NCBI GenBank assembly: GCA_963736005.1
Contig: CAVTNB010000001.1
Span: forward strand, 960,001-1,024,000
Reading direction: 5' to 3'
Source of the DNA: an uncultured Pseudomonadota bacterium
Lineage (GTDB): Bacteria > Vulcanimicrobiota > Vulcanimicrobiia > Eremiobacterales > Eremiobacteraceae
DNA: 64,000 nucleotides
Below are positions 1-64,000 of the stretch, piece after piece; the stretch's first letter is position 1, and every line of letters begins with the position of its first letter. The notes under the pieces are model-generated. The model did not search any database and was not told the DNA's origin. It saw only the letters and a list, made by a program, of their open reading frames with translations. The position numbers were made by a program, and so were the translations under genes.

Positions 1-123
1 TACAACATGATCGACGCCATCGGGCCGACCGGCATCACGCAGCAAGAGGCGACCCAAGAAGTCACCTCGCGCACGATGATGGGCGGTCTTCCCGCGCCCA
101 ACGGCAGCGTCGGGGGGTATTGA
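1..123 (+). CDS. 3' end of an unknown CDS running in from the window edge
   Basis: Frame 1 is open (YNMIDAIGPTGITQQEATQEVTSRTMMGGLPAPNGSVGGY*) and stops at TGA 121-123, just before the next ATG at 126. Confidence 0.5.
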   Translation, partial: YNMIDAIGPTGITQQEATQEVTSRTMMGGLPAPNGSVGGY

Positions 124-125
124 TC

Positions 126-881
126 ATGAAGAAATTGTTTGTGGTAGTTCTGCTGACTGCGCTGTGTGCCACGGCGACGGCCAAAGTCGCCGTCGGCGAC
201 AGCTTCTTCCACCGCCTGCGCGTCGACGGCTTGGTCAGCGATGGGGTCACTTTGTACCATACCGGCGATTATCAGCAATCCATTCAAAAGCTCAATGATG
301 CGCTCTCGCTGAGCAACGACAACGTCGAGGCGCTCTTCGACCTTGGGTTAGATCAATATGCGTTAGGGCAATATCAGGCAGCCGCCGACGACTTCCAAGC
401 CTGCCTCAAGCTGCAACCTGATTTTGTCCCCGCGCAATTCAACCTCGGCGTGGCTGACATTGGACTCAACCAGCTCGACGCAGCGAAAGCAATCTTCCAG
501 CAAATAATCGCGCAGCACCCATCATCGGTTCGTGCCCACTTCGATATGGGGCTGTCGACCTTTCTCGCGGGCGACGCGAGCCAAGCGGCGAACCAATTTG
601 CGGTAGCGGCGCTCCTCCATCCGCAGTACGTGCAGGCGCACTATGACAAGGCGCTGGCCCTGTACCGAACCGGAAACTTAGTCGCCGCCGATCAGGAAGC
701 CGGCGAGTCGCTCAAGCTCAACAACTCGTTTGCGAAGGCATACTTCCTGCGGGGAGCCATCCGTTTGCGACAGGGAAACGACGGTGATGCGAGAGCACAG
801 TTCGAACAGGCGGCGAAACTGTCGACCGATCCCGTCCTCAAATCGCTCTGCGCGCAGATCATCGCCCAAATCGGGGCGTAA
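126..881 (+). CDS. Secreted tetratricopeptide repeat (TPR) protein
   Basis: Signal peptide MKKLFVVVLLTALCATATA; repeated TPR-like units (ALFDLG, AQFNLG, AHFDMG, AHYDKA, AYFLRG). Confidence 0.9.
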   Translation: MKKLFVVVLLTALCATATAKVAVGDSFFHRLRVDGLVSDGVTLYHTGDYQQSIQKLNDALSLSNDNVEALFDLGLDQYALGQYQAAADDFQACLKLQPDFVPAQFNLGVADIGLNQLDAAKAIFQQIIAQHPSSVRAHFDMGLSTFLAGDASQAANQFAVAALLHPQYVQAHYDKALALYRTGNLVAADQEAGESLKLNNSFAKAYFLRGAIRLRQGNDGDARAQFEQAAKLSTDPVLKSLCAQIIAQIGA

Positions 882-888
882 CAAGAAA

Positions 889-910
889 GGGGCGATTTTC
901 CAATCGCCCC
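889..910. repeat. REP-like palindrome, family A (GGGGCGA-TTTTCCAA-TCGCCCC)
   Basis: Hairpin just after the TPR stop codon; same sequence at 6189, 48654 and 48692. Confidence 0.8.
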
Positions 911-936
911 TTCACGTATCGCGAATAAATGAAATT

Positions 937-1128
937 TTAATTAAATGATTGCAGTTTGAGCTTTTTGCGGACTACCGATAACGTCGGAGACGAAATCAGC
1001 GCGATGTAGTAGGCGTGGAGCTCACGCGCGTTGAGCGTCGTGCGCACGAAGTCGGGTTTTGGCCAACCTCTGACTGCCGGCGCATCGCTGCGCAAGCTCC
1101 TTTTCTCGAATGGGCCGATTTCTCGCAC
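937..1128 (-). CDS. Small hypothetical protein (63 aa)
   Basis: GTG start preceded by GGGGAGG; fills an intergenic gap; no recognisable motif. Confidence 0.35.
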   Translation of the reverse strand: MREIGPFEKRSLRSDAPAVRGWPKPDFVRTTLNARELHAYYIALISSPTLSVVRKKLKLQSFN

Positions 1129-1224
1129 GCTGGCACCCTCCCCCAGGCTTTCCCACTAACTCGTAACCTGGTCAATACATAAACGTAGAGACCAGAGATT
1201 TGGTGCCGTCGAAGCGTCGCTGCC

Positions 1225-2121
1225 TCAGGGACGATGCTGGCCGTACGCCGCTTCGTCAAAATACCAGTCTGGTAGAGTATTCGGAAAACCGAAGTCGGAA
1301 AAATAGTACTCGTAGTGCCCGCTATCCGAAAAGATAGCAATGTGTCCCTGTGCGTCGGCTGATGCCTGCTTGACCAGCCAATAGTTTCCGATAGGCGCAA
1401 ACTCAACATCCGCCACCGCGCGACCAACGAGCGGCCCAGCTCTGCCAGTAGCATCGGCGTGCGCTCTCCACACCTCGAACAGTTGGGTATCCACCCAAAG
1501 GTCCGTCCACGGATGTTTTTGCGGGTCGTGAATCGCTCGCAAGACCAGATGGTAAACTTGGTGGTTCTTGTACATTTCGATGCCAGCAAGCGACACGATG
1601 TAATACCGATCGCCGTTGACCGTTTGCAACGCGATGATCGGAGCGGCAGAGGTGCCCGGTGCCGGCGAGCCAACCGGCGGCGGCGCTGTCGTCACGGGCG
1701 CCGGAGTTGCGTAGAGCAGAATATTGTTGTCCGGCGCTGAGGGAAACGGATAACCGAAAAAAGTCTCGTAGGTGCCGTTGCGGTTGGGAACAACGTTTTG
1801 CATCAGACCCTTGCCATCGTTTCGGTACCAGATCTGATAGTCAAATTCGTAGCGCTTGCCGTGATGAACGAAAACTTCGTGCATCTTATAGTAGGTGTAC
1901 GGCGGATCGGGGTTCATTCGAAGCGCCGCCTCGGTGCGTTCGAGAATCTCATCAGGGGTCAGCGATTCCAGTGGTGCAGGAGTTGGACTTGGAGTGATGC
2001 GTGGTGAGGCCGACGGTTTCGGCTTGATGGCGTAGCTCTGCGGCTGCGCGAAGCCGCCACTTGCGGTAAAGATTACAACGAACAGCACCGCCGACGCGAT
2101 GACCACGAGGATCGCTTTCAT
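1225..2121 (-). CDS. Secreted hypothetical protein with Pro/Thr-rich linkers
   Basis: 298-aa ORF with N-terminal signal peptide and PSPTPAP linkers. Confidence 0.75.
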   Translation of the reverse strand: MKAILVVIASAVLFVVIFTASGGFAQPQSYAIKPKPSASPRITPSPTPAPLESLTPDEILERTEAALRMNPDPPYTYYKMHEVFVHHGKRYEFDYQIWYRNDGKGLMQNVVPNRNGTYETFFGYPFPSAPDNNILLYATPAPVTTAPPPVGSPAPGTSAAPIIALQTVNGDRYYIVSLAGIEMYKNHQVYHLVLRAIHDPQKHPWTDLWVDTQLFEVWRAHADATGRAGPLVGRAVADVEFAPIGNYWLVKQASADAQGHIAIFSDSGHYEYYFSDFGFPNTLPDWYFDEAAYGQHRP

Positions 2122-2284
2122 GAATGAGTCTTTAGTTTTTCATCCGCAAGCGCGGGTCGCCCTCTTGCGTCGCAGCGGTTATTGTGACGATGCCCGGCGG
2201 GATTTTAAAGCCCTACCCCGAACCGCCCGGCTGTCCGGTACGTTTTCAATCGGCCCAGCGTGGCTTAGCGTTTGGAGTCTCGAA

Positions 2285-3616
2285 GTGACGGCGACCATTT
2301 CAGCCATCCGTTCTGCGCTCTTGTTCTCGATCGCGGCGACGATCGTGTTTGCTTTGGCCTCCTGCGGGGGTGGCGGAGGGGGTTCAATAAATCCGCCGCC
2401 GACCCAGCCCCCGACGACCAATCCGTCGCCACTTCCATCGGGGTCTCCCTATCCTTCAAATAACGGTGACACCTTCGCGTATTCCGGAACCAGCACGCAA
2501 GTGGTCACCCGATCGGTCCCAACGCCAACCCCACCGCCTTCGACAGTCCAATCAACGGTGACCCAGAATCAAACCGTGATGACCGCGCAAATGTTTCACG
2601 GCAACCCTGCAACCGATTTCCACACGGTTGAAACCGACACCGCACCGAATCAAGCGATCACGACGACTTCCGACAACTATTTCGTTATCCCCAGCGGCAG
2701 CGGAAACGTCGTCCAGCTCGGTTTTTCCTCGGCCGATAGCAACGGCGTGACGCTCGATGTGCAATACCTTTCGGGCAACGGCATCATCGACCAATTGCCG
2801 GAAACCCAAGGCGGGAATTGGTTAAACAATGCATCCGAGTCTACGGTCGAAAATAACCCTGACGGAACGAGCTTGACGCAGACCATCAACGCTGACGGAT
2901 CCTACAATGAGACGCAAACTCTCGTCGTTGGCAACGGGACCATCACCGAAAACAGCGATGGAACCGGAACCGCGAACTTTCCCACGACTGTTTTTTTTGG
3001 TACCGGCACGGGGACGCTGTTTTCCGTCGGTGCGCAATCTGGCGGTCTCATTCCGATCACCCTCAGCGCGGTTGGAGCATCCGCTCCGACTCCGGCGCCA
3101 GTTTTGGTTCAAATTCCTGCCTGGTATCCAGCCTCGCCAACGCTTGCCAGTGACACGACGACCAATATGGGAACAACACGGATCCCGCGCGGCTGTGCTG
3201 CGAGTACGTACCCTGGCGTCGGGATTCAACTCCATGAGTCGAGAACGCGGCTCGACACAATTCTTGGCTATCAAGAGACCGAGACCCAAGATCGCTGGAT
3301 CGTGCCAAGCATTGGGCCCACGTGCGCCCAAATCGCAGATTCAGTCGTTCTCTTTTACGATTTCACCGGACAGACGACCACCGCCGTCTTTAACACTACC
3401 GGGGTCCAGACAACGTCGATAACAGAAGTGCTCGGACTCCAGTCGGCAACAATATTAGCCGCGGCCCGGCATCCACTCGATCTTCGAAGTCGCTCGGCAG
3501 CCTTTTCCGCCCGCCTAGAGCTTTCGAGGGAACGCATCGAGCGCTTCCGACAGGCTGTGCGGCGGCGTCAATTGCTTAGGTTGCAAAACTTTCTCCAGAG
3601 GAAGATCCTCCTATGA
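2285..3616 (+). CDS. Thr/Ser/Pro-rich lipoprotein
   Basis: Lipobox LASC followed by GGGGGG; probable GTG start at 2285; stop overlaps the next ATG (ATGA). Confidence 0.75.
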   Translation: MTATISAIRSALLFSIAATIVFALASCGGGGGGSINPPPTQPPTTNPSPLPSGSPYPSNNGDTFAYSGTSTQVVTRSVPTPTPPPSTVQSTVTQNQTVMTAQMFHGNPATDFHTVETDTAPNQAITTTSDNYFVIPSGSGNVVQLGFSSADSNGVTLDVQYLSGNGIIDQLPETQGGNWLNNASESTVENNPDGTSLTQTINADGSYNETQTLVVGNGTITENSDGTGTANFPTTVFFGTGTGTLFSVGAQSGGLIPITLSAVGASAPTPAPVLVQIPAWYPASPTLASDTTTNMGTTRIPRGCAASTYPGVGIQLHESRTRLDTILGYQETETQDRWIVPSIGPTCAQIADSVVLFYDFTGQTTTAVFNTTGVQTTSITEVLGLQSATILAAARHPLDLRSRSAAFSARLELSRERIERFRQAVRRRQLLRLQNFLQRKILL

Positions 3617-5660
3617 AGCGTTGCTTTGCCTTTCTTATTGTTGCCATCGTGCTCTTGTCGTCTGCGCGTTTGGCGAGCGCGGCCCAAACTTGGAGGTTAC
3701 CGGAACCGCTCAAACCAGGCGGTCTCCCTATTCTTCCGACGCTCGGAGGAACCAGGACACCGAGCTTCGATGACGAGGCAGTCCGCGGCGCGCAATACCT
3801 GGGACCTGCCCAACTTGGAAGGATGAGCATCGATGTCGTGATGCAAATGCGCGACGAGCAGAACCTGCGGCGTTATGCGCGCTTAGTGAGCGATCGCCAC
3901 TCTCTGTATTACCGCCATTTCTTGACTCCGCAACAACTCGGCGATGACTTCGGCGCAACGCCTGCCCAGTACCAGCGGGCAATGGAATACTTTTGGGCTC
4001 AAGGTCTGCTCGTGCGCACTTGGAACCAACGTCAGGTCTTGCGCGTTGTCGGACCACAAGCAAACGTGGAAAGGGCGCTCTCCACTCACTTTGGTTTGTT
4101 CCGAAAGCACGGGGTCACTTTTTACGCGCCGATAGCCGCGCCGCGTTTCATGACCTCCTTGAACGTGCGAGCGATCGGCGGGATTGTCAACTATCATCGC
4201 ATGCGGCGCCACATTGTGGTGAGCGGACCGTTTTATCCAGCCATCGGAATAGGCCCAGGACTTATCGTGGGCAGCTCGCCGTTCGATCTTGCCGGCGCGT
4301 TTGACTACACAGGTGCCTACCACATCAATGGGAGCTGCTGCCTGGGCGATGGTATCACGATCGGCATCGTCGGCACGGGACCCATCTCGAGTGCGGACGT
4401 TCCCTTTTTCCGATCCGTCTTCAACGTGGGCGGAACCGGCACGGTGACTCAAGTGAACGCGACGGATGCGATTTTTGGAGCCGGTTCCCTGGTTGCGTGC
4501 TGCTATAGCACGGGCTTGCAAACTCCGCCTGCAGTTACTGCTCCATGCGGCGGTCCCTTACCAGGGTGCAATCCCGAAGATATTGAGGCACAACTCGACA
4601 CGGAACAGACGAGCTCGCTTGCTCCCAATGCCTCTGTGAATTTCTATCTTGCCTACAATCCGAATGAGTGCTTCACAGCCGGCCCCTGTGCACCGGGCGC
4701 AGGTTCGCAGCAATTGGGCGTCGTTGAGTCCGACGATGAGCTCCAGCAGATTATCAACGACAACGTGGCAGATGTCGTGTCGGGAAGCTACGGCATCGGC
4801 GAACTCGACTATGCCGGTCAAAGCGGTGGTCTCCTCAATGCGAACGGAACCGGTGTCGAGCCGAATATTTTCGCTGCGCTCGCTGCCGAAGGCATTGCCG
4901 TTTTTCTATCATCCGGCGATACTGGGGCTGAAGGATGTCAAAGAGACCAAGTCTTCGCAACGGCCGATGTGCTGTGTGTTTCCTACCCTTCGGGTGATCC
5001 GAACGTGACGTCCGCGGGAGGGACGACAACGCCCATCGGCAATAACGGCCGCCTCACTGGCCTTGTGACTGCATGGGGCGTGCAGACCCAGTCCGGCGGG
5101 GCAGGCGGTGGCGGATTCTCACAAGTCTTCCCAAGACCGGGCTTTGAGCCGACAGGCCAATTCTGTGCGAACATGGCGGATAGCAACGGCGTGCAGTGCG
5201 ACAGCTCCCATCGTTTACAACCCGATGTGTCGTTGAACGCAGACCCCGCCACTGGTACGACAATTACGATCAACTGCGGCACCGGTCCGAGTTGCTCCGG
5301 ACTCGGAGGCGCTTTGATCGGCCTTGAAGGTGGAACGAGCGCCTCGGCACAGACATGGCAGCCATGTGGGCGCTGGTGCTTGAAGCCTGCAAACAAACGG
5401 TCAGCTGCGCGACAGCCTCAGGCGGTCACCCCTACCGCTTGGGTAACGCTGCGCCGCTCTTGTATGGGCTGTCGCAGAGCGTTCGATCTTCCGCATTCTT
5501 GGACATTACCTATGGAAACATCGCCGTGCCGTTGTCAACCAGTGGCGGCGACTACACGCAGCTGGATCCTGGCTTTCTGGCCGGCCCTGGCTACGACTTA
5601 GCCACCGGGCTTGGAGCACCGTTCGCCCGTAATCTCATCAAAGCCATCACTGGCATGTAA
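3613..5660 (+). CDS. S53 family (sedolisin/kumamolisin-like) peptidase with prodomain; apparent frameshift near 5350
   Basis: Signal peptide, pro-domain, EAQLD, SSGDTG, PDVSLNADP and GGTSAS motifs; the C-terminus (AAMWALV...GYDLATGLG) continues in ORF 5355..5660. Confidence 0.9.
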
Positions 5661-5679
5661 CGCTCTGAGGAGGTATCAC

Positions 5680-6054
5680 GTGAAGAAACTTCTGTTTCGT
5701 CCGCACTTCGCTGCAGTGGTTGCAACCTCTGGCCTCATCCTGACCGCGGCGTTGATCTTCGTGGCCAAAGCGGCTGACAATTGCGACATCGATTGGGGAT
5801 CGGCTCAATATCGCGGTGCAGTGTCGGATTGCGAAACAAGTGCGACGGTCGGGTTAGCGAAGGCGGGCTTCGACCAAATTCAAACCGGCGTTCATACCAA
5901 TCACACATCGATCTGGGGCTACCATGGCAATTACCGCGCCCTTATCTTATGCACCAAGGCAGATAGCGGCGCCACCTACGCTGAGATGGTGATTGGACCG
6001 ACGGGCAACGAACTCGATTCACTGTTCAAAGCCGTCGACACTGACTTTAAATAA
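5680..6054 (+). CDS. Secreted hypothetical protein
   Basis: GAGGAGG RBS before GTG 5680; signal peptide ending AKA. Confidence 0.7.
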   Translation: MKKLLFRPHFAAVVATSGLILTAALIFVAKAADNCDIDWGSAQYRGAVSDCETSATVGLAKAGFDQIQTGVHTNHTSIWGYHGNYRALILCTKADSGATYAEMVIGPTGNELDSLFKAVDTDFK

Positions 6055-6061
6055 ACGATAA

Positions 6062-6088
6062 GGGGGGCGACTTTTAAAGTCGCCCTTT
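6062..6088 (+). terminator. REP-like hairpin acting as probable terminator (GGGCGAC-TTTTAAA-GTCGCCC-TTT)
   Basis: Stem-loop directly after the stop at 6054, between convergent genes. Confidence 0.55.
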
Positions 6089-6188
6089 CCGTCCGGCAGG
6101 TGGGTTTGCGCCCCCACCTTCTTCGGTCGTGGGTATTGGTGGAATCACGGGCGGGGGGTCGTTCATTGTAGCCTGGCCTTTCGTCAAT

Positions 6189-6214
6189 GGGGCGATTTTC
6201 CAATCGCCCCCTAC
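6189..6214. repeat. GTAG-type REP-like element, family A
   Basis: GGGGCGATTTTCCAATCGCCCC followed by CTAC. Confidence 0.85.
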
Positions 6215-6223
6215 AGCTAGATT

Positions 6224-7376
6224 CTATTTGTCTTGCGCGTAGCCGGCTGGGATGTCGAAGAGCGAAACATCGGCGGCGGTGAGCTGGCGTATGTTCCCGC
6301 GCTGGGAAAGTTGCAGGTAGTTTGCGGGCAACGCCTGCGGTCCTCCGCCACCTTGGAAGCGCTGCATCATCGCGGCCGGATCGATCGTGTTGCCTGACTC
6401 CGGTTTTTGTGCTGCGGCAATCGCGTCGCGCACGACGGTAACGAGTCGGTAGACGTACATCTGGCCGCTCGGTACGCGGCGTTCCAGAGACCTGGCGATT
6501 GATTGTTGCAGAGCAGCCGTTCGGGAGCGCCAATGTATCGAGTGACACTTCCTTCGACTGCGCCACAGGCTCTGGGAGCTGCGCGAGATATTCGAGCTTC
6601 TTTGCCCGAAAGGTACCGTCTTGGCACGTTCCGGAGCTGCCGGTGAGCGTCACGATTGCTTCGGAACTATACCCGACGACTGGCTGGCTGTCAACGGTCT
6701 GGGTATCAGCTTGGCCAATAGAAAGCATCGAGTTTGCCGTCGCCTCACCAGTTAATGTCGGCGCACCGGCTACGGTGTTTTGCTCGGTCTGAACCGGCGC
6801 GGTCATGTCGTAGGTGCGATACGTCTTAGCCTGCACATCGATAAAAACCACCTGATGCTGATCGGGTTTTGTAATAATGATCGAACTGGCGGTCTCAACG
6901 CGCGTCCAACCGTTGTAAAACGCGTAGCGGGTGAGCACCGGTGGCTTGGCCCCCGCAAGCTGATCCATCATGGCCTGCTGCTGTTTCTTGGCTTGTTCCA
7001 TTTGTTTCTTCGCTTGACTCATCGAGAAGATCGTACCAACGACCGGAATCATGTCGACTGCCATCTGTCCTAAGTTCGGCCCTCCCATCCCGACGTTCAT
7101 CCCGCCTGATGCATGTTGTGCATCTATGGCTGCTTGAACTTCATCCGCGAACCCTGTGATCGGGGGTGGTGTTGCCGTGCCTGCGAGGGTGCGATCGACT
7201 TGATCGAAGGCGATATTGAGTGGCGCTGGCGTCTGAGCCGCTGGTGTCAGCGTTGCCGCTGACGCCGGTTGTCCTGCGGCGCCTGGGCTCGTGGGATCGG
7301 CATTCGCCAGCGCCACCGTCAAGAGACAAAGAGCGGTAGCAATGGAAGCGATTCTCGCAAGCATGTACTGCCTCAA
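6224..7376 (-). CDS. Secreted hypothetical protein; apparent frameshift near 6470
   Basis: Signal peptide; ORF 5976..7376 loses plausibility after VSGTP, and ORF 6224..6460 supplies a natural C-terminus (LFDIPAGY). Confidence 0.65.
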
Positions 7377-7735
7377 TTCACTGTTACAGCCACCGATACG
7401 GTTTGACCGTTCCCATCACTCACCTTGATGGAGCACGTACCCGCGGCGACTGCCGTTACCATGAACGCGTTCGTGGTCCCGTTGACCGGAGCAACGCTCG
7501 CAACGTTGACGTTCGTGGTCTGAGCGCTGAAAAACGAATTGCCCGATTCACTTGCCGTGATGGTCTGTTGGCTGGATGCGCCGCTTGTCTGCATTGTCAA
7601 ACTTTTTGGCACCGTCGTCAAGGGCGGAGTTGGGGTCGGCGAGGGGATGAGGTTGAGGGGGTTCAGAGCACCGCCCAGACCGCATCCGCCTAGCAGAAGC
7701 GCCGCCGCGAATATAGCGAAAAGACTTACTTTCAT
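7373..7735 (-). CDS. Small lipoprotein with Ig-like beta-sandwich
   Basis: Lipobox LGGC, PSPTPTPP linker, and beta-rich C-terminus (VTAVAAGTCSIKVSD). Confidence 0.75.
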   Translation of the reverse strand: MKVSLFAIFAAALLLGGCGLGGALNPLNLIPSPTPTPPLTTVPKSLTMQTSGASSQQTITASESGNSFFSAQTTNVNVASVAPVNGTTNAFMVTAVAAGTCSIKVSDGNGQTVSVAVTVN

Positions 7736-7844
7736 GTTGTCTACGGCCGGCTCACGCCAACCGTCCTCCCTGTCTCGACTATAGGGCCAGCCGCTTGGTG
7801 GCGACATCCGGGGAACCTCGCAACGTCGCCCGCAAGAAGAGCGT

Positions 7845-7886
7845 GAGCGGACCTAAAGGTCCGCTGCTACAAAGGTCCGCCGCTAC
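7845..7886. repeat. GTAG-type REP-like element, family B (AGCGGACCTAAAGGTCCGCT-GCTAC), plus partial duplicate
   Basis: Palindrome followed by CTAC; related copies at 9947, 25289, 34943, 48599 and 61695. Confidence 0.8.
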
Positions 7887-7907
7887 AGAGGCGGGGAACG
7901 CGCGTGA

Positions 7908-10900
7908 GTGCTCGATCTTTTCCCCCCAACCGAACAGCAGCTCGCCGTCATCAATCATCGCGGGAGCAACATGCTCGTGCTTGCCGGGCCCGGGACCGGC
8001 AAGACGGAGACTCTAGCCCGCCGCTTCGCGTCGTTGGTCGCTGATGGGGTACCGGCCAATCAAATCCTTGTCTTGACTTTTTCGCGGCGGGCCGCCGAGG
8101 AAATGCGGGATCGCGTTCTCTTGCGGCTGCGGCAGCTTCGCCGGACGAGCCTGGCAGTCTCGGAGCTCTTCGTCAAGACGTTTCACAGCTTTTGCGCGCG
8201 ACTGCTCGATGGTGATGACGTTCGAATGCCGAGGCGCGCCTTGCTGACGCCCGTGAAGGAGAGACTACTGTGGCGCCGACTGATGCGCGCAGGGACCCTT
8301 AATTTCGAATCGTTCGACAGGGGCGTTGCCGAGAGTCCGCAGTTCGCCACAGACTGCCTCAATATTATTGGCCAGTTGAAAGGGCGAGGAATCTCCCCAA
8401 ACCATTTCGCCAGCATTGCTCGCAGCGACCCCCGCTTGCGCGATGTAGCGATGGTCTTCGAACGCATGGAACGCGAGCGCGAGCGTTTGGATTTGCACGA
8501 TTACCGAGATCTTGTCAACGAGGCCGATCGCGAACTGCGAGCTGCCGACAGCAAGGCCGCCCGCTGGCTGCGCGGATCTCGCTTCCAACACATTTTAGTT
8601 GACGAGTTTCAAGACAGCGACCTCATGCAACTACGCTTGCTCGAGGCGATGCGTGCCGGGGTCGAGCCGGAGCCCTGCTTTTGCTTTGTGGGTGACAAGA
8701 ACCAATCGATCTATCGGTTCCGTGGGGCATCGCCGGACAATGTCACTCGCGCGGCCGATCGGTTCGCCTGCTCGACGCTTTTGTTGCATGATAACCGCCG
8801 CTCCGCACCCGTCATTCTCGCGGTAGCCAACGCCGATGACAAGCTCGATGACGCCTCCAAAACAAAAGCGGCCGATCCGACCAAGGCTGGCGGCATCCGT
8901 TTTGTGCGCCCGCTTTCGCTCGAGGACGAAGTGCAGTTTCTCTGCGAAGCCATAGGAGAAAAAGTCGCCGCGGGTATTGCACCTCGAGCCATTGCCGTCT
9001 TGCTGCGCCGAACGCGTCCGTATCAGCAACTTATCATCAGCGCGTTGCACGAAGCAGGAATTCCGGTTGCCGTGCAACCCACGGCAGGCTTCCATGAAGA
9101 TGCGCTCATCGATTCCGTGCTGACGGCGCTTCATCTTCTCGCTGCGCCGCTGGACTCGAGTCTGTGGCAGCGCTTGCTCAACAATCCGATTGTTGGCTAC
9201 CGCCCTATTGACGTCTGCTATGCCTTCGACGCCGGACGCCGCAATGGACTTTCCGACCCACACGCAATGCTGACGAGCAACCCACCGCAGGGCGTGCGAT
9301 CGATTCACAGTTTTCTTGACGCGTGGCGGCGCTGCGTGCACGCTTACGATCGCGGCGAGCCACTCGAACTGCTCCAGACAATCGTGCATCAACTCGATCT
9401 TTTACGGCCAGTCCGCGAGAGCTCTCGAGTCGACGGATTCGACCTCGATGCCTCACCGGCGCGACTGCAAACGTTGCTTCAGGCAGCGGACGACTATCGA
9501 GAGATCGAGAGTGGGCGGACGTCAGATATCATCGCAGAGTTTATGGAGCATCTCGATGAGACCGTCGGCTTGCTTGAAGACGCAAACCAGCCGCCGGGAA
9601 ACGCGGTCGCGGGCGTACGGGTCATCTCCATTCATGCTGCCAAGGGATTGGAATTCGATTTCGTCGCGATTCCTGAGTTGCTCGAGGGCATTCTGCCAGC
9701 GAGCGAGCGGCCCAATCGGCTGCTGTCGCGGCGCAGCATTGCCACGTTACGCAAGGCTGGTGCGGACATTTTTGTCGACGACGATGAAGCACGCAGTGAG
9801 GAACACTCGCTATGGTATGTTGCGCTGACCAGGGCGCGTTCGGAAGTTCTGACGACCGCCGCGCAAGTGGACGACGACGGCGTGGACCTGCAACCATCGT
9901 CATTCGCGAGGGCGATCGAAAAGGTCGAGAGCGTCGAGAGCAAGGAGAGCGGACCTAAAGGTCCGCTGCTCCACAGGCCCGGGGCGACTTTCCAATCGCC
10001 GCCTACAGCGGTAGTACCCATAAAGTTGCCGATTGAGGCGTTATCGCCCAGTAGCATCAGTAACTTCGTCGCCTGCCCGCGGCGCTTCTACTATGGAGAC
10101 GTGTTGCGACTTCCTCGACGCGATGATGACGCGACCCTGTATGGCCGGCGACTCCACACGATCCTGCGACGCTTTCATGAAATCGAGACTGATTTCGAGC
10201 ACGTCGACGATCCGCTGGTTGCGGCTGCGCGCTACGAACGCACGTTGCGACGAATCATCGTCGAGGAAGATGGTTTTGGCGAAGTTGGTTTGAGCCCGCA
10301 AGAGCGCTTCGAACGCGACGACCTTATGCAACGCCTTACTCAGTATGCCGGCGCGCTCGCGCGAGAAGCCGTGACAAGTCCTTTTCGAGTGCTGGCATGC
10401 GAGAGGTCTGTGGCATCGTCCTTCGACGGGTTGACGATTCGGGGAATGGTCGATCGCATCGATCGGCTCGCCAGCGGCGAGTTGGTCATTCGTGACTACA
10501 AATCGGGGCGCTGCAAAGGCCTCCTTGCGACCTCATTGCGCAACGCGTTCGAGCAGTTAGATTCGGGAGAAATGCTGCTTCGGGGACGCACCCGAGGGCT
10601 TGAACGTGCAGACCATTCTTTACATTCCGGGAGTCGAAGAAGCGTTTGGCGCGCGGGTGCGGCGGCTCGATTACCTCTACTTTCGAGGCAAAGGAGCTGA
10701 CGACAGCCAGCTCCGGTATGATAGTACTGAGATCCTTGACTCAGACGCGCCATCAACAGGCGCAAACGAACTGAGCCGACACGACATTGCCAGAGCTCGC
10801 CGAGACATCGCCGTGAGGATTGTGGAACTCTGCGGCGATGGCAGCATGGCCGCCTTCTCGACGGCGCTCGATGAGAGAACCTGCATGTTCTGCGACTTCG

Positions 10901-10938
10901 TACGTATTTGTCCGGGGGCTGGGGCAATCCCGGCATGA
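7908..10938 (+). CDS. UvrD-like SF1 helicase with C-terminal PD-(D/E)XK nuclease (AdnA/AddB-like subunit); apparent frameshift near 10578
   Basis: AGPGTGKT, DEFQD, VGDKNQSIYRFRGA, SIHAAKGLEF, YVALTRAR and nuclease GMVDRID...DYK; C-terminal CMFCDFVRIC lies in ORF 10600..10938. Confidence 0.9.
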
Positions 10939-13900
10939 GCCTAGCCGGCACGATCGCGCTCACCAGCGCGCAGCGCAGCGTCGTCGAGCACCCGCTCGGC
11001 AAACCTGGAGTGGTCGACGCAGGCGCGGGTACCGGCAAGACCTTTACCATCGTCGAGCGAGTCGCCGCGCTTGACGAGAGCAAAACGTGCCCGGCAGACA
11101 AAATTTTGCTGCTCACCTTTGCGCGAAAAGCTGCTGCAGAACTACGCGCTCGGATCGCGCGGCGGCTCAACGATAGGACTCCCACCTGCTCGACTTTTCA
11201 TGCGTTCGCTTGGAGCATTTTATCTTCGCACGCGTACGACGTCGGGATCTCTCCGGAGACGACTATCCTCGAGGATGCTGACGCTCGCGTGGAGTTCCAC
11301 AAGGCTTTCGACGAATTCTTGAACGATCCCAAAGCAGCGGCTAGCGGGTTCCCATTGCGCGCCTTCAATGGCGAAGAAATCCGAACTGCGCTCTTTAGCA
11401 TCGATCAAAGACTCAAGCAAGATGGGATATCCATCGCAGCCTTTCGAGAGCGGGCCTTGATAGCGGCTGATGTTTTTGGCGCCGTTCGCTATCGCGAGTT
11501 ACTCGAGCCCTATCGCCGTGCACAGCAGGGGAAGACTCACAGGATGGCCGCGCAGACCGACGACGACGCACTTCAACAGGAGATGGCGTGGGAGAAAGCG
11601 CGCATCGAGGCATGTGCGGACATTCTTGCACGCTTCGCCAAGCGTCTTGACGCGCGAAACGCGCTGACGTATGCGGACATTTTGGTGCGAGCAGAGAGAG
11701 CGCTCCGCGAGAACGATACCCTACAAGTTGACCTTCGCCAGCGGTATCGTTGCTGCATTGTTGACGAGTACCAAGATACCGACCGTGCGCAACATCGACT
11801 GCTTGAGGCACTTTTTGGTCCGGGACTCGCATCGGTCATGGTGGTCGGGGATGCGTTACAAAGTATCTTCAGCTTTCGTGGAGCGCACCCGGAGAACGTT
11901 GCGGTCTTCGCACGCGCGCCTGAAGCCGTGCGTTATGCGCTCGTCGAAAACCGCCGATCTCGACAGGAGATCCTCGATCTCGCGTACGCGTCGGTCGCCG
12001 TTGCCCACAACGACGCGCAAGCGCTTCGCGGCGAACGCGGGCACGCGGGCGAGCAGATCGTCCACCTGACAAGTCTTTGGACGCCCGATGCCACTCGCTA
12101 TCTCCCCGCCGACGAAGCACGCACATTTGAAGCGACGGCAGTTGCACAGCGCATTCGCCAGTTGCTCGCAAGCGGGCAAACCGTTCGTGTGGGTGAGAAC
12201 AGCGAGCCCATATCGCCTCGTCACATCGCCATCCTCTCGCGCACGAAGAAAAACGTCCAGCCGGTAACGCGCGCGCTGCTCGACGCTGGGGTCCCGTTCA
12301 AACTCGTCGGCGGCGTCGGCTTTTACGAGGCGCCGGAGATTCGTGACGTTCTTGCCTGGATACGACTGCTCGCGAATCCATTTGACTCTCTGGCGGTGGC
12401 ACGGGCCTTGCAGTCCAGCGCGATCGGTGCTTCTGATGCCACCGTCGCTCAGCTGGCTCGTGGCAGCAGCCGAGACGAGACGGCATTTGCACGACGGGCA
12501 TTGATCGAAGACCTCCCCGAAAGCGGATTCGATGCGCCAGTCCGCGAGGCGGCGCTCAAAATGCGCAGCCTCTTGGATGCTCTCGCACCGCACGCCGCGC
12601 TGCCGCTCGTTGGCGCGCTTCGTGCAGTGCTGGAGGCAACCGGCATCGAGCGCGAGTACCGCGATGGCCACGGGCCGCGCGCCGAACAGGCTGTGGCGAA
12701 TCTCATGAAGCTTGAGGCGCTGGCGCGCTCGTTCGTCGCGCAATCGCCGGGCGCGCAACCTGCCGATTTCGTGAGCTTTATGAACGAACTCGAGCTCGTC
12801 GACTTCGACGAGCGAGAAGCTGACGTCTCTGCGAGCGACGCCGTTACGATCGCAACGATTCACGCGGCCAAGGGGCTTGAGTGGCCATTTGTGTTTGTGC
12901 TCGGGGTTTGGCCGAAGCTTCCCAACGAGCCAAGGCTCTTTATGGACGAGAAAACCGGGGCGCTCCTTTACGCCGAGAATCCCGACGGTTCGCGTTCGTT
13001 TCATTACGAGAGCGTGACTCGCGGAGCGGACGAGCAAGGTTTTGTCCCGCGCAAGGAGAGCGGCAAGGAAAACCCAGAAGAGCGTCGGCTTTTGTACGTC
13101 GCGCTCACCCGAGCTCGCGACCGCTTGTTCATCAGCGGGTTACGCTTTAAGCCTTCGAAGGCGCATCCTGATGGGAAGCCCCATGACTACATCCAAGAGA
13201 TCTACGATTGGCTGAGCGCACGGGGTTGGGTTGCAGACGAGTTCTTACCTCCGGATGACCCAACGGTAGTCCCAAAATTTTCATCGCTTGACCGGCCGCC
13301 AGCGACGCAAAGCTCTTCGTCTCAGCCAACACAATTAACGGGGATTGGCATGTCAGCATCCGCGCGAGAGACCACGCTTGCCCTTCCTTTGTCATACTCG
13401 CTCGTCGCTCGGTTTGAGCGATGTCCACGCCAAGCAACCTACAAACTCATGCTGCGCCTACCGGAAATCAGCGAGAACCAAAAACAAAAGCGGCGCGAGC
13501 TGCGCACCGAGGAATCGCTCGATCCGAGCGAGATGGCAGCTCCAGATTCGTTGCTTGGAGCAGGCGAATACGGTCAGATGCTTCACAAAGCGCTCGAGCT
13601 GTGGGCGGTCGACAAGCGCAACAAGGCTTCCGTGAAGAGCGCAGCAGCATACCTTGATGATGCCGCTCGCTTGCTCGCCGTCGCAATACCCAACAAGCAG
13701 CGCGATGAGGCCCAGTCGGCGTTAGAGAGGAGCATGCTCGAGCTGCGCGAGTGGCAACCCGTACACATCGAAGCGCCTTTTACCCTGGATTTCGGGGAAG
13801 AGGGGAGGCCGCTTTTGGTATCTGGGTACCTCGATCTCCTCGCGCGCACTACCGACGGTCAAGCGTGCTTGATCGATTACAAGACGGGCGACCAGACAGC

Positions 13901-14171
13901 CGATCATGCCTTGCAACTCGCGCTGTATAGGTGTGCCGCGGATGAGGTCTACGGAATGAAGAATCCAGCGTGTTTCGTCGGCCAAATTGACGGCAAAGAC
14001 TTTACCCTGCGGCGCGTTGAGCCTGTCGCGTCTGCGGAGTTGCGCGCGCGCATTCTTGCGGTCCGCGACGGACTACTTGCTCGCGAGGATCGCGCCATAG
14101 CGGGAGTTTGGTGTTGGACGTGCGGCTACCGCGACGCTCCCTGCCGCGATTATCGGGCGGCGCACAAATAA
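10935..14171 (+). CDS. UvrD-like SF1 helicase with C-terminal PD-(D/E)XK nuclease (AdnB/AddA-like subunit)
   Basis: AGAGTGKT, DEYQD, VGDALQSIFSFRGA, TIHAAKGLEW, YVALTRAR, GYLDLL...DYKTG, QLALY and CWTCGYRDAPC; ATGA-coupled to the upstream gene. Confidence 0.92.
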   Translation: MSLAGTIALTSAQRSVVEHPLGKPGVVDAGAGTGKTFTIVERVAALDESKTCPADKILLLTFARKAAAELRARIARRLNDRTPTCSTFHAFAWSILSSHAYDVGISPETTILEDADARVEFHKAFDEFLNDPKAAASGFPLRAFNGEEIRTALFSIDQRLKQDGISIAAFRERALIAADVFGAVRYRELLEPYRRAQQGKTHRMAAQTDDDALQQEMAWEKARIEACADILARFAKRLDARNALTYADILVRAERALRENDTLQVDLRQRYRCCIVDEYQDTDRAQHRLLEALFGPGLASVMVVGDALQSIFSFRGAHPENVAVFARAPEAVRYALVENRRSRQEILDLAYASVAVAHNDAQALRGERGHAGEQIVHLTSLWTPDATRYLPADEARTFEATAVAQRIRQLLASGQTVRVGENSEPISPRHIAILSRTKKNVQPVTRALLDAGVPFKLVGGVGFYEAPEIRDVLAWIRLLANPFDSLAVARALQSSAIGASDATVAQLARGSSRDETAFARRALIEDLPESGFDAPVREAALKMRSLLDALAPHAALPLVGALRAVLEATGIEREYRDGHGPRAEQAVANLMKLEALARSFVAQSPGAQPADFVSFMNELELVDFDEREADVSASDAVTIATIHAAKGLEWPFVFVLGVWPKLPNEPRLFMDEKTGALLYAENPDGSRSFHYESVTRGADEQGFVPRKESGKENPEERRLLYVALTRARDRLFISGLRFKPSKAHPDGKPHDYIQEIYDWLSARGWVADEFLPPDDPTVVPKFSSLDRPPATQSSSSQPTQLTGIGMSASARETTLALPLSYSLVARFERCPRQATYKLMLRLPEISENQKQKRRELRTEESLDPSEMAAPDSLLGAGEYGQMLHKALELWAVDKRNKASVKSAAAYLDDAARLLAVAIPNKQRDEAQSALERSMLELREWQPVHIEAPFTLDFGEEGRPLLVSGYLDLLARTTDGQACLIDYKTGDQTADHALQLALYRCAADEVYGMKNPACFVGQIDGKDFTLRRVEPVASAELRARILAVRDGLLAREDRAIAGVWCWTCGYRDAPCRDYRAAHK

Positions 14172-14182
14172 ATTTCGGGCCA

Positions 14183-14207
14183 GGGCGACTTGACAGTCGC
14201 CCGCTAC
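14183..14207. repeat. GTAG-type REP-like element, family A variant (GGGCGAC-TTGACA-GTCGCCC-GCTAC)
   Basis: Palindrome plus CTAC between convergent genes; similar copies at 25263, 44675, 48626 and 57014. Confidence 0.8.
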
Positions 14208-14659
14208 ATCTTCATTTTGGAGGCGGTCTTCGGGTTATCGCGGAGCGCCGCGAGCTCTTGACCTGTCAGCGCGCGTGGCCGATCCCGCTTCGCATCAACG
14301 ATGCACAGAAAACCGAACGGCTCGTCCGCGCTGTTGACGAATTGATGCGCAGTTTCGGGAGGCACGTAGATGTGATCGAACGGTTCGATCTCGACGACGC
14401 TGCCGCCGACGATCGCATAGCCTTGACCACGAACGCAGATCACCGAGTGAATGTGTTCGTGGCACTCCAGGCTCGTAAAGCCATCTTTGGCAACTTCGAA
14501 ATAGCGAACATCGAAATGTCCACCTTCTTCTCTCCCTTTGATGATATGGCGAGCCGTGTCGCGCCAGGAGCGGCCCGCGCCGTCCGAGTTTTCTGAGGCG
14601 TAGCTGGATGCCGCAACGCCTGACCAGCTAAACGATTTTTTGTCGAATTTCTTTTTCAT
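14204..14659 (-). CDS. Cupin domain protein
   Basis: RYFEV...HEHIH, VPPETAHQF and GFLC motifs. Confidence 0.88.
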   Translation of the reverse strand: MKKKFDKKSFSWSGVAASSYASENSDGAGRSWRDTARHIIKGREEGGHFDVRYFEVAKDGFTSLECHEHIHSVICVRGQGYAIVGGSVVEIEPFDHIYVPPETAHQFVNSADEPFGFLCIVDAKRDRPRALTGQELAALRDNPKTASKMKM

Positions 14660-14677
14660 CGATTCTGCACGATCGCC

Positions 14678-15739
14678 TTAGGGATAGACAATCACTTTTA
14701 AGGCTTCATCTGGGCTTTTTAAGGCGGCATACGCCTTCGCCGCTTCGTCAAGGGAAAAGCGATGGGTGAAGAGCGGTTCGACGGCGAGGCCGCCGTTGAG
14801 CAACTCGAGCGCCTCGCGCGTATCGTCGGGTCCGGCCGAATAGCTCATGACGATGTTGACGTCTCGAAAGAAAAGATCGTTGACGTCGATGTTCCACGGC
14901 TCGCCGGGCGCAAGCGGCGTAAAGACCACAATGGTGCCGCCCCGCGCAACACATGAGCTGGCCGTTTCCAGCGCAGCTTTGGAACCAGGCGTCACAAAGA
15001 CGATTTCGGCGCCTTCGTCATTGGTCAGCTGCATCACTCGCTCGCGCAGAGGCGTGCTGTCGACGTCGATCGCCGCATGCGCCCCGAGACGTTCCGCGCG
15101 CTCGAGGCGCGCTGGAACGCGGTCTGCGCCGAGCACCAATTCGGCACCCTGCGCACGAGCGACGAGCATGTGCAGCATGCCCATGGCGCCAAGGCCGATG
15201 ACTAAAACCCTATCGCCTCCCCGCATGCCGGAGCGGCGCACCGATTTCACAACTGTCGCGAGGGGCTCGATGAGCGTGGCTCTCTCGTCACTGAGGGCGG
15301 ACGGTAGGCGCAGAACATCATGGAGCACGCTCGCCCGGGGGACGACGGCGAACTGCGCGAGCGCACCCGGCGCCAGGCGCGTTGCCCTCCACGTTTCGCA
15401 TTGGACGTAGTCCCCACGGCGGCAACGCCTGCACGTCATGCATGGCGCATGGTGATGAACGAAAACGCGCTCGCCAACGGCGAACGATGGCGCGCCGTTA
15501 GCGGGCTTCGCACCATCGCCGCATGCGGCTATTTCCGCGACCGGCTCATGCCCCAAGACGAAAGGGGCTTTTGCGTCAGCATACCACTGCAACGTCTCGC
15601 TCCCGCACAGTCCACAGGCCCGGATGCGGACCAGCAGTTCGCCTCTTTGGGGCGGCGCGAGAGGCAGGTCGCGGATGACAACCTTGCCTTGGCCTTCGTA
15701 GACTGCGGCTCGGGTTGTTCTTGGGAGGGATGCGCTCAT
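14678..15739 (-). CDS. Zinc-dependent medium-chain dehydrogenase (threonine/sorbitol dehydrogenase-like)
   Basis: GLCGSE, LGHE, CMTCRRC...C and GLGAMG Rossmann motif. Confidence 0.92.
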   Translation of the reverse strand: MSASLPRTTRAAVYEGQGKVVIRDLPLAPPQRGELLVRIRACGLCGSETLQWYADAKAPFVLGHEPVAEIAACGDGAKPANGAPSFAVGERVFVHHHAPCMTCRRCRRGDYVQCETWRATRLAPGALAQFAVVPRASVLHDVLRLPSALSDERATLIEPLATVVKSVRRSGMRGGDRVLVIGLGAMGMLHMLVARAQGAELVLGADRVPARLERAERLGAHAAIDVDSTPLRERVMQLTNDEGAEIVFVTPGSKAALETASSCVARGGTIVVFTPLAPGEPWNIDVNDLFFRDVNIVMSYSAGPDDTREALELLNGGLAVEPLFTHRFSLDEAAKAYAALKSPDEALKVIVYP

Positions 15740-15741
15740 GA

Positions 15742-16785
15742 TTAGATCCAGGCCGGGGCGGCATCGCCTGGAATGAGCGCGTATTTGAACCCGGTGCGAC
15801 TGTCGAGCCGCGCAAAAGCTTCTGCTAGCGATGCCAGCGGCAACACCTCGGAAATGAGTTCGCGCGCGGGCACGATACCGGCAATCATGAGTTCGCGAGC
15901 CCTGCGGACATCCTCAGGCGTAAAATGAAAGCTGCCGAGACAGGTTAGCTCTTCGTAATGCATGCGCGTCGCGTCGAGTGGAACGTGGGTGCCCTTCGGT
16001 AGACCACTAAAAAAGAGCACGCGCCCGCCAGGGGCCACAAGGCGTACCGCCTCTTGCCAAGATTCGGGCGTCCCGCCGCATTCAATGACGGCCGGGAACG
16101 AAGCGGCCAGCTCCATTGGTACCGAGTCAAATCCCGCCGCGACGGTGCGCTTTGCGCCAAGTCGGGCCGCCAATTCCAAACGCTGTTCGTGGCGTGCCAC
16201 AACGGTCGTCGCGATGCCGGCATGTTTGGCGTAGGCAAGATGGAGCAGCCCGATACTACCAGCACCGACGATCGCGACGCTCTCGGGTACGGGCGAGCGC
16301 GCATCGGCCCGTTCGAGCACGCTCCATCCATGCACGACGCACGAGAAGGGCTCTAAGAACGCGGCTTCGATGTACGAAAGCTGCTGCGGCTTCGCAAAAA
16401 GATTGCGCGCGACGATGTGAGCGGGCAAGCGAAGAAAATCCGCGTACGCGCCTAGTGCCATTCCTTCGGTCAGTCGTTCGCAAAGATTCTCCCGATCAGC
16501 CTGGCAGCGCGGGCACGATCCGCACGGTGCAGTTTGCACCCACATGACGGCATCGCCGACGGCGACACTCTCGACGCCCTGGCCGACGGCCACAATATCA
16601 CCCGAGGCCTCGTGTCCGAAGGGGCCAAAGGCAAGCTTGGGGTGTCCGCGGCGGTACGTCTTTAGATCGGTGCCGCAGGTCAATGCTGCACGAATTTGCA
16701 CGATAACTTCGCCGCTGCCGGGCTGCGGCAAAGGCTGCTCGTGCCACTCGAGCGTCTTGGGCGCAGACAGTACGGCTTGGCGCAC
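15742..16785 (-). CDS. Zinc-dependent medium-chain dehydrogenase (second paralog)
   Basis: TCGTD, FGHE, CGSCPRC...C and GAGSIG; probable GTG start at 16785. Confidence 0.92.
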   Translation of the reverse strand: MRQAVLSAPKTLEWHEQPLPQPGSGEVIVQIRAALTCGTDLKTYRRGHPKLAFGPFGHEASGDIVAVGQGVESVAVGDAVMWVQTAPCGSCPRCQADRENLCERLTEGMALGAYADFLRLPAHIVARNLFAKPQQLSYIEAAFLEPFSCVVHGWSVLERADARSPVPESVAIVGAGSIGLLHLAYAKHAGIATTVVARHEQRLELAARLGAKRTVAAGFDSVPMELAASFPAVIECGGTPESWQEAVRLVAPGGRVLFFSGLPKGTHVPLDATRMHYEELTCLGSFHFTPEDVRRARELMIAGIVPARELISEVLPLASLAEAFARLDSRTGFKYALIPGDAAPAWI

Positions 16786-16787
16786 GC

Positions 16788-18425
16788 TTAGATTTCCCAT
16801 TCCCAGGGATTCCACAACACGCTCACAGCGTGCGAGGGTTTGAAATTCTTGAAATCTGTGTTCAGTGCGCTGATTCGCCTGACAAAGTACATGAAGATCG
16901 TTGGCTCTTCGTCGACGAGGATTTCCTGGATCCTATAGTACGCAGCTTTGCGCGTTTGTTGATCGTTCGACGCGAGTGCGATCTGCTCTTGAGCATCGAG
17001 TTCGTGGTTGCAAAAATGATAGAAGTTTTGACCAACCGGCGGGAACTGGTCGCACATGAACTGCGTGGAATCATCCGGGTCGGCGCCATTGAACCAACCC
17101 AGAAAGGCGACGTCAAACTTGCCGGTTTGCAGCGTGCCCCCGCCGCCGTAGGTGGCGAAAAAGATGGGGCCGGCAACGATCTTAATGGAGACGTCAACAC
17201 CGACGGCCTTCCAATTCTGCTGGACAAAGATGCTATCTGAGCCGCTGCCGGTTGGAGTCGTAACTAATTCCACATGCAAGCGCTGCCCATTGCGGTAACG
17301 GTAACCGTCACTGGCCAACGCCCAACCATCTGCTTCCAGCATGCGTGCAGCGAGCTGTGGGTTGTAATTGTATTGTCGCAGACTCGGATCGTGCGCCCAA
17401 AGAAAGGTGGGCTGATCGCTGTCTGCGAGTAAGGGGGTGTTGTGATAGACCTTTTTAAGCAGCGTGATTCTGTCGAGACCGTAGGCAAGCGCCTGACGCA
17501 CGGTCTTGTCTGCAAGCACAGGGTTGGTCAGATTGAGGGCGATCTGGTCGTAGGCAGTCAGGGGAGTGCGATATAGTCGGATGCCAGGGATGGTCTGCAA
17601 CGCCGGAGCGTACTCGTATGGCATCGCAAACTCAGCGTCGACCTCATGCGTTCGAAGCTGGGTCATGATCGTGTTTGCGTCGGGAATGAAGTGCCAGTCG
17701 ATTTCTTTGATTTTGGGTGGTCCGCGAAAGTAGGTTGGGTTTGCCACGAACTTGATCATGCTGCCGTGATCGTAGCGCTCGACGATGAAGGGCCCTGTGC
17801 CGATGGGGTGATTGTTGTACGGCACGCGGTTCATGTCTTGATACTGCGATAGGAGATGTTTGGGTATGATCTCGATTGGCGTCCCACCCATGGAAAAGAA
17901 CGCCGAGAGAAATGGCGCGTACGGCCGGTGAAGGTGAACGTGGATGGTCTGGTCGTCGATTTTGTCGATGCGGGTGATGTCGTCATAGCCGACACGGCTA
18001 GCGATGTTGTTTCTCGGGTTCATGATTTGGCGCCAGGAAAAAATAATGTCGTCGGCCCCGAAGGGGGCCGCGTCTTGCCACGTGACGCCTTTGCGAAGGT
18101 GGTACGTGATCTCGAGGCCGTCCTTGCTGATATCGCCGTTTGCAAGCGTCGGGACTCGCGTCGCAAGCTCGGGGACCCACTGGTTGTCATTGTTGAAACG
18201 AAAGAGGTATGCGCCCCACAAGAGAGAGAGGTCGACCTCCGCTTGTTGGTTCCCAACCATCGGGTTGAGGTTATCGGGTTCGTCGAGCGCGGCCACACGC
18301 AACACGCCGTGAATCGTCCACGGATTTCCCGGTTGGCTCGTGGTTGTCTGCGTCGAGATCTTGGTGCAACCCACGCACAGGACAGCGAGGACACCAATCG
18401 CGCAGAGGACAAGCGATCGCCTCAT
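16788..18425 (-). CDS. Peptide ABC transporter substrate-binding lipoprotein (family 5)
   Basis: Lipobox CVGC; YHLRKGVTWQD, PIGTGPF and VRQALAYGLDR. Confidence 0.92.
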   Translation of the reverse strand: MRRSLVLCAIGVLAVLCVGCTKISTQTTTSQPGNPWTIHGVLRVAALDEPDNLNPMVGNQQAEVDLSLLWGAYLFRFNNDNQWVPELATRVPTLANGDISKDGLEITYHLRKGVTWQDAAPFGADDIIFSWRQIMNPRNNIASRVGYDDITRIDKIDDQTIHVHLHRPYAPFLSAFFSMGGTPIEIIPKHLLSQYQDMNRVPYNNHPIGTGPFIVERYDHGSMIKFVANPTYFRGPPKIKEIDWHFIPDANTIMTQLRTHEVDAEFAMPYEYAPALQTIPGIRLYRTPLTAYDQIALNLTNPVLADKTVRQALAYGLDRITLLKKVYHNTPLLADSDQPTFLWAHDPSLRQYNYNPQLAARMLEADGWALASDGYRYRNGQRLHVELVTTPTGSGSDSIFVQQNWKAVGVDVSIKIVAGPIFFATYGGGGTLQTGKFDVAFLGWFNGADPDDSTQFMCDQFPPVGQNFYHFCNHELDAQEQIALASNDQQTRKAAYYRIQEILVDEEPTIFMYFVRRISALNTDFKNFKPSHAVSVLWNPWEWEI

Positions 18426-19330
18426 CTCGACCCCCTTGGCTCAGCAACCTGAACGCCAGCGGCCCGCTCGTAGAGTTGCGCGACCGCGCTGTAATCGAAA
18501 GAACCCAAGCCTTGCGAGGATGCCTTGGTATATTCTTGATAAGCAAGCGTGGAGCTTGGCATGGCCACGCCAGTTGCTTTTGCGGCTTCAAGGGCGGCGC
18601 TCAGATCTTTGCGGAGGAGATCGAGGGCGAAGCCGCCTTTGTGCACGTCGGCAAACCATGCTTTCGGCAACCATTGTTCGAGCAGATAATTCGACGCGGT
18701 GGCCGTTTTTAAGACCTCGCGCAGCACTTCGATGTTGGCGCCGGCTTTTTTCGCGAAAACCAATCCTTCAACGTTGGCGAGCATGATGTTTGCAATGATA
18801 ATCTGATTGACGAGTTTGAATGTCTCGCCCATCCCAGCAGGTCCGACATGCGCCGGCTTCCCCATGGCTGACAGAACCGGTTGGGCGCGGGCAAACGTCG
18901 CTTCGTCACCTCCGACCATGATCGTAAGCTCGCCTGCCTTGGCGCGTGCCGGGCCACCCGATACCGGCGCGTCGAGCATGCGCAGATTGCGCTGTTGGAG
19001 ACGCTCGTGAAACGAGCGCGATGCGACTGGAGAAAGAGTGGACATGTCGACGACGATGCCGTCTTCGTGCAGCCCGATCGCCGCGCCAGTGTTCCCGAAG
19101 AGCGCTTCCTCCACTTGCGGAGCGTCGGGTACCATGGTGATCACGACGTCACTTCCGGCGGCAACATCGGCTGGGTTTTCATCTTCTATGGCACCCTGTG
19201 CGATGAGGCGAACGATAGGCTCTCGGTTGATATGCGCGCAGATGCGAAGCGCGAAGCCGGCACGCAACAGCGACTCGGCCATGGGTTCACCCATCGTGCC
19301 TACGCCGACAAAACCCACATTTTTTATCAC
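18422..19330 (-). CDS. 3-hydroxyisobutyrate/2-hydroxy-3-oxopropionate reductase family oxidoreductase
   Basis: GFVGVGTMG, DAPVSGG, KLVNQ and LLRKDL. Confidence 0.92.
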   Translation of the reverse strand: MIKNVGFVGVGTMGEPMAESLLRAGFALRICAHINREPIVRLIAQGAIEDENPADVAAGSDVVITMVPDAPQVEEALFGNTGAAIGLHEDGIVVDMSTLSPVASRSFHERLQQRNLRMLDAPVSGGPARAKAGELTIMVGGDEATFARAQPVLSAMGKPAHVGPAGMGETFKLVNQIIIANIMLANVEGLVFAKKAGANIEVLREVLKTATASNYLLEQWLPKAWFADVHKGGFALDLLRKDLSAALEAAKATGVAMPSSTLAYQEYTKASSQGLGSFDYSAVAQLYERAAGVQVAEPRGSR

Positions 19331-19405
19331 AAGGCTAGGGTTCTCTGCGCGGACGGTAAGGTCCGCTGCTTATTGGCTGGCTCGGCGCTGGCCCGTTCGC
19401 GAAGC

Positions 19406-19430
19406 CGCGCGAATAAATTCGCGCGACTAC
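19406..19430. repeat. GTAG-type REP-like element, family C (CGCGCGAAT-AA-ATTCGCGCG-ACTAC)
   Basis: Identical copy at 59531; variants at 22600, 22639 and 52436. Confidence 0.8.
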
Positions 19431-19503
19431 CTCGCGACTACGTTGGGGTGGGGGATCAGCGACGCGAAGAAACGATCGCACGCGCATTAGGTCAATGAAA
19501 GAA

Positions 19504-20925
19504 TTAGCCGCCGCCGGCGCCCACTCGATCCGCCCTGGGCTCTACCATGAGCGAGGGATCGAGGATCTTTTCAAGCTCCGCCTCGCTGAGCTTGGTCCGC
19601 TCCCGCGCGACTTCGCGTATCGTCTTGCCGGTTGCGGCCGCTTCTTTGACGATCGCCGCGGCGGCGTCGTAACCAATAATGGGCGCGAGCGAGGTTCCAA
19701 TGGCTAGGCCGCGCTCGACCATTTCAGGACCGCGCGTCGTCGCCTTCAGGCCATCGATCGTTTGCACTGCAAAATTGCGCGCTGCGGCCGCCAGCAGTTC
19801 GATCGATTGCACGAGATCGTACGCGACGAGCGGCATCGTCAGGTTGATTTCGAAATTGCCGCTTTGACCGCCGACCGTGATCGCCGCGTCGTTTCCGATC
19901 ACTTGCGCGCAGACCATGAGGACTGACTCCGCGATGACCGGATTGACTTTCCCGGGCATGATGGAGGAACCAGGCTGCACGGCAGGCAGATCGATCTCGC
20001 CCAGCCCCGCACGAGGGCCCGAACCCAGCCAGCGCACATCGTTTGCAATCTTTGTCAGCGACACGGCGATGGTCTTGATGGCCCCGCTGGCCGCGACCGC
20101 ATTGTCCAGCGAAGATTGCGACTGAAAGTGATTGCTGGTTTCATGAATCGGCAAAGCGGTGAGCGTCGCCAATCGCGCAGTCGTTCGCTTCGCGAATTCC
20201 GGGTGCGTGTTGATGCCGGTGCCCACGGCGGTGCCTCCCAACGCCACCTCCGATAGTTCGGCCTGGGCCTGCTCCACGCGCGCGATGCCGCGCTCGATCT
20301 GACCCGCGTAGCCCAAGAACTCCTGGCCGAGACGAATTGGAGTTGCATCCTGCAAATGCGTGCGCCCGGTCTTGATGATGCCCCAAAATTCTTTTGACTT
20401 GCGGTCGAGCGATACTTTGAGGATGTGGAGCGCCGGCAGGAGCTCTTCTTTAATCGCGAGCGCCGCAGCAAGATGGAGCGCCGTCGGAATGACGTCGTTG
20501 CTCGACTGCCCGAAATTGACGTGGTCGTTTGGGTGCACCTTCTTCGCCTGGACGTCATCGCCGGCATGCGCGGCTCGATGGGCGATGACTTCGTTCGCAT
20601 TCATGTTCGTCGACGTGCCTGAGCCGGTCTGAAAAATATCAACCGGAAAATGCTCGTCGTGCTTCCCTTGTGCGACTTCCTCGGCGGCGGCGGCAATTCG
20701 GGCGGCGATCGACTTGTCGATGAGCCCAAGCTCGGCGTTGGTCTGGGCGGCAGCCAGTTTGATGAGGCCTAAAGCGCGGATGAACCGGCGCGGCAAGCGC
20801 ATGCTGCTGATCGGAAAATTGAGGACGGCTCGGTGCGTGCTGGCCCCATACATGGCCGATGCGGGCACCTGCATTTCGCCCATGGAGTCACGCTCCGTGC
20901 GGGTACCGATGCTCTTGTCCTTCAT
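19504..20925 (-). CDS. fumC: Class II fumarate hydratase
   Basis: RTERDSMG, FQTGSGTSTNMNANEVIA, HPNDHVN, GRTHLQDATP and GSSIMPGKVNP. Confidence 0.95.
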   Translation of the reverse strand: MKDKSIGTRTERDSMGEMQVPASAMYGASTHRAVLNFPISSMRLPRRFIRALGLIKLAAAQTNAELGLIDKSIAARIAAAAEEVAQGKHDEHFPVDIFQTGSGTSTNMNANEVIAHRAAHAGDDVQAKKVHPNDHVNFGQSSNDVIPTALHLAAALAIKEELLPALHILKVSLDRKSKEFWGIIKTGRTHLQDATPIRLGQEFLGYAGQIERGIARVEQAQAELSEVALGGTAVGTGINTHPEFAKRTTARLATLTALPIHETSNHFQSQSSLDNAVAASGAIKTIAVSLTKIANDVRWLGSGPRAGLGEIDLPAVQPGSSIMPGKVNPVIAESVLMVCAQVIGNDAAITVGGQSGNFEINLTMPLVAYDLVQSIELLAAAARNFAVQTIDGLKATTRGPEMVERGLAIGTSLAPIIGYDAAAAIVKEAAATGKTIREVARERTKLSEAELEKILDPSLMVEPRADRVGAGGG

Positions 20926-20966
20926 TATACCTACTCCGCAAATGTCCGATGACTATAGGGGGAAGC

Positions 20967-22565
20967 ATGCCGTTCGTCACTGCGCGCGACGTGCTCCTGG
21001 GAATGAGGGCGACAGAGGTCGCGATGCGAGACACCGAGCCGAGCAATTCTGGGTCTTTGTTCGAGTTTAGCGAGCCTGGCGGCAGCAAACATTGGGTTGC
21101 CACGCCCGGCAAGCAGACGACGTTCCCTCTTTCCATCCGTAACGAGACGGGCGAGGGGCACGACGTCACCGTCATCGTCGAAGAGCCAGCGAATTGGGCG
21201 TGGGCCGATCCCCATCGGGTGACGCTCGATCCCGGCAATAGCACGACCGTTTCAATCGTTTTCGCCCCGCAAATGGAAACCACCGTGGCTGCTGGAGTGC
21301 ATCAGGCTGCAATCCGGCTGCGCGACTTGGAAGGCGTCATTTTTGCGGAGTGCGTGCGTCCATTTGAAGTTGAAGAACGCCAAGAACTCGCGATGACCGT
21401 GACCCTACGGGGTCCGCTGATGAGCTTCGGCATGGCTGAGGGGTTCGTGCTCCACTGCACGCTCGAGAATCGCGGGAATGTCGACGTCAGCGTGACGCCG
21501 GTGGGAGATCCGCATCCAGCCTTGACGTTTAGCAAGCGCACTGTCTCTGTGCCATTCCAAGGTCAAGTCGCTTTCGACATCGAGGTGCGGTGGAATGCCG
21601 CGCGCCGCACGAACCATCCCGATGTCGTGAGCTTGCGCGCGCGATATCGCGACGGAGAAGCGTGCGCCTCAATTCAATGGCGCTCCATCGGCGAGGCGCT
21701 GGAACCATTCATGCCGATCTATTCGACCGCGGATGAGGAAGACGAGCTGCTTTCGCTCTCATGGCTGCCTCAACCGGGCGAAGACGTCCTCAATCGCAAG
21801 GTCCCGGATTTCGTACCCGAAGAGTCTGAAACCGAGAGCATTCAGTTGGCGGCCTCGGTGCCCGATCAAAACGGTGCGGGAGAGGCAGCCATGGCGCCCT
21901 CAGCCGCGCCAACCGGACCACCACCCGAGATCGCAGCCGCCCGCCGCGCCGCTGCGCACGCGCCTGCCAAGCGGATCAGCCCATGGTGGCCCGTCTTTCA
22001 GTACCTCAGTGGCAAATGGCGGGCCAAGCCGCTTCCCATTCTCATGTTGATCATTGCGGCTGAGGGGTTCGTGATCGGCATGACGCAGGCGCAGCGCGAC
22101 TATTATGCATCTCCAGAGCTGACGAGCCGAGTACCCACGATCAACCGTGCGTTTAGCGCGAGCTCTCATGCTGCGTCGGCGCTCCTAGGGTTCGGCAAGA
22201 AGGCGATTGCCGTGACCATCACGGAGGGTGGCAAGCTCGCACGCGACCTTCACTTTGGCAAGCATGCGACCGCGGCGGCGCTTGTGTCCGGACCGCCGGC
22301 GCTGTGGGGCCTCTCGGCGCATTACGAGACTCCTCGCGCGATGGTGGTCTCGTTCAACGAGGTGCATTGCTCGAATCTCATGCTGCTCGTCGCGTCTGGC
22401 CGCAAGATCATCTACCACAAACATTTGACTGACACGACAGCGACAGTTCCGATTCCCACAGGATTGACCGAACCCGTGCGTGTGACGGTATCGGCGCAAG
22501 CGCCTGGAGGCCTCGAGCTGCGACAGCACGTCTATCTGGCGCCCCCCTTCGCAACCCGCGGCTAG
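20967..22565 (+). CDS. Hypothetical single-pass membrane protein with beta-rich N-terminal domains
   Basis: GGGGG RBS before ATG 20967; hydrophobic segment LPILMLIIAAEGFVIGM. Confidence 0.7.
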   Translation: MPFVTARDVLLGMRATEVAMRDTEPSNSGSLFEFSEPGGSKHWVATPGKQTTFPLSIRNETGEGHDVTVIVEEPANWAWADPHRVTLDPGNSTTVSIVFAPQMETTVAAGVHQAAIRLRDLEGVIFAECVRPFEVEERQELAMTVTLRGPLMSFGMAEGFVLHCTLENRGNVDVSVTPVGDPHPALTFSKRTVSVPFQGQVAFDIEVRWNAARRTNHPDVVSLRARYRDGEACASIQWRSIGEALEPFMPIYSTADEEDELLSLSWLPQPGEDVLNRKVPDFVPEESETESIQLAASVPDQNGAGEAAMAPSAAPTGPPPEIAAARRAAAHAPAKRISPWWPVFQYLSGKWRAKPLPILMLIIAAEGFVIGMTQAQRDYYASPELTSRVPTINRAFSASSHAASALLGFGKKAIAVTITEGGKLARDLHFGKHATAAALVSGPPALWGLSAHYETPRAMVVSFNEVHCSNLMLLVASGRKIIYHKHLTDTTATVPIPTGLTEPVRVTVSAQAPGGLELRQHVYLAPPFATRG

Positions 22566-22599
22566 GGTGCTACGGCCAGAGAGGCTTGCCTAGGCGAAT

Positions 22600-22663
22600 G
22601 TAGTCGCGCGAATTCATTCGCGTGTCAATTTGGACACGGTCGCAAATAAATTTGCGACACTAC
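22600..22663. repeat. Inverted pair of family C REP-like elements (REPIN-like doublet)
   Basis: GTAGTCGCGCGAATTCATTCGCG...GTCGCAAATAAATTTGCGACACTAC between convergent genes. Confidence 0.7.
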
Positions 22664-22664
22664 A

Positions 22665-23237
22665 TTATGTCGGGAGAGGTTTGCCTGGGCGGCGGAAGGT
22701 CAAGACCTCCGTGCCGATAGGAAGCTTCGGTACGATCTCGCCAACAAACCCAAGCGCGCCCGCAAGAGACGGAGCATCCAGGCCCGATGCGGCTGCAACG
22801 TCTTCGTAGTACACACCGAAATGGGGGAGAGCGTGTGCATCGACGAACTCGGTCGCCAACGCATCGAAATCCTCATCATCCGATCCGCCAGCTTCAAGCG
22901 GCTGGCCTTCCCAGTATTTGGTAAACGACCAGGTGCCTTCTGCATCGCTGTACGTCAGCAACAGCGCCTCGGTCTGCAACAGTTCGGAGAGGCCTTCTGC
23001 CAGACCGCCGTCGTCCAGCGAACGGCTGTCCTCGAGCACGGTGACCCAACCGTCATGTTCTGGCATGAGAGCAAAGCTGCGAATGCGTTTGTGGGCCGTC
23101 GACGTGTCTGGGGTCGGCTCGAGTCCTCGCTCGCTTGTCGGCAGACGCTCGCTCTCGCTCATCAGCTCGATCAGTGCCTGGCGCACGCGGCTGAAATCAA
23201 CATCGCGAACGTAGACCGTGCTAAAGTGAAAGCCCAT
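22665..23237 (-). CDS. Hypothetical protein
   Basis: 190-aa acidic ORF directly downstream of proline dehydrogenase. Confidence 0.7.
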   Translation of the reverse strand: MGFHFSTVYVRDVDFSRVRQALIELMSESERLPTSERGLEPTPDTSTAHKRIRSFALMPEHDGWVTVLEDSRSLDDGGLAEGLSELLQTEALLLTYSDAEGTWSFTKYWEGQPLEAGGSDDEDFDALATEFVDAHALPHFGVYYEDVAAASGLDAPSLAGALGFVGEIVPKLPIGTEVLTFRRPGKPLPT

Positions 23238-23242
23238 CGTCT

Positions 23243-24132
23243 CTACCGTCCGAACAGATTGCGCATAACGAACCAGACATTTTCTTTGCGCTCTGCCAAG
23301 CGCCGATAGAAATACCCTGCCCAGTGCGTGCCGAATGGTACGTAGACGCGCATACGGTATCCTTCGCGAACGATAGCACGCTGTGCGTCCGCTCGGATGC
23401 CATACAGCATCTGGAATTCAAAGGCGTCTCGGCGGATGCTTTCACGATCGGCAAACGCTTTGACGGCGTCGATGAGCAAATCGTCATGGGTGGCGATGCC
23501 AGGGTAGGTCCCCGAGCTTAACAAGCGCTGTGCCAGCTGCATGTAATTGCGACGAATGAGCGGCATTTCTTGGATGGCGATTTCCTTGGGTTCCTTGTAT
23601 GCTCCCTTGCACAACCGCGCCCTCAGATTCCGTTTGATAATCCTCTCTACATCCTGGGCTGCGCGATAAAGATAGGCTTGAACGACCGGTCCCACGTGGT
23701 CGTAGGTTTCGAGAGCTCGATCGAGGATTCGATAGGTCGAGTCAACGGTAGCCGATCCCTCCATGTCGAGACGGATGAACATCGAGTGAGGACGCGCGCG
23801 CGCGATCACGCGCGCAAGATTGGCGACGGCGAGCTCCTCATCAATTGATTGTCCGATCGCAGAGAGTTTGACCGACACGTTGGCTTCGAGGCCATCGCCT
23901 GCAATGCGATCGATCGTCTCGCAATAGATCGCCGAATTCTTCGCGGCTTCTACTTCATGGTGAACGTCCTCCCCGAGAAAGTCGAGCGAAGCAGAGAGTC
24001 CCTGCGCGTTAAGCCTTTTGACGGCTTCGATCGCATCATCCACCCGCTCGCCGGCCACGAACCGGCGGGCAAGAAAAAGAGCCGCCGCTGCAGCCCAGGG
24101 TTGGCGTTGAGAACGTCGGCGAAAGTCGCCAT
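23243..24132 (-). CDS. Monofunctional proline dehydrogenase; apparent frameshift near 24070
   Basis: (RFV)AGE, DFLGE, SVKLS, RLDME, RLCKGAY, IATHD, FQMLYG and YFYRRLAE; the N-terminus MATFADVLN is in the adjacent frame. Confidence 0.93.
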
Positions 24133-24137
24133 CGCGC

Positions 24138-24596
24138 CTATTTCAGATAGCGACGGCCCGCAGCCGAGACCAGCTCGGCTGGAGTTGTCCACACGATCGC
24201 GTGCACTGGGCCCGAAGTAATCTGAACTTGAACTTCAAGGTCTTGATGATCTCGATATGAGAACTGCGCAACGCGCTTCACCACGGCCTGGGTGCCATTT
24301 GAAAACTCAAGCGAGCGCGCCAGCACTTGCGCCATCTTGCTTTGGTATGCTTCATAGCTTGCCGACCCAAACGATGCGTCGATCGTGCTGCGCAGGTAGG
24401 CCTCGAGTGAGCTTTGATTCGGATAGGCCCACGCTTTTGTCTGACCGCCGGCAGAACCGTCGAAGCGAACGTTGTCGTTGACCGCGGGGGTGCTCGAATA
24501 CGGATTCGTCGCCGCCAACGACACCGCTGCACATGCTAACGTGGCAACAGCGGCTGCGCTGAGGGCGGCAATGGAGCGAACGAGTGGGTGCTTCAT
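24138..24596 (-). CDS. Secreted hypothetical protein
   Basis: Ala-rich signal peptide; 152 aa. Confidence 0.7.
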   Translation of the reverse strand: MKHPLVRSIAALSAAAVATLACAAVSLAATNPYSSTPAVNDNVRFDGSAGGQTKAWAYPNQSSLEAYLRSTIDASFGSASYEAYQSKMAQVLARSLEFSNGTQAVVKRVAQFSYRDHQDLEVQVQITSGPVHAIVWTTPAELVSAAGRRYLK

Positions 24597-24609
24597 TCGT
24601 CGTGGTACC

Positions 24610-25239
24610 TCATGGTCCGTAGGTGGGAGTGACCGTTGGTTCTGCAGTTCCTAGAGGCTGGGGTGCCTGCGTGGAACCGAGATAAGGCGTCGGTGTGGCT
24701 ACAGGCGTCGCCGCCGGTTGCGTGGGCTGCATGGAATGTCCTATTGGCAGTCCTCCACACAAGGTTGTGAGGGAATTGCGTGCGTCGTAGTATGCCCGTT
24801 GGCCCGCGCTTCGTGAGTAGGTCGCAAGGTATCCCACGCCAGCCCAGACTGCAAGCATTTGTTCGTAGATAGAGGCTTTATTGTTCTCCACGGCCCCGTA
24901 GGTGATGTAGACTGATGGATGCGAACCGCATACGGTCGTGCGCTGCACCGCACCAATCTTTGCGTTCGGCAGTTGGCCGATCTGAGCAAGTTGGATTTGC
25001 GTAAAATCCGAGAGTGAACCTGTGAATTGCATCGCCGATACGCTGATGCTCTGGCCGTCGCTCGGATGAAGCCAGACACCGCGCCCGATCCCAAGGTTTT
25101 GGGTCTTGTGCCAGCCGGGTGGAGGCTGGAAAACATTGTTTGCGGCGCTTCCTTGCTGCCCGCCCACCGCCAACGCAATGCCAACCACCGCTGCGGTGGC
25201 GGTCGCGATAGCGATGAAGTTTCGAAGCCGATCTTGCAT
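24610..25239 (-). CDS. Secreted hypothetical protein with Pro/Thr-rich C-terminus
   Basis: AAAGGGAG RBS before MQDRLRNF; signal peptide. Confidence 0.7.
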   Translation of the reverse strand: MQDRLRNFIAIATATAAVVGIALAVGGQQGSAANNVFQPPPGWHKTQNLGIGRGVWLHPSDGQSISVSAMQFTGSLSDFTQIQLAQIGQLPNAKIGAVQRTTVCGSHPSVYITYGAVENNKASIYEQMLAVWAGVGYLATYSRSAGQRAYYDARNSLTTLCGGLPIGHSMQPTQPAATPVATPTPYLGSTQAPQPLGTAEPTVTPTYGP

Positions 25240-25262
25240 GCCGATCGCTCCCTTTTTGCGTT

Positions 25263-25313
25263 GGGCGACTTGACCGTCGCCCCCGACAAGCGGACCTAAA
25301 GGTCCGCTGCTAC
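25263..25313. repeat. Tandem REP-like elements (family A variant plus family B)
   Basis: GGGCGACTTGACCGTCGCCC followed by AGCGGACCTAAAGGTCCGCTGCTAC. Confidence 0.8.
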
Positions 25314-26006
25314 ATTTTGCGTTTGTTCGCGCCATTCGTCGCCGAGCGCGACTCTCCCCGGCGCACGAACGCTTGCATACACACCAAAGCATTGATCGTG
25401 ACGATCGACCAGACACTTGAGAAAGGAAGGATCGACTTCGAACGTCTCGGGATCGATGTTTGTGAAGATGCAGCGAATGTCGTGCTTGACGATTTCAATC
25501 TCGGCATCCCCAAGAGAGAATGTTCGTCCAACCCAATCGTTCTCCGCAAACGCCACCGCATCGTCACCATCGAGAACGATGTTCGGACGAAAGCGCAGGA
25601 CATTGACAGGGGCACCCATGTCGGATGCGAGTGCGCGAACGGATGCTGCATTGACGACGAGAAGTTCATGGGCGTCAAAGAACGGAGCGCTTCCTGGCAC
25701 CACAGATTGAATCGACATTGCGCGATCGAAGGTCGACGCGAGTTGAGCTGCTAGGTTCTCGCCGGCGCCGCACACGGAGCCGTCTGGGCCGGTCACGGTG
25801 ACCTTGCCACTGTCGGCATGAGCTTGAAACGCAAGCATTCGCGGGACCTGCCTGGCGGTCAGAGGTTTGCCTTTGCGACTCTCAAGGCCGTCAACGAGCA
25901 TGAAACTGCGGTCGAAGGGGATACCGCCGCGAGCAAGCTGCGTCGAGGTGAGCGCTTCACCAGCAAGCGACTTCACGGGATAGCGCCATAGATGAGTGAT
26001 GCGCAC
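25296..26006 (-). CDS. MOSC domain protein (YcbX/mARC-like)
   Basis: LWRYPVKSL, DRSFM, RFRPNIV, RC and FGVYA. Confidence 0.9.
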   Translation of the reverse strand: MRITHLWRYPVKSLAGEALTSTQLARGGIPFDRSFMLVDGLESRKGKPLTARQVPRMLAFQAHADSGKVTVTGPDGSVCGAGENLAAQLASTFDRAMSIQSVVPGSAPFFDAHELLVVNAASVRALASDMGAPVNVLRFRPNIVLDGDDAVAFAENDWVGRTFSLGDAEIEIVKHDIRCIFTNIDPETFEVDPSFLKCLVDRHDQCFGVYASVRAPGRVALGDEWREQTQNVAADL

Positions 26007-26032
26007 GTCGCTTGAATCGTGCAGGACCGACG

Positions 26033-28093
26033 ATGCGATTTCCTGTTCGCTTTGTCCGCCTTTTGTTGGTGTGGCTTGTGCTCACGGCCTCGAGTTCGAC
26101 CGTTCCACCGAGTGCGAGTTATTCAACACAGCTCCCGGACGGGGCCCATATTCACATGCTTGCGCTCCCGCTTGGAAGACTCGACGGCGCCATTGTAGGC
26201 GCAGCGACCTTTGATGGCAGCGGAGAGCGGGTCGCATTTTTGGCGACTTTTCCCGGCGCGACGCTTTCGGGCGACTGGCGCGGGCTCGACCCCGTGCAAG
26301 CCTTCGTGCTCGATGCCAGCCGCCGGACGCTGACGCAGCTCACGATCGACGGCCAAGCGCGAACCATCCAGTGGGGAAGCGATGAGACCCTCTGGGTGCA
26401 AGACGGCAGTCGGCGCAATCAGTTCGCGGTGCCGCAGCCGGCACCCGTATCGCTCCCCGAACTGCGAATGGGAGATGCTTCTGCGGCCGCGACGGCAACG
26501 GTCATCGTGGAGGGCGGCGACGGGCGGTTCTTCGTGGCCAAGACTGATACCGGACATTACCTGCTCGAACAAATCGGGGCGAAAACGCTTCGCCTTGAGG
26601 GAACGGCCGCTAACGGGGCTTATGCCCTGGTGGGGAATTTTTTGGTCTGGGCGGATAAGTCCAAGGGAATCGGCAGCGAGATCACGCGCCAAGGCGCGCA
26701 AGACGCCGTGCCTCCATCGTTTGCGGGCTCTGCGTATGGCGATGTTCTTTCACCCATAGCTCCGCTTGGCCATGCGGTGTATCAGGGCGCATATCGCAAC
26801 GGCGCTGTCTACTTCGGCTTCACCTACGGCGTCCGTCGCATCGTCGCGCAAACCACAGATCTTGTCAGCTATTCATTCCCGCCGGTGCCAAACGACCTGT
26901 CGTACACTGTCGGTGACGGTTTTGGTGCGGGAGCCGGTGATCAATTGTACTTCGCGCGACCCGAAAGCAACGAAATCACCTTTTGGCGGTCGGGCAAGTA
27001 CGTGCAAGAATCGCTCGAGTTGCCTTCGCAGCAAGGCAGCGAGAATGCACTCGAATACACGATGCAGCATCTCGCGCCAGGAGATCCTCTCTGGCCCCCG
27101 CTACGGCCCGATGAAGATGCGCTCGATGCTGCGATCATGCAATGGCGCGCGTATCCGGTCGGCGACTCCGTGGGCGACGAGTGGATAGCTTCGTATTTGG
27201 GGCGGCTTCTGCTCGGCGATGCCAAAGGCAAGTTTCGCTTCGTGGGTACGCCGCAATACCCGTTTGCCGTTCTGGGGCGCACAGACGATGGTCGCCTTTG
27301 GGGAGCTAGCCCGCAGATAAGGCTCTTCGCTGGGTCTAACTTCGTCGATGCAATCTCCACATTATGGTGGAGTCGAGATGGCGTCGCCTGGCTCGAAGCA
27401 GCGACCGTGCCTGGAGATGCGGGTGCGGTCGGACTCGATCACCGGCGGGTGTGGATCGCCTACACTCATCCGTGGTTGGGTCGTGCGGAGATCTGGCTCA
27501 TGCGACTGGGTGACGAAAGTGGTGCGGTTACCGGAGGAACCTACGGCGGGGAGCAGCTTTTCTTTGCTTCGCTGCCGAGTGGTTTCTTCTTGGTGTGGGG
27601 CGCGACGCCGGGCCGGCGCCTCAACAGCGATGAGGGACCACTGTCGGCATATCGAGTCGATCAGGAAGCGCTCTTCGTCCTCGGCGAGGGTACGTACAAC
27701 GTTTTCCAGCAACAGATCCTCGATCCAAGTAGCGACCCGTCTCTGCCGGCAGCCTCCTTCAACGTGCACGATGCGGCTGCGCTCGCGCAGCCGACGCTTG
27801 ATACCCTCGCGTCGTTACCAAGCGAAACGCACGTCACGCTCGCAACGAACATCGATGGATTGCAAGTGGACACCACAAGGATCACGGTGATGAGCTTGCA
27901 GCAGGAGCGGGCATTCGAAATCAAATACGCGGGCCGGCCCTACCCGCTTGCCATGATCTCTGCTTCCCTTGCCGGAGACACTGCCGTGGTCAAGCGATCG
28001 CTGGCGCGCGGCCCTCTGATGCAAACCGGTTCAACCGAGCGCTGGTCGCGGCTCGACGGACGCTGGCGGCGACTCTCGATACAGCCTTTTTAA
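26033..28093 (+). CDS. Large secreted hypothetical protein (possible beta-propeller)
   Basis: N-terminal hydrophobic leader; beta-rich ORF of about 690 aa. Confidence 0.7.
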   Translation: MRFPVRFVRLLLVWLVLTASSSTVPPSASYSTQLPDGAHIHMLALPLGRLDGAIVGAATFDGSGERVAFLATFPGATLSGDWRGLDPVQAFVLDASRRTLTQLTIDGQARTIQWGSDETLWVQDGSRRNQFAVPQPAPVSLPELRMGDASAAATATVIVEGGDGRFFVAKTDTGHYLLEQIGAKTLRLEGTAANGAYALVGNFLVWADKSKGIGSEITRQGAQDAVPPSFAGSAYGDVLSPIAPLGHAVYQGAYRNGAVYFGFTYGVRRIVAQTTDLVSYSFPPVPNDLSYTVGDGFGAGAGDQLYFARPESNEITFWRSGKYVQESLELPSQQGSENALEYTMQHLAPGDPLWPPLRPDEDALDAAIMQWRAYPVGDSVGDEWIASYLGRLLLGDAKGKFRFVGTPQYPFAVLGRTDDGRLWGASPQIRLFAGSNFVDAISTLWWSRDGVAWLEAATVPGDAGAVGLDHRRVWIAYTHPWLGRAEIWLMRLGDESGAVTGGTYGGEQLFFASLPSGFFLVWGATPGRRLNSDEGPLSAYRVDQEALFVLGEGTYNVFQQQILDPSSDPSLPAASFNVHDAAALAQPTLDTLASLPSETHVTLATNIDGLQVDTTRITVMSLQQERAFEIKYAGRPYPLAMISASLAGDTAVVKRSLARGPLMQTGSTERWSRLDGRWRRLSIQPF

Positions 28094-28096
28094 AGG

Positions 28097-28465
28097 TTAC
28101 GTCGATGGGGCGGTGACCGTGATCGTGCCCGTCATCGAGGGATGAATCGAGCAGGCATACGTATAGGTTCCGGCTTTGGAAAATGTATTCGAGAAGGTCT
28201 TACCGCTGTCGAGATTGCCCGAATCAAAACCGCCTTTGCCTGACATCGTGACCGTGTGGGCGTATGGGTCGTCATTCTTCCAGGTTACCGTCGAGCCGAC
28301 AGGCACACTAAGACTGCTCGGCGAGAAAGCATTGTTCGAGATGTCGATGAGGTAGGGTGACGCGGCGGGCGCGGGTGTCGGGGAGGCGGCGCCAAGGTGA
28401 CCAGCTGCTGCCACCAGGATGATTGCCGCGAGAAGAGCGTACGGGAGTCCGCGGAATCTTTTCAT
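28097..28465 (-). CDS. Plastocyanin/amicyanin-like blue copper protein (cupredoxin)
   Basis: Signal peptide; type-1 copper ligands AHTV and CSIHPSM. Confidence 0.92.
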   Translation of the reverse strand: MKRFRGLPYALLAAIILVAAAGHLGAASPTPAPAASPYLIDISNNAFSPSSLSVPVGSTVTWKNDDPYAHTVTMSGKGGFDSGNLDSGKTFSNTFSKAGTYTYACSIHPSMTGTITVTAPST

Positions 28466-28484
28466 GTGAATCTCCGATCTAGTT

Positions 28485-28533
28485 GGGGCGATTTTCAATG
28501 TCCCTATGTTGGGTCGATTGTCCAATCGTCCCC
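28485..28533. repeat. Two degenerate family A REP-like elements
   Basis: GGGGCGATTTTCAATGTCCC and GGGTCGATTGTCCAATCGTCCCC. Confidence 0.55.
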
Positions 28534-28651
28534 TTCACGCCCGCTATATTGGCAAGGTGTTTTCAGCGTGATTTCAGGTGTCGGCTCGCACGAGGGGCAA
28601 GCGGCGGTTCTCGCCAGGCGGAGTGCCGCCGACCTGCCAAAGCCCGGCATC

Positions 28652-29827
28652 ATGGGCAAAAAAGGAGCTTCACAACTCGCATTGCGGTTCGTGCTTCTCG
28701 TTGGCGTCGTGAATTTGTTTGCGGATTTAACCTACGAGGGAGCGAGGAGTGTGAATGGGGCGTTCCTTGCGAGCCTTGGAGCGAGTGCAGTCGTCGTCGG
28801 CTTTGTTGCCGGCTTCGGCGAATTAATTGGTTACGGTCTACGTTCTATCACGGGTTTCTTTGCCAGTAAGACCCATCAGTATTGGACTTTTGCTTTTGTC
28901 GGGTATGCAATTAATATGCTCGCCGTGCCTGCGCTGGCTCTTGCGGGCAACTGGCCAACAGCTGCAGCCCTCATGATCCTAGAGCGCACGGGCAGAGCAA
29001 TCAGGAAGCCATCCGTCGATACGATGCTTTCTTTTTCTGGCAAGGAAATAGGAAGCGGGTGGGTATTCGGGTTGAACGAGTTCTTCGATCAGTTCGGAGC
29101 GACGGTGGGGCCACTCGTTGTAGCCTTCGTCTTACTCGTCAAAGGCAGTTATCGAAGTGGTTATGCCGTTTTGCTGGTTTCCGCTCTGCTGTGCCTCAGC
29201 CTAGTCGTCGCAGCCCGGTTACTCTTCCCTAAACCTCAAGACTTGAACAGACAACAAGCAGTCGGCCTAGAAACCAGAGGATTCTCTCGCGCGTACTGGC
29301 TCTATGTATTGGCGGGCGGTCTGCTCGCGGCTGGCTTCGCAGATTTTTCCCTGATTGCTTTTCACTTTGAGAAGACTGCTAGCGTACCGATGCAATGGAT
29401 TCCGATTCTTTATGCGATCGCTATGGCGATGGCGGGCCTCAGTGCGCTTCTGTTCGGCAGATTACTGGACAAGCTTGGATTGAGGATCTTGCTCATTGCC
29501 TTGTTTGTGGGAGCATTCTTTGCTCCGTTCGTATTTTTAGGGAGCTTCGTTTTGGCTTTCATCGGCATGATGCTTTGGGGCATCGGTATGGGGGCACAAG
29601 ATTCCCTGCTCAAAGCGGTTCTGACGAATATGGTGCCCCAAGGGAAGCGGAGCACAGCCTTCGGAGTTTTCGACACCGGCTTCGGAATTGCGTGGTTTTT
29701 CGGTAGCGCAGCAATGGGCATCATTTATACAAAATCAATCCCCGCTCTGATTATTTTTTGCATGCTCCTGCAGATTGCGGCTTTGCCAGTTTTTGCGTTA
29801 GCGACAAGGCAACAGAAGGCAGCTTAG
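28652..29827 (+). CDS. MFS transporter
   Basis: Multiple transmembrane segments; LFADLTYEG, ERTGRAIRKP and GRLLDKLG. Confidence 0.92.
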   Translation: MGKKGASQLALRFVLLVGVVNLFADLTYEGARSVNGAFLASLGASAVVVGFVAGFGELIGYGLRSITGFFASKTHQYWTFAFVGYAINMLAVPALALAGNWPTAAALMILERTGRAIRKPSVDTMLSFSGKEIGSGWVFGLNEFFDQFGATVGPLVVAFVLLVKGSYRSGYAVLLVSALLCLSLVVAARLLFPKPQDLNRQQAVGLETRGFSRAYWLYVLAGGLLAAGFADFSLIAFHFEKTASVPMQWIPILYAIAMAMAGLSALLFGRLLDKLGLRILLIALFVGAFFAPFVFLGSFVLAFIGMMLWGIGMGAQDSLLKAVLTNMVPQGKRSTAFGVFDTGFGIAWFFGSAAMGIIYTKSIPALIIFCMLLQIAALPVFALATRQQKAA

Positions 29828-30231
29828 CCTCGCCAGGCGTCTTTGGTCCCAAAGCGCCTGCGTTGTTCGTCTTCGACAAAGGCGGCAATTTCTGGAATAC
29901 CATCGCGATCCGCGCCGACGAAACTTAGCCCTCCGAAGTAATGCATGCCCTGCGGATCCCTGTGGCAATAGACGACGTGCGCCGGGAGGTTGTGGTGTGC
30001 GCCCGCGGTCAGCGGCACGTGCAGCGACACGCGCTCGCGCATCGGCAGCGGAAAGGAACTGCGTACGCGAGCTCCCCCGGCAGAGAGATTGGCTAGTTTC
30101 ACGGGCTCGCGGTGCTCGCCCGCCATCGTCACGATGGTAGAATCGGTCATGACGATGCGCGGCCAGCGCCGCGGCATTCGGATTTCTTGGCGGCGCACAA
30201 ACAGTTTGCGGAAAGCGTCAAAAAGCTGCAT
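29824..30231 (-). CDS. PilZ domain (c-di-GMP-binding) protein
   Basis: RxxxR motif (RRWPR) and NLSAGG motif. Confidence 0.8.
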   Translation of the reverse strand: MQLFDAFRKLFVRRQEIRMPRRWPRIVMTDSTIVTMAGEHREPVKLANLSAGGARVRSSFPLPMRERVSLHVPLTAGAHHNLPAHVVYCHRDPQGMHYFGGLSFVGADRDGIPEIAAFVEDEQRRRFGTKDAWRG

Positions 30232-30285
30232 GAGCGAGAGGAAAAAGGTTTCGGTGACATCCGTGCTTCAACCTATGCGCGAGAT

Positions 30286-30822
30286 ATGAGTATCGAGCTC
30301 GTCAACACGCTCGCGGCGTGCGCCACCTTTCTGGTTATTTTGGCGTCGGCGGTGGCAGCCGTCATCCAACTGCGCCACTTGCGAGCCGGCAACGATCTGC
30401 AGGGCCTGCTTAAGGTGCTCGAGATGGCGTACCAACCAGCCATTCAGGAGGCGTTTGATTTCTTGACGCACGACTTCCCCACCAAAATGCAAGATCCAAA
30501 CTTTCGGCGCGAGCTCCTCATGCATCCCATCGACAGTCATGTGCATAAAGAGCTCATCGCAATGGAATACTACGAGCGCCTTGGCTCGTACGTCAAGAAT
30601 AACATGATCTCGGCAGACTATTACTTGGATTGCAGTTCGCCGGACTTATACTGGGAGGCGCTCGCGCCGGTCATCTGGGCAATGCGCAAGATGCACGGCA
30701 AGTCAGCCTACGAAAACTTTGAGTACCTCGTCGTACTCTCCCAAGACTGGAACGCGCGCCATCCCGACGGCAACTACCCCAAGAGCGTGCGCCGCCTGGT
30801 GTTACCGCCCTTTGAGGTCTAA
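30286..30822 (+). CDS. Hypothetical protein with N-terminal membrane anchor (DUF4760-like)
   Basis: Transmembrane helix ending IQLRHLR; YYERLG motif; family assignment from recollection. Confidence 0.6.
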   Translation: MSIELVNTLAACATFLVILASAVAAVIQLRHLRAGNDLQGLLKVLEMAYQPAIQEAFDFLTHDFPTKMQDPNFRRELLMHPIDSHVHKELIAMEYYERLGSYVKNNMISADYYLDCSSPDLYWEALAPVIWAMRKMHGKSAYENFEYLVVLSQDWNARHPDGNYPKSVRRLVLPPFEV

Positions 30823-31319
30823 ACGCGTCGAAATTTCAAGAAAAGCGTCATCACCCACATTCCCACGAAGACCAAATAGGCGACGCTGATCCCCCAGGCA
30901 AGTGCCGATGGAAACCTCGTTTGCACCGAGATATTCGCGCTGAGGCAGAGCTGGAATATCATAAGCAGCAAGGCGAGCGTGCCGGCGCCGAAAATCGCGA
31001 AATGGTCGATGAAATATTCCGTCGTCGCTGCGCGTCGTTGTGGCGCAAGCCAGTAGTTTTTATTCGGTAGATTGATCATCGCAGGCGGCAAGATCCCGAT
31101 GAGGCGCGGGACCAGACCATACACGGCGGTCACGCCTAACAAGACGACGACATACAGTTCCAGGAAGAGTTGCTTCGGTTCCCAATTGTTCGGTATGCCG
31201 GCTGCATTAAAATGAGAGGCGACCGTTTCGGGAAGGCGAGGCGCATAATACGCAATTTGCACCGCGGCAACAGCTAAGAGCGCGACAATGATGATGGCTG
31301 ATTTTCGCACGCCGCTCAC
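30819..31319 (-). CDS. DUF1648 domain membrane protein
   Basis: LPETVASHFNAAGIPN motif, INLPNKNYW and about four transmembrane segments. Confidence 0.85.
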   Translation of the reverse strand: MSGVRKSAIIIVALLAVAAVQIAYYAPRLPETVASHFNAAGIPNNWEPKQLFLELYVVVLLGVTAVYGLVPRLIGILPPAMINLPNKNYWLAPQRRAATTEYFIDHFAIFGAGTLALLLMIFQLCLSANISVQTRFPSALAWGISVAYLVFVGMWVMTLFLKFRRV

Positions 31320-31335
31320 GTTCGCTACCCGACTT

Positions 31336-32940
31336 ATGTTTTTCCTTACCTGCGCCGGTGCTGCGCTCAGCCTTGGTTGCGCGCGAGAGGGTGGAATTGG
31401 GCGTCACTCGACGTATCCATCGGGTTCGATTACCTTCAACCTGTCCGAAGATCCGCACAGCTTGAACCCCATTCTTGCCCGCAACGACGACGAGCGTCAA
31501 ATTGCCCATCTCATGTTCGACATGCTACTCGACGTCGACGACCGCGGGCACCTCATCCCCGCGCTGGCGCTTGAGGTTCCGACGCAGCGCAACCGCGGCA
31601 TCAGCCCCGATGGCCGCACGATCACGTATCACTTGCGTCATGACGTGCGCTGGCAGGATGGACAACCACTCACGGCGGCCGACGTCATTTTCACATGGCA
31701 AGCGATCGTCGACCCCGACAATGACGTGCCAAGCACTCGCGGCTACGACATCGTCGATCTTGTCTTCGCTCCCGATTCGTACACGGTCGTGTTCCGGCTC
31801 AAACGCGCATGGGCCCCGGCGGTGGCGACGCTCTTCACCTATGGCACGAACCCGATGCCGATTCTGCCGGCACACTTGCTGCAAAATCAAAACCTTCGGC
31901 GCTCGGACTTCAACCTGCATCCGATCGGTTCGGGGCCTTACAGGCTCGTTCGCTGGGATCGAGACGACCGCTTGGTGTTGTCGGCGAACGATTCGTACTT
32001 TCGCGGAAAACCCAAAACGTTACAGCTCGTCGCCCAAGTGGTCCCCGACACGAACTCGGCGCTGACGATGTTACGCTCTGGACAGCTCGACTGGTCGCTG
32101 CAATCGCCCGCGCAGCGCCTCGCATTGGGCCGCAGCCCCAACGTGCGATTCGTCTACGTTCCGTTTTCAGGCTTTGGAGCAATCGCATTCAACTGCCGAA
32201 AGTCACCCTTTGACGATGCTCGCCTGCGCATTGCCATCGCGATGGCAATCGATCGCAAACGCTTGAGCGCCGGAATTACCGGCGGCCAGTACGCGGTCGC
32301 CGAGAGCGATCAACCGCCATTTGGGTGGGCACACGATCCTTCTGTACGATTGCCAGCATTCGATCCGCAGCGGGCTGACCGAGCGTTGGATTCGCTTGGA
32401 TGGCGACGGGATCTGGATGGCATGCGCCGCAGAGGTGGCCGGATGCTCGCCATAACGTTCATGACGTTTCCCGAAAGCGACACAGCCGTGCGCACCGCTG
32501 AGTACGTGCAGCAAATGCTGCGCGAGCGCGGCATCGATGTCATCGTAAAGAAAGTGACCTTGGCACAGTTCTACCTGCCTGCGTCCGAGGGCGGCATGCT
32601 CTTATCGGGCCGCTTCGATCTCGCCTATGTCGTGTGGCGATCCGGACTCGATCCGGACGACTCCGACCTCGTCACGTGCCGTGGCTCAGCGAACTATTCG
32701 GGGTTCTGCGACGGCAAGGTCGATGCACTTGAGATGCGCGCGCTCGCAGTGCAGAACCCTGAGGTTCGGCGTTCCCTTTATTTCCAAGTCCAACAACGTC
32801 TCGCGGCGCAGGTTCCCTACGACTTCCTTTACGCGCCGACGTACAGCTACGCCGTGCAGCCCAACGTCGGCGGCTTCCACCCAACCCCGTTCTCGCCCAC
32901 GTGGAATGCGTACGATTGGGTAAAAACGAGCGAATTATAG
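31336..32940 (+). CDS. Peptide ABC transporter substrate-binding lipoprotein (family 5)
   Basis: Lipobox-like LSLGC; YHLRHDVRWQDG, PIGSGPY and AIAMAIDR; exact start uncertain. Confidence 0.9.
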   Translation: MFFLTCAGAALSLGCAREGGIGRHSTYPSGSITFNLSEDPHSLNPILARNDDERQIAHLMFDMLLDVDDRGHLIPALALEVPTQRNRGISPDGRTITYHLRHDVRWQDGQPLTAADVIFTWQAIVDPDNDVPSTRGYDIVDLVFAPDSYTVVFRLKRAWAPAVATLFTYGTNPMPILPAHLLQNQNLRRSDFNLHPIGSGPYRLVRWDRDDRLVLSANDSYFRGKPKTLQLVAQVVPDTNSALTMLRSGQLDWSLQSPAQRLALGRSPNVRFVYVPFSGFGAIAFNCRKSPFDDARLRIAIAMAIDRKRLSAGITGGQYAVAESDQPPFGWAHDPSVRLPAFDPQRADRALDSLGWRRDLDGMRRRGGRMLAITFMTFPESDTAVRTAEYVQQMLRERGIDVIVKKVTLAQFYLPASEGGMLLSGRFDLAYVVWRSGLDPDDSDLVTCRGSANYSGFCDGKVDALEMRALAVQNPEVRRSLYFQVQQRLAAQVPYDFLYAPTYSYAVQPNVGGFHPTPFSPTWNAYDWVKTSEL

Positions 32941-33210
32941 TTTTACAGTCCAGGTTTCGTCGTCGCCTGCTGGCACGAGCAATCCCACGTTGGTCAGCGT
33001 GTCGAAAAGCTCTCGGGTCCGTTTGCGATCGTGCTTGTTTGGCATACCCTGCCACAGCATCGCGGTGCGAGAGATCGTTACGGCACCGTCGCTTGAAAGC
33101 ACGTTGCTTGCGACAAAGTCAACAGTGAAACCAAGCTTTTGGAGGACGCCCATCACGTTGTCAAGCTGATCTTGTGCTATGAGGTAGTCGATGAACTGTT
33201 GCGCGGTCAT
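32935..33210 (-). CDS. Small hypothetical protein (91 aa)
   Basis: Clean ORF converging on the solute-binding protein gene. Confidence 0.6.
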   Translation of the reverse strand: MTAQQFIDYLIAQDQLDNVMGVLQKLGFTVDFVASNVLSSDGAVTISRTAMLWQGMPNKHDRKRTRELFDTLTNVGLLVPAGDDETWTVKL

Positions 33211-33376
33211 CAGGGACGTATTGTAATCTAGAATGGCTGCTACCTCTGCACATGTGCGTTCCTCGAAGCAAAAAGAGCATCGTATAGCAACTCAGATGAA
33301 ACAAATTGAGGGTTCTGCGATACATATGACCGGACACCTTAAACCACCACAAACACTGCAAGGAGCACAACACATC

Positions 33377-33481
33377 ATGGCGCTCACAAAAGGAGTCCCG
33401 ACGCTGACCGATCATCCGACGATCGTCGTTCCGCCTCTTTCAGACGGACCGTTCCAAGGCTGGGGTACGCGCATCGGCTAA
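33377..33481 (+). CDS. Putative small peptide (34 aa, MALTKGVPTLTDHPTIVVPPLSDGPFQGWGTRIG)
   Basis: AAGGAG RBS upstream, AT-rich upstream region and a hairpin immediately after the stop. Confidence 0.5.
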   Translation: MALTKGVPTLTDHPTIVVPPLSDGPFQGWGTRIG

Positions 33482-33510
33482 CGGTCGGGTCTTCCCGACC
33501 GTTCCTTCTT
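33480..33510 (+). terminator. Probable intrinsic terminator
   Basis: AACGGTCGGG-TCTT-CCCGACCGTT 10-bp stem followed by CCTTCTT. Confidence 0.6.
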
Positions 33511-33532
33511 CGGCGCTTCCACAGCGCGCGCG

Positions 33533-34924
33533 TTACGAAGAAGGCTCGCCCAGCAGCTGACGTAGCTGCGTGCGCCGGTAGTCAAAGACCGTTTGCAGAT
33601 CACGGCGCACCATCGGTAAAGCCACATTACTCAGTGGCGCCAAACCCAAAGCATAATCAACTGAATCCCGAACGCTGACTTCTTTTCCCTCAAGCGCGAA
33701 CTCATGCCGATGCCGCCATGCGCGGTAAGGACCGCGCACCGCAATGTCCTCGAATGCCTCTTCCGGCTTCCATTTTGTGATCAGCGTCTTCCATCGTACT
33801 GGGAAGCCTTTGACGTTCATATTGTATTCAATAACTGCGCCGCGTTGCATTTCGATCGGGAGCGGCGTCAGCAGATGGAGCCGGAGTTGCGGCGGGGTGA
33901 GCGATGTTAGGTTCCCTGCGTCAGAGAAAAACGCGAAGACTTTCGATAAAGGAGCATTGACCCGCTCCGCCACTTCGAAATGCTGGAGGCCAGGAGGTCG
34001 TCCGCCGGAGGGATCGATCAAGTCGAGCAGTGTTCGATCGAGTTGTGGGTGCTTCCAGATGAAGCCCGCGTCGTCGGCGACGGCCGGCAGAACTAACTGA
34101 CTTGCGGTCAAGCTGTCGGCGAATTCTCCAAGCGCGACCTTCAACGCGAGCGCGGGCGCCGGCATCAGCGAAGGTCTCCGCATGGCGTAGCCGAGCGCTT
34201 GCGCGAAGCGGCCATTGGTTGCGGGATCTGGAGCGACCGAGTTCACGGCGCCACTGAGGTCCTCGCGATCCAAGGCGAAGAGGAAGAGCGCAACTGCGTC
34301 TTCCAGATGAATCCAGGGCCACCACTGACGGCCTGAGCCCAGCGGGCCGCCGGCGCCGAAGCGAAACGGTGGGAGCATGGCTTCGAGCGCGCCGCCTCCG
34401 CGACCGAGCACAAGACCTTGGCGCAGTCGAACGACGCGCGTGCCAAACTCTTCCGCCACTTGCGCTTCGCGCTCCCAATCGATGCAGACGTGCGCCAAAA
34501 AGTCGGTGCCTGGCACCGAACTTTCTGTTAAAGGTTCATCTTCGCGCGAGCCGTAGTAGCCGCAAGCTGATGAGCTTAAGAGAACCGGTGGTCGTTCTTG
34601 ACATTCCCACATGGCCGTGACAAGATTTCTCGTCGTAACTTCCCGCGAATCGTGGATCTTTTTTTTCTTCTCTTCGCTCCAACGACCGGCAACGGTTTCA
34701 CCGGTGAGATGGATGAGAGCGTCAAGTCCAGCGATAGCTGTGGCAATGTCAGCGATCTTCCCATACGCAAGGTCGAGCCGGCGAATGTCGACCTCTCTTG
34801 GAAAGCACTCTAAGGAGGCAGGATTGCGGACGAAGGCGCGCACAGAATCGCCCCGTTCCGCAAGTGCCGCGACGAGTGCCCGACCGATGAATCCCGAAGC
34901 TCCGGTAACGCCAACTTTCTTCAT
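33533..34924 (-). CDS. TIGR01777-family epimerase/oxidoreductase fused to an SRPBCC domain
   Basis: TGASGFIG, RWSEEKKKKIHDSR and GSGRQWWPWIHLED; C-terminal VFAFFSDAGNL...WRHRHEF. Confidence 0.92.
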   Translation of the reverse strand: MKKVGVTGASGFIGRALVAALAERGDSVRAFVRNPASLECFPREVDIRRLDLAYGKIADIATAIAGLDALIHLTGETVAGRWSEEKKKKIHDSREVTTRNLVTAMWECQERPPVLLSSSACGYYGSREDEPLTESSVPGTDFLAHVCIDWEREAQVAEEFGTRVVRLRQGLVLGRGGGALEAMLPPFRFGAGGPLGSGRQWWPWIHLEDAVALFLFALDREDLSGAVNSVAPDPATNGRFAQALGYAMRRPSLMPAPALALKVALGEFADSLTASQLVLPAVADDAGFIWKHPQLDRTLLDLIDPSGGRPPGLQHFEVAERVNAPLSKVFAFFSDAGNLTSLTPPQLRLHLLTPLPIEMQRGAVIEYNMNVKGFPVRWKTLITKWKPEEAFEDIAVRGPYRAWRHRHEFALEGKEVSVRDSVDYALGLAPLSNVALPMVRRDLQTVFDYRRTQLRQLLGEPSS

Positions 34925-34988
34925 CGTTGCTTCTCAAGGTAACGGAATCTAAAGGTCCGCTGCTCCATGTTGCGAGAAATACTCTCCC

Positions 34989-35549
34989 ATGGGCGTTCAA
35001 GTCACTCTAGCTCTTTTCTTTGCCACAAGCGCAGCGCTCGTGCAACTTGCTTCGACCGCATTTTCTCTGACAAGCGGCGCGTTTGCCAACAACCGCACCA
35101 TTCCGCAGGTGTATTCCTATATGGGAAATGGCTGCACGGGCCACAACCTGTCGCCGCCATTGTCCTGGACATCGGGTCCTGCAAATACAAAAAGTTACGC
35201 GCTGACGGTTTTCGATCCCGACGCGCGGCCGGGTGTGGGGTGGTGGCATTGGGTGGTCTTTGACATTCCGGCAAACGTGATGAAGTTGCCGGCCGGTTCC
35301 GGGGCCGGAAGCGACGCTCTCACTCCGAAGGGATCGATTCAGGGAAGAAACGACTTTCAGATCATTGGATGGGGCGGACCATGCCCGCCGCCCGGGTCGC
35401 CTCCCCATCATTACGTTTTCACGCTCTACGCGCTCGATGTTGCACAGCTGTATGGGGTCAGCACGCTCACGAGCGGGCCCACCCTGCTCAAAGCCATGGA
35501 GGGTCACATCCTCGCCAAGACGACCTTGATAGGCCGCTTCGGCAGATAG
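34989..35549 (+). CDS. YbhB/YbcL family (PEBP, Raf kinase inhibitor-like) protein
   Basis: NLSPPLSW, DPDA, WWHWVVFDIP, GGPCPPPG and HHYVFTLYALD. Confidence 0.93.
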   Translation: MGVQVTLALFFATSAALVQLASTAFSLTSGAFANNRTIPQVYSYMGNGCTGHNLSPPLSWTSGPANTKSYALTVFDPDARPGVGWWHWVVFDIPANVMKLPAGSGAGSDALTPKGSIQGRNDFQIIGWGGPCPPPGSPPHHYVFTLYALDVAQLYGVSTLTSGPTLLKAMEGHILAKTTLIGRFGR

Positions 35550-35553
35550 GATC

Positions 35554-35808
35554 CTAGCGCAGCAAACCCAGATTTGCGAACTCGGCAAGCATCCCATCGA
35601 CGTCGCCGCTGACCGTAACGCGGTCGGCCTCGCTCGCTTGGCAAATCGAATCGACGATATCCGCGGGCGTGCGCTGACCGTCGCACAGCTCGAGGATCTG
35701 ACCGGCCGTCCGGTTGAGAATGTGAACCTTTTGCGCCGAGAGGTGATACACGAGCACTTCTTCCCCAACGGTACGGATTTCGAGGTCGTCAGCTTTGCGA
35801 GGGTTCAC
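35554..35808 (-). CDS. PqqD family protein / RiPP recognition element (RRE)
   Basis: 84 aa with VHILNRTAGQILELCDGQRT...DVDGMLAEFANLGLL, a typical PqqD/RRE pattern. Confidence 0.9.
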   Translation of the reverse strand: MNPRKADDLEIRTVGEEVLVYHLSAQKVHILNRTAGQILELCDGQRTPADIVDSICQASEADRVTVSGDVDGMLAEFANLGLLR

Positions 35809-37443
35809 GTTCGTGCGACTCCTTGTTGATGGGGCGATTTTTCATCGCCCGATGTTTTCCCCATCGCGCCTGCATAGGCGAGCGCGAAGAGACCCGCGAT
35901 TGCCCGCCCAACGATGCGGCCGAACGAGCGCGCCTGCGGCTGCTCGTCGAGGCCATACCGTGGGTCGAGCAAACGCCAGGCCAGGGGACCCAGACGGCGA
36001 CCGGCGGCGTACCAGCCTTCAGTGAGCTGACAGCGCTGCGAAAAATAGAGGGGCACATCTTCACGCCGGGCGCTCCAATCAAGATACCGTCTTCCTTTTT
36101 GGGTCTGCGGCCACGCAATGCCGGCGATACGCGCCCCGAACGCCAGCGAGCCGCTGAATCGAATGGGATCGATTCGCTCCGCGGCAGCGATCTGCTGCAG
36201 CTCTTGTCTCTCGCTCTCGCCCAGTTTTGCCAGCAGGCGCGCGAGCAGCACGGAATCGCGCAAGCGGTGCAAACCTATCGAGTGCACTGCGAGGTGCAAA
36301 GCTGCTCCAGTGGCATCGAGGCACAACACATTACCGGCTGGGCCCTGCACCCATTCCGCGTGCGATCGCAACGTGTCCCAATCAAACGGAGTCGAGAGGA
36401 GTCCGGGCGGCGCAAGCGAGGTATGCAGCTCGACTGCGAATCCTGGAGTCGGCGGAAAAAGTGGGGCCGCATGATGGTGACGCGCCTTATACCGCTCGCG
36501 TAAGAGGGCATAATTTCGTTCGTCGTACCCCTGTGCGCGCAACGCTGCAACCGCATTTTCGAGCTCGGGCGCTGGAACGAGAATGTCGATATCGGAGCTC
36601 GCGTGCAGAACGAAGCCTGGTTCATCTCGGTATGAACGCGCCGCTCCTTTGAGGAGGGCGAACGGCACGTTGTGGCGCGCCAGCGTCGCCGCAATCGATT
36701 CTATCTGACCTCTCAAGGCAATCGTCAGCATCACGCCCTGCCGCACAAGAGGCTGGAGCACACGGCGAAGGTAATCGGCAGCTTCTCCTGCGGTTTGGAA
36801 CGTGCGCAGAGCTTCCACGAGTGTTGCGGAACACCCATGACGGCGAGCCACCGCAACGAGCGCCGACGGCTCGACCCGGGAGAGCGATCGCTCGAAGCCA
36901 ACGCGATCGCCCTGAACGACCGCGGCCATCGAATCGACGAGCGCAAGGTACGAGCGCTCGCGACGCCACGGAAGCGCTCTTCCAATTCGGCGTCCAGCAA
37001 GCTCGAGCTCGAAATGGCAGCGCGCGCAGAGCTCGAGTGCGGGCGTAGAACGCGCCCCGCATACGAAATATCTTCGTATCGACCCTTACGGCACCCGACC
37101 GGTCGTTTTCAAACACTGCTTTCACTTTGCCGACGAGTACGTTCGGGGCGGGATACTCAGGCGACCACGGCCGGGCGTCACCACATGTTTGCAGCTTGCC
37201 ATCGCGGAGACTGGTGACGCGATGGGCAACGAGCTTCCCGTCACTTTCGAAGACAACGACGTCCCCGACGGCAATTCGTTCGGCAACCGGGGCAAGTTCG
37301 AGCACCATTGGTTCCCGCATGAGCGGCAACATGCTCGAGCCCTGCATGGCGAGTCTCGGGGTGCTTGCCGATCCAAGGAGCAACTTGACCGCAGCGATGG
37401 CCGTCGCTGGATTTTGGATCTTCGATTCTGGACTGAGGCTCAC
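35805..37443 (-). CDS. S24/S26-type peptidase domain fused to a nucleotidyltransferase domain; apparent frameshift near 36995
   Basis: N-terminal GSSMLP...GDVVVF...AHRV...GD; C-terminal LLKGAA, SSDIDILV and VELH; GTG start overlaps the upstream stop (GTGA). Could alternatively be two genes. Confidence 0.8.
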
Positions 37444-38393
37444 GGGCCAGCTACCGCAAACATCGGCTTCTCGCGACGAACGGTCGCAGCGATGAGGAGC
37501 GCGGTATCGTCTGGCGTTCCAAGCGTGAGCGCATAGGCGCGCGCCTGCTGCAGGAGTCCGGCAGCAGCGGCTAAGCGGTCCATTCCGGGCGCCGCTCCAG
37601 AAAAGGATGACTCGAGCAGTCGCTGGAGCGCATCGGGGCGCTCCAGCGGCTCTGCCCTGGGCGTGCGGGATTTTCCGGTAATGAAAAAGATTGACTCCAA
37701 CTTTGCGGGTTTTGGCAACGGACTTGCGCCAAAAACTTCGCAGAACTGAATGCATTCCCAATCTTTGCCCGCGTGCCCGCGCAGCGGGCGGGCCATGACG
37801 TCATCGTCTGGCACCTGTTCTGAGAGCAGCAGGTCGATACCGCCCGCGCGAACATTCATCGCTCGAGGAAATGGATAGACAAGTCCGTCCTTGAGCACGC
37901 ATCGTTCGTCCGTGTAGAGACCCATGCCGCGCCGCGCACATGCAAACGCGGTCGTCGACTTGCCACCGGTCGAAATCGCAGAAATGGCTGCGGCCGAGTT
38001 GCCAACGCTGACAGCGGCGGCATGAAATGATAGCAACGAAGGATGTATCCCAAAAAAACCGCGCCCAGTGACCGCGTCAGCGAGGAACGCCACCACGCCC
38101 GTTCCCCGCAAAACCAGAGGATATCGGAACGCCTCGCCCGGCTCGGTAAAGAAGCATGGTTCTTCGTCATCGCTCGCCACAGCGCAGCTGACAAAGTCCG
38201 GACGGCCGCTGCTCAAGAAACTGCGATAGCGCCAACGAAATGCATCGGCTTCGCCCGGCTGATTAAAATGCGCCGCGATTTTCGTGCCAAACCAATCGAC
38301 CAGCACCACCTCGCGCGCCCGATCGAGCAACGCCTGCCGCTTTGCGGCGTCGAGTTCTATGGCAATGAGGTTAGCGGCCGTTACGATGATCAC
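37440..38393 (-). CDS. HprK-related P-loop kinase (second copy)
   Basis: FHAAAV, Walker A AISTGGKST, TDE and PFPRAM; GTGA coupling to the upstream kinase. Confidence 0.82.
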   Translation of the reverse strand: MIIVTAANLIAIELDAAKRQALLDRAREVVLVDWFGTKIAAHFNQPGEADAFRWRYRSFLSSGRPDFVSCAVASDDEEPCFFTEPGEAFRYPLVLRGTGVVAFLADAVTGRGFFGIHPSLLSFHAAAVSVGNSAAAISAISTGGKSTTAFACARRGMGLYTDERCVLKDGLVYPFPRAMNVRAGGIDLLLSEQVPDDDVMARPLRGHAGKDWECIQFCEVFGASPLPKPAKLESIFFITGKSRTPRAEPLERPDALQRLLESSFSGAAPGMDRLAAAAGLLQQARAYALTLGTPDDTALLIAATVRREKPMFAVAGP

Positions 38394-39283
38394 GGCAGCA
38401 GGGCTTCGATTGCGTCGGCGCCATGCTGCGGTGTGCTCGCAACGATCCGGTAGCACGGAATGCCGGCCAACATTTCCGCCGTATCGACAAAACGCTCGAA
38501 GCCTTCGGTATGAGCGTTGAGTCGTTTCGTAAAATCGACAGCCGCAACCGCGGGTGAGACCTGCTCGGTTGTGGTGTTGGTTGAGCTCCGCTCGAGCATG
38601 AAGGCCGCTGTCAGCGGCGCAGGTTCCGCAAACACGTCCTCGCCAAACACGTCGCCGGCATCGATGTTATCCCAAACGCGATCGCCATGCTGCGTGCGCG
38701 GCACAGACGCTTCGCAGACCTGGCGCAAACGCGGATGGTGAAAGACTGAGAGCGTGCGCTCGCGGATGAGCAGCGCCCGGGGCAAGCCCGACACAAACCG
38801 ATCCGCACGGCGTATGAAGGCAAATTCGTCGCTGTAGAAACGTGCACCGCGGGTGAGGAGTTCGAGAGCGAGGGTCGTCTTGCCGATGCCCGACTGAGCA
38901 GAGATCAAGACGGCACAATTGCCGATGCGCAAGGCAGCGGCATACAGCGAGCGCCATGTCGTGTTTTGTCGAAAGCTCAAACGAATGAGCTTGCTGGAAC
39001 CGTAAAACGCTAACCGGAAGTTTGTGGTTGGTCTTTCGTCTGGAAACTCGACTGACTCGCCGTTAAAGTGCAGCCAATCGGCGCCATTGTGTGCCAGGAT
39101 CGAACCGCTGTCGCAGGTTGCGTCAAGCGGATCCGGCAACGGCACGATCGTGCGGCGATACGCCGCGCAAAAGTAGTCTAAAATTTCGGCGGCATCGCTG
39201 CGAACCACGAGCGTGCGCTCGAGTGTCGCAAATGCCTTTTGTTGCATTACGCTCGGGGACGTTGTGGCTGTGCTCGCAAGCAT
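38390..39283 (-). CDS. HprK-related P-loop kinase (first copy)
   Basis: LYAAAL, Walker A AQSGIGKTT, SDE and GLPRAL; TAAGGAAG RBS before ATG 39283. Confidence 0.82.
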   Translation of the reverse strand: MLASTATTSPSVMQQKAFATLERTLVVRSDAAEILDYFCAAYRRTIVPLPDPLDATCDSGSILAHNGADWLHFNGESVEFPDERPTTNFRLAFYGSSKLIRLSFRQNTTWRSLYAAALRIGNCAVLISAQSGIGKTTLALELLTRGARFYSDEFAFIRRADRFVSGLPRALLIRERTLSVFHHPRLRQVCEASVPRTQHGDRVWDNIDAGDVFGEDVFAEPAPLTAAFMLERSSTNTTTEQVSPAVAAVDFTKRLNAHTEGFERFVDTAEMLAGIPCYRIVASTPQHGADAIEALLP

Positions 39284-39585
39284 CGCTGCTTCCTTACCAT
39301 AGAAAAGTAGAGCGGCGCTCTCATGGCGGCCGCCCATTCCCTATGTCGCTTGCAAGAACCGAAGAAGGAATGAGAGCGCCTCATCGCGCTCGGCCAGCTT
39401 CAGACCAAGAAGATGACCTTTAATGTGTATTGTGCACCTTTTACGGCTCGGCTTCCTAATGGCGTTTTGAGGACGGTATTGGTCCAAAAGACCCTCGCAT
39501 TCGGTGAGGCCTCAGCAACTCTTCCCGCAGCGAGTGGAGCAGATGGAAAACCTCGCCGGGCATTGAGTCAATGGTAGCCGCCGCA

Positions 39586-39633
39586 ATAAGAAGGAGCGAG
39601 GGTGCGTGCCTTGGCACGCACCCTCGCTCCTTC
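39586..39633 (-). terminator. Strong hairpin/terminator downstream of the precursor peptide gene
   Basis: Perfect 21-bp inverted repeat (39590-39610 and 39613-39633), followed by TTATT on the minus strand. Confidence 0.8.
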
Positions 39634-39658
39634 GTCTGCGATCGGTTTCGACGCTGAG

Positions 39659-39766
39659 TTATCTATCCCAGGTGACGTTACTGCCGCCTTCGCACCAGTG
39701 GCCAAGAGCGGTTGCGAGAACGATGTTCGCGTCGAGCGATGCAATGATCTTCGGCGTGCTATACAT
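39659..39766 (-). CDS. Putative RiPP precursor peptide (35 aa, MYSTPKIIASLDANIVLATALGHWCEGGSNVTWDR)
   Basis: GAGGAG RBS, ATG 39766, TAA 39659; YxxP leader motif; hairpin after the stop; same strand and directly upstream of the kinase/peptidase/RRE operon. Confidence 0.8.
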   Translation of the reverse strand: MYSTPKIIASLDANIVLATALGHWCEGGSNVTWDR

Positions 39767-39973
39767 TGTGGATGTTTTCTCCTCGGAGTTTTTTGTTGTG
39801 GAACGCCTCATCGCGCCCTTCGCACGGTGTTACCCGATGCTGCATCCCTCGTTCCATGTACGCTCTTTTCTTCCCCAAGAATTTCGATTCGATGTGGTAG
39901 AGACAAAGCCTCACCCCATATGGAAATGGGCCTCGCTCCGGCGCGTTCCTGGGCCGCCGATATTGTATATGAC

Positions 39974-40690
39974 ATGACCTCGGCAAACGGGTTATCGGTT
40001 CAACACCTTACGCGGAAATTTGGAAAACTCACCGCGGTAGATGATCTTTCGTTTCACGCGGCCCGCGGATCGATTCTGGGGTTACTCGGCCCAAACGGCG
40101 CAGGAAAAACGACAACCTTGCTTTGCTTGGCCGGGTTGTTGCGCCCCGACGCGGGGACGCTCGCCCTCGACAACGCTCCTCTAGGACCAGACCGCGGACG
40201 AGCCATCGCGCTCATCCCGGAGACGCCGGAAGTCTACGCCATGCTCACCGTTTGGGAGCACTTGGTTTTTGTCGCCAAGAGTTGCAAACTGACAGGCGAT
40301 TGGGCAGTTCGCGCGACAGATTTGCTGCAGCGCTTGGACCTAAACGACCGGAGAGACACGCTCGGCGAGGCACTGTCCAAGGGCATGCGCCAAAAAACGC
40401 TCATCGCGGCGACCGTCCTTGCTGGAGCACCCGTGCTGCTCCTCGACGAGCCAATGATCGGCCTCGACCCGAAAGGACAGCGCGAGCTTCGAGGCATTTT
40501 GCAGGAGCTGCGTAATGCGGGAACCGCCATTGTTCTGAGCACGCACTTGCTCGAATCCGCCGAAGCGATCTGCGATAATGTGCTCGTTCTCAACCACGGT
40601 CAGGCCGTAATCAGCGCGCCGATTGCAGAGTTGCACTTCGGCGAATTTGGGCGAAGCTTGGAAGACGTTTTCTTGGAAGCGACGCAATGA
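39974..40690 (+). CDS. ABC transporter ATP-binding protein
   Basis: GPNGAGKTT, LSKGMRQK, LLLDEP and STH. Confidence 0.95.
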   Translation: MTSANGLSVQHLTRKFGKLTAVDDLSFHAARGSILGLLGPNGAGKTTTLLCLAGLLRPDAGTLALDNAPLGPDRGRAIALIPETPEVYAMLTVWEHLVFVAKSCKLTGDWAVRATDLLQRLDLNDRRDTLGEALSKGMRQKTLIAATVLAGAPVLLLDEPMIGLDPKGQRELRGILQELRNAGTAIVLSTHLLESAEAICDNVLVLNHGQAVISAPIAELHFGEFGRSLEDVFLEATQ

Positions 40691-42312
40691 GCGACGTCGC
40701 GGCGCTGACGTATCTCGAAGCGCGCATGGCGTTCAACCGCTTTCGCCAGGTCTTGCGCCAGCCCGGACGACTCGTCTTGTGGACGTTGTTCCTTGCGTGG
40801 CTTGGACTTTTCTTCTTCACGCGCGTCTCCCACATTTCGGGGGGACCATACGGCCTGTTGATGCCGCAGAGCGTATCGCTGTTTTACGCGTTCGTTCCGG
40901 CCGCCTATATCATGCTTTTAGGGTTTCAAATTCGCTCTGGGAGTCGACGCCCGCCAGCAACGTTCGCCTATCCGGCGGATGCTCGCTTTCTTCTTGGCTC
41001 GCGTCTTAACCACGTGCTGGTCGTTTTTTGGCTGCAACTGCGCGAGGTCGCCTTTTCCGGAAGCCGAGTGTTTCTTGGCCTTTTCTTCGTCTCGTGGAAT
41101 TTTGCCGGCAGCGCGGGGGGACTCGTGCTGGCAACCGTTGCGTTATTGTCCGCGTACATTATATCTTTCGGCGTACGCTTGCCGGTATTTTTGGCGCAGC
41201 GCCGCATGCCGGAAGTTCCATTCGGAACGTTTGGGATTGGGTTGATGTGCGCGGGCGGTCTGACACTGCTGTTTCCAATTGCCCTCGCGTTTGCCTACGG
41301 CAACGTTCACTTGGCCTTTATTTCGGCCCAAACTGCGGTGTTCGCTCCGGGATCGTGGATCGTGGAGGCGCTCGCCGGCGATCATCGCGCACTCGCAGCA
41401 CTCTTGACCCTCGCGTTCGTCATGATTATTGGCGGCTCGGTTGCGGCAAAGGACGCTTATCCCGAAATTTGGGAGGCCTCCTCGCGGCTCTATGCCCTCC
41501 GAACGCTCGTTGCAAGCGGACGAGGGCTTTGGAATCGCGAGGCGTTGCGAGGCTTGCGAGACCCAGACCGAGTTCAGTCTGGCGTCCGTCTGGAGCGCGT
41601 TGCTTCATCGTCTGGTCGGCACGCGCCGGCCGGCGCCCTTTCGCTGGTTTGGAAAGAATGGATCGGACTGCGGCGCACGCCCGGAGGTTTGAGCGGCTCG
41701 GTGCTGTGGCTCTTCGGGGCTTGCGTCCTTGGATATCTCGCGGGACTCGCCGCAACGACGCTGACTTTCTTCATCTTAGTGGGCCCGCTCTTTGCAATTG
41801 CTAACATTTTCATCGTCATCGGATCGCAGAGCACGATCAATCTGGGCATCGAGCTGCGTAAGCCAATCTGGTGGCTTGCCCGTTCTCAGTTGCGAGACCG
41901 AATTCTCACGTGGATTCTGGGCACAACCATGCGGGTCGGTCCGCCGCTTGTCGCCGGTACGATCGTGGCCGGCGTCGCCATGCATTCGTGGCTCGTTATC
42001 GCTGCGAGCGCGCCTCTGATCCTCGTGTCGCTGTTCTTGGTGCAAAGCATCGGTGTGGCGTCGTATGTCGTGCTTCCCGGGCGCAACGATCTGCGCGGAC
42101 CGGGCTTCATGCTGCGGATTTTTGTCACGTACCTTGCGCTTATGCCGCCGGCAATTGGCTGGGCGGTAGCACAGTTGCTAAGCCAAAGCGCCGCTCTCGG
42201 GCTCTTGGTTGGCCTGACGGCAGCGTATGTGGAAGGGTGGACGCTTGCGATGTTCGCCGCCTCACGCCTCGAACAAAACGCGATGGCCTACGCGGCCGCC
42301 GAACAACGCTAG
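40687..42312 (+). CDS. Putative ABC exporter permease
   Basis: Polytopic membrane protein (541 aa), ATGA-coupled to the ABC ATPase. Confidence 0.85.
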   Translation: MSDVAALTYLEARMAFNRFRQVLRQPGRLVLWTLFLAWLGLFFFTRVSHISGGPYGLLMPQSVSLFYAFVPAAYIMLLGFQIRSGSRRPPATFAYPADARFLLGSRLNHVLVVFWLQLREVAFSGSRVFLGLFFVSWNFAGSAGGLVLATVALLSAYIISFGVRLPVFLAQRRMPEVPFGTFGIGLMCAGGLTLLFPIALAFAYGNVHLAFISAQTAVFAPGSWIVEALAGDHRALAALLTLAFVMIIGGSVAAKDAYPEIWEASSRLYALRTLVASGRGLWNREALRGLRDPDRVQSGVRLERVASSSGRHAPAGALSLVWKEWIGLRRTPGGLSGSVLWLFGACVLGYLAGLAATTLTFFILVGPLFAIANIFIVIGSQSTINLGIELRKPIWWLARSQLRDRILTWILGTTMRVGPPLVAGTIVAGVAMHSWLVIAASAPLILVSLFLVQSIGVASYVVLPGRNDLRGPGFMLRIFVTYLALMPPAIGWAVAQLLSQSAALGLLVGLTAAYVEGWTLAMFAASRLEQNAMAYAAAEQR

Positions 42313-42320
42313 TCGCCAGC

Positions 42321-42614
42321 CTAGCGGCGGCGACGCACCGATTTGCGCAGGGCTTTGACCGCTTTGCTGAGGTGACGCCGAACGACGCCGCGCACGATCG
42401 ATTCAACTTCATTCTTCTGCGGATAGCGCGCGAGTTGCGGCACAACTCCGACGACAACTTGGCACGAGGTGCAGGCCACGGTCCAAATCGTGAGTTCACC
42501 GCCGGCGCGCTCGGGGCGCGCTCGAAAGGTAGCCGCCTTGAGGCAGTGCGGACATTTTCGTTTAAAGATTTCCCGATCTTCGATTGGTTTGGCGCGGGTT
42601 CTCTTGCGTGGCAT
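42321..42614 (-). CDS. Small basic zinc-ribbon protein
   Basis: CPHC and CTSC pairs. Confidence 0.6.
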   Translation of the reverse strand: MPRKRTRAKPIEDREIFKRKCPHCLKAATFRARPERAGGELTIWTVACTSCQVVVGVVPQLARYPQKNEVESIVRGVVRRHLSKAVKALRKSVRRRR

Positions 42615-42618
42615 GCTG

Positions 42619-43545
42619 TTACCTGTGTGTCAGATCCGTCCCGAAGCTCTCCTTCGAGAGGCGCGAAAGCGTGCCGTCCTTGTGCATGGCGCTGACGGCT
42701 TGTTCGACCGCTTGGTAAAAGCGCTTTGGGTCAAGCGGGCTGTTCTTATCGATCGCCACAGCAGCATCTTCGTAAAACACTGGCCCGCCAATGACTCTAA
42801 ATGGTCGCCCTACTTTAATCTGAAAGACGGCAAAAGGATACGATGTCAGGACAGCATCGAGCCGCACGCCGTCGCCCAGCGCGAGATCATCGAGCGCGAG
42901 TTGATCTGTGTCGTACGGGATCGCGCGTGCCTGCGGAGCTGGTACGAGGATATTCTCGCCGGTGAGGTCGAGGTGCCCTTCAAGATACGCCTGGTACGTC
43001 GTTGCGGTTCCGACTCCGATGCGTTTTCCGGAGAGCTCGGGGATCGAGGTGACCTTGCTCGCCTTGTTCACGACAAACGTGGCAGGGATGTAGTAATATG
43101 GCTCGGTGAAATAGAGCACGCGCTGACGATCTCGAGTGATCGTCATCGAATCCACGTTGACATCCCAGCGGCCATTCCAATTACCACCACTCGTGACGTC
43201 GAAATTGATGTCCAGGAAGACAGGTTGCACGCCGAGCCGGCGCGCAATCTCACGTCCGACCTCGACGTCAAAGCCGCGCCACTGCCCATCCGGTGACCGA
43301 AACGAGAGCGGTTGATAATTGGCGTCGGTGGAAATCAGGAGCTTGCCGCGTTTGCGAACTTCGCTCAACAGATCCGTGACACCGGAACCATTTGAGGCCG
43401 TCGCTTGTGGTGCCCCGCTGCGTTGCTGGCTGTTCTCACATCCCAGGAAAGACGTAAGCGCAGCCACGATCACGGCGACCGCAAGACAATACCTCAGGAT
43501 CTTCAAACGACGCCACCGCCCGTTGTCGATTTTGGTCAGGTACAA
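42619..43545 (-). CDS. Polar amino acid ABC transporter substrate-binding lipoprotein (family 3)
   Basis: Lipobox FLGC; GFDVEV, SMTITRDR, FTEPYY and MHKDGTLSRLS; start uncertain. Confidence 0.92.
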   Translation of the reverse strand: MYLTKIDNGRWRRLKILRYCLAVAVIVAALTSFLGCENSQQRSGAPQATASNGSGVTDLLSEVRKRGKLLISTDANYQPLSFRSPDGQWRGFDVEVGREIARRLGVQPVFLDINFDVTSGGNWNGRWDVNVDSMTITRDRQRVLYFTEPYYYIPATFVVNKASKVTSIPELSGKRIGVGTATTYQAYLEGHLDLTGENILVPAPQARAIPYDTDQLALDDLALGDGVRLDAVLTSYPFAVFQIKVGRPFRVIGGPVFYEDAAVAIDKNSPLDPKRFYQAVEQAVSAMHKDGTLSRLSKESFGTDLTHR

Positions 43546-43596
43546 ACTTTGGTCTATTTTAGAAGAGCAGCGCAGGGGGACCTGCGATTTACCGAT

Positions 43597-44034
43597 TTAT
43601 TTCGCGACGGTGTGAATATATGCGAGAGCGGCGACAACACCGAACGCAAGACTACAAAGCACCATGACGATGCGCTGCACACGCTGCGTGGACACTTCGT
43701 GGACGGAAACTTTGGGAGGTTGCCCGATGCGCCACACGGACCTTGCCGTCCAAACCATCGTAAGCGAAAGTAGCAGCAGATAGACGGGCAAAAAAACCAG
43801 GAGCGGCAGCAGGGCATTTTTGACTGAGGCGATCTCATGCACGAGCAACAAAAACGTCACGATGAACCCAAGGCCGGCCGAGCCCAAAATCATGAGCCGG
43901 CCTGCGAACCAACTAGCGAGGACGTCGCGCGTCGAAACCAGCTGCGATGTGACGCTTCGTTCAGCCACGTCAAGCATTGTAACACGAAACCTCAAACTTT
44001 CCGAGGGTTGCGACGGCTGGTTTCGCACAGCCAT
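43597..44034 (-). CDS. Hypothetical membrane protein
   Basis: Three hydrophobic segments; start uncertain. Confidence 0.55.
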   Translation of the reverse strand: MAVRNQPSQPSESLRFRVTMLDVAERSVTSQLVSTRDVLASWFAGRLMILGSAGLGFIVTFLLLVHEIASVKNALLPLLVFLPVYLLLLSLTMVWTARSVWRIGQPPKVSVHEVSTQRVQRIVMVLCSLAFGVVAALAYIHTVAK

Positions 44035-44078
44035 ACGGTGATATAGATTACACCCCCGGCCTTGCCGATAACTTATAG

Positions 44079-44654
44079 ATGTGCGAACACAATCGGGCGA
44101 TCGATCGACGCGCATTTCTCTTCGGTGGCGCTTGTGCTTTTGCGCTCAGCGCAATGCCCGCGCTCGCACGCGCGGCGCTCGCGAGCACTGCTCCGGATCG
44201 TTATCTTTTGTTCTTAGAACGCATCGACACGGGCGAGTACGCGGCGGAGCCATTCACGCTCGATGGCAAGACGTTGTACTGGCCAGGGTACAAAAAATTA
44301 TGCGCCGTGCTGCGCGACGAGCATGTGCCGCCGGAAATTGGTTTTGTGCAAATCAACGTTCGCACGATCGAAGCGCTGTGGGCGGTGCAGTCATACTTGC
44401 GTCGCGACAGCATCAACGGTCCTATTGTGGTGCACAGCGGCTACCGCACGCCGCAAACGAACTCGCAAACGGAGGGTGCAGCGCGGCTTTCATATCACAT
44501 GTGGGGCAAGGCGGTTGACTTCCACGTACCCGGTATCGCGCTGAGTGACTTGGCGGGCATCTGTGAGGCATGTCCAATCAGCGGCGGGGTCGGCTATTAT
44601 CCCGAAGGCTGGGTGCACATGGATACCGGTCCCAGGCGTTCGTGGGCGGGCTAA
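44079..44654 (+). CDS. YcbK/DUF882 family (peptidase M15) protein with Tat signal
   Basis: RRAFL twin-arginine motif; SGYRTPQTN, SYHMWGKAVD, GVGYYP and VHMDTG. Confidence 0.92.
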   Translation: MCEHNRAIDRRAFLFGGACAFALSAMPALARAALASTAPDRYLLFLERIDTGEYAAEPFTLDGKTLYWPGYKKLCAVLRDEHVPPEIGFVQINVRTIEALWAVQSYLRRDSINGPIVVHSGYRTPQTNSQTEGAARLSYHMWGKAVDFHVPGIALSDLAGICEACPISGGVGYYPEGWVHMDTGPRRSWAG

Positions 44655-44673
44655 CGTCGCGCGCTCTTTAGAC

Positions 44674-44699
44674 TGGGCGACTTAACAGTCGCCCACTAC
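44674..44699. repeat. GTAG-type REP-like element, family A variant
   Basis: TGGGCGACTTAACAGTCGCCCA followed by CTAC. Confidence 0.8.
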
Positions 44700-44753
44700 A
44701 AAGCACGCAATGAGGGCATGAATTAACCGTCTCGTACAGAAACCCGTCCTATC

Positions 44754-45740
44754 ATGCCTGCAGTGGCAATGCCGGTCGACGACGGGACCGAGGCGCGGCC
44801 GCGCACTCCAAAGCTCGAGAAGCTCCAACAGCACATTCGCGCGCTGGCCAAGCGCAAGAATGCCGTCATCATCGCGCACATCTACCAACGCCTCGAAATC
44901 CAAGAGGTTGCCGACTTCATCGGCGACAGCCTCAACTTAAGCCGCGAGGCAGCGCGCACCAAGGCGGACGTCATCGTCTTTTGCGGCGTGCACTTTATGG
45001 CGGAAACGGCCAAGCTCCTCAGCCCGAATAAACTTGTGTTGTTACCGGACATGAAGGCAGGCTGCGGTATGGCGGACATGATCACCGCCGATCAAGCCCG
45101 CGGTTTTCGCGCCCAATATCCGGGCCGGCCGCTCGTGACGTACGTCAATACGTATGCGGAGGTAAAGGCGGAGTCGGACATCTGCTGCACCTCGACCAAC
45201 GCCGCAACCGTCGTTCGCTCGCTGCCCGATAAAGAGATCTTGTTTGCGCCGGACATGTATCTCGGCGGCTGGGTGCAAAAGCGGCTTCCCGACAAAAAGA
45301 TTATCACATGGCACGGTTATTGCCCGACGCATTTCGTTATCCAACCTTCGATGGTCATCGCGCAAAAGCAAAAGCATCCGCATGCGCTCGTGCTCGCGCA
45401 CCCGGAATGTTCGCCCGAGGTACTCGAACTCGCCGATTACGTGGGCAGCACCCAAGGCATGATGGACTATGCCGGCTCCAGCGACGCGCCCGAGTTCATG
45501 ATCCTCACCGAGGCTGGACTCTTGCTGCGGCTCAAGGCGCTGTATCCTCATAAACGCTTCTACTCCATCGCGCCGTGCCCGCACTGTCCGTATATGAAGT
45601 TCGTGGAACTTGAAAAAGTTGCGGCCTGTCTGGAAAACGATCTCAATCCAATCGAAATTCCGACCGACATCATGCTGCGCGCGCGCACCAGCATCGAGCG
45701 CATGATGACTGTGTCAAACGCGGTCACGCCAGCAGACTGA
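44754..45740 (+). CDS. nadA: Quinolinate synthase
   Basis: AHIYQ, GDSLNLS, FCGVHFMAET, AGCGMAD, CCTSTNA, AHPEC and CPYMK. Confidence 0.97.
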   Translation: MPAVAMPVDDGTEARPRTPKLEKLQQHIRALAKRKNAVIIAHIYQRLEIQEVADFIGDSLNLSREAARTKADVIVFCGVHFMAETAKLLSPNKLVLLPDMKAGCGMADMITADQARGFRAQYPGRPLVTYVNTYAEVKAESDICCTSTNAATVVRSLPDKEILFAPDMYLGGWVQKRLPDKKIITWHGYCPTHFVIQPSMVIAQKQKHPHALVLAHPECSPEVLELADYVGSTQGMMDYAGSSDAPEFMILTEAGLLLRLKALYPHKRFYSIAPCPHCPYMKFVELEKVAACLENDLNPIEIPTDIMLRARTSIERMMTVSNAVTPAD

Positions 45741-45752
45741 ATTCGTACCGTC

Positions 45753-47312
45753 ATGATGCGAACCGACGTGCTTGTCATCGGATCGGGGGCCGCAGGATTG
45801 CTCCTTGCGCTGCACTGCGCCGAAAAGGGCCTGCGGGTCACCATCGTGACGAAGGGAACGATCGAGGAGTCGAACACCGCGTGGGCGCAAGGCGGCGTGG
45901 CTGCATCGCTCGATTTAGAGGAGGATTCGACTCAGGCCCACGTCGCCGATACCCTTGCGGCCGGCGCCGGTCTTTGCAACCGAGCCGCCGCTGAGATCGT
46001 GGCGGAAGAGGCGCCTAAGCGAATCGAGGAACTGCGCGCGCTTGGCGTCGCTTTCAATCTTTCGGTGACTGGCGAGCTAGCGCTCACGCGCGAGGCGGCG
46101 CACAGCCATGCACGGACGGTTTTTTCCGAAGATGCAACCGGCAAAGCGATCTCGACCACGCTTGCCCAAAGAGCGCTCCAGCATCCGAACGTGGCGGTTG
46201 TCGAGCGCGCCACCGCCATATCGCTCATCCTTGACGGCGGACGCTGCGCGGGCGCCTGGATCTTTGCAGAGACTGAGGCGGTCTCGATTGTCGCGTGTTT
46301 CGCGACGGCGCTCGCGACCGGCGGAGTCGGCCAGGTGTACGAGCGAACGACCAATCCACCGGGTGCAACTGGTGATGGACTTGCGCTGGCTATCGCGGCG
46401 GGCGCGGCGTTGGCCGACGTTGAGTTCGTCCAATTCCATCCGACCGCACTTGCCGTTGCGGGAGCGCCTGCGCTGTTGGTGTCTGAAGCGGCGCGCGGCG
46501 AGGGCGGCATTTTGGTCAACAAAGACGGACGACGGTTCTGCTTCGACGCGGATCCACGAGGGGAATTGGCGCCTCGCGACATCGTTGCTCGCGCGATTTT
46601 TCACGAAATGCAGCGAACCGGGAGTGGCGTCTGGCTCGATTTGCGCCCTATCGGATCGCCCGACTTCTTGCACAGACGGTTCCCGAATATTGCGGCTGCC
46701 TGCTCGCGTTTCGGCGTCGATATCACCACGCAACCGATCCCGGTCGGCCCAGCGGCACACTACCACATGGGTGGGGTGCTCACCGATTTGCACGGGCGGA
46801 CGACGGTTCGATCGTTGTATGCGGTTGGCGAATGCGCCTGTACGGGCTTGCATGGCGCGAATCGACTCGCCGGCAACTCACTCGCAGAGTGTTTGGTGTT
46901 CGCCTGCCGCGCGGCGGACGATATCGGCGCTGCACCGGCGGCACCCGATCCATTCGAGCTCGCTCACATACCAAAGACCGTCTTGGCCATGATGACCGTT
47001 CAACCGCTGCGCGCCTTGATGTGGAAGTCCGCGAGTGTCGAACGAGACGGACCGGAACTGGCGGCGCTGCGCCAACGACTCACTCACTGGCCCGTTTCCA
47101 TGTCACCACTCTCGCGAGCGGCGCTTGAATCCCGCGCGTTGCTCAATGCGGCTCGTTACATCGCAGGGGCAGCGCTGTACCGTGAGGAGAGCCGCGGCGC
47201 CCATTATCGCGTTGATTTTCCAGAGCGCGATGATGCTCACTGGCTGGCGCGCATCGTTTGGGTGGGCGACAGTCATAAACTCGAGCCGCTCGCCACGCCG
47301 GCGATAACTTAG
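45753..47312 (+). CDS. nadB: L-aspartate oxidase
   Basis: IGSGAAGL, AQGGVAA, QFHPT, ELAPRDIVARAI, HYHMGG, GLHGANRLA and ESRGAHYR. Confidence 0.95.
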   Translation: MMRTDVLVIGSGAAGLLLALHCAEKGLRVTIVTKGTIEESNTAWAQGGVAASLDLEEDSTQAHVADTLAAGAGLCNRAAAEIVAEEAPKRIEELRALGVAFNLSVTGELALTREAAHSHARTVFSEDATGKAISTTLAQRALQHPNVAVVERATAISLILDGGRCAGAWIFAETEAVSIVACFATALATGGVGQVYERTTNPPGATGDGLALAIAAGAALADVEFVQFHPTALAVAGAPALLVSEAARGEGGILVNKDGRRFCFDADPRGELAPRDIVARAIFHEMQRTGSGVWLDLRPIGSPDFLHRRFPNIAAACSRFGVDITTQPIPVGPAAHYHMGGVLTDLHGRTTVRSLYAVGECACTGLHGANRLAGNSLAECLVFACRAADDIGAAPAAPDPFELAHIPKTVLAMMTVQPLRALMWKSASVERDGPELAALRQRLTHWPVSMSPLSRAALESRALLNAARYIAGAALYREESRGAHYRVDFPERDDAHWLARIVWVGDSHKLEPLATPAIT

Positions 47313-47320
47313 GGCGCGGG

Positions 47321-48205
47321 ATGCGGCATCCAGCTCTCGAGCAACCATCGTTCGTTCCGATGACCGCATCAGAGGCGATCAAATTTCAGTCGATCGTTGC
47401 TGCAGCGCTCTCCGAGGACGGCGCGCTCCAGGATGTGACGTCTGAGGCGACCGTCTCACCTGATGCGCACGCTAACGCAGACGTGGTTGTTCGCGCTCCC
47501 GCGGTTGTGGCCGGGGTGCAGATTGCTGCGCTTGCCTTTCGTTCGATCGACGACCGGGTGAGCTTCAAAGCATTGGTCGAAGACGGCGTCGCGACCGATG
47601 CGCAAGCCATTGCAAGCGTCACAGGTTCGGCACGCAGCCTGCTTGCCGCCGAGCGAGTGGCGCTCAATTTTTTGGGCCGGCTGAGCGGCATCGCAACTTT
47701 GACCAGGAAGTTCGTCGACGCTGTGCGCGATCTGCCCGTGCGTATCTGCGACACCCGCAAGACGACGCCTGGGCTGCGGGCGCTCGAGCGTTATGCCGTG
47801 CGCGCTGGCGGCGGCTACAACCACCGCTTTAATTTGTCCGATGCAATCCTCATCAAAGACAATCACCTCGTGGCGGCAGGGTCTGTGGTCAAGGCAATCG
47901 ACCTAGCGCGAGCCGACGCGCCTCCCAACACAATCGTGGAAGTCGAATGCGAGTCTGCGGCGCAAGTCGAAGAAGCGCTTCAGGTCGGGGTTGACGCGAT
48001 TCTCCTTGATAACATGCCGCTGAGTGAGATGCGCCGAGCCGTCAAAATGGCGCATGGCAAGGCGGCGCTAGAAGCGTCGGGCGGCATGACGCTGGCGAAT
48101 GTGCGCGATGTCGCGCTGACCGGCGTCGACGTCATTTCCATCGGAGCGCTGACGCACAGCGCGCCGAGCGCCGACGTCGCTCTCGACTTTGGAGAACCCA
48201 AATGA
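47321..48205 (+). CDS. nadC: Nicotinate-nucleotide diphosphorylase (carboxylating)
   Basis: ERVALN, DTRKTTPGLR, HRFNLSD, IKDNH, LLDNM, EASGG and SIGALTHSA. Confidence 0.97.
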   Translation: MRHPALEQPSFVPMTASEAIKFQSIVAAALSEDGALQDVTSEATVSPDAHANADVVVRAPAVVAGVQIAALAFRSIDDRVSFKALVEDGVATDAQAIASVTGSARSLLAAERVALNFLGRLSGIATLTRKFVDAVRDLPVRICDTRKTTPGLRALERYAVRAGGGYNHRFNLSDAILIKDNHLVAAGSVVKAIDLARADAPPNTIVEVECESAAQVEEALQVGVDAILLDNMPLSEMRRAVKMAHGKAALEASGGMTLANVRDVALTGVDVISIGALTHSAPSADVALDFGEPK

Positions 48206-48609
48206 CAACGAACGATTCGGACACCGAAAAACAACGCCTCAATTGGGTCGACGCGCACATGGGGCGGACGTCAAAAGAAACGGCGGAGCGTCTGCTCACG
48301 GTCGACCAACCTCGGCCTCCAGCCGATGCTCCGGTCTTGAAACTCAAGGGTGTACCGGCGCGCTGCGTCGCCGGTGGCGCTTCAAACTTTTGGATCATTG
48401 GGTCGGAAGCCGGCGAACCAATCTTAACTGGCGACTATCCGATGATTGGGATGTCGCCAACCGCTTACTTCATCCAAGCGCCGGAATTTAACTACTTGCC
48501 GTATCAGGTGCAGCGCTCGCAGCTGCGCGCCGACAATCACAGCATCGAAGGCGATATCTCGCGGCTCGAATCGCAGATGCGCGAGGTCTATGGGCCCGAG
48601 CGAACCTAA
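48202..48609 (+). CDS. Hypothetical protein coupled to nadC
   Basis: ATGA overlap with the nadC stop; 135 aa. Confidence 0.6.
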   Translation: MTTNDSDTEKQRLNWVDAHMGRTSKETAERLLTVDQPRPPADAPVLKLKGVPARCVAGGASNFWIIGSEAGEPILTGDYPMIGMSPTAYFIQAPEFNYLPYQVQRSQLRADNHSIEGDISRLESQMREVYGPERT

Positions 48610-48717
48610 AGGTTCGCTGCCACAATGGGCGACTTGACGGTCGCCCGGTACGAGGGGCGATTTTCCAATCGCCCCCTACCTTCGCGGCGTTGGGGCGATT
48701 TTCCAATCGCCCCCTAC
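48599..48717. repeat. Cluster of four REP-like elements (B, A variant, A, A)
   Basis: AGCGAACCTAAAGGTTCGCT, GGGCGACTTGACGGTCGCCC and two copies of GGGGCGATTTTCCAATCGCCCCCTAC. Confidence 0.85.
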
Positions 48718-49278
48718 GAGATGCGAGATTGCGATCGTCCAGCGCGCGAACGCTTCCAGAAATTCCGTCAGTTCTTTTTTTAAGTCCTCATCGATGAGCT
48801 CGCCTTGCTCGTTAAACTTTGTTTCCACGCGGCTCACTCGCACTTCTGGTTCGATCATGAAGTACACTTCTTCAATGGTTGCAATTTGTCGGAGCGCGGC
48901 TTGCGCTCGCAACGTTCCGTAGAACCCCGTCGATGCTCCGAGCACGGCAGCCGGTTTTTTCTCTAAGACGGAATCGTCGGATGGCCGCGATGCCCACTCG
49001 ATGATGACTTTTGTAGCGGCGGGAATGGTACCATTATGTTCGGGTGTTACGATGATGAGTCCATCCGCTTTGCGAATGGTTTCACGCACTTGCGTCACCG
49101 CCTCTGGCGGGTTGCGCTCGAGATCCATGTTGAAGAGCGGAACTTGCGAAATATCCAGCACATCGATGTGCAGGTTCGAAGGTGCGGCTTTAACGAGCGC
49201 CTTGAGCAACATCTGATTGTAGGAACCTTTGCGCAGGCTGCCCGCGTAGGCCGCAAAAGTGAGCGGCTTGTTTGTCAT
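48676..49278 (-). CDS. NADPH-dependent FMN reductase (ChrR/SsuE-like)
   Basis: GSLRKGSYN, PLFNMD, VTPEHN and GASTGFYGTLRAQ. Confidence 0.92.
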   Translation of the reverse strand: MTNKPLTFAAYAGSLRKGSYNQMLLKALVKAAPSNLHIDVLDISQVPLFNMDLERNPPEAVTQVRETIRKADGLIIVTPEHNGTIPAATKVIIEWASRPSDDSVLEKKPAAVLGASTGFYGTLRAQAALRQIATIEEVYFMIEPEVRVSRVETKFNEQGELIDEDLKKELTEFLEAFARWTIAISHLVGGDWKIAPTPRR

Positions 49279-49385
49279 TGGGGGCGGCTTTGCTCCTCCG
49301 GACTCGGGAAAACCTTTCTCCATGGGCTCGCTACATTGCGAGCGCCGCTTCTCCGATAACATTGGAGGGGGGAAAACCCGAACGT

Positions 49386-50405
49386 ATGCGTCGCTTGAGT
49401 ATTGCAGTGCTTCTGGGTTTGAGCGCCGTGTTCGTGCTTGCCTCCGGGCTGCGGTCGGTGATGGCTGACCCCTCACAGGCACCAGCTCTGTCTGCCTCGC
49501 CTTCCTCAACTCCAAGCGCTTCAATTACGTTCCAGGAGTTCGCGCTGCCCACGCTCGGCGCCAACGCCCGCTCCATAACCCGTGGCCCAGACGGAGCCTT
49601 GTGGTTCACGGAGACCGATAACAACGCGATCGGACGGGTGACGGTCGCTGGTGAGGTGTCGAGGTTTGCGGTGCCCACCAGCGCATCGTCCCCCACGATC
49701 ATCACTCTCGGCCCGGATGGCGCTCTTTGGTTTACCGAGAAATCTTCAGGACTGATCGGACGGGTCACGACAAAGGGCGTTTTTAAGGAACTGAAATTGC
49801 CGACGAAGTTTTCCGCACCCGTTGGCATCGTGACAGGACCGGATGGCAATCTGTGGTTCACTGAATACGTCGCCGACAAAGTCGGTCAGATGACTCCAAG
49901 CGGACAAGTGCTCGAGTTTCCAATCGGAGCGCAAAGCGGCGCGACAGAAATCATCGTAGGCCCCGACAATAACTTGTGGTTTGCGGAACAAAACGGCAAC
50001 AAGATCGGCCGCATCACGACGGCTGGCACGCTGACAGAATTTCCGTTGCCGGGCGGCAATAACTACCCGACCAGCCTGGCCGCTGGCCCGGATGGTGCCG
50101 TATGGTTCACCGAGGTCGGCAGCGGCCGGATCGGGCGCATCACGACGGCCGGCAAAGTGCAGACCTACCTCATACCCACACGACATAGCGGTCCGAGCGG
50201 GATCACCGTCGGCCCCGATGGCAACATTTGGTTCACGGAAAACAACGTCAACCAACTCGGCGAGGTGAACGTGACGACCGGGGCTATTCGTGAGGTACCT
50301 CTGCCAACGTTAGCCGCCGGACCGTTTGGCATCGTCACGGGGCCCGATAATTCTTTGTGGGTTGTCGAATCCAACGCCGATAGGATCGCGCGCTACGCTA
50401 TTTGA
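49386..50405 (+). CDS. Secreted Vgb (virginiamycin B lyase)-like beta-propeller protein
   Basis: Signal peptide; seven GPDGxLWFTE-type repeats. Confidence 0.9.
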   Translation: MRRLSIAVLLGLSAVFVLASGLRSVMADPSQAPALSASPSSTPSASITFQEFALPTLGANARSITRGPDGALWFTETDNNAIGRVTVAGEVSRFAVPTSASSPTIITLGPDGALWFTEKSSGLIGRVTTKGVFKELKLPTKFSAPVGIVTGPDGNLWFTEYVADKVGQMTPSGQVLEFPIGAQSGATEIIVGPDNNLWFAEQNGNKIGRITTAGTLTEFPLPGGNNYPTSLAAGPDGAVWFTEVGSGRIGRITTAGKVQTYLIPTRHSGPSGITVGPDGNIWFTENNVNQLGEVNVTTGAIREVPLPTLAAGPFGIVTGPDNSLWVVESNADRIARYAI

Positions 50406-52389
50406 GGTAATGGTCCAGCCAAGCGAGCCATAAAGAATACAAATCCTCGACCCGCACAGGGCCACTCACTTCGTGACCCGATTCCGGCCAAGCAATAAAC
50501 TTCACGGGGACCTGATTGTCTTTGAGGGCGTGATACATCGCGTATGACTGCGTGATGGGGACGCGCACGTCGCCCGTGTTGGAGAAAATAAGTGTGGGCG
50601 TTTTGATGTTCTTCCAATACGAAATCGCCGACTGCTCCCGGCAGGCCGCCATGTTGTTCCCAACCCATGGCGAGCCTTTCCAATACCAAACGTCCGAAGC
50701 GTTGGAGTCGCTCAGATCGTAGTCTTCGAGGCAGTCCGTGTAGGCTGCGCCCAAAACGGCGGCTTTCCACACCTGATAGTGGCCGATCAGCCAGGCAGTC
50801 ATGTAGCCTCCATTCGACCATCCGCCGACGGCGATGCGCGAGGTGTCGACGATGCCAAGCTTCTCGACTGCCGCAAGACCTGCCATAATATCTTTGCCAG
50901 GACCGTCGCCCCCATCATTCCAGGTGGCATACATGTACGCGTTGCCGAGGTTATCGCTGCCCCGGTAGTTTGGTTGGAAGACGAGGTAGCCATGGGCGGC
51001 AACCAGGCGAATGTAGTCGTAGAAATCGGTATTGGATCCTTCGTTCGGTCCGCCGTGGATGCGCAACACGAGCGGGTACTTCTTTCCCTTCACGTAGCCC
51101 GGCGGGTATGTCAGCACGCCGTCTTCAGTGAACCCGTTGGGTCCAAGCCACGTGATCTCCTGATTCTCTCCAAAATCGAGTGCAGCGATGTCGTGATTGA
51201 AATCGGTGAGCCGGCGCGGCCGAGCATCGACCGAACTCATGTAGTAAAGCTCTGTGGGCCGCGTGGCCTGATACCCGGAAAATGCTATAGCACCATCCTT
51301 GCCGACCGTTGCATCGATGTTGTTGTCGTTTGAAGGGTCAAGGTCGCCAAGATCCAGCTTGCGCGGCGGCCCGCCGAGCGGCTGCACCCAGAGCGAGGTG
51401 CGCGTGCCGTCAGGGGCTCCGATGAGAAGCGAATTGCTATCGGGCATCCAGAATGCGCCGTTGACGTCGCGATCGATGTGCGGCATGGCGTTGACCCCGT
51501 CGCCGCCTTGCGCCGGTGCGACAAAGACATTCCCTTCGTTCATGTCGTTGCCGTTCAATGAGTACCAATAGGCAATCTTCGTGCCATCTGGCGAGAATGC
51601 CGAATAGTCTTCAAAGCGCGTGTGACTCGTGAGTTTGCGAACTTGTTTGGTTACGACGTTGACCACAATAATGGTCGAACGATCGCCGTCCCCGGTGTGC
51701 GGGGTCGGAACGCGGGTCAGCACGACCTCACGACCGTCCGGTGACCATGACAGCGGCACTGAAATGTCAGGCGTCGCAAGACTCCACGAGCCCGAGGTTA
51801 TCCGCTGCGGCGCACCGCCGCTCGCAGGCACGAGCCACAAGTGGATGGGCATCGGCTCTTGCGTTGTGAGGTATGGGTCATCACCCACCTTGAAGTAGTC
51901 ATGGCCTTGCTCCATGGCGCTCTTGTTCGGCGGCTCGTTCTCCGTGGTGAATGCGAGCGCGGAGCCGTCAGGTTTCCAACTGAACACGTCAACGCCGTTG
52001 GGAACGTTGGTCAGCCTACGCGGCTCTCCGCCCTGCATCGACATCATAAAGATCTGGTCTTCCTGGGTGTCACCCGCCGTGTCCGGCGCGGTGAAAGCAA
52101 TGCGATCGCCGCTTGGAGACCATTGCGGCGATGCTATGCCAGGACGGCTCGAGGTCAGTGCTCGTTGCGCTCCAGTCCCGATATCGATGAGGAGAAGCTC
52201 GGAATCGTAATCATTTTGGGCGTAGTTCGGCCTGGTCACGACACAGACGATCTGCTTGCCATCGGGCGAAATCTGCGGATCTGCAACATCGACGATGCGC
52301 CGGACGTCGGAGATTTGGATGGTGCGCGCACTCACGGTTAAGGGGGTCGCGCTCAGCAAAAGGAAAGCGACAATAAATATTTTACGCAT
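50398..52389 (-). CDS. S9 family serine peptidase (acylaminoacyl/dipeptidyl aminopeptidase)
   Basis: Signal peptide, WSPDG propeller repeats, HGGP, PNYRGS, GWSNGGY, DVRVP and SGH. Confidence 0.95.
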   Translation of the reverse strand: MRKIFIVAFLLLSATPLTVSARTIQISDVRRIVDVADPQISPDGKQIVCVVTRPNYAQNDYDSELLLIDIGTGAQRALTSSRPGIASPQWSPSGDRIAFTAPDTAGDTQEDQIFMMSMQGGEPRRLTNVPNGVDVFSWKPDGSALAFTTENEPPNKSAMEQGHDYFKVGDDPYLTTQEPMPIHLWLVPASGGAPQRITSGSWSLATPDISVPLSWSPDGREVVLTRVPTPHTGDGDRSTIIVVNVVTKQVRKLTSHTRFEDYSAFSPDGTKIAYWYSLNGNDMNEGNVFVAPAQGGDGVNAMPHIDRDVNGAFWMPDSNSLLIGAPDGTRTSLWVQPLGGPPRKLDLGDLDPSNDNNIDATVGKDGAIAFSGYQATRPTELYYMSSVDARPRRLTDFNHDIAALDFGENQEITWLGPNGFTEDGVLTYPPGYVKGKKYPLVLRIHGGPNEGSNTDFYDYIRLVAAHGYLVFQPNYRGSDNLGNAYMYATWNDGGDGPGKDIMAGLAAVEKLGIVDTSRIAVGGWSNGGYMTAWLIGHYQVWKAAVLGAAYTDCLEDYDLSDSNASDVWYWKGSPWVGNNMAACREQSAISYWKNIKTPTLIFSNTGDVRVPITQSYAMYHALKDNQVPVKFIAWPESGHEVSGPVRVEDLYSLWLAWLDHYLK

Positions 52390-52435
52390 GCCGTTCGCTA
52401 CAGTGGAGAAAGATTCGCTTCCTGCATGGTAAAGT

Positions 52436-52460
52436 ATAGTCGCGCGAATTCATTCGCACG
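52436..52460. repeat. Family C REP-like element (degenerate)
   Basis: ATAGTCGCGCGAATTCATTCGCACG. Confidence 0.6.
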
Positions 52461-52472
52461 CCGTCTCAGGGA

Positions 52473-53369
52473 ATGTCGATGCAATATCACTTCGAGCAGG
52501 TCGACGTCTTTACGAAGAAAAGGTTTGCTGGCAATCCGCTGGCTGTCTTTACGGAGGCGCAAGGCTTGTCGCCCGAAGACATGCAGCGGGTCGCTCGGGA
52601 GATGAACCTTTCGGAAACGACGTTTGTCGTTCCATCGACGATCCCAGACTGCGTCGCGCGATACGTCATCTTTACACCCGATGACGAGATGCCATTTGCC
52701 GGCCATCCGACGGTTGGCACCGCATACGTGCTCGCGCGACTCGGCAAGGTTCCGAGCGGCTCGAACACGCTCAATCTGGAGGCCAAGGTCGGTAAGGTGG
52801 CCGTGCGCGTCGAAGGTCCAAGCAATAACCCTACTGCCCTCTTCTTCACCTCTCCACCCATCGTTTTTGGATCGCGCTGCGACAATCGAGCCGCTGTCGC
52901 TGATGCGCTCGGCCTGCGCGAGTCAGATCTCTTGGCCACTGCACCCGTGGAAGAGGCTGGTTGCCCAGTGTTGCATCCCTACGTTGGCCTCGCGAGCCCC
53001 GAGCTTGTCGACTCTGTTACCGTGAACGAGAAGCTGTTTGTCAAAGCCATGAACAAACCTAAGACGAGCGGGGTCTACATCTTTGCATCAAAGCACGAGA
53101 CCCAAGGTATCTACGCGCGTTTCTTTTCCTTTACGAAGGCTGGGACCATCGAGGATCCCGCCACCGGATCGGCGGCAAGCCCCCTCGCCGCCTATCTTCT
53201 ACGACATGGTCTTCTCGGTGAGGGCAACGAGTTTGCGGTAGAACAGGGGACAAAAATGGGCCGGCAATCGTTTCTCACGGTTTCGTTGACGCGCCGGGGA
53301 CGCAGCGCTGACAAGATTGAAGTTGGGGGTAGCGCTGTCTCCGTGCTTTCCGGCACGCTCGTCATGTAA
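52473..53369 (+). CDS. PhzF family isomerase
   Basis: QVDVFT, GNPLAV, REMNLSETTFV, EMPFAGHPTVG, EDPATGSA and EQGTKMGR. Confidence 0.95.
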   Translation: MSMQYHFEQVDVFTKKRFAGNPLAVFTEAQGLSPEDMQRVAREMNLSETTFVVPSTIPDCVARYVIFTPDDEMPFAGHPTVGTAYVLARLGKVPSGSNTLNLEAKVGKVAVRVEGPSNNPTALFFTSPPIVFGSRCDNRAAVADALGLRESDLLATAPVEEAGCPVLHPYVGLASPELVDSVTVNEKLFVKAMNKPKTSGVYIFASKHETQGIYARFFSFTKAGTIEDPATGSAASPLAAYLLRHGLLGEGNEFAVEQGTKMGRQSFLTVSLTRRGRSADKIEVGGSAVSVLSGTLVM

Positions 53370-53388
53370 TGTCGCCCACGAGGTTACC

Positions 53389-54039
53389 ATGATTCGCTTC
53401 ATTTATTATCTCGACGTCATGTCATCTTGGTGCTACTATGCCGAGCCGAACGTCGAGCGCGTGCGCAAAAAATATGGGGACCGGCTGGCCTATGAATGGC
53501 GCATCTCTCTTGTGACTGACCATCCACCAGGCGGCTGGTCTATCGAACAGATGAAATGGTTTTACAAGCGTTCGGCCTCCATCTCGGGCACCCAGCTCAA
53601 TCCGGAATGGTGCCATGGGCAGCACTCAACGCTGCAGCCTAATCTGGCCGCGGAGGCGGCGCGCGAATTGGGTTTTGCAGACGACCGCGTGCGTCGTGCC
53701 CTCGCGCACGCGGCGCTCATCGAAGGGGTCCCAATCTATCACAAAAGCGAGGCAGTGGCGGTCGCCTCGGCGGCTAGCGGTCTCGATGACAAGAAACTCT
53801 TCGAGCTGATGGACGATCCAAAGATCGAAGAACGCATTCGGGCGACAAGTGCGGAGTTCGCGTCATTTCAGATCGACCAGCGACCGGCGTTCGTGTTGCG
53901 AAGCGGCATCGGGGACACGGCAATCTTCTCCGGTGTGTGGACCTTCCAACCCCTTGATGCAACGATTGAAGCGATGCTTCACGAGGAGGACCAATATGCG
54001 AAGTTCGCGGCCGCGAACCCGCCGATGCCAGCGCGGTAA
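53389..54039 (+). CDS. DsbA/FrnE-like thioredoxin-fold protein
   Basis: YYLDVMSSWCYYAEP and QRPAFV. Confidence 0.82.
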   Translation: MIRFIYYLDVMSSWCYYAEPNVERVRKKYGDRLAYEWRISLVTDHPPGGWSIEQMKWFYKRSASISGTQLNPEWCHGQHSTLQPNLAAEAARELGFADDRVRRALAHAALIEGVPIYHKSEAVAVASAASGLDDKKLFELMDDPKIEERIRATSAEFASFQIDQRPAFVLRSGIGDTAIFSGVWTFQPLDATIEAMLHEEDQYAKFAAANPPMPAR

Positions 54040-54043
54040 AGGT

Positions 54044-56209
54044 TTAGGTGCCTTCGCCGCCACCGAAACGTAGGACGTACTTCACGATCAGTCGATCGAG
54101 GGAGACTGAGGCTGCCGGCGTGCCGTAATTGACGAACAACTCGTTGCCGTTGGGCAATTTCTCGTGAAAGCCGGCCGCAAGATTCACTCCTGGCGATGCA
54201 AAGCCACCGGTGCCATTGATTCCGCGAAGCGCTAAGGTCATGTTCGTATCGGGCCCGAGCGACTCACCAATCGCGATGCTGCGAAGGATCTGCCCATTGA
54301 CGCCGATGCTTTCGGAACGCTCGTGCGTGCCCGCGTAGATCAGGGAGAGATTGAGGTGCGTGCCGATTGGTCGAGTGCTCGACCATTGAAACTGCTGGAG
54401 ATAAAACGTCGAAAACGGCCCTTCTCCGTAAAAGAAATCAATCGGGGACGGCGTGCCGTCGCGATATCCCAGCGTGAACGAAGATTGATTGAAGGGCAGC
54501 ATGACGCCGCCGGTGAGGACGGGATCGTCAAGCGAACTCGACGACTGCGTCAGATTGAGGTGGAACAGGTTATTCGTGTAGATATCGGTCGTACCAAAGA
54601 CATCTGCTTCTTTGACGTTCCCCACATGATTGAGAAAGCGATCCACGGCAAAAAAGCCGCTCCAGGTTTTGATCCCTGGGCTGGATGTGGTGAAATCGGT
54701 AAATGCCTGAGGTCCGTGGATATCGTTGACCGCTGTGAACCCATCGAGCGGTGCATAGCCGGGACTAATATCGAGGTACCCGATGTTCCACTCGTAGTTG
54801 GGCTTGTGCACGTCCACAAATGCGTTTCGAGAGAACGCGAAAAGATCTCCGGGATCAGTTGTCAGATTCTTTTGCTCCAACGACTGATCGTACCCCCACA
54901 CAAACCCCGTCTTGAGATTTCTGCCCGCGATGCCGCTCTCAAATGTGCTATCGTTGCCGATATCGTGGTGCGCTAGTACGCCATCCACCCAGTAGAGAAA
55001 GCTGCGATCTGGTAACGAATGCTTGAAGCCAAAGGCTTGGTCGTCCAGCACATCGCCGTTCACGGTGCTGCGCACGGAAAGCAAGCCGAGTGATTGATCG
55101 CCGTATGTCCCCTCGAGTTTGAGGCCGCGATCGAAGGCGCCTATGCCCGGCGTGTAGAGCACCTGATCCGAGGTTGCGATATTGTTGCCGATGGGGAATG
55201 CTGTGTTGGTAAAGTATTGCGCCCCTTGCGCAAAAAATGGCCGGTATTCTGTGAGATTGCGAGGGAACTCTTGGGGCACAATTGTTTGCTGATCGACTTC
55301 AACGTTTGAGAAGTCCGGGTTGAGCGTTCCTACTGCAGCGATCGTGCTTGTCAACGGGTAGACAAAATCGAGCCCGTAATTTCGAACGGATTGTGTTGCA
55401 AACGAGTTGTTTGCTTGTTGGAACACATTTCGGTCTTTGCCGATGCTCTCAAGCCCGTAGATCGCGGCGCGAGGCTTCGGGCGAGTTGCGTTCCCCACAA
55501 TGTTCAAGTTTGAGAGCGTTGGCCAGAAGCGGGCATCCGTAAACGTTGGCCAGTTCGGTGGCTGCGCATCTTGCATCAATCCATCGTATGACCAGGTGTA
55601 GTGATCCCCAACGCCGGCGACGATGCGAATGAAGTTGATGCGCCAGCTCTTGTTCTTGCCGGCGGCAGCGCGCAGGTCTTTCAGCGGAATCGTAAACATT
55701 GCCGCCCATGCCGACCCCTGCACGGCGGTCGTCACCTTCCAAGGTGGATCGTACCGGCTGGATTCCGACGACTGCTGGTATCGAACGCCTCGAGGCGTTG
55801 CTTCGAAGAAGTAGACTTCCTGGCCCGCGCTCGTGTCGATGCCCACCCCCACAGCGTCGTCTTGTCCGAAACCGATTTGGTTCGTCGTTTGACTTGCGTG
55901 GATGGGCATGCCATCTTGCTCGGCGCGGATCGCAACGTACAAGTTCGCGTCATCGTAGAGCAAGTATGCTGTCGTTGGCAGCGTCGCTGGGCGCCGGGTC
56001 GTCAGGTTGAAAAAATTGGCGGCTTTGACCGCCTTTTGCCACGCCGGATCAGTCAGGCCGATGTCAAACTTCGGGGGCGCATCGGCGCGGGAGGCTTGGA
56101 ACGACAGCGTGGGGTCCGCAGCCGCAGCAGCGGGCGCGCAAAGGAAAAGTCCGACGGCGATGATTGCCGTGCTGGAAACCCCGAGGATGCGCAAAAGCCC
56201 CGTGCCCAT
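54044..56209 (-). CDS. CBM9-like sugar-binding domain plus DUF5916-like probable beta-barrel protein
   Basis: YLLYDDANLY, WRINF, TLNPDFSNVEVD and EYRPFF. Confidence 0.75.
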   Translation of the reverse strand: MGTGLLRILGVSSTAIIAVGLFLCAPAAAAADPTLSFQASRADAPPKFDIGLTDPAWQKAVKAANFFNLTTRRPATLPTTAYLLYDDANLYVAIRAEQDGMPIHASQTTNQIGFGQDDAVGVGIDTSAGQEVYFFEATPRGVRYQQSSESSRYDPPWKVTTAVQGSAWAAMFTIPLKDLRAAAGKNKSWRINFIRIVAGVGDHYTWSYDGLMQDAQPPNWPTFTDARFWPTLSNLNIVGNATRPKPRAAIYGLESIGKDRNVFQQANNSFATQSVRNYGLDFVYPLTSTIAAVGTLNPDFSNVEVDQQTIVPQEFPRNLTEYRPFFAQGAQYFTNTAFPIGNNIATSDQVLYTPGIGAFDRGLKLEGTYGDQSLGLLSVRSTVNGDVLDDQAFGFKHSLPDRSFLYWVDGVLAHHDIGNDSTFESGIAGRNLKTGFVWGYDQSLEQKNLTTDPGDLFAFSRNAFVDVHKPNYEWNIGYLDISPGYAPLDGFTAVNDIHGPQAFTDFTTSSPGIKTWSGFFAVDRFLNHVGNVKEADVFGTTDIYTNNLFHLNLTQSSSSLDDPVLTGGVMLPFNQSSFTLGYRDGTPSPIDFFYGEGPFSTFYLQQFQWSSTRPIGTHLNLSLIYAGTHERSESIGVNGQILRSIAIGESLGPDTNMTLALRGINGTGGFASPGVNLAAGFHEKLPNGNELFVNYGTPAASVSLDRLIVKYVLRFGGGEGT

Positions 56210-56463
56210 TCGGGTCAATCTACAGCGGCGACAGGCAGAAAGTTTCAGCCCATGTCGATCGGCTGGCCGCGGCATCGAGTATTCTATATCATGCTCCGGT
56301 AAGTTACGGACTTGCAGCCTGGTTGGTTAGCTCTGCTTTTTGTGCGTACCTGGCGTCTGAGTACCCTTCCCTGGATTTTTCATGAATGTCAAACTGCGCG
56401 CTCTCAGCGCACCTTCAGTGCGGACGGATACACTATCGTACGACGGGGCTTTTGGGGAGTATC

Positions 56464-57006
56464 ATGAATCAAGAATCGCTGCTGAAGATTGCTAGAAAGT
56501 TTGTCCTGCTTGTCGTGGTCACGACGATGGTCGCGGCCTGTGGAGGCGGCGGTGGCGGGTCTGTGGCACCTCTGCCGCAGACGACTGCGCAACCAATTCC
56601 ATCACCAACCGGCGCGAGCGTTCTTTCCACGCGATCGCTCAAGGGTGCAGCCGGCTTTGTGAATTCCGCTGGATTCACCGTTTACGTTTTCGATAAAGAT
56701 CTTACCGACCCAGGCCATTCAACCTGCAACGGTAATGATGGATGCACGCAGAACTGGCCACCGGTTCGTCCGCCTTCCGGCGTGACGCTCAGCGGGCAGT
56801 TCGCGACGATCACGCGCGACGATGGCACGACGCAGCTTACGTATGCAGGCCGCCCGCTGTACACGTTCGTCGTCGATACCGCACCTGGACAGACAAATGG
56901 GGACGGCGTCAATGCCTTCGGCGGCATCTGGCACATCGCTAGTCCACAATCGAATGCGACACCGGATCCCTCGCCCACACCACAACCGACGCACAGTCCG
57001 TATTAA
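56464..57006 (+). CDS. Lipoprotein with Yx(FWY)xxD repeats (COG4315-like)
   Basis: Lipobox VAAC; VYVFDKD, CTQNWPP, RPLYTFVVD and GIWH. Confidence 0.88.
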   Translation: MNQESLLKIARKFVLLVVVTTMVAACGGGGGGSVAPLPQTTAQPIPSPTGASVLSTRSLKGAAGFVNSAGFTVYVFDKDLTDPGHSTCNGNDGCTQNWPPVRPPSGVTLSGQFATITRDDGTTQLTYAGRPLYTFVVDTAPGQTNGDGVNAFGGIWHIASPQSNATPDPSPTPQPTHSPY

Positions 57007-57013
57007 ACGAAGA

Positions 57014-57040
57014 TGGGCGACTTGACAGTCGCCCACCACA
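57014..57040. repeat. Family A variant REP-like element
   Basis: TGGGCGACTTGACAGTCGCCCA between convergent genes. Confidence 0.75.
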
Positions 57041-57055
57041 TTTTTATCCCACATT

Positions 57056-59512
57056 TTAGCGACGTACTAACTCAACTCGGCGGTTCAACGCCCTTCCCTG
57101 CGCGGTATCGTTCGATGCCTTCGGCCGCGAAAAGCCATAACCGATCGTGCTCAGTCGCTGTGCACTTGTGTGGTAACGGGTGACCAAGGCATTCTTGACC
57201 GAGGTAGCACGCCGCTTGGAAAGGTCGAGGTTGTACCCAACTCCGCCCACGTTGTCCGTGTGCCCTTCAATCGTGAGATTCCAAGAGGGATTAGCCTTGA
57301 GGGCATCGGCAATTTCAACCAGCACGGGCGTTGACTCGGGCTTGAGCGTTGCACTGGCGAAGTCAAAGTAAATTCCGTAGACGACGACTCGCTTCGCAGT
57401 TGCCAGCGTTTTTGCAATTTTTGGCGTCGCCGGTACGGATGCAGCGCGAGCTGTGGGTGGGGGAGTTTGCGCGCCCGCCGAAGCGATCGTTACGGTCGTG
57501 TTTGTCGTGTTGCCGGCGGCGTCGGTACCCGTAACGACAAACGGGTAGCTGCCCGGCTTGGCTTTGGCTGGAACGCTCACGTTGAGGTTCGACTGCGCGG
57601 AGCCGCCATTCAATGGAAGCTTGCTGTTCGACAGGGACGTAGGCCATGGGGCGTCGGCTGGCGCCTTCACCGCAAGGTTCACCGTTCCGGAGAACCCATG
57701 ACTGGCAAGCAAGGTGAGCGGAGTGGTCACCGTCTGCGATCTCCCAGGCGAGAAGGTGCCGCTGCCGCCAGATTGAGCCACGGTAAACGGGGTCGAAACT
57801 AGTTGGCTGCACGGAAGCGCGGCATCTGCCGGCTGCGCAAGTTCAAGGAGCACGATTCTTTGGTATTGCGGGATATCATCATCGTCCGTATCGAGCCCGT
57901 CGTAGATCATTAACCCCTGTCCCAACGGCGCATACATTTGAAAGTAGCCGTTTTGATTGAGTACGTTGGTTCCGTACAAATGTCCGCACCAGTGTTTGTC
58001 CTGCGTCACGACGGTATTTGCATCGCCAAGTTGCTGGTTGCTCACTGCAAGGTATCCCTTGACGTCGACAAAGTGCGCCTTGTCCGAGGCGTTACTTCCT
58101 AATGTATCTGACTCAACCAAAATCAGATTGCTCCCGCGCGCGGCATTCTTGCCTGGATTTGAGGTTGTAAAAGCATACGGCAAGAAGCTATAGTCGGTCT
58201 GCGTGCAGTCGTCGGCGTCATGAATGATCAGTTTGCCCCCGCTGTAGACCCAGTCGGTGAGGGCCTGCGTCTGCGTCTTGGTCAGCACCGAGCTGGCATT
58301 GCAAATCGAGGAGAACACGACCGTCTGATAGCCGGCGAGCACTTGTGGATCGAAACGGGCGACTGGCAACGGCACGATGCGATAGCCTGGGTAGAGCGGC
58401 GGGCCGACCGTCGTAATGCCGCCCATAGCGGGTTGACCATAGGGCGCATAGCGGTTCGGGCCCACGGTGTCGTACAGCTCCAATACGGGCGTGCCACTGC
58501 CTTGCGGCTTGGCTCCGGCGAAAACTGAGTCGCACGACTCGCTGCCGCTTATGCGGACCGCAACCCAACTATTGTATCCGCCGAAGGCGCCTACCATGAT
58601 CGTATTATCCTCGTTGACCACAGCCGGGTTTAGCGCCTCATCCGCCTCATTGAGAGTCACCGTGAGGCCTGCTTCGTTTCCGTGAAATGCACTGACGCCA
58701 TCCTTTGAACACCGCGAGCCGTTAAGATCGCTCCCAGACTGGTGAATTTCGAGCAGAGTGTCGCTCGGCGACACCTCGCTAATACTTAGAGGAGCGGCCG
58801 GAAAGACACCAGCTGAATCCCCCGGTATGCCAAGATGTGGATATGGATCGTCGGGATAGAATTTCCACAAGCCTGCGACGGGCGCTGCGACCGGTCTCGG
58901 ATCGAACGTGCCGTTAACTTGCACGTCGTAGAGATGGGTCCCCGAAGCGTTTCCATCAATGGTTACCTTGATCCAACGACCCTTTGCCGGCGTTGAAAGA
59001 TCGAAAGTCTGATCCTGGTCTCCGCTGAGCCCGTAGGTCCCCACCTCAGAGAATCCCGAGGTGGCGCTTTGCGATGAGACTGCGACGTGCACAGTTTGGT
59101 TGGGCACTGGTTGGTTCTGTCCGTTGATGGTCATGTCGCCAAGACCAAGCACGATTTGCTGAATCGTCGCTGAACTAGGCAACTCGAAAACAAACTCGTA
59201 GGGGCCGGTCGAGCCCTCCTTTGCAGTCCAGCCTGGAGTGCCTATGAGAAGGTTTTCTGGCGGGGTGTCGAGCGATGACGCGGGCCAGGATCGCAAGATC
59301 GTGCCCTGGGTGAATGAGATCAGATTTCCCGAACCGGTAGAGGTCACTTCAGCTGCAGGTTGCGCCGACGAGGCCGTGGACCCGGTTTGCTCACCTGCTC
59401 CAGCACTTGGTGATGGTGGTGTAGCAGCGGGTGGCTGCGTATTCTTTGCGCATCCCGAAAGAAAGCTTGTCACCAAGCACGCGAGGACGATCATTGCCAT
59501 CGTGGACTTCAC
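57056..59512 (-). CDS. Multidomain lipoprotein with C-terminal OmpA-like peptidoglycan-binding domain
   Basis: Lipobox LSGC; IYFDFAS, IEGHTD, NLDLSKRRA and NRRVE. Confidence 0.9.
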   Translation of the reverse strand: MKSTMAMIVLACLVTSFLSGCAKNTQPPAATPPSPSAGAGEQTGSTASSAQPAAEVTSTGSGNLISFTQGTILRSWPASSLDTPPENLLIGTPGWTAKEGSTGPYEFVFELPSSATIQQIVLGLGDMTINGQNQPVPNQTVHVAVSSQSATSGFSEVGTYGLSGDQDQTFDLSTPAKGRWIKVTIDGNASGTHLYDVQVNGTFDPRPVAAPVAGLWKFYPDDPYPHLGIPGDSAGVFPAAPLSISEVSPSDTLLEIHQSGSDLNGSRCSKDGVSAFHGNEAGLTVTLNEADEALNPAVVNEDNTIMVGAFGGYNSWVAVRISGSESCDSVFAGAKPQGSGTPVLELYDTVGPNRYAPYGQPAMGGITTVGPPLYPGYRIVPLPVARFDPQVLAGYQTVVFSSICNASSVLTKTQTQALTDWVYSGGKLIIHDADDCTQTDYSFLPYAFTTSNPGKNAARGSNLILVESDTLGSNASDKAHFVDVKGYLAVSNQQLGDANTVVTQDKHWCGHLYGTNVLNQNGYFQMYAPLGQGLMIYDGLDTDDDDIPQYQRIVLLELAQPADAALPCSQLVSTPFTVAQSGGSGTFSPGRSQTVTTPLTLLASHGFSGTVNLAVKAPADAPWPTSLSNSKLPLNGGSAQSNLNVSVPAKAKPGSYPFVVTGTDAAGNTTNTTVTIASAGAQTPPPTARAASVPATPKIAKTLATAKRVVVYGIYFDFASATLKPESTPVLVEIADALKANPSWNLTIEGHTDNVGGVGYNLDLSKRRATSVKNALVTRYHTSAQRLSTIGYGFSRPKASNDTAQGRALNRRVELVRR

Positions 59513-59530
59513 TGCGGAACCTCCACTATA

Positions 59531-59555
59531 CGCGCGAATAAATTCGCGCGACTAC
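59531..59555. repeat. GTAG-type REP-like element, family C
   Basis: CGCGCGAATAAATTCGCGCGACTAC. Confidence 0.8.
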
Positions 59556-59580
59556 AAGGATCGCCCACCACAGCTATAGT

Positions 59581-61248
59581 TTAGTCGCCCGGACATTTTA
59601 GGCCGTTCTTGTATTTTGTGACGCTCTTCTTCATGATCGGTTTCGCGGCTTCGAAGGTCTCGAAGGAAGCAGTTTTCCCCAGCACACCCGGCAGCATGCT
59701 AAGGCCGTGCGCGAGCGTCAGCTTCGCGCCAACGCCGACGTTGGCCGAAACGGTGATCTGGGCTCTTTGGCACGGCTCCATACCAACGAGAGACGATGTC
59801 ATAACGCCGTTCGTAAAGGTGCCGGTCGAGGTGACAAAGTCAAAGTAAAAATAGGGCTTCACCGGGATTGCAACTTCCTCGATAAAGTGTGCCAAATTCT
59901 TTAGCTTATACGCGACCGGTGCAAAGCTTGACGACCCGGGGGCGCCGGTATTTGCTAGGGACTGACCGAAACCATATCGTTCCCTAGCCGCTGCGTTGCT
60001 GGCTGAGAAGCCCGATGCCAACCCCATATTGGAGGGAGACATGGTCGCGAACGCGATCTCAAATCGCGGCAGTTCGAGCGCCGCAACAAGTCCCATGGCG
60101 GTCGCGCCAAATATGCTTGTAGAATGATCGATAGTGTCCGTCCCTTCCACACTGCCTTCGGACTCAGGAGCACCCGCAGTATACTTAAAGCCTTCCTTGC
60201 CGTTGTAGTCGACCGTAAACTTACCACTTGTTATCTCATTCTTTGCGGTGAATGCCGGGTGAACAATGAGCGCAGCTGATACTTCAAAGACAAATGGTAA
60301 GGGGCCGATAATCAGCGGAACTTCGATGCTCGCCCCCGGGATTTTCACCTTGAAAGATTGATTCAGACTCGCCACCCCAGGACTTTTCGTTTGAGCCTGC
60401 CACTCAAAATCCATATGACCCTGCATGCCCGAAACGGCAGCCCCCATATTAGCAATCTGACCGTTGTTGATATCGATCTCGCCGATGTCAGTAACCGTCT
60501 GAACGTATCCCTCGCCCTTCGCCTCCCAAGCACCGCAACAATTAGCCATCTTCGCATCCATTTCGATATTGACGCGATCGCCAGCCGGCGCAAACAGGAG
60601 CTCCCACTCGACCGGGCCTACACTCCCCTCAAACGATAGCTTGCCCAGCTCGCTAAAGAGCGATTCATCGGCGGCCGCTCTCGTGGCAAAGAGGTCTTCA
60701 AGCAATGCATGGTCCGGAGTCGGCAACTCGGGTTCGGCTCCGACGCTGAAATCCATGGGAACCTGCCATGAAATGTGTCCCTGCCGGATCGCGTCTGTGA
60801 TATCACCGTCCGTTGTGGACACGAGGAGATTCGCGCCCCGGGTCTGCACGGCAGTGACCTTGCGAATGGCAATGCCGTACAAAAAAAGGACCGATCCCGC
60901 CTTAAGCTTAGCCGCAATGGGCGATCCGGCGTCGAGCGTGTACGTCACTCCGTCGGGGCTGATATCCTTGAGCGCCTGCTCGGTTTGCCCTTCGTCGAAG
61001 ACGACGGCATTTGGCTGGTACGTAACCTGGTAGACGACCGTTCCATGTTGGTTGGCATAGTTCGCGGCTTGTTCGTACCCGCTCCACGGCCCGCCCAGGC
61101 TTTCATTCGAAGACGTGCCAGGCGATGACGTCGTTGACGACGATACGGCTGGCGAAACCCCGCCGGACGAAGTCCCGTGCGAACAGCCGCCTGCGAATAG
61201 GCCAAGTAGACCGGCGGCAAACAACATCACGCGACCAATTCGAACCAT
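59581..61248 (-). CDS. Hypothetical lipoprotein
   Basis: GGAGG RBS; lipobox AGGC; Ser-rich linker and beta-rich body. Confidence 0.75.
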   Translation of the reverse strand: MVRIGRVMLFAAGLLGLFAGGCSHGTSSGGVSPAVSSSTTSSPGTSSNESLGGPWSGYEQAANYANQHGTVVYQVTYQPNAVVFDEGQTEQALKDISPDGVTYTLDAGSPIAAKLKAGSVLFLYGIAIRKVTAVQTRGANLLVSTTDGDITDAIRQGHISWQVPMDFSVGAEPELPTPDHALLEDLFATRAAADESLFSELGKLSFEGSVGPVEWELLFAPAGDRVNIEMDAKMANCCGAWEAKGEGYVQTVTDIGEIDINNGQIANMGAAVSGMQGHMDFEWQAQTKSPGVASLNQSFKVKIPGASIEVPLIIGPLPFVFEVSAALIVHPAFTAKNEITSGKFTVDYNGKEGFKYTAGAPESEGSVEGTDTIDHSTSIFGATAMGLVAALELPRFEIAFATMSPSNMGLASGFSASNAAARERYGFGQSLANTGAPGSSSFAPVAYKLKNLAHFIEEVAIPVKPYFYFDFVTSTGTFTNGVMTSSLVGMEPCQRAQITVSANVGVGAKLTLAHGLSMLPGVLGKTASFETFEAAKPIMKKSVTKYKNGLKCPGD

Positions 61249-61456
61249 AACCAACCTCCCAGCCGTTACGAAGCGGAGTTTGCGCGGTTAGATCGACCCG
61301 CCATTCGGGTCTCTTTGGGTCGTAATCCAGTCGCGCGCGACGTTCCGGCAAAGGCCTGTCGACTCCGCCTTCCTCATGGGGGTACATCCTGGCATGGCTC
61401 GAGAAATTGCCTGAGTTAGAGGTCGCCCAGACGTCGCCCGCGGATAAATCCCATTC

Positions 61457-64000
61457 ATGCTCCAGACACAAGCCCCACTCACGTTTCAATTCGACCCGCT
61501 TATTGAGGCATGGTTCAAGAACAAGTTCGGCGAGCCCACTGCGCCTCAAGCGGCAGGCTGGCCGCTCATTCAATCCGGCGGCGATGTTCTGATTTCTGCG
61601 CCGACGGGCTCGGGCAAGACCCTCGCAGCCTTTCTTATAGCGGTCGACCGCCTCGTGCGCGCCGCCCGCATCGACCCAGATAGCGGCGGGCAATCTAGCA
61701 GCGGACCTTTAGGGCCGCTCTCGGACGCGACGCATATAGTCTACGTCTCGCCCCTCAAAGCTTTGGTCAACGACGTTCAAAAGAACTTGGAGCAACCGCT
61801 CGCGGAGATCGAGGCACTGGCGACGCGCGAGGGCGACGTCCTCACACCAATTCGAGTCGCGTTGCGTACCGGTGACACCCCAGCACGCGAGCGCGCTCGG
61901 ATGCTTGCGCAGGCACCGCACATCTTAGTCACGACGCCAGAATCGCTTTTCATCCTCTTGACTGCGGCGCGTTCGCGCGAGCTGTTTCGCAATGTCTCGA
62001 CGGTGATCGTGGATGAGATTCATGCCATGGTGGGCAGCAAGCGCGGCCCGCATCTTGCGTTGTCATTGGCACGACTCGATAAGCTCGTGGCCGAAAATGG
62101 CGGTCATCGCCCCCAGCGCATCGGTCTTTCCGCGACGGTGAAGCCGGCGGAAGAGGTCGGTCGATTTCTCGTTCCAAAGGGCGCGCCGGGCGAGATGCCC
62201 GCGATGGTCAACATCGGACATCGCAGAGAGATGGACCTCTCCGTGTGGGTACCGCAAGATGAACTCGGGCCCGTCGCCTCGACCGAGATGTGGCAAGAGA
62301 TCTACGACCACCTCGCCGAGCTCATTCGGGCGCATCGCACGACGCTTGTCTTTGTAAGCACGCGCCGGATGTCCGAACGCGTCGCGCACAATCTTATCCA
62401 ACGGCTGGGTGAGGGCACGGTGATGCCTCACCACGGCAGCTTGGCACGGCACATTCGCTTGGAGACAGAACGCAGGCTCAAAAGCGGCGAGTTGCGCGCA
62501 GTGGTGGCAACCGCTTCATTAGAACTGGGCATCGACATTGGATCGGTCGACTTAGTTGTGCAGTTGGGATCGCCGCGTTCTATTGCCGCCGCTTTGCAAC
62601 GCATCGGTCGCTCCGGTCATTGGGTTGGTGCCACCCCCAGAGGTGTTTTGGTGGCGACGACGCGCGACGATCTCATCGAATGCGCGGCGGTCGTGCGGGC
62701 GATTCGAACTGGTGGCATGGACCGGCTCGAGCTATGCAAGGCCCCCCTTGACATCTTAGCTCAGCACATCGTGGCCATGTGCGCCGCCGATGACTGGAAT
62801 GAAGACGAACTCTACGCGCTCGTACGCTCGACGTATCCGTATCAGGCCCTCGAGCGAGCCGACTTCGATGCTGTCGTAAACATGCTTGCGGAGGGTGTGG
62901 CGACCACGCGCGGACGAGCCGGGGCACTCGTGCATCGCGACCGGGTCAACCGCCGCATCCGCGGACGGCGCGGCGCTCGCCTTGCTGCCATCACGGGTGG
63001 CGGCGCCATCCCTGACACAACCAACTACGCCGTTGTGGTCGAGCCGGAAGGAACGGTCGTCGGTACGGTGGACGAGGATTTTGCCATCGAGAGCATGTCC
63101 GGCGACATTTTCTTGCTGGGCACAAACTCGTGGCGCGTCCGTCGCGTCGAGCAAGGGCGCGTGCGGGTGGATGACGCGCATGGTTCTCCTCCTTCTATTC
63201 CATTTTGGAATGGCGAGGCACCCGGCCGCACCATCGAGCTCTCAGAGGAAGTGTCTCGTTTGCGACTGCGGATATCTGAATTGGTTCCCGCGAGGAGCGA
63301 TGGGAAAATCGCTCCAAAGGATGAGGCCATCGATTATCTGCAGCGCGAATGCGCCGTCGACCGGATTGGCGCCGAGCAAATGGTCGACTACATTTTAGCC
63401 GGTAAAGCCGTTTTAGGCGTTGTACCGACTCAGGACTGTCTTGTTGCCGAGCGTTTCTTCGACGAATCTGGGGGCATGCAGCTTGTTGTGCATGCGCCAT
63501 TCGGTTCGCGCATCAATCGCGCGTGGGGGCTTGCGCTACGCAAGCGTTTCTGCCGCTCTTTCAACGTGGAGCTGCAGGCAGCCGCCACCGACAACGGGAT
63601 CGTTATCTCGCTTTCAGAGCAGCACGCGTTCCCGCTTGAGATCATTTTCGAGTTCCTCAAAGCCGCCAGCGTCGAAGAGGTGCTGACGCAAGCGATGCTC
63701 CCATCACCGATGTTCACGGCGCGTTGGCGCTGGAACGCGCAACGCTCGCTGGCAATTCTCCGTTTCCGCGGTGGGCAGAAAGTGGCCGCGGCGATCCAGC
63801 GCATGAAAGCGGATGACCTTATTGCCGCGGTGTTCCCGGATCAGGCTGCTTGCCCAGAGAATTTGAGTGGGGAGATTCGGATCCCCAAACATCCGCTCGT
63901 GGATGAAACGATTGCGAATTGCCTGCACGAAGCGATGGACATTGACGGATTGCAGGCGATCTTGCGCCGCATCGAAGATGGCTCCGTTCGCACCGTGGCG
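61457..64000 (+). CDS. lhr: Lhr family SF2 (DEAD/DEAH-box) helicase, truncated by the window end
   Basis: APTGSGKTLAAFL, YVSPLKAL, RTGDTP, TTPESL, VDEIH, HHGSL, ATASLELGIDIG and QRIGRSGH; absent from the ORF track because it has no stop in the window. Confidence 0.95.
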   Translation, partial: MLQTQAPLTFQFDPLIEAWFKNKFGEPTAPQAAGWPLIQSGGDVLISAPTGSGKTLAAFLIAVDRLVRAARIDPDSGGQSSSGPLGPLSDATHIVYVSPLKALVNDVQKNLEQPLAEIEALATREGDVLTPIRVALRTGDTPARERARMLAQAPHILVTTPESLFILLTAARSRELFRNVSTVIVDEIHAMVGSKRGPHLALSLARLDKLVAENGGHRPQRIGLSATVKPAEEVGRFLVPKGAPGEMPAMVNIGHRREMDLSVWVPQDELGPVASTEMWQEIYDHLAELIRAHRTTLVFVSTRRMSERVAHNLIQRLGEGTVMPHHGSLARHIRLETERRLKSGELRAVVATASLELGIDIGSVDLVVQLGSPRSIAAALQRIGRSGHWVGATPRGVLVATTRDDLIECAAVVRAIRTGGMDRLELCKAPLDILAQHIVAMCAADDWNEDELYALVRSTYPYQALERADFDAVVNMLAEGVATTRGRAGALVHRDRVNRRIRGRRGARLAAITGGGAIPDTTNYAVVVEPEGTVVGTVDEDFAIESMSGDIFLLGTNSWRVRRVEQGRVRVDDAHGSPPSIPFWNGEAPGRTIELSEEVSRLRLRISELVPARSDGKIAPKDEAIDYLQRECAVDRIGAEQMVDYILAGKAVLGVVPTQDCLVAERFFDESGGMQLVVHAPFGSRINRAWGLALRKRFCRSFNVELQAAATDNGIVISLSEQHAFPLEIIFEFLKAASVEEVLTQAMLPSPMFTARWRWNAQRSLAILRFRGGQKVAAAIQRMKADDLIAAVFPDQAACPENLSGEIRIPKHPLVDETIANCLHEAMDIDGLQAILRRIEDGSVRTVA

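Follow-up and report, generated by a model that had tools for sequence, protein, structure and literature searches.

The question raised by this locus is whether a 35-codon ORF at the head of a kinase and peptidase operon encodes a peptide precursor and, if so, what the neighbouring enzymes make of it. The window, meaning the whole 64,000-nucleotide stretch of DNA that was analysed, carries the ORF on the minus strand (39659..39766), and its coordinates and translation, as given in an earlier note on this DNA together with a GAGGAG ribosome binding site, were all reproduced. This Shine-Dalgarno sequence (39779..39784, minus strand) lies 12 nt before the ATG. The 35-residue product consists of a conserved leader and a variable core, with Tyr2, Pro5, Ile7, Ala9, Ser10, Asp12, Leu17, Ala20 and Gly22 as the conserved leader residues. 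The core contains a single Cys and a single Ser (Ser29), the latter within a Gly-Ser motif. Searched against Pfam and NCBIfam, the peptide has no match at E≤0.1. A sigma-70 scan of positions 39200-40100 returned 0 promoter-like sites and 1 terminator-like site, which is at chance level.

The 35-codon ORF is a real gene and a member of a family of peptide precursors. A leader HMM search of the 2.84-Mb source genome identified eight paralogs at E≤3.7e-10, with the next match at E=2.3; seven copies served as seeds and the eighth was found without being one. A fixed start pattern (ATG, Tyr2, Pro5, an aliphatic residue at position 7, a length of 25-45 aa and a ribosome binding site) has nine matches in the genome, eight of which are the precursor family, and 0-2 matches in each of 10 block-shuffled genomes. 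Over 588 codon pairs from the eight paralog leaders, differences at codon positions 1/2/3 amount to 0.30/0.21/0.67, with third positions varying the most. Relative to the ortholog in genome G002, the leader has two synonymous and no non-synonymous codon changes, and the core has four synonymous and three non-synonymous changes. In a contig of a close strain from sequencing run X1, the ORF is closely bracketed by indels at 39657 and 39767, with none listed inside it. A search of sequencing runs listed no RNA dataset that contains the locus. The conserved leader, variable core and further copies that the earlier note expected are all seen here, as a 22-residue YxxP leader, hypervariable cores and eight paralogs.

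The precursor heads an operon without a cyclase, and the remaining genes follow downstream on the same minus strand. The first is an HprK-like kinase of 297 aa (K1, 38390..39283), which keeps the Walker A sequence GIGKT and an Asp-Glu pair, has Tyr in place of the catalytic His and is regarded as accessory. Next is a second HprK-like kinase of 317 aa (K2, 37440..38393) with His124, Lys145 and Asp162-Glu163. It is followed by a fusion gene with an N-terminal archaeal-type signal peptidase (S26) domain (36998..37443) and a C-terminal NTP_transf_5 nucleotidyltransferase (NTase) domain (PF14907, 35805..36997), and by a discrete PqqD-family RiPP recognition element (RRE) of 84 aa (35554..35808). 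The order precursor-K1-K2-S26/NTase-(ABC)-RRE is kept in the relatives fetched, either whole or up to the end of the contig.

In the source assembly, a one-base insertion near 36998 frameshifts the S26-NTase gene. This insertion is absent from G002 (89% nucleotide identity over 699 bases), from the X1 contig and from metagenome locus L187, which encodes an identical precursor peptide and an intact fusion, and separate peptidase and NTase genes were rejected on these grounds. The fusion is present in 22 of the 30 genome loci with an S26 match. The break is most likely an assembly error, and a strain-specific lesion is not favoured. Apparent frameshifts also split a pqqE-like gene (C1:1901162-1902200), a radical SAM gene (C1:47398-47884) and a B2-type protease gene (C3:22412-23062) of the source genome, which is consistent with indel errors in this assembly. 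Stand-alone S26 domains occur in the clusters of L129, L133, L135, L137, L147, L154 and L156, several of which have no fused-type NTase in the locus; L137 has a more distant NTP_transf_5 gene 2 kb away, and one example of S26 without NTase (L117, the same as L129) rests on genome G008, which is marked unpublished.

On the other side of the precursor, a divergent ABC ATPase and PF16962 permease pair (39974..42312, plus strand) adjoins the cluster in 10 of 96 loci, and its membership of the operon is doubtful. No exporter gene is present inside the operon of the window. In genome G003 an ABC-2 pair lies inside the operon, and its best match in the source genome (C1:2051533-2053370; ATPase 54%, permease 63%) is, on sequence similarity, probably a relocated exporter. 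Positions 33533-35549 hold a gene for a DUF1731 epimerase that ends in an SRPBCC-like domain, along with a YbhB/PEBP gene; both adjoin the operon in the window as well as in several close relatives, and are probably syntenic neighbours instead of pathway genes. Further away, positions 44754-48205 hold what we take, from sequence motifs, to be a nadA-nadB-nadC-like operon.

The linear polyphosphorylated peptide (LPP) system, lppA-K-B-S-D-N of Paenibacillus alginolyticus (Popov et al., Nat Commun 2026; PMC13381572), and the phosphorylated lasso peptides offer counterparts with which these enzymes can be compared. Of the two kinases, K2 is the one found in all clusters fetched with it. Its His124, Lys145, Asp162 and Glu163 are invariant in the K2 alignment and match the His-Lys-Asp-Asp motif given for lasso kinases in the accessible part of PMC9266682, and its model (pLDDT 90) matches the PEPCK and HprK folds. 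The catalytic His, which BsfK requires according to the accessible text of PMC10368454, is kept in 41 of 42 readable rows labelled K2. Of the 24 readable K1 rows, 20 carry Tyr at the same position, one carries Phe and three carry His (two more rows are unreadable), and K1 is missing from 12 loci where the precursor directly precedes K2. The S26 domain matches TIGR02228 with an E-value of 8e-8, below the curated cut-off. Its Ser37 and His74 are invariant in 31 rows, as is Asp89, and align by eye with S29 and H68 of LppS; the catalytic D93 of LppS aligns by eye with Pro95, and a near-invariant Glu96 lies one residue later. An S26 profile search returned 25 proteins, none of them named as a Bacillota LPP peptidase. 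The RRE has a PF05402 match above the cut-off and TbiB1 as its best PDB match (E 1.2e-5), and LppB is not among its PDB matches at E≤1. Its Asn32 and Asp69 are invariant in 29 rows and spaced like N33 and D70 of LppB, the residues that hold the YxxP motif (PMC13381572, accessible part). The NTase keeps the LKG and DxD motifs. A fold search with its model gave no PDB match at E≤0.001, and the weak best rows are polymerase-beta-like nucleotidyltransferases that do not indicate a donor. A predicted complex of S26, RRE and precursor scored 0.80, compared to 0.67 for a control in which the peptidase was replaced, and neither score is counted for or against the assignment.

The same association recurs in relatives. 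An 8-row leader profile found the precursor in 11 of 41 related genomes. A K2 profile search returned 65 genome loci, 44 strong and 21 weak, and 28 of the strong loci are named Vulcanimicrobiota, Eremiobacterota or WPS-2. Leader matches of at least 15 bits occur at 28 of the 44 strong loci, weaker ones at 4 and none at 12, several of which are on short contigs, and 0 of the 21 weak loci has a leader match; about 10 of the K2 loci also contributed rows to the profile. Recurrent neighbours at the 44 strong loci are kinases (42), S26/NTase (29), ABC-2 permease (22), ABC-2 ATPase (20) and the RRE region (22), and no cyclase, B2 protease, lyase or radical SAM gene recurs beside the cluster at these loci. 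Among 251 genomes of the phylum, the precursor is found in 25, S26 (E≤1e-10) in 34 and both in 23, counts to be read with the relatedness of the genomes in mind and with both profiles having been built partly from them. At E≤1e-20, S26 is found in 27 of these genomes, 23 with the precursor and 4 without a precursor match; the two genomes with a precursor match and no S26 have only weak precursor matches. Several of the genome counts and alignment rows include G008, G013, G254 and G256, which are marked unpublished. A library-wide search gave 104 proteins, two of them false (P0033 and P0102, dropped as repeat false positives), and P0097, which has no Tyr-Pro anchor, was also dropped. Among metagenome loci, 27 of 53 have a leader match. 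Homologous small ORFs, on whose presence near similar operons the earlier note had made its reading depend, do occur in relatives, at K2 loci and across the phylum genomes. No description of this Vulcanimicrobiota precursor family was found in the literature covered, a coverage that takes in few subscription journals.

Two further arrangements were observed among the loci. Tandem precursor triplets are present at L118:6081-6781 (G001), L103:7773-8387 (G003) and L114:1950-2493 (G017). Within the G001 triplet a separate hairpin motif accompanies each copy, and both arms of its stem are altered, which points to duplication of the whole motif-RBS-ORF unit. A sub-variant (L141, L208-L213, L216 and L220, e.g. 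L213:4720-8300) encodes the RRE, K2 and two uncharacterised ORFs, one with a weak HEAT-repeat match and one with a His-x-His cupin-like stretch identified by eye, followed by two to three precursors whose leaders mostly end in DADG or DAEG. The same leader and K2 are present at the sub-variant loci, which have no S26 match.

The other seven paralogs are orphans: no RRE, kinase or NTase is nearby among the matches listed when 20 flanking proteins were scanned. The 5' leader of the window's precursor contains a conserved hairpin of 6 bp whose loop reads GATGAG (39801..39818, minus strand). Four orphan paralogs and the kinase operon have this hairpin too, the second copy in the window lying upstream of K1 (39374..39391, minus strand). 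The 16-mer GCGCGATGAGGCGYTC occurs exactly six times in the source genome (0.04 expected), before five precursors and before K1, which ties the orphan copies to the operon; three of the eight paralogs do not have the exact 16-mer. A looser form is found upstream of 30 of the 73 precursors with DNA available, nearly all in close relatives, and two of these are probably chance occurrences. In 35 instances of the stem, 95% of cells are paired, 11 cells are changed on both sides and 21 are G-U or U-G; the pairing and covariation scores were reached by 0 of 500 shuffles and slid controls pair at 40-73%, with the structure having been read from the same sequences used to score the pairing. Because G-U pairs are tolerated, an RNA hairpin is favoured over a DNA operator. 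In a fold of the whole leader of the window's copy the hairpin bases pair differently. Rfam has no family at gathering score for positions 39250-40000, only six weak matches. A separate 20-bp hairpin behind the precursor stop codon (39590..39633, minus strand; z = -10.6) is a probable terminator or mRNA-stabilising stem. The shared 5' hairpin can serve as a marker for orphan precursors that gene callers miss.

Probably one enzyme set serves the seven orphans, and two other kinase/NTase clusters in the source genome (C2:35-44 kb and C3:20-24 kb) could serve some of them. The first of these (C2:35800-44700) encodes an S26-like/NTase fusion in which the peptidase Ser and His are apparently replaced, along with a kinase, glycosyltransferases, a sulfotransferase-like ORF and a B2-type protease. 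The second (C3:19944-24000) has an RRE with a fused lasso-leader-like tail, an HprK-like kinase, a glycosyltransferase, a B2-type protease and an NTase, and no cyclase. At C1:265295-267528, a DUF6065 gene (PF19541, E 2e-86) and a gene for a 2OG-Fe dioxygenase (PF10014) lie between two precursor paralogs, and their products are possible local tailoring enzymes for the two flanking cores.

The cores themselves point to the residue that is modified. Ser is present in 158 of 159 unique cores (permutation mean 135, maximum 146) and in 88 of 89 non-redundant cores (mean 76.7, maximum 84), figures that overstate significance since genomes and cores are related. The 159 cores show no excess of Thr (89 vs 86 in permutations), His (69 vs 79) or Cys (117 vs 114), and 25 new metagenome precursors contain Ser in 25, Thr in 17 and His in 10. 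The residue before Ser is Gly or Cys in 115 cores, compared with 76 in shuffles. As Ser is nearly universal and Thr and His have no excess, Ser29 is the likely phospho-acceptor. It is the one survivor of the three acceptors listed in the earlier note: Thr32, which is Tyr in the G002 ortholog, was rejected along with His23. The leader was said there to end near ALG, and conservation does fall from 3.5 to 0.8 bits after Gly22, but the point of cleavage is divided about evenly between two predicted sites. Signal peptidases follow a small-residue -3,-1 rule, which is satisfied by both Ala20 (141 of 159) and Gly22 (154 of 159). At position -2 of a cut after Ala20 most members have Glu, Asp or Gln, like E-2 of LppA, and the window peptide has Thr. 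Ser29 would be core position 9 after a cut at Ala20 or 7 after a cut at Gly22, and the first Ser falls at core position 3 in 27 and 23 of 159 cores, respectively.

Cysteine raises the question of whether phosphoserine is the end of the pathway. Exactly two Cys are found in 40 of the 89 non-redundant cores (18.3 expected), and Ser lies between them in 64 of 81 two-Cys cores. This pattern, together with the conservation of K1 despite its altered active site, could be explained if phosphoserine were only an intermediate that is lost by elimination or through attack of a core Cys, yielding dehydroalanine or a thioether ring, with K1 or the NTase carrying out the second step. Such a route is improbable: Cys shows no excess in its presence and is absent from 42 of 159 cores, K1 is missing from the 12 loci mentioned above, and no lyase, cyclase or radical SAM gene recurs. 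The excess of exactly two Cys and the scarcity of three or more (1 core vs 9.9 expected) suggest disulfide loops, which they fit better than the intermediate. Six of the seven orphans have two Cys; the window peptide has one and so cannot close a disulfide loop alone. Slightly less credible again is a role inside the cell, either as phospho-signals or as leader (attenuator) peptides regulating the downstream operon without export. The ORF does sit between hairpins upstream of the kinase operon, which has no exporter of its own in the window, but seven paralogs have no such operon downstream, the leader residues match RRE recognition, and the peptidase co-occurs in 23 of 25 genomes. An ABC-2 permease is also present in 29 of 96 loci, with a 63% identical copy elsewhere in the source genome.

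The YxxPxI leader, the match of the RRE to TbiB1 and the two B2-type genes in the genome would all suit a lasso precursor that a B2 protease and an asparagine-synthetase-like cyclase process in trans. The earlier note held that the peptide fits lasso rules poorly, and this was borne out by the family: at most 26 of 159 cores have Asp or Glu at positions 7-9 as the ring rule demands, and Thr is at -2 in 2 of 159. No cyclase recurs beside the cluster, the three PF00733 matches being on other contigs or about 88 kb away, and it is the S26 peptidase, not B2, that travels with the precursor family. The lasso reading is largely refuted and retains very little likelihood. Equally little attaches to a radical SAM (thioether) precursor, in which the Cys found in the cores would be cross-linked by an enzyme encoded elsewhere. 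The sole SPASM match in the genome, which is 84% complete, sits in the pqq cluster beside PqqD, and no radical SAM gene recurs in the 44 loci; this candidate was rejected.

The reading preferred here, to which we assign a high probability on sequence grounds, takes the ORF as the precursor gene linked to the operon of an LPP-like RiPP system in Vulcanimicrobiota (Eremiobacterota). Family, operon and core statistics together support what the earlier note had outlined, a non-lasso RiPP precursor with an RRE-type YxxP leader and a core that serves as kinase or nucleotidyltransferase substrate. The neighbouring enzymes probably phosphorylate and trim the precursor. The RRE would bind the YxxPxI start of the leader, as suggested by the motif, the neighbourhood and the precedent of LppB. 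K2 would then add one or more phosphates to the sole core serine, probably Ser29, and may recognise it by local context, mostly Gly-Ser or Cys-Ser, instead of by a fixed position. For K1, which has no catalytic His, a helper role or a changed activity is probable. The S26 serine peptidase, to which the RRE would present the substrate, would cut after Ala20 or Gly22, with about even chances, to leave a linear core of 15 or 13 residues. Calculated monoisotopic masses are 3788.865 for the full-length peptide, 1715.747 for the core after Ala20 (1795.713 and 1875.680 with one and two phosphates) and 1545.642 for that after Gly22 (1625.608 and 1705.575). The fused NTase might cap the phosphoserine with a nucleotide or sugar; the natural peptidase-NTase fusion argues that the NTase acts on the peptide. 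Export would be by the ABC-2 transporter, whose genes are part of the operon in relatives and lie at C1:2.05 Mb in the source genome, after which the two Cys of six of the seven orphans could close a disulfide loop.

A more far-reaching form of this scheme is offered tentatively, as a possibility that we consider rather doubtful as a whole. One operon would act in trans on eight dispersed, co-regulated precursors to produce a library of short phosphoserine peptides, most of them closed by a disulfide, with the kinase picking Ser by context, K1 as a dedicated partner (for polyphosphate extension or as a scaffold) and the fused NTase capping the phosphate on release. If true, such a trans-acting library with an NTase cap would reveal the final modification of LPP-type peptides, and a kinase that takes more than 150 different cores and tolerates a floating serine would be of use in the preparation of defined phosphopeptides. 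The cores of 13-15 residues, the one serine of the window peptide and the natural fusion make a compact test system.

The system has a precedent in the LPP family, with which it shares its enzyme set. In the accessible parts of PMC13381572, LPP is defined by an SpI peptidase, an RRE, an HprK kinase, an NTP transferase as well as an MsbA-like exporter without a cyclase, and is described as restricted to Bacillota; Eremiobacterota or Vulcanimicrobiota are not mentioned in its supplements 1, 3, 5 and 6 by term search. Ser3 of the LPP core receives one to four phosphates, cleavage is RRE-dependent and occurs after Thr-1, LppN has no activity in the published host, and the final product and the role of the NTP transferase are given as unknown. 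Both systems share an archaeal-type signal peptidase, a discrete RRE with an Asn/Asp pair for YxxP (aligned by eye), an HprK-like kinase, an NTP transferase, the absence of a cyclase, a YxxPx[V/I] leader that is conserved ahead of a variable core, and a required core serine. The leader consensus of LPP, YxxPxVLxHQxIxFETxxS (Px9Fx[T/A]), is not found here, where the family profile is YxxPx[IV][IL]A[ST][LF]D...L[GAS][ED]AxG; counted from Tyr the LPP leader has 16 residues including HQxIxFET, whereas the present one has 19 or 21 and no HQxIxFET. LppK and BsfK are strict for Ser at position 3 (PMC13381572, PMC10368454, accessible parts), whereas the serine here floats, and the LppA core of 45 aa compares with cores of 13-15 aa. 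Instead of an MsbA-type exporter, relatives encode an ABC-2 ATPase and permease, and the window's operon has neither inside it. Also different from the described LPP systems are the two kinases, of which K1 has no catalytic His, the peptidase-NTase fusion (in 22 of 30 loci), up to eight dispersed precursors per genome, the shared 5' hairpin, the frequent Cys pairs, the absence of capsular-polysaccharide genes from the recurrent neighbours, and the host, Vulcanimicrobiota in place of Bacillota.

Phosphorylated lasso peptides of the paeninodin/pseudomycoidin and Bsf types (PadeK, ThcoK, PsmK/PsmN, BsfK/BsfN) likewise use an HprK-like kinase on a precursor serine, with an RRE that aids the kinase (BsfK) and a nucleotidyltransferase gene, PsmN being linked to hexose addition on the phosphate (PMC9266682, PMC10368454, accessible parts). 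Those systems also have a B2 protease and a macrolactam cyclase, and the residue they modify is Ser3 or a Ser at the C-terminus, whereas no cyclase is present here and 17 of 159 cores end in Ser. The NCBIfam HPr-rel-A families (TIGR04352 kinase, TIGR04353 PqqD chaperone) are the best family matches of both kinases and the RRE, all below the curated cut-offs (48.6 and 37.8 vs 200 for the kinases, 32.9 vs 35 for the RRE), and no precursor model matches. Prochlorosins are lanthipeptides in which one LanM enzyme acts on many precursors with long Nif11-type leaders. Like the present family they combine a single conserved leader with numerous hypervariable cores, some of them distant from the maturase, and they have no enzymes in common with it. 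Because the leader consensus, Ser3 and the exporter type all differ, the system is an LPP-like variant rather than a member of LPP, and it extends the LPP enzyme logic to a largely uncultured soil phylum.
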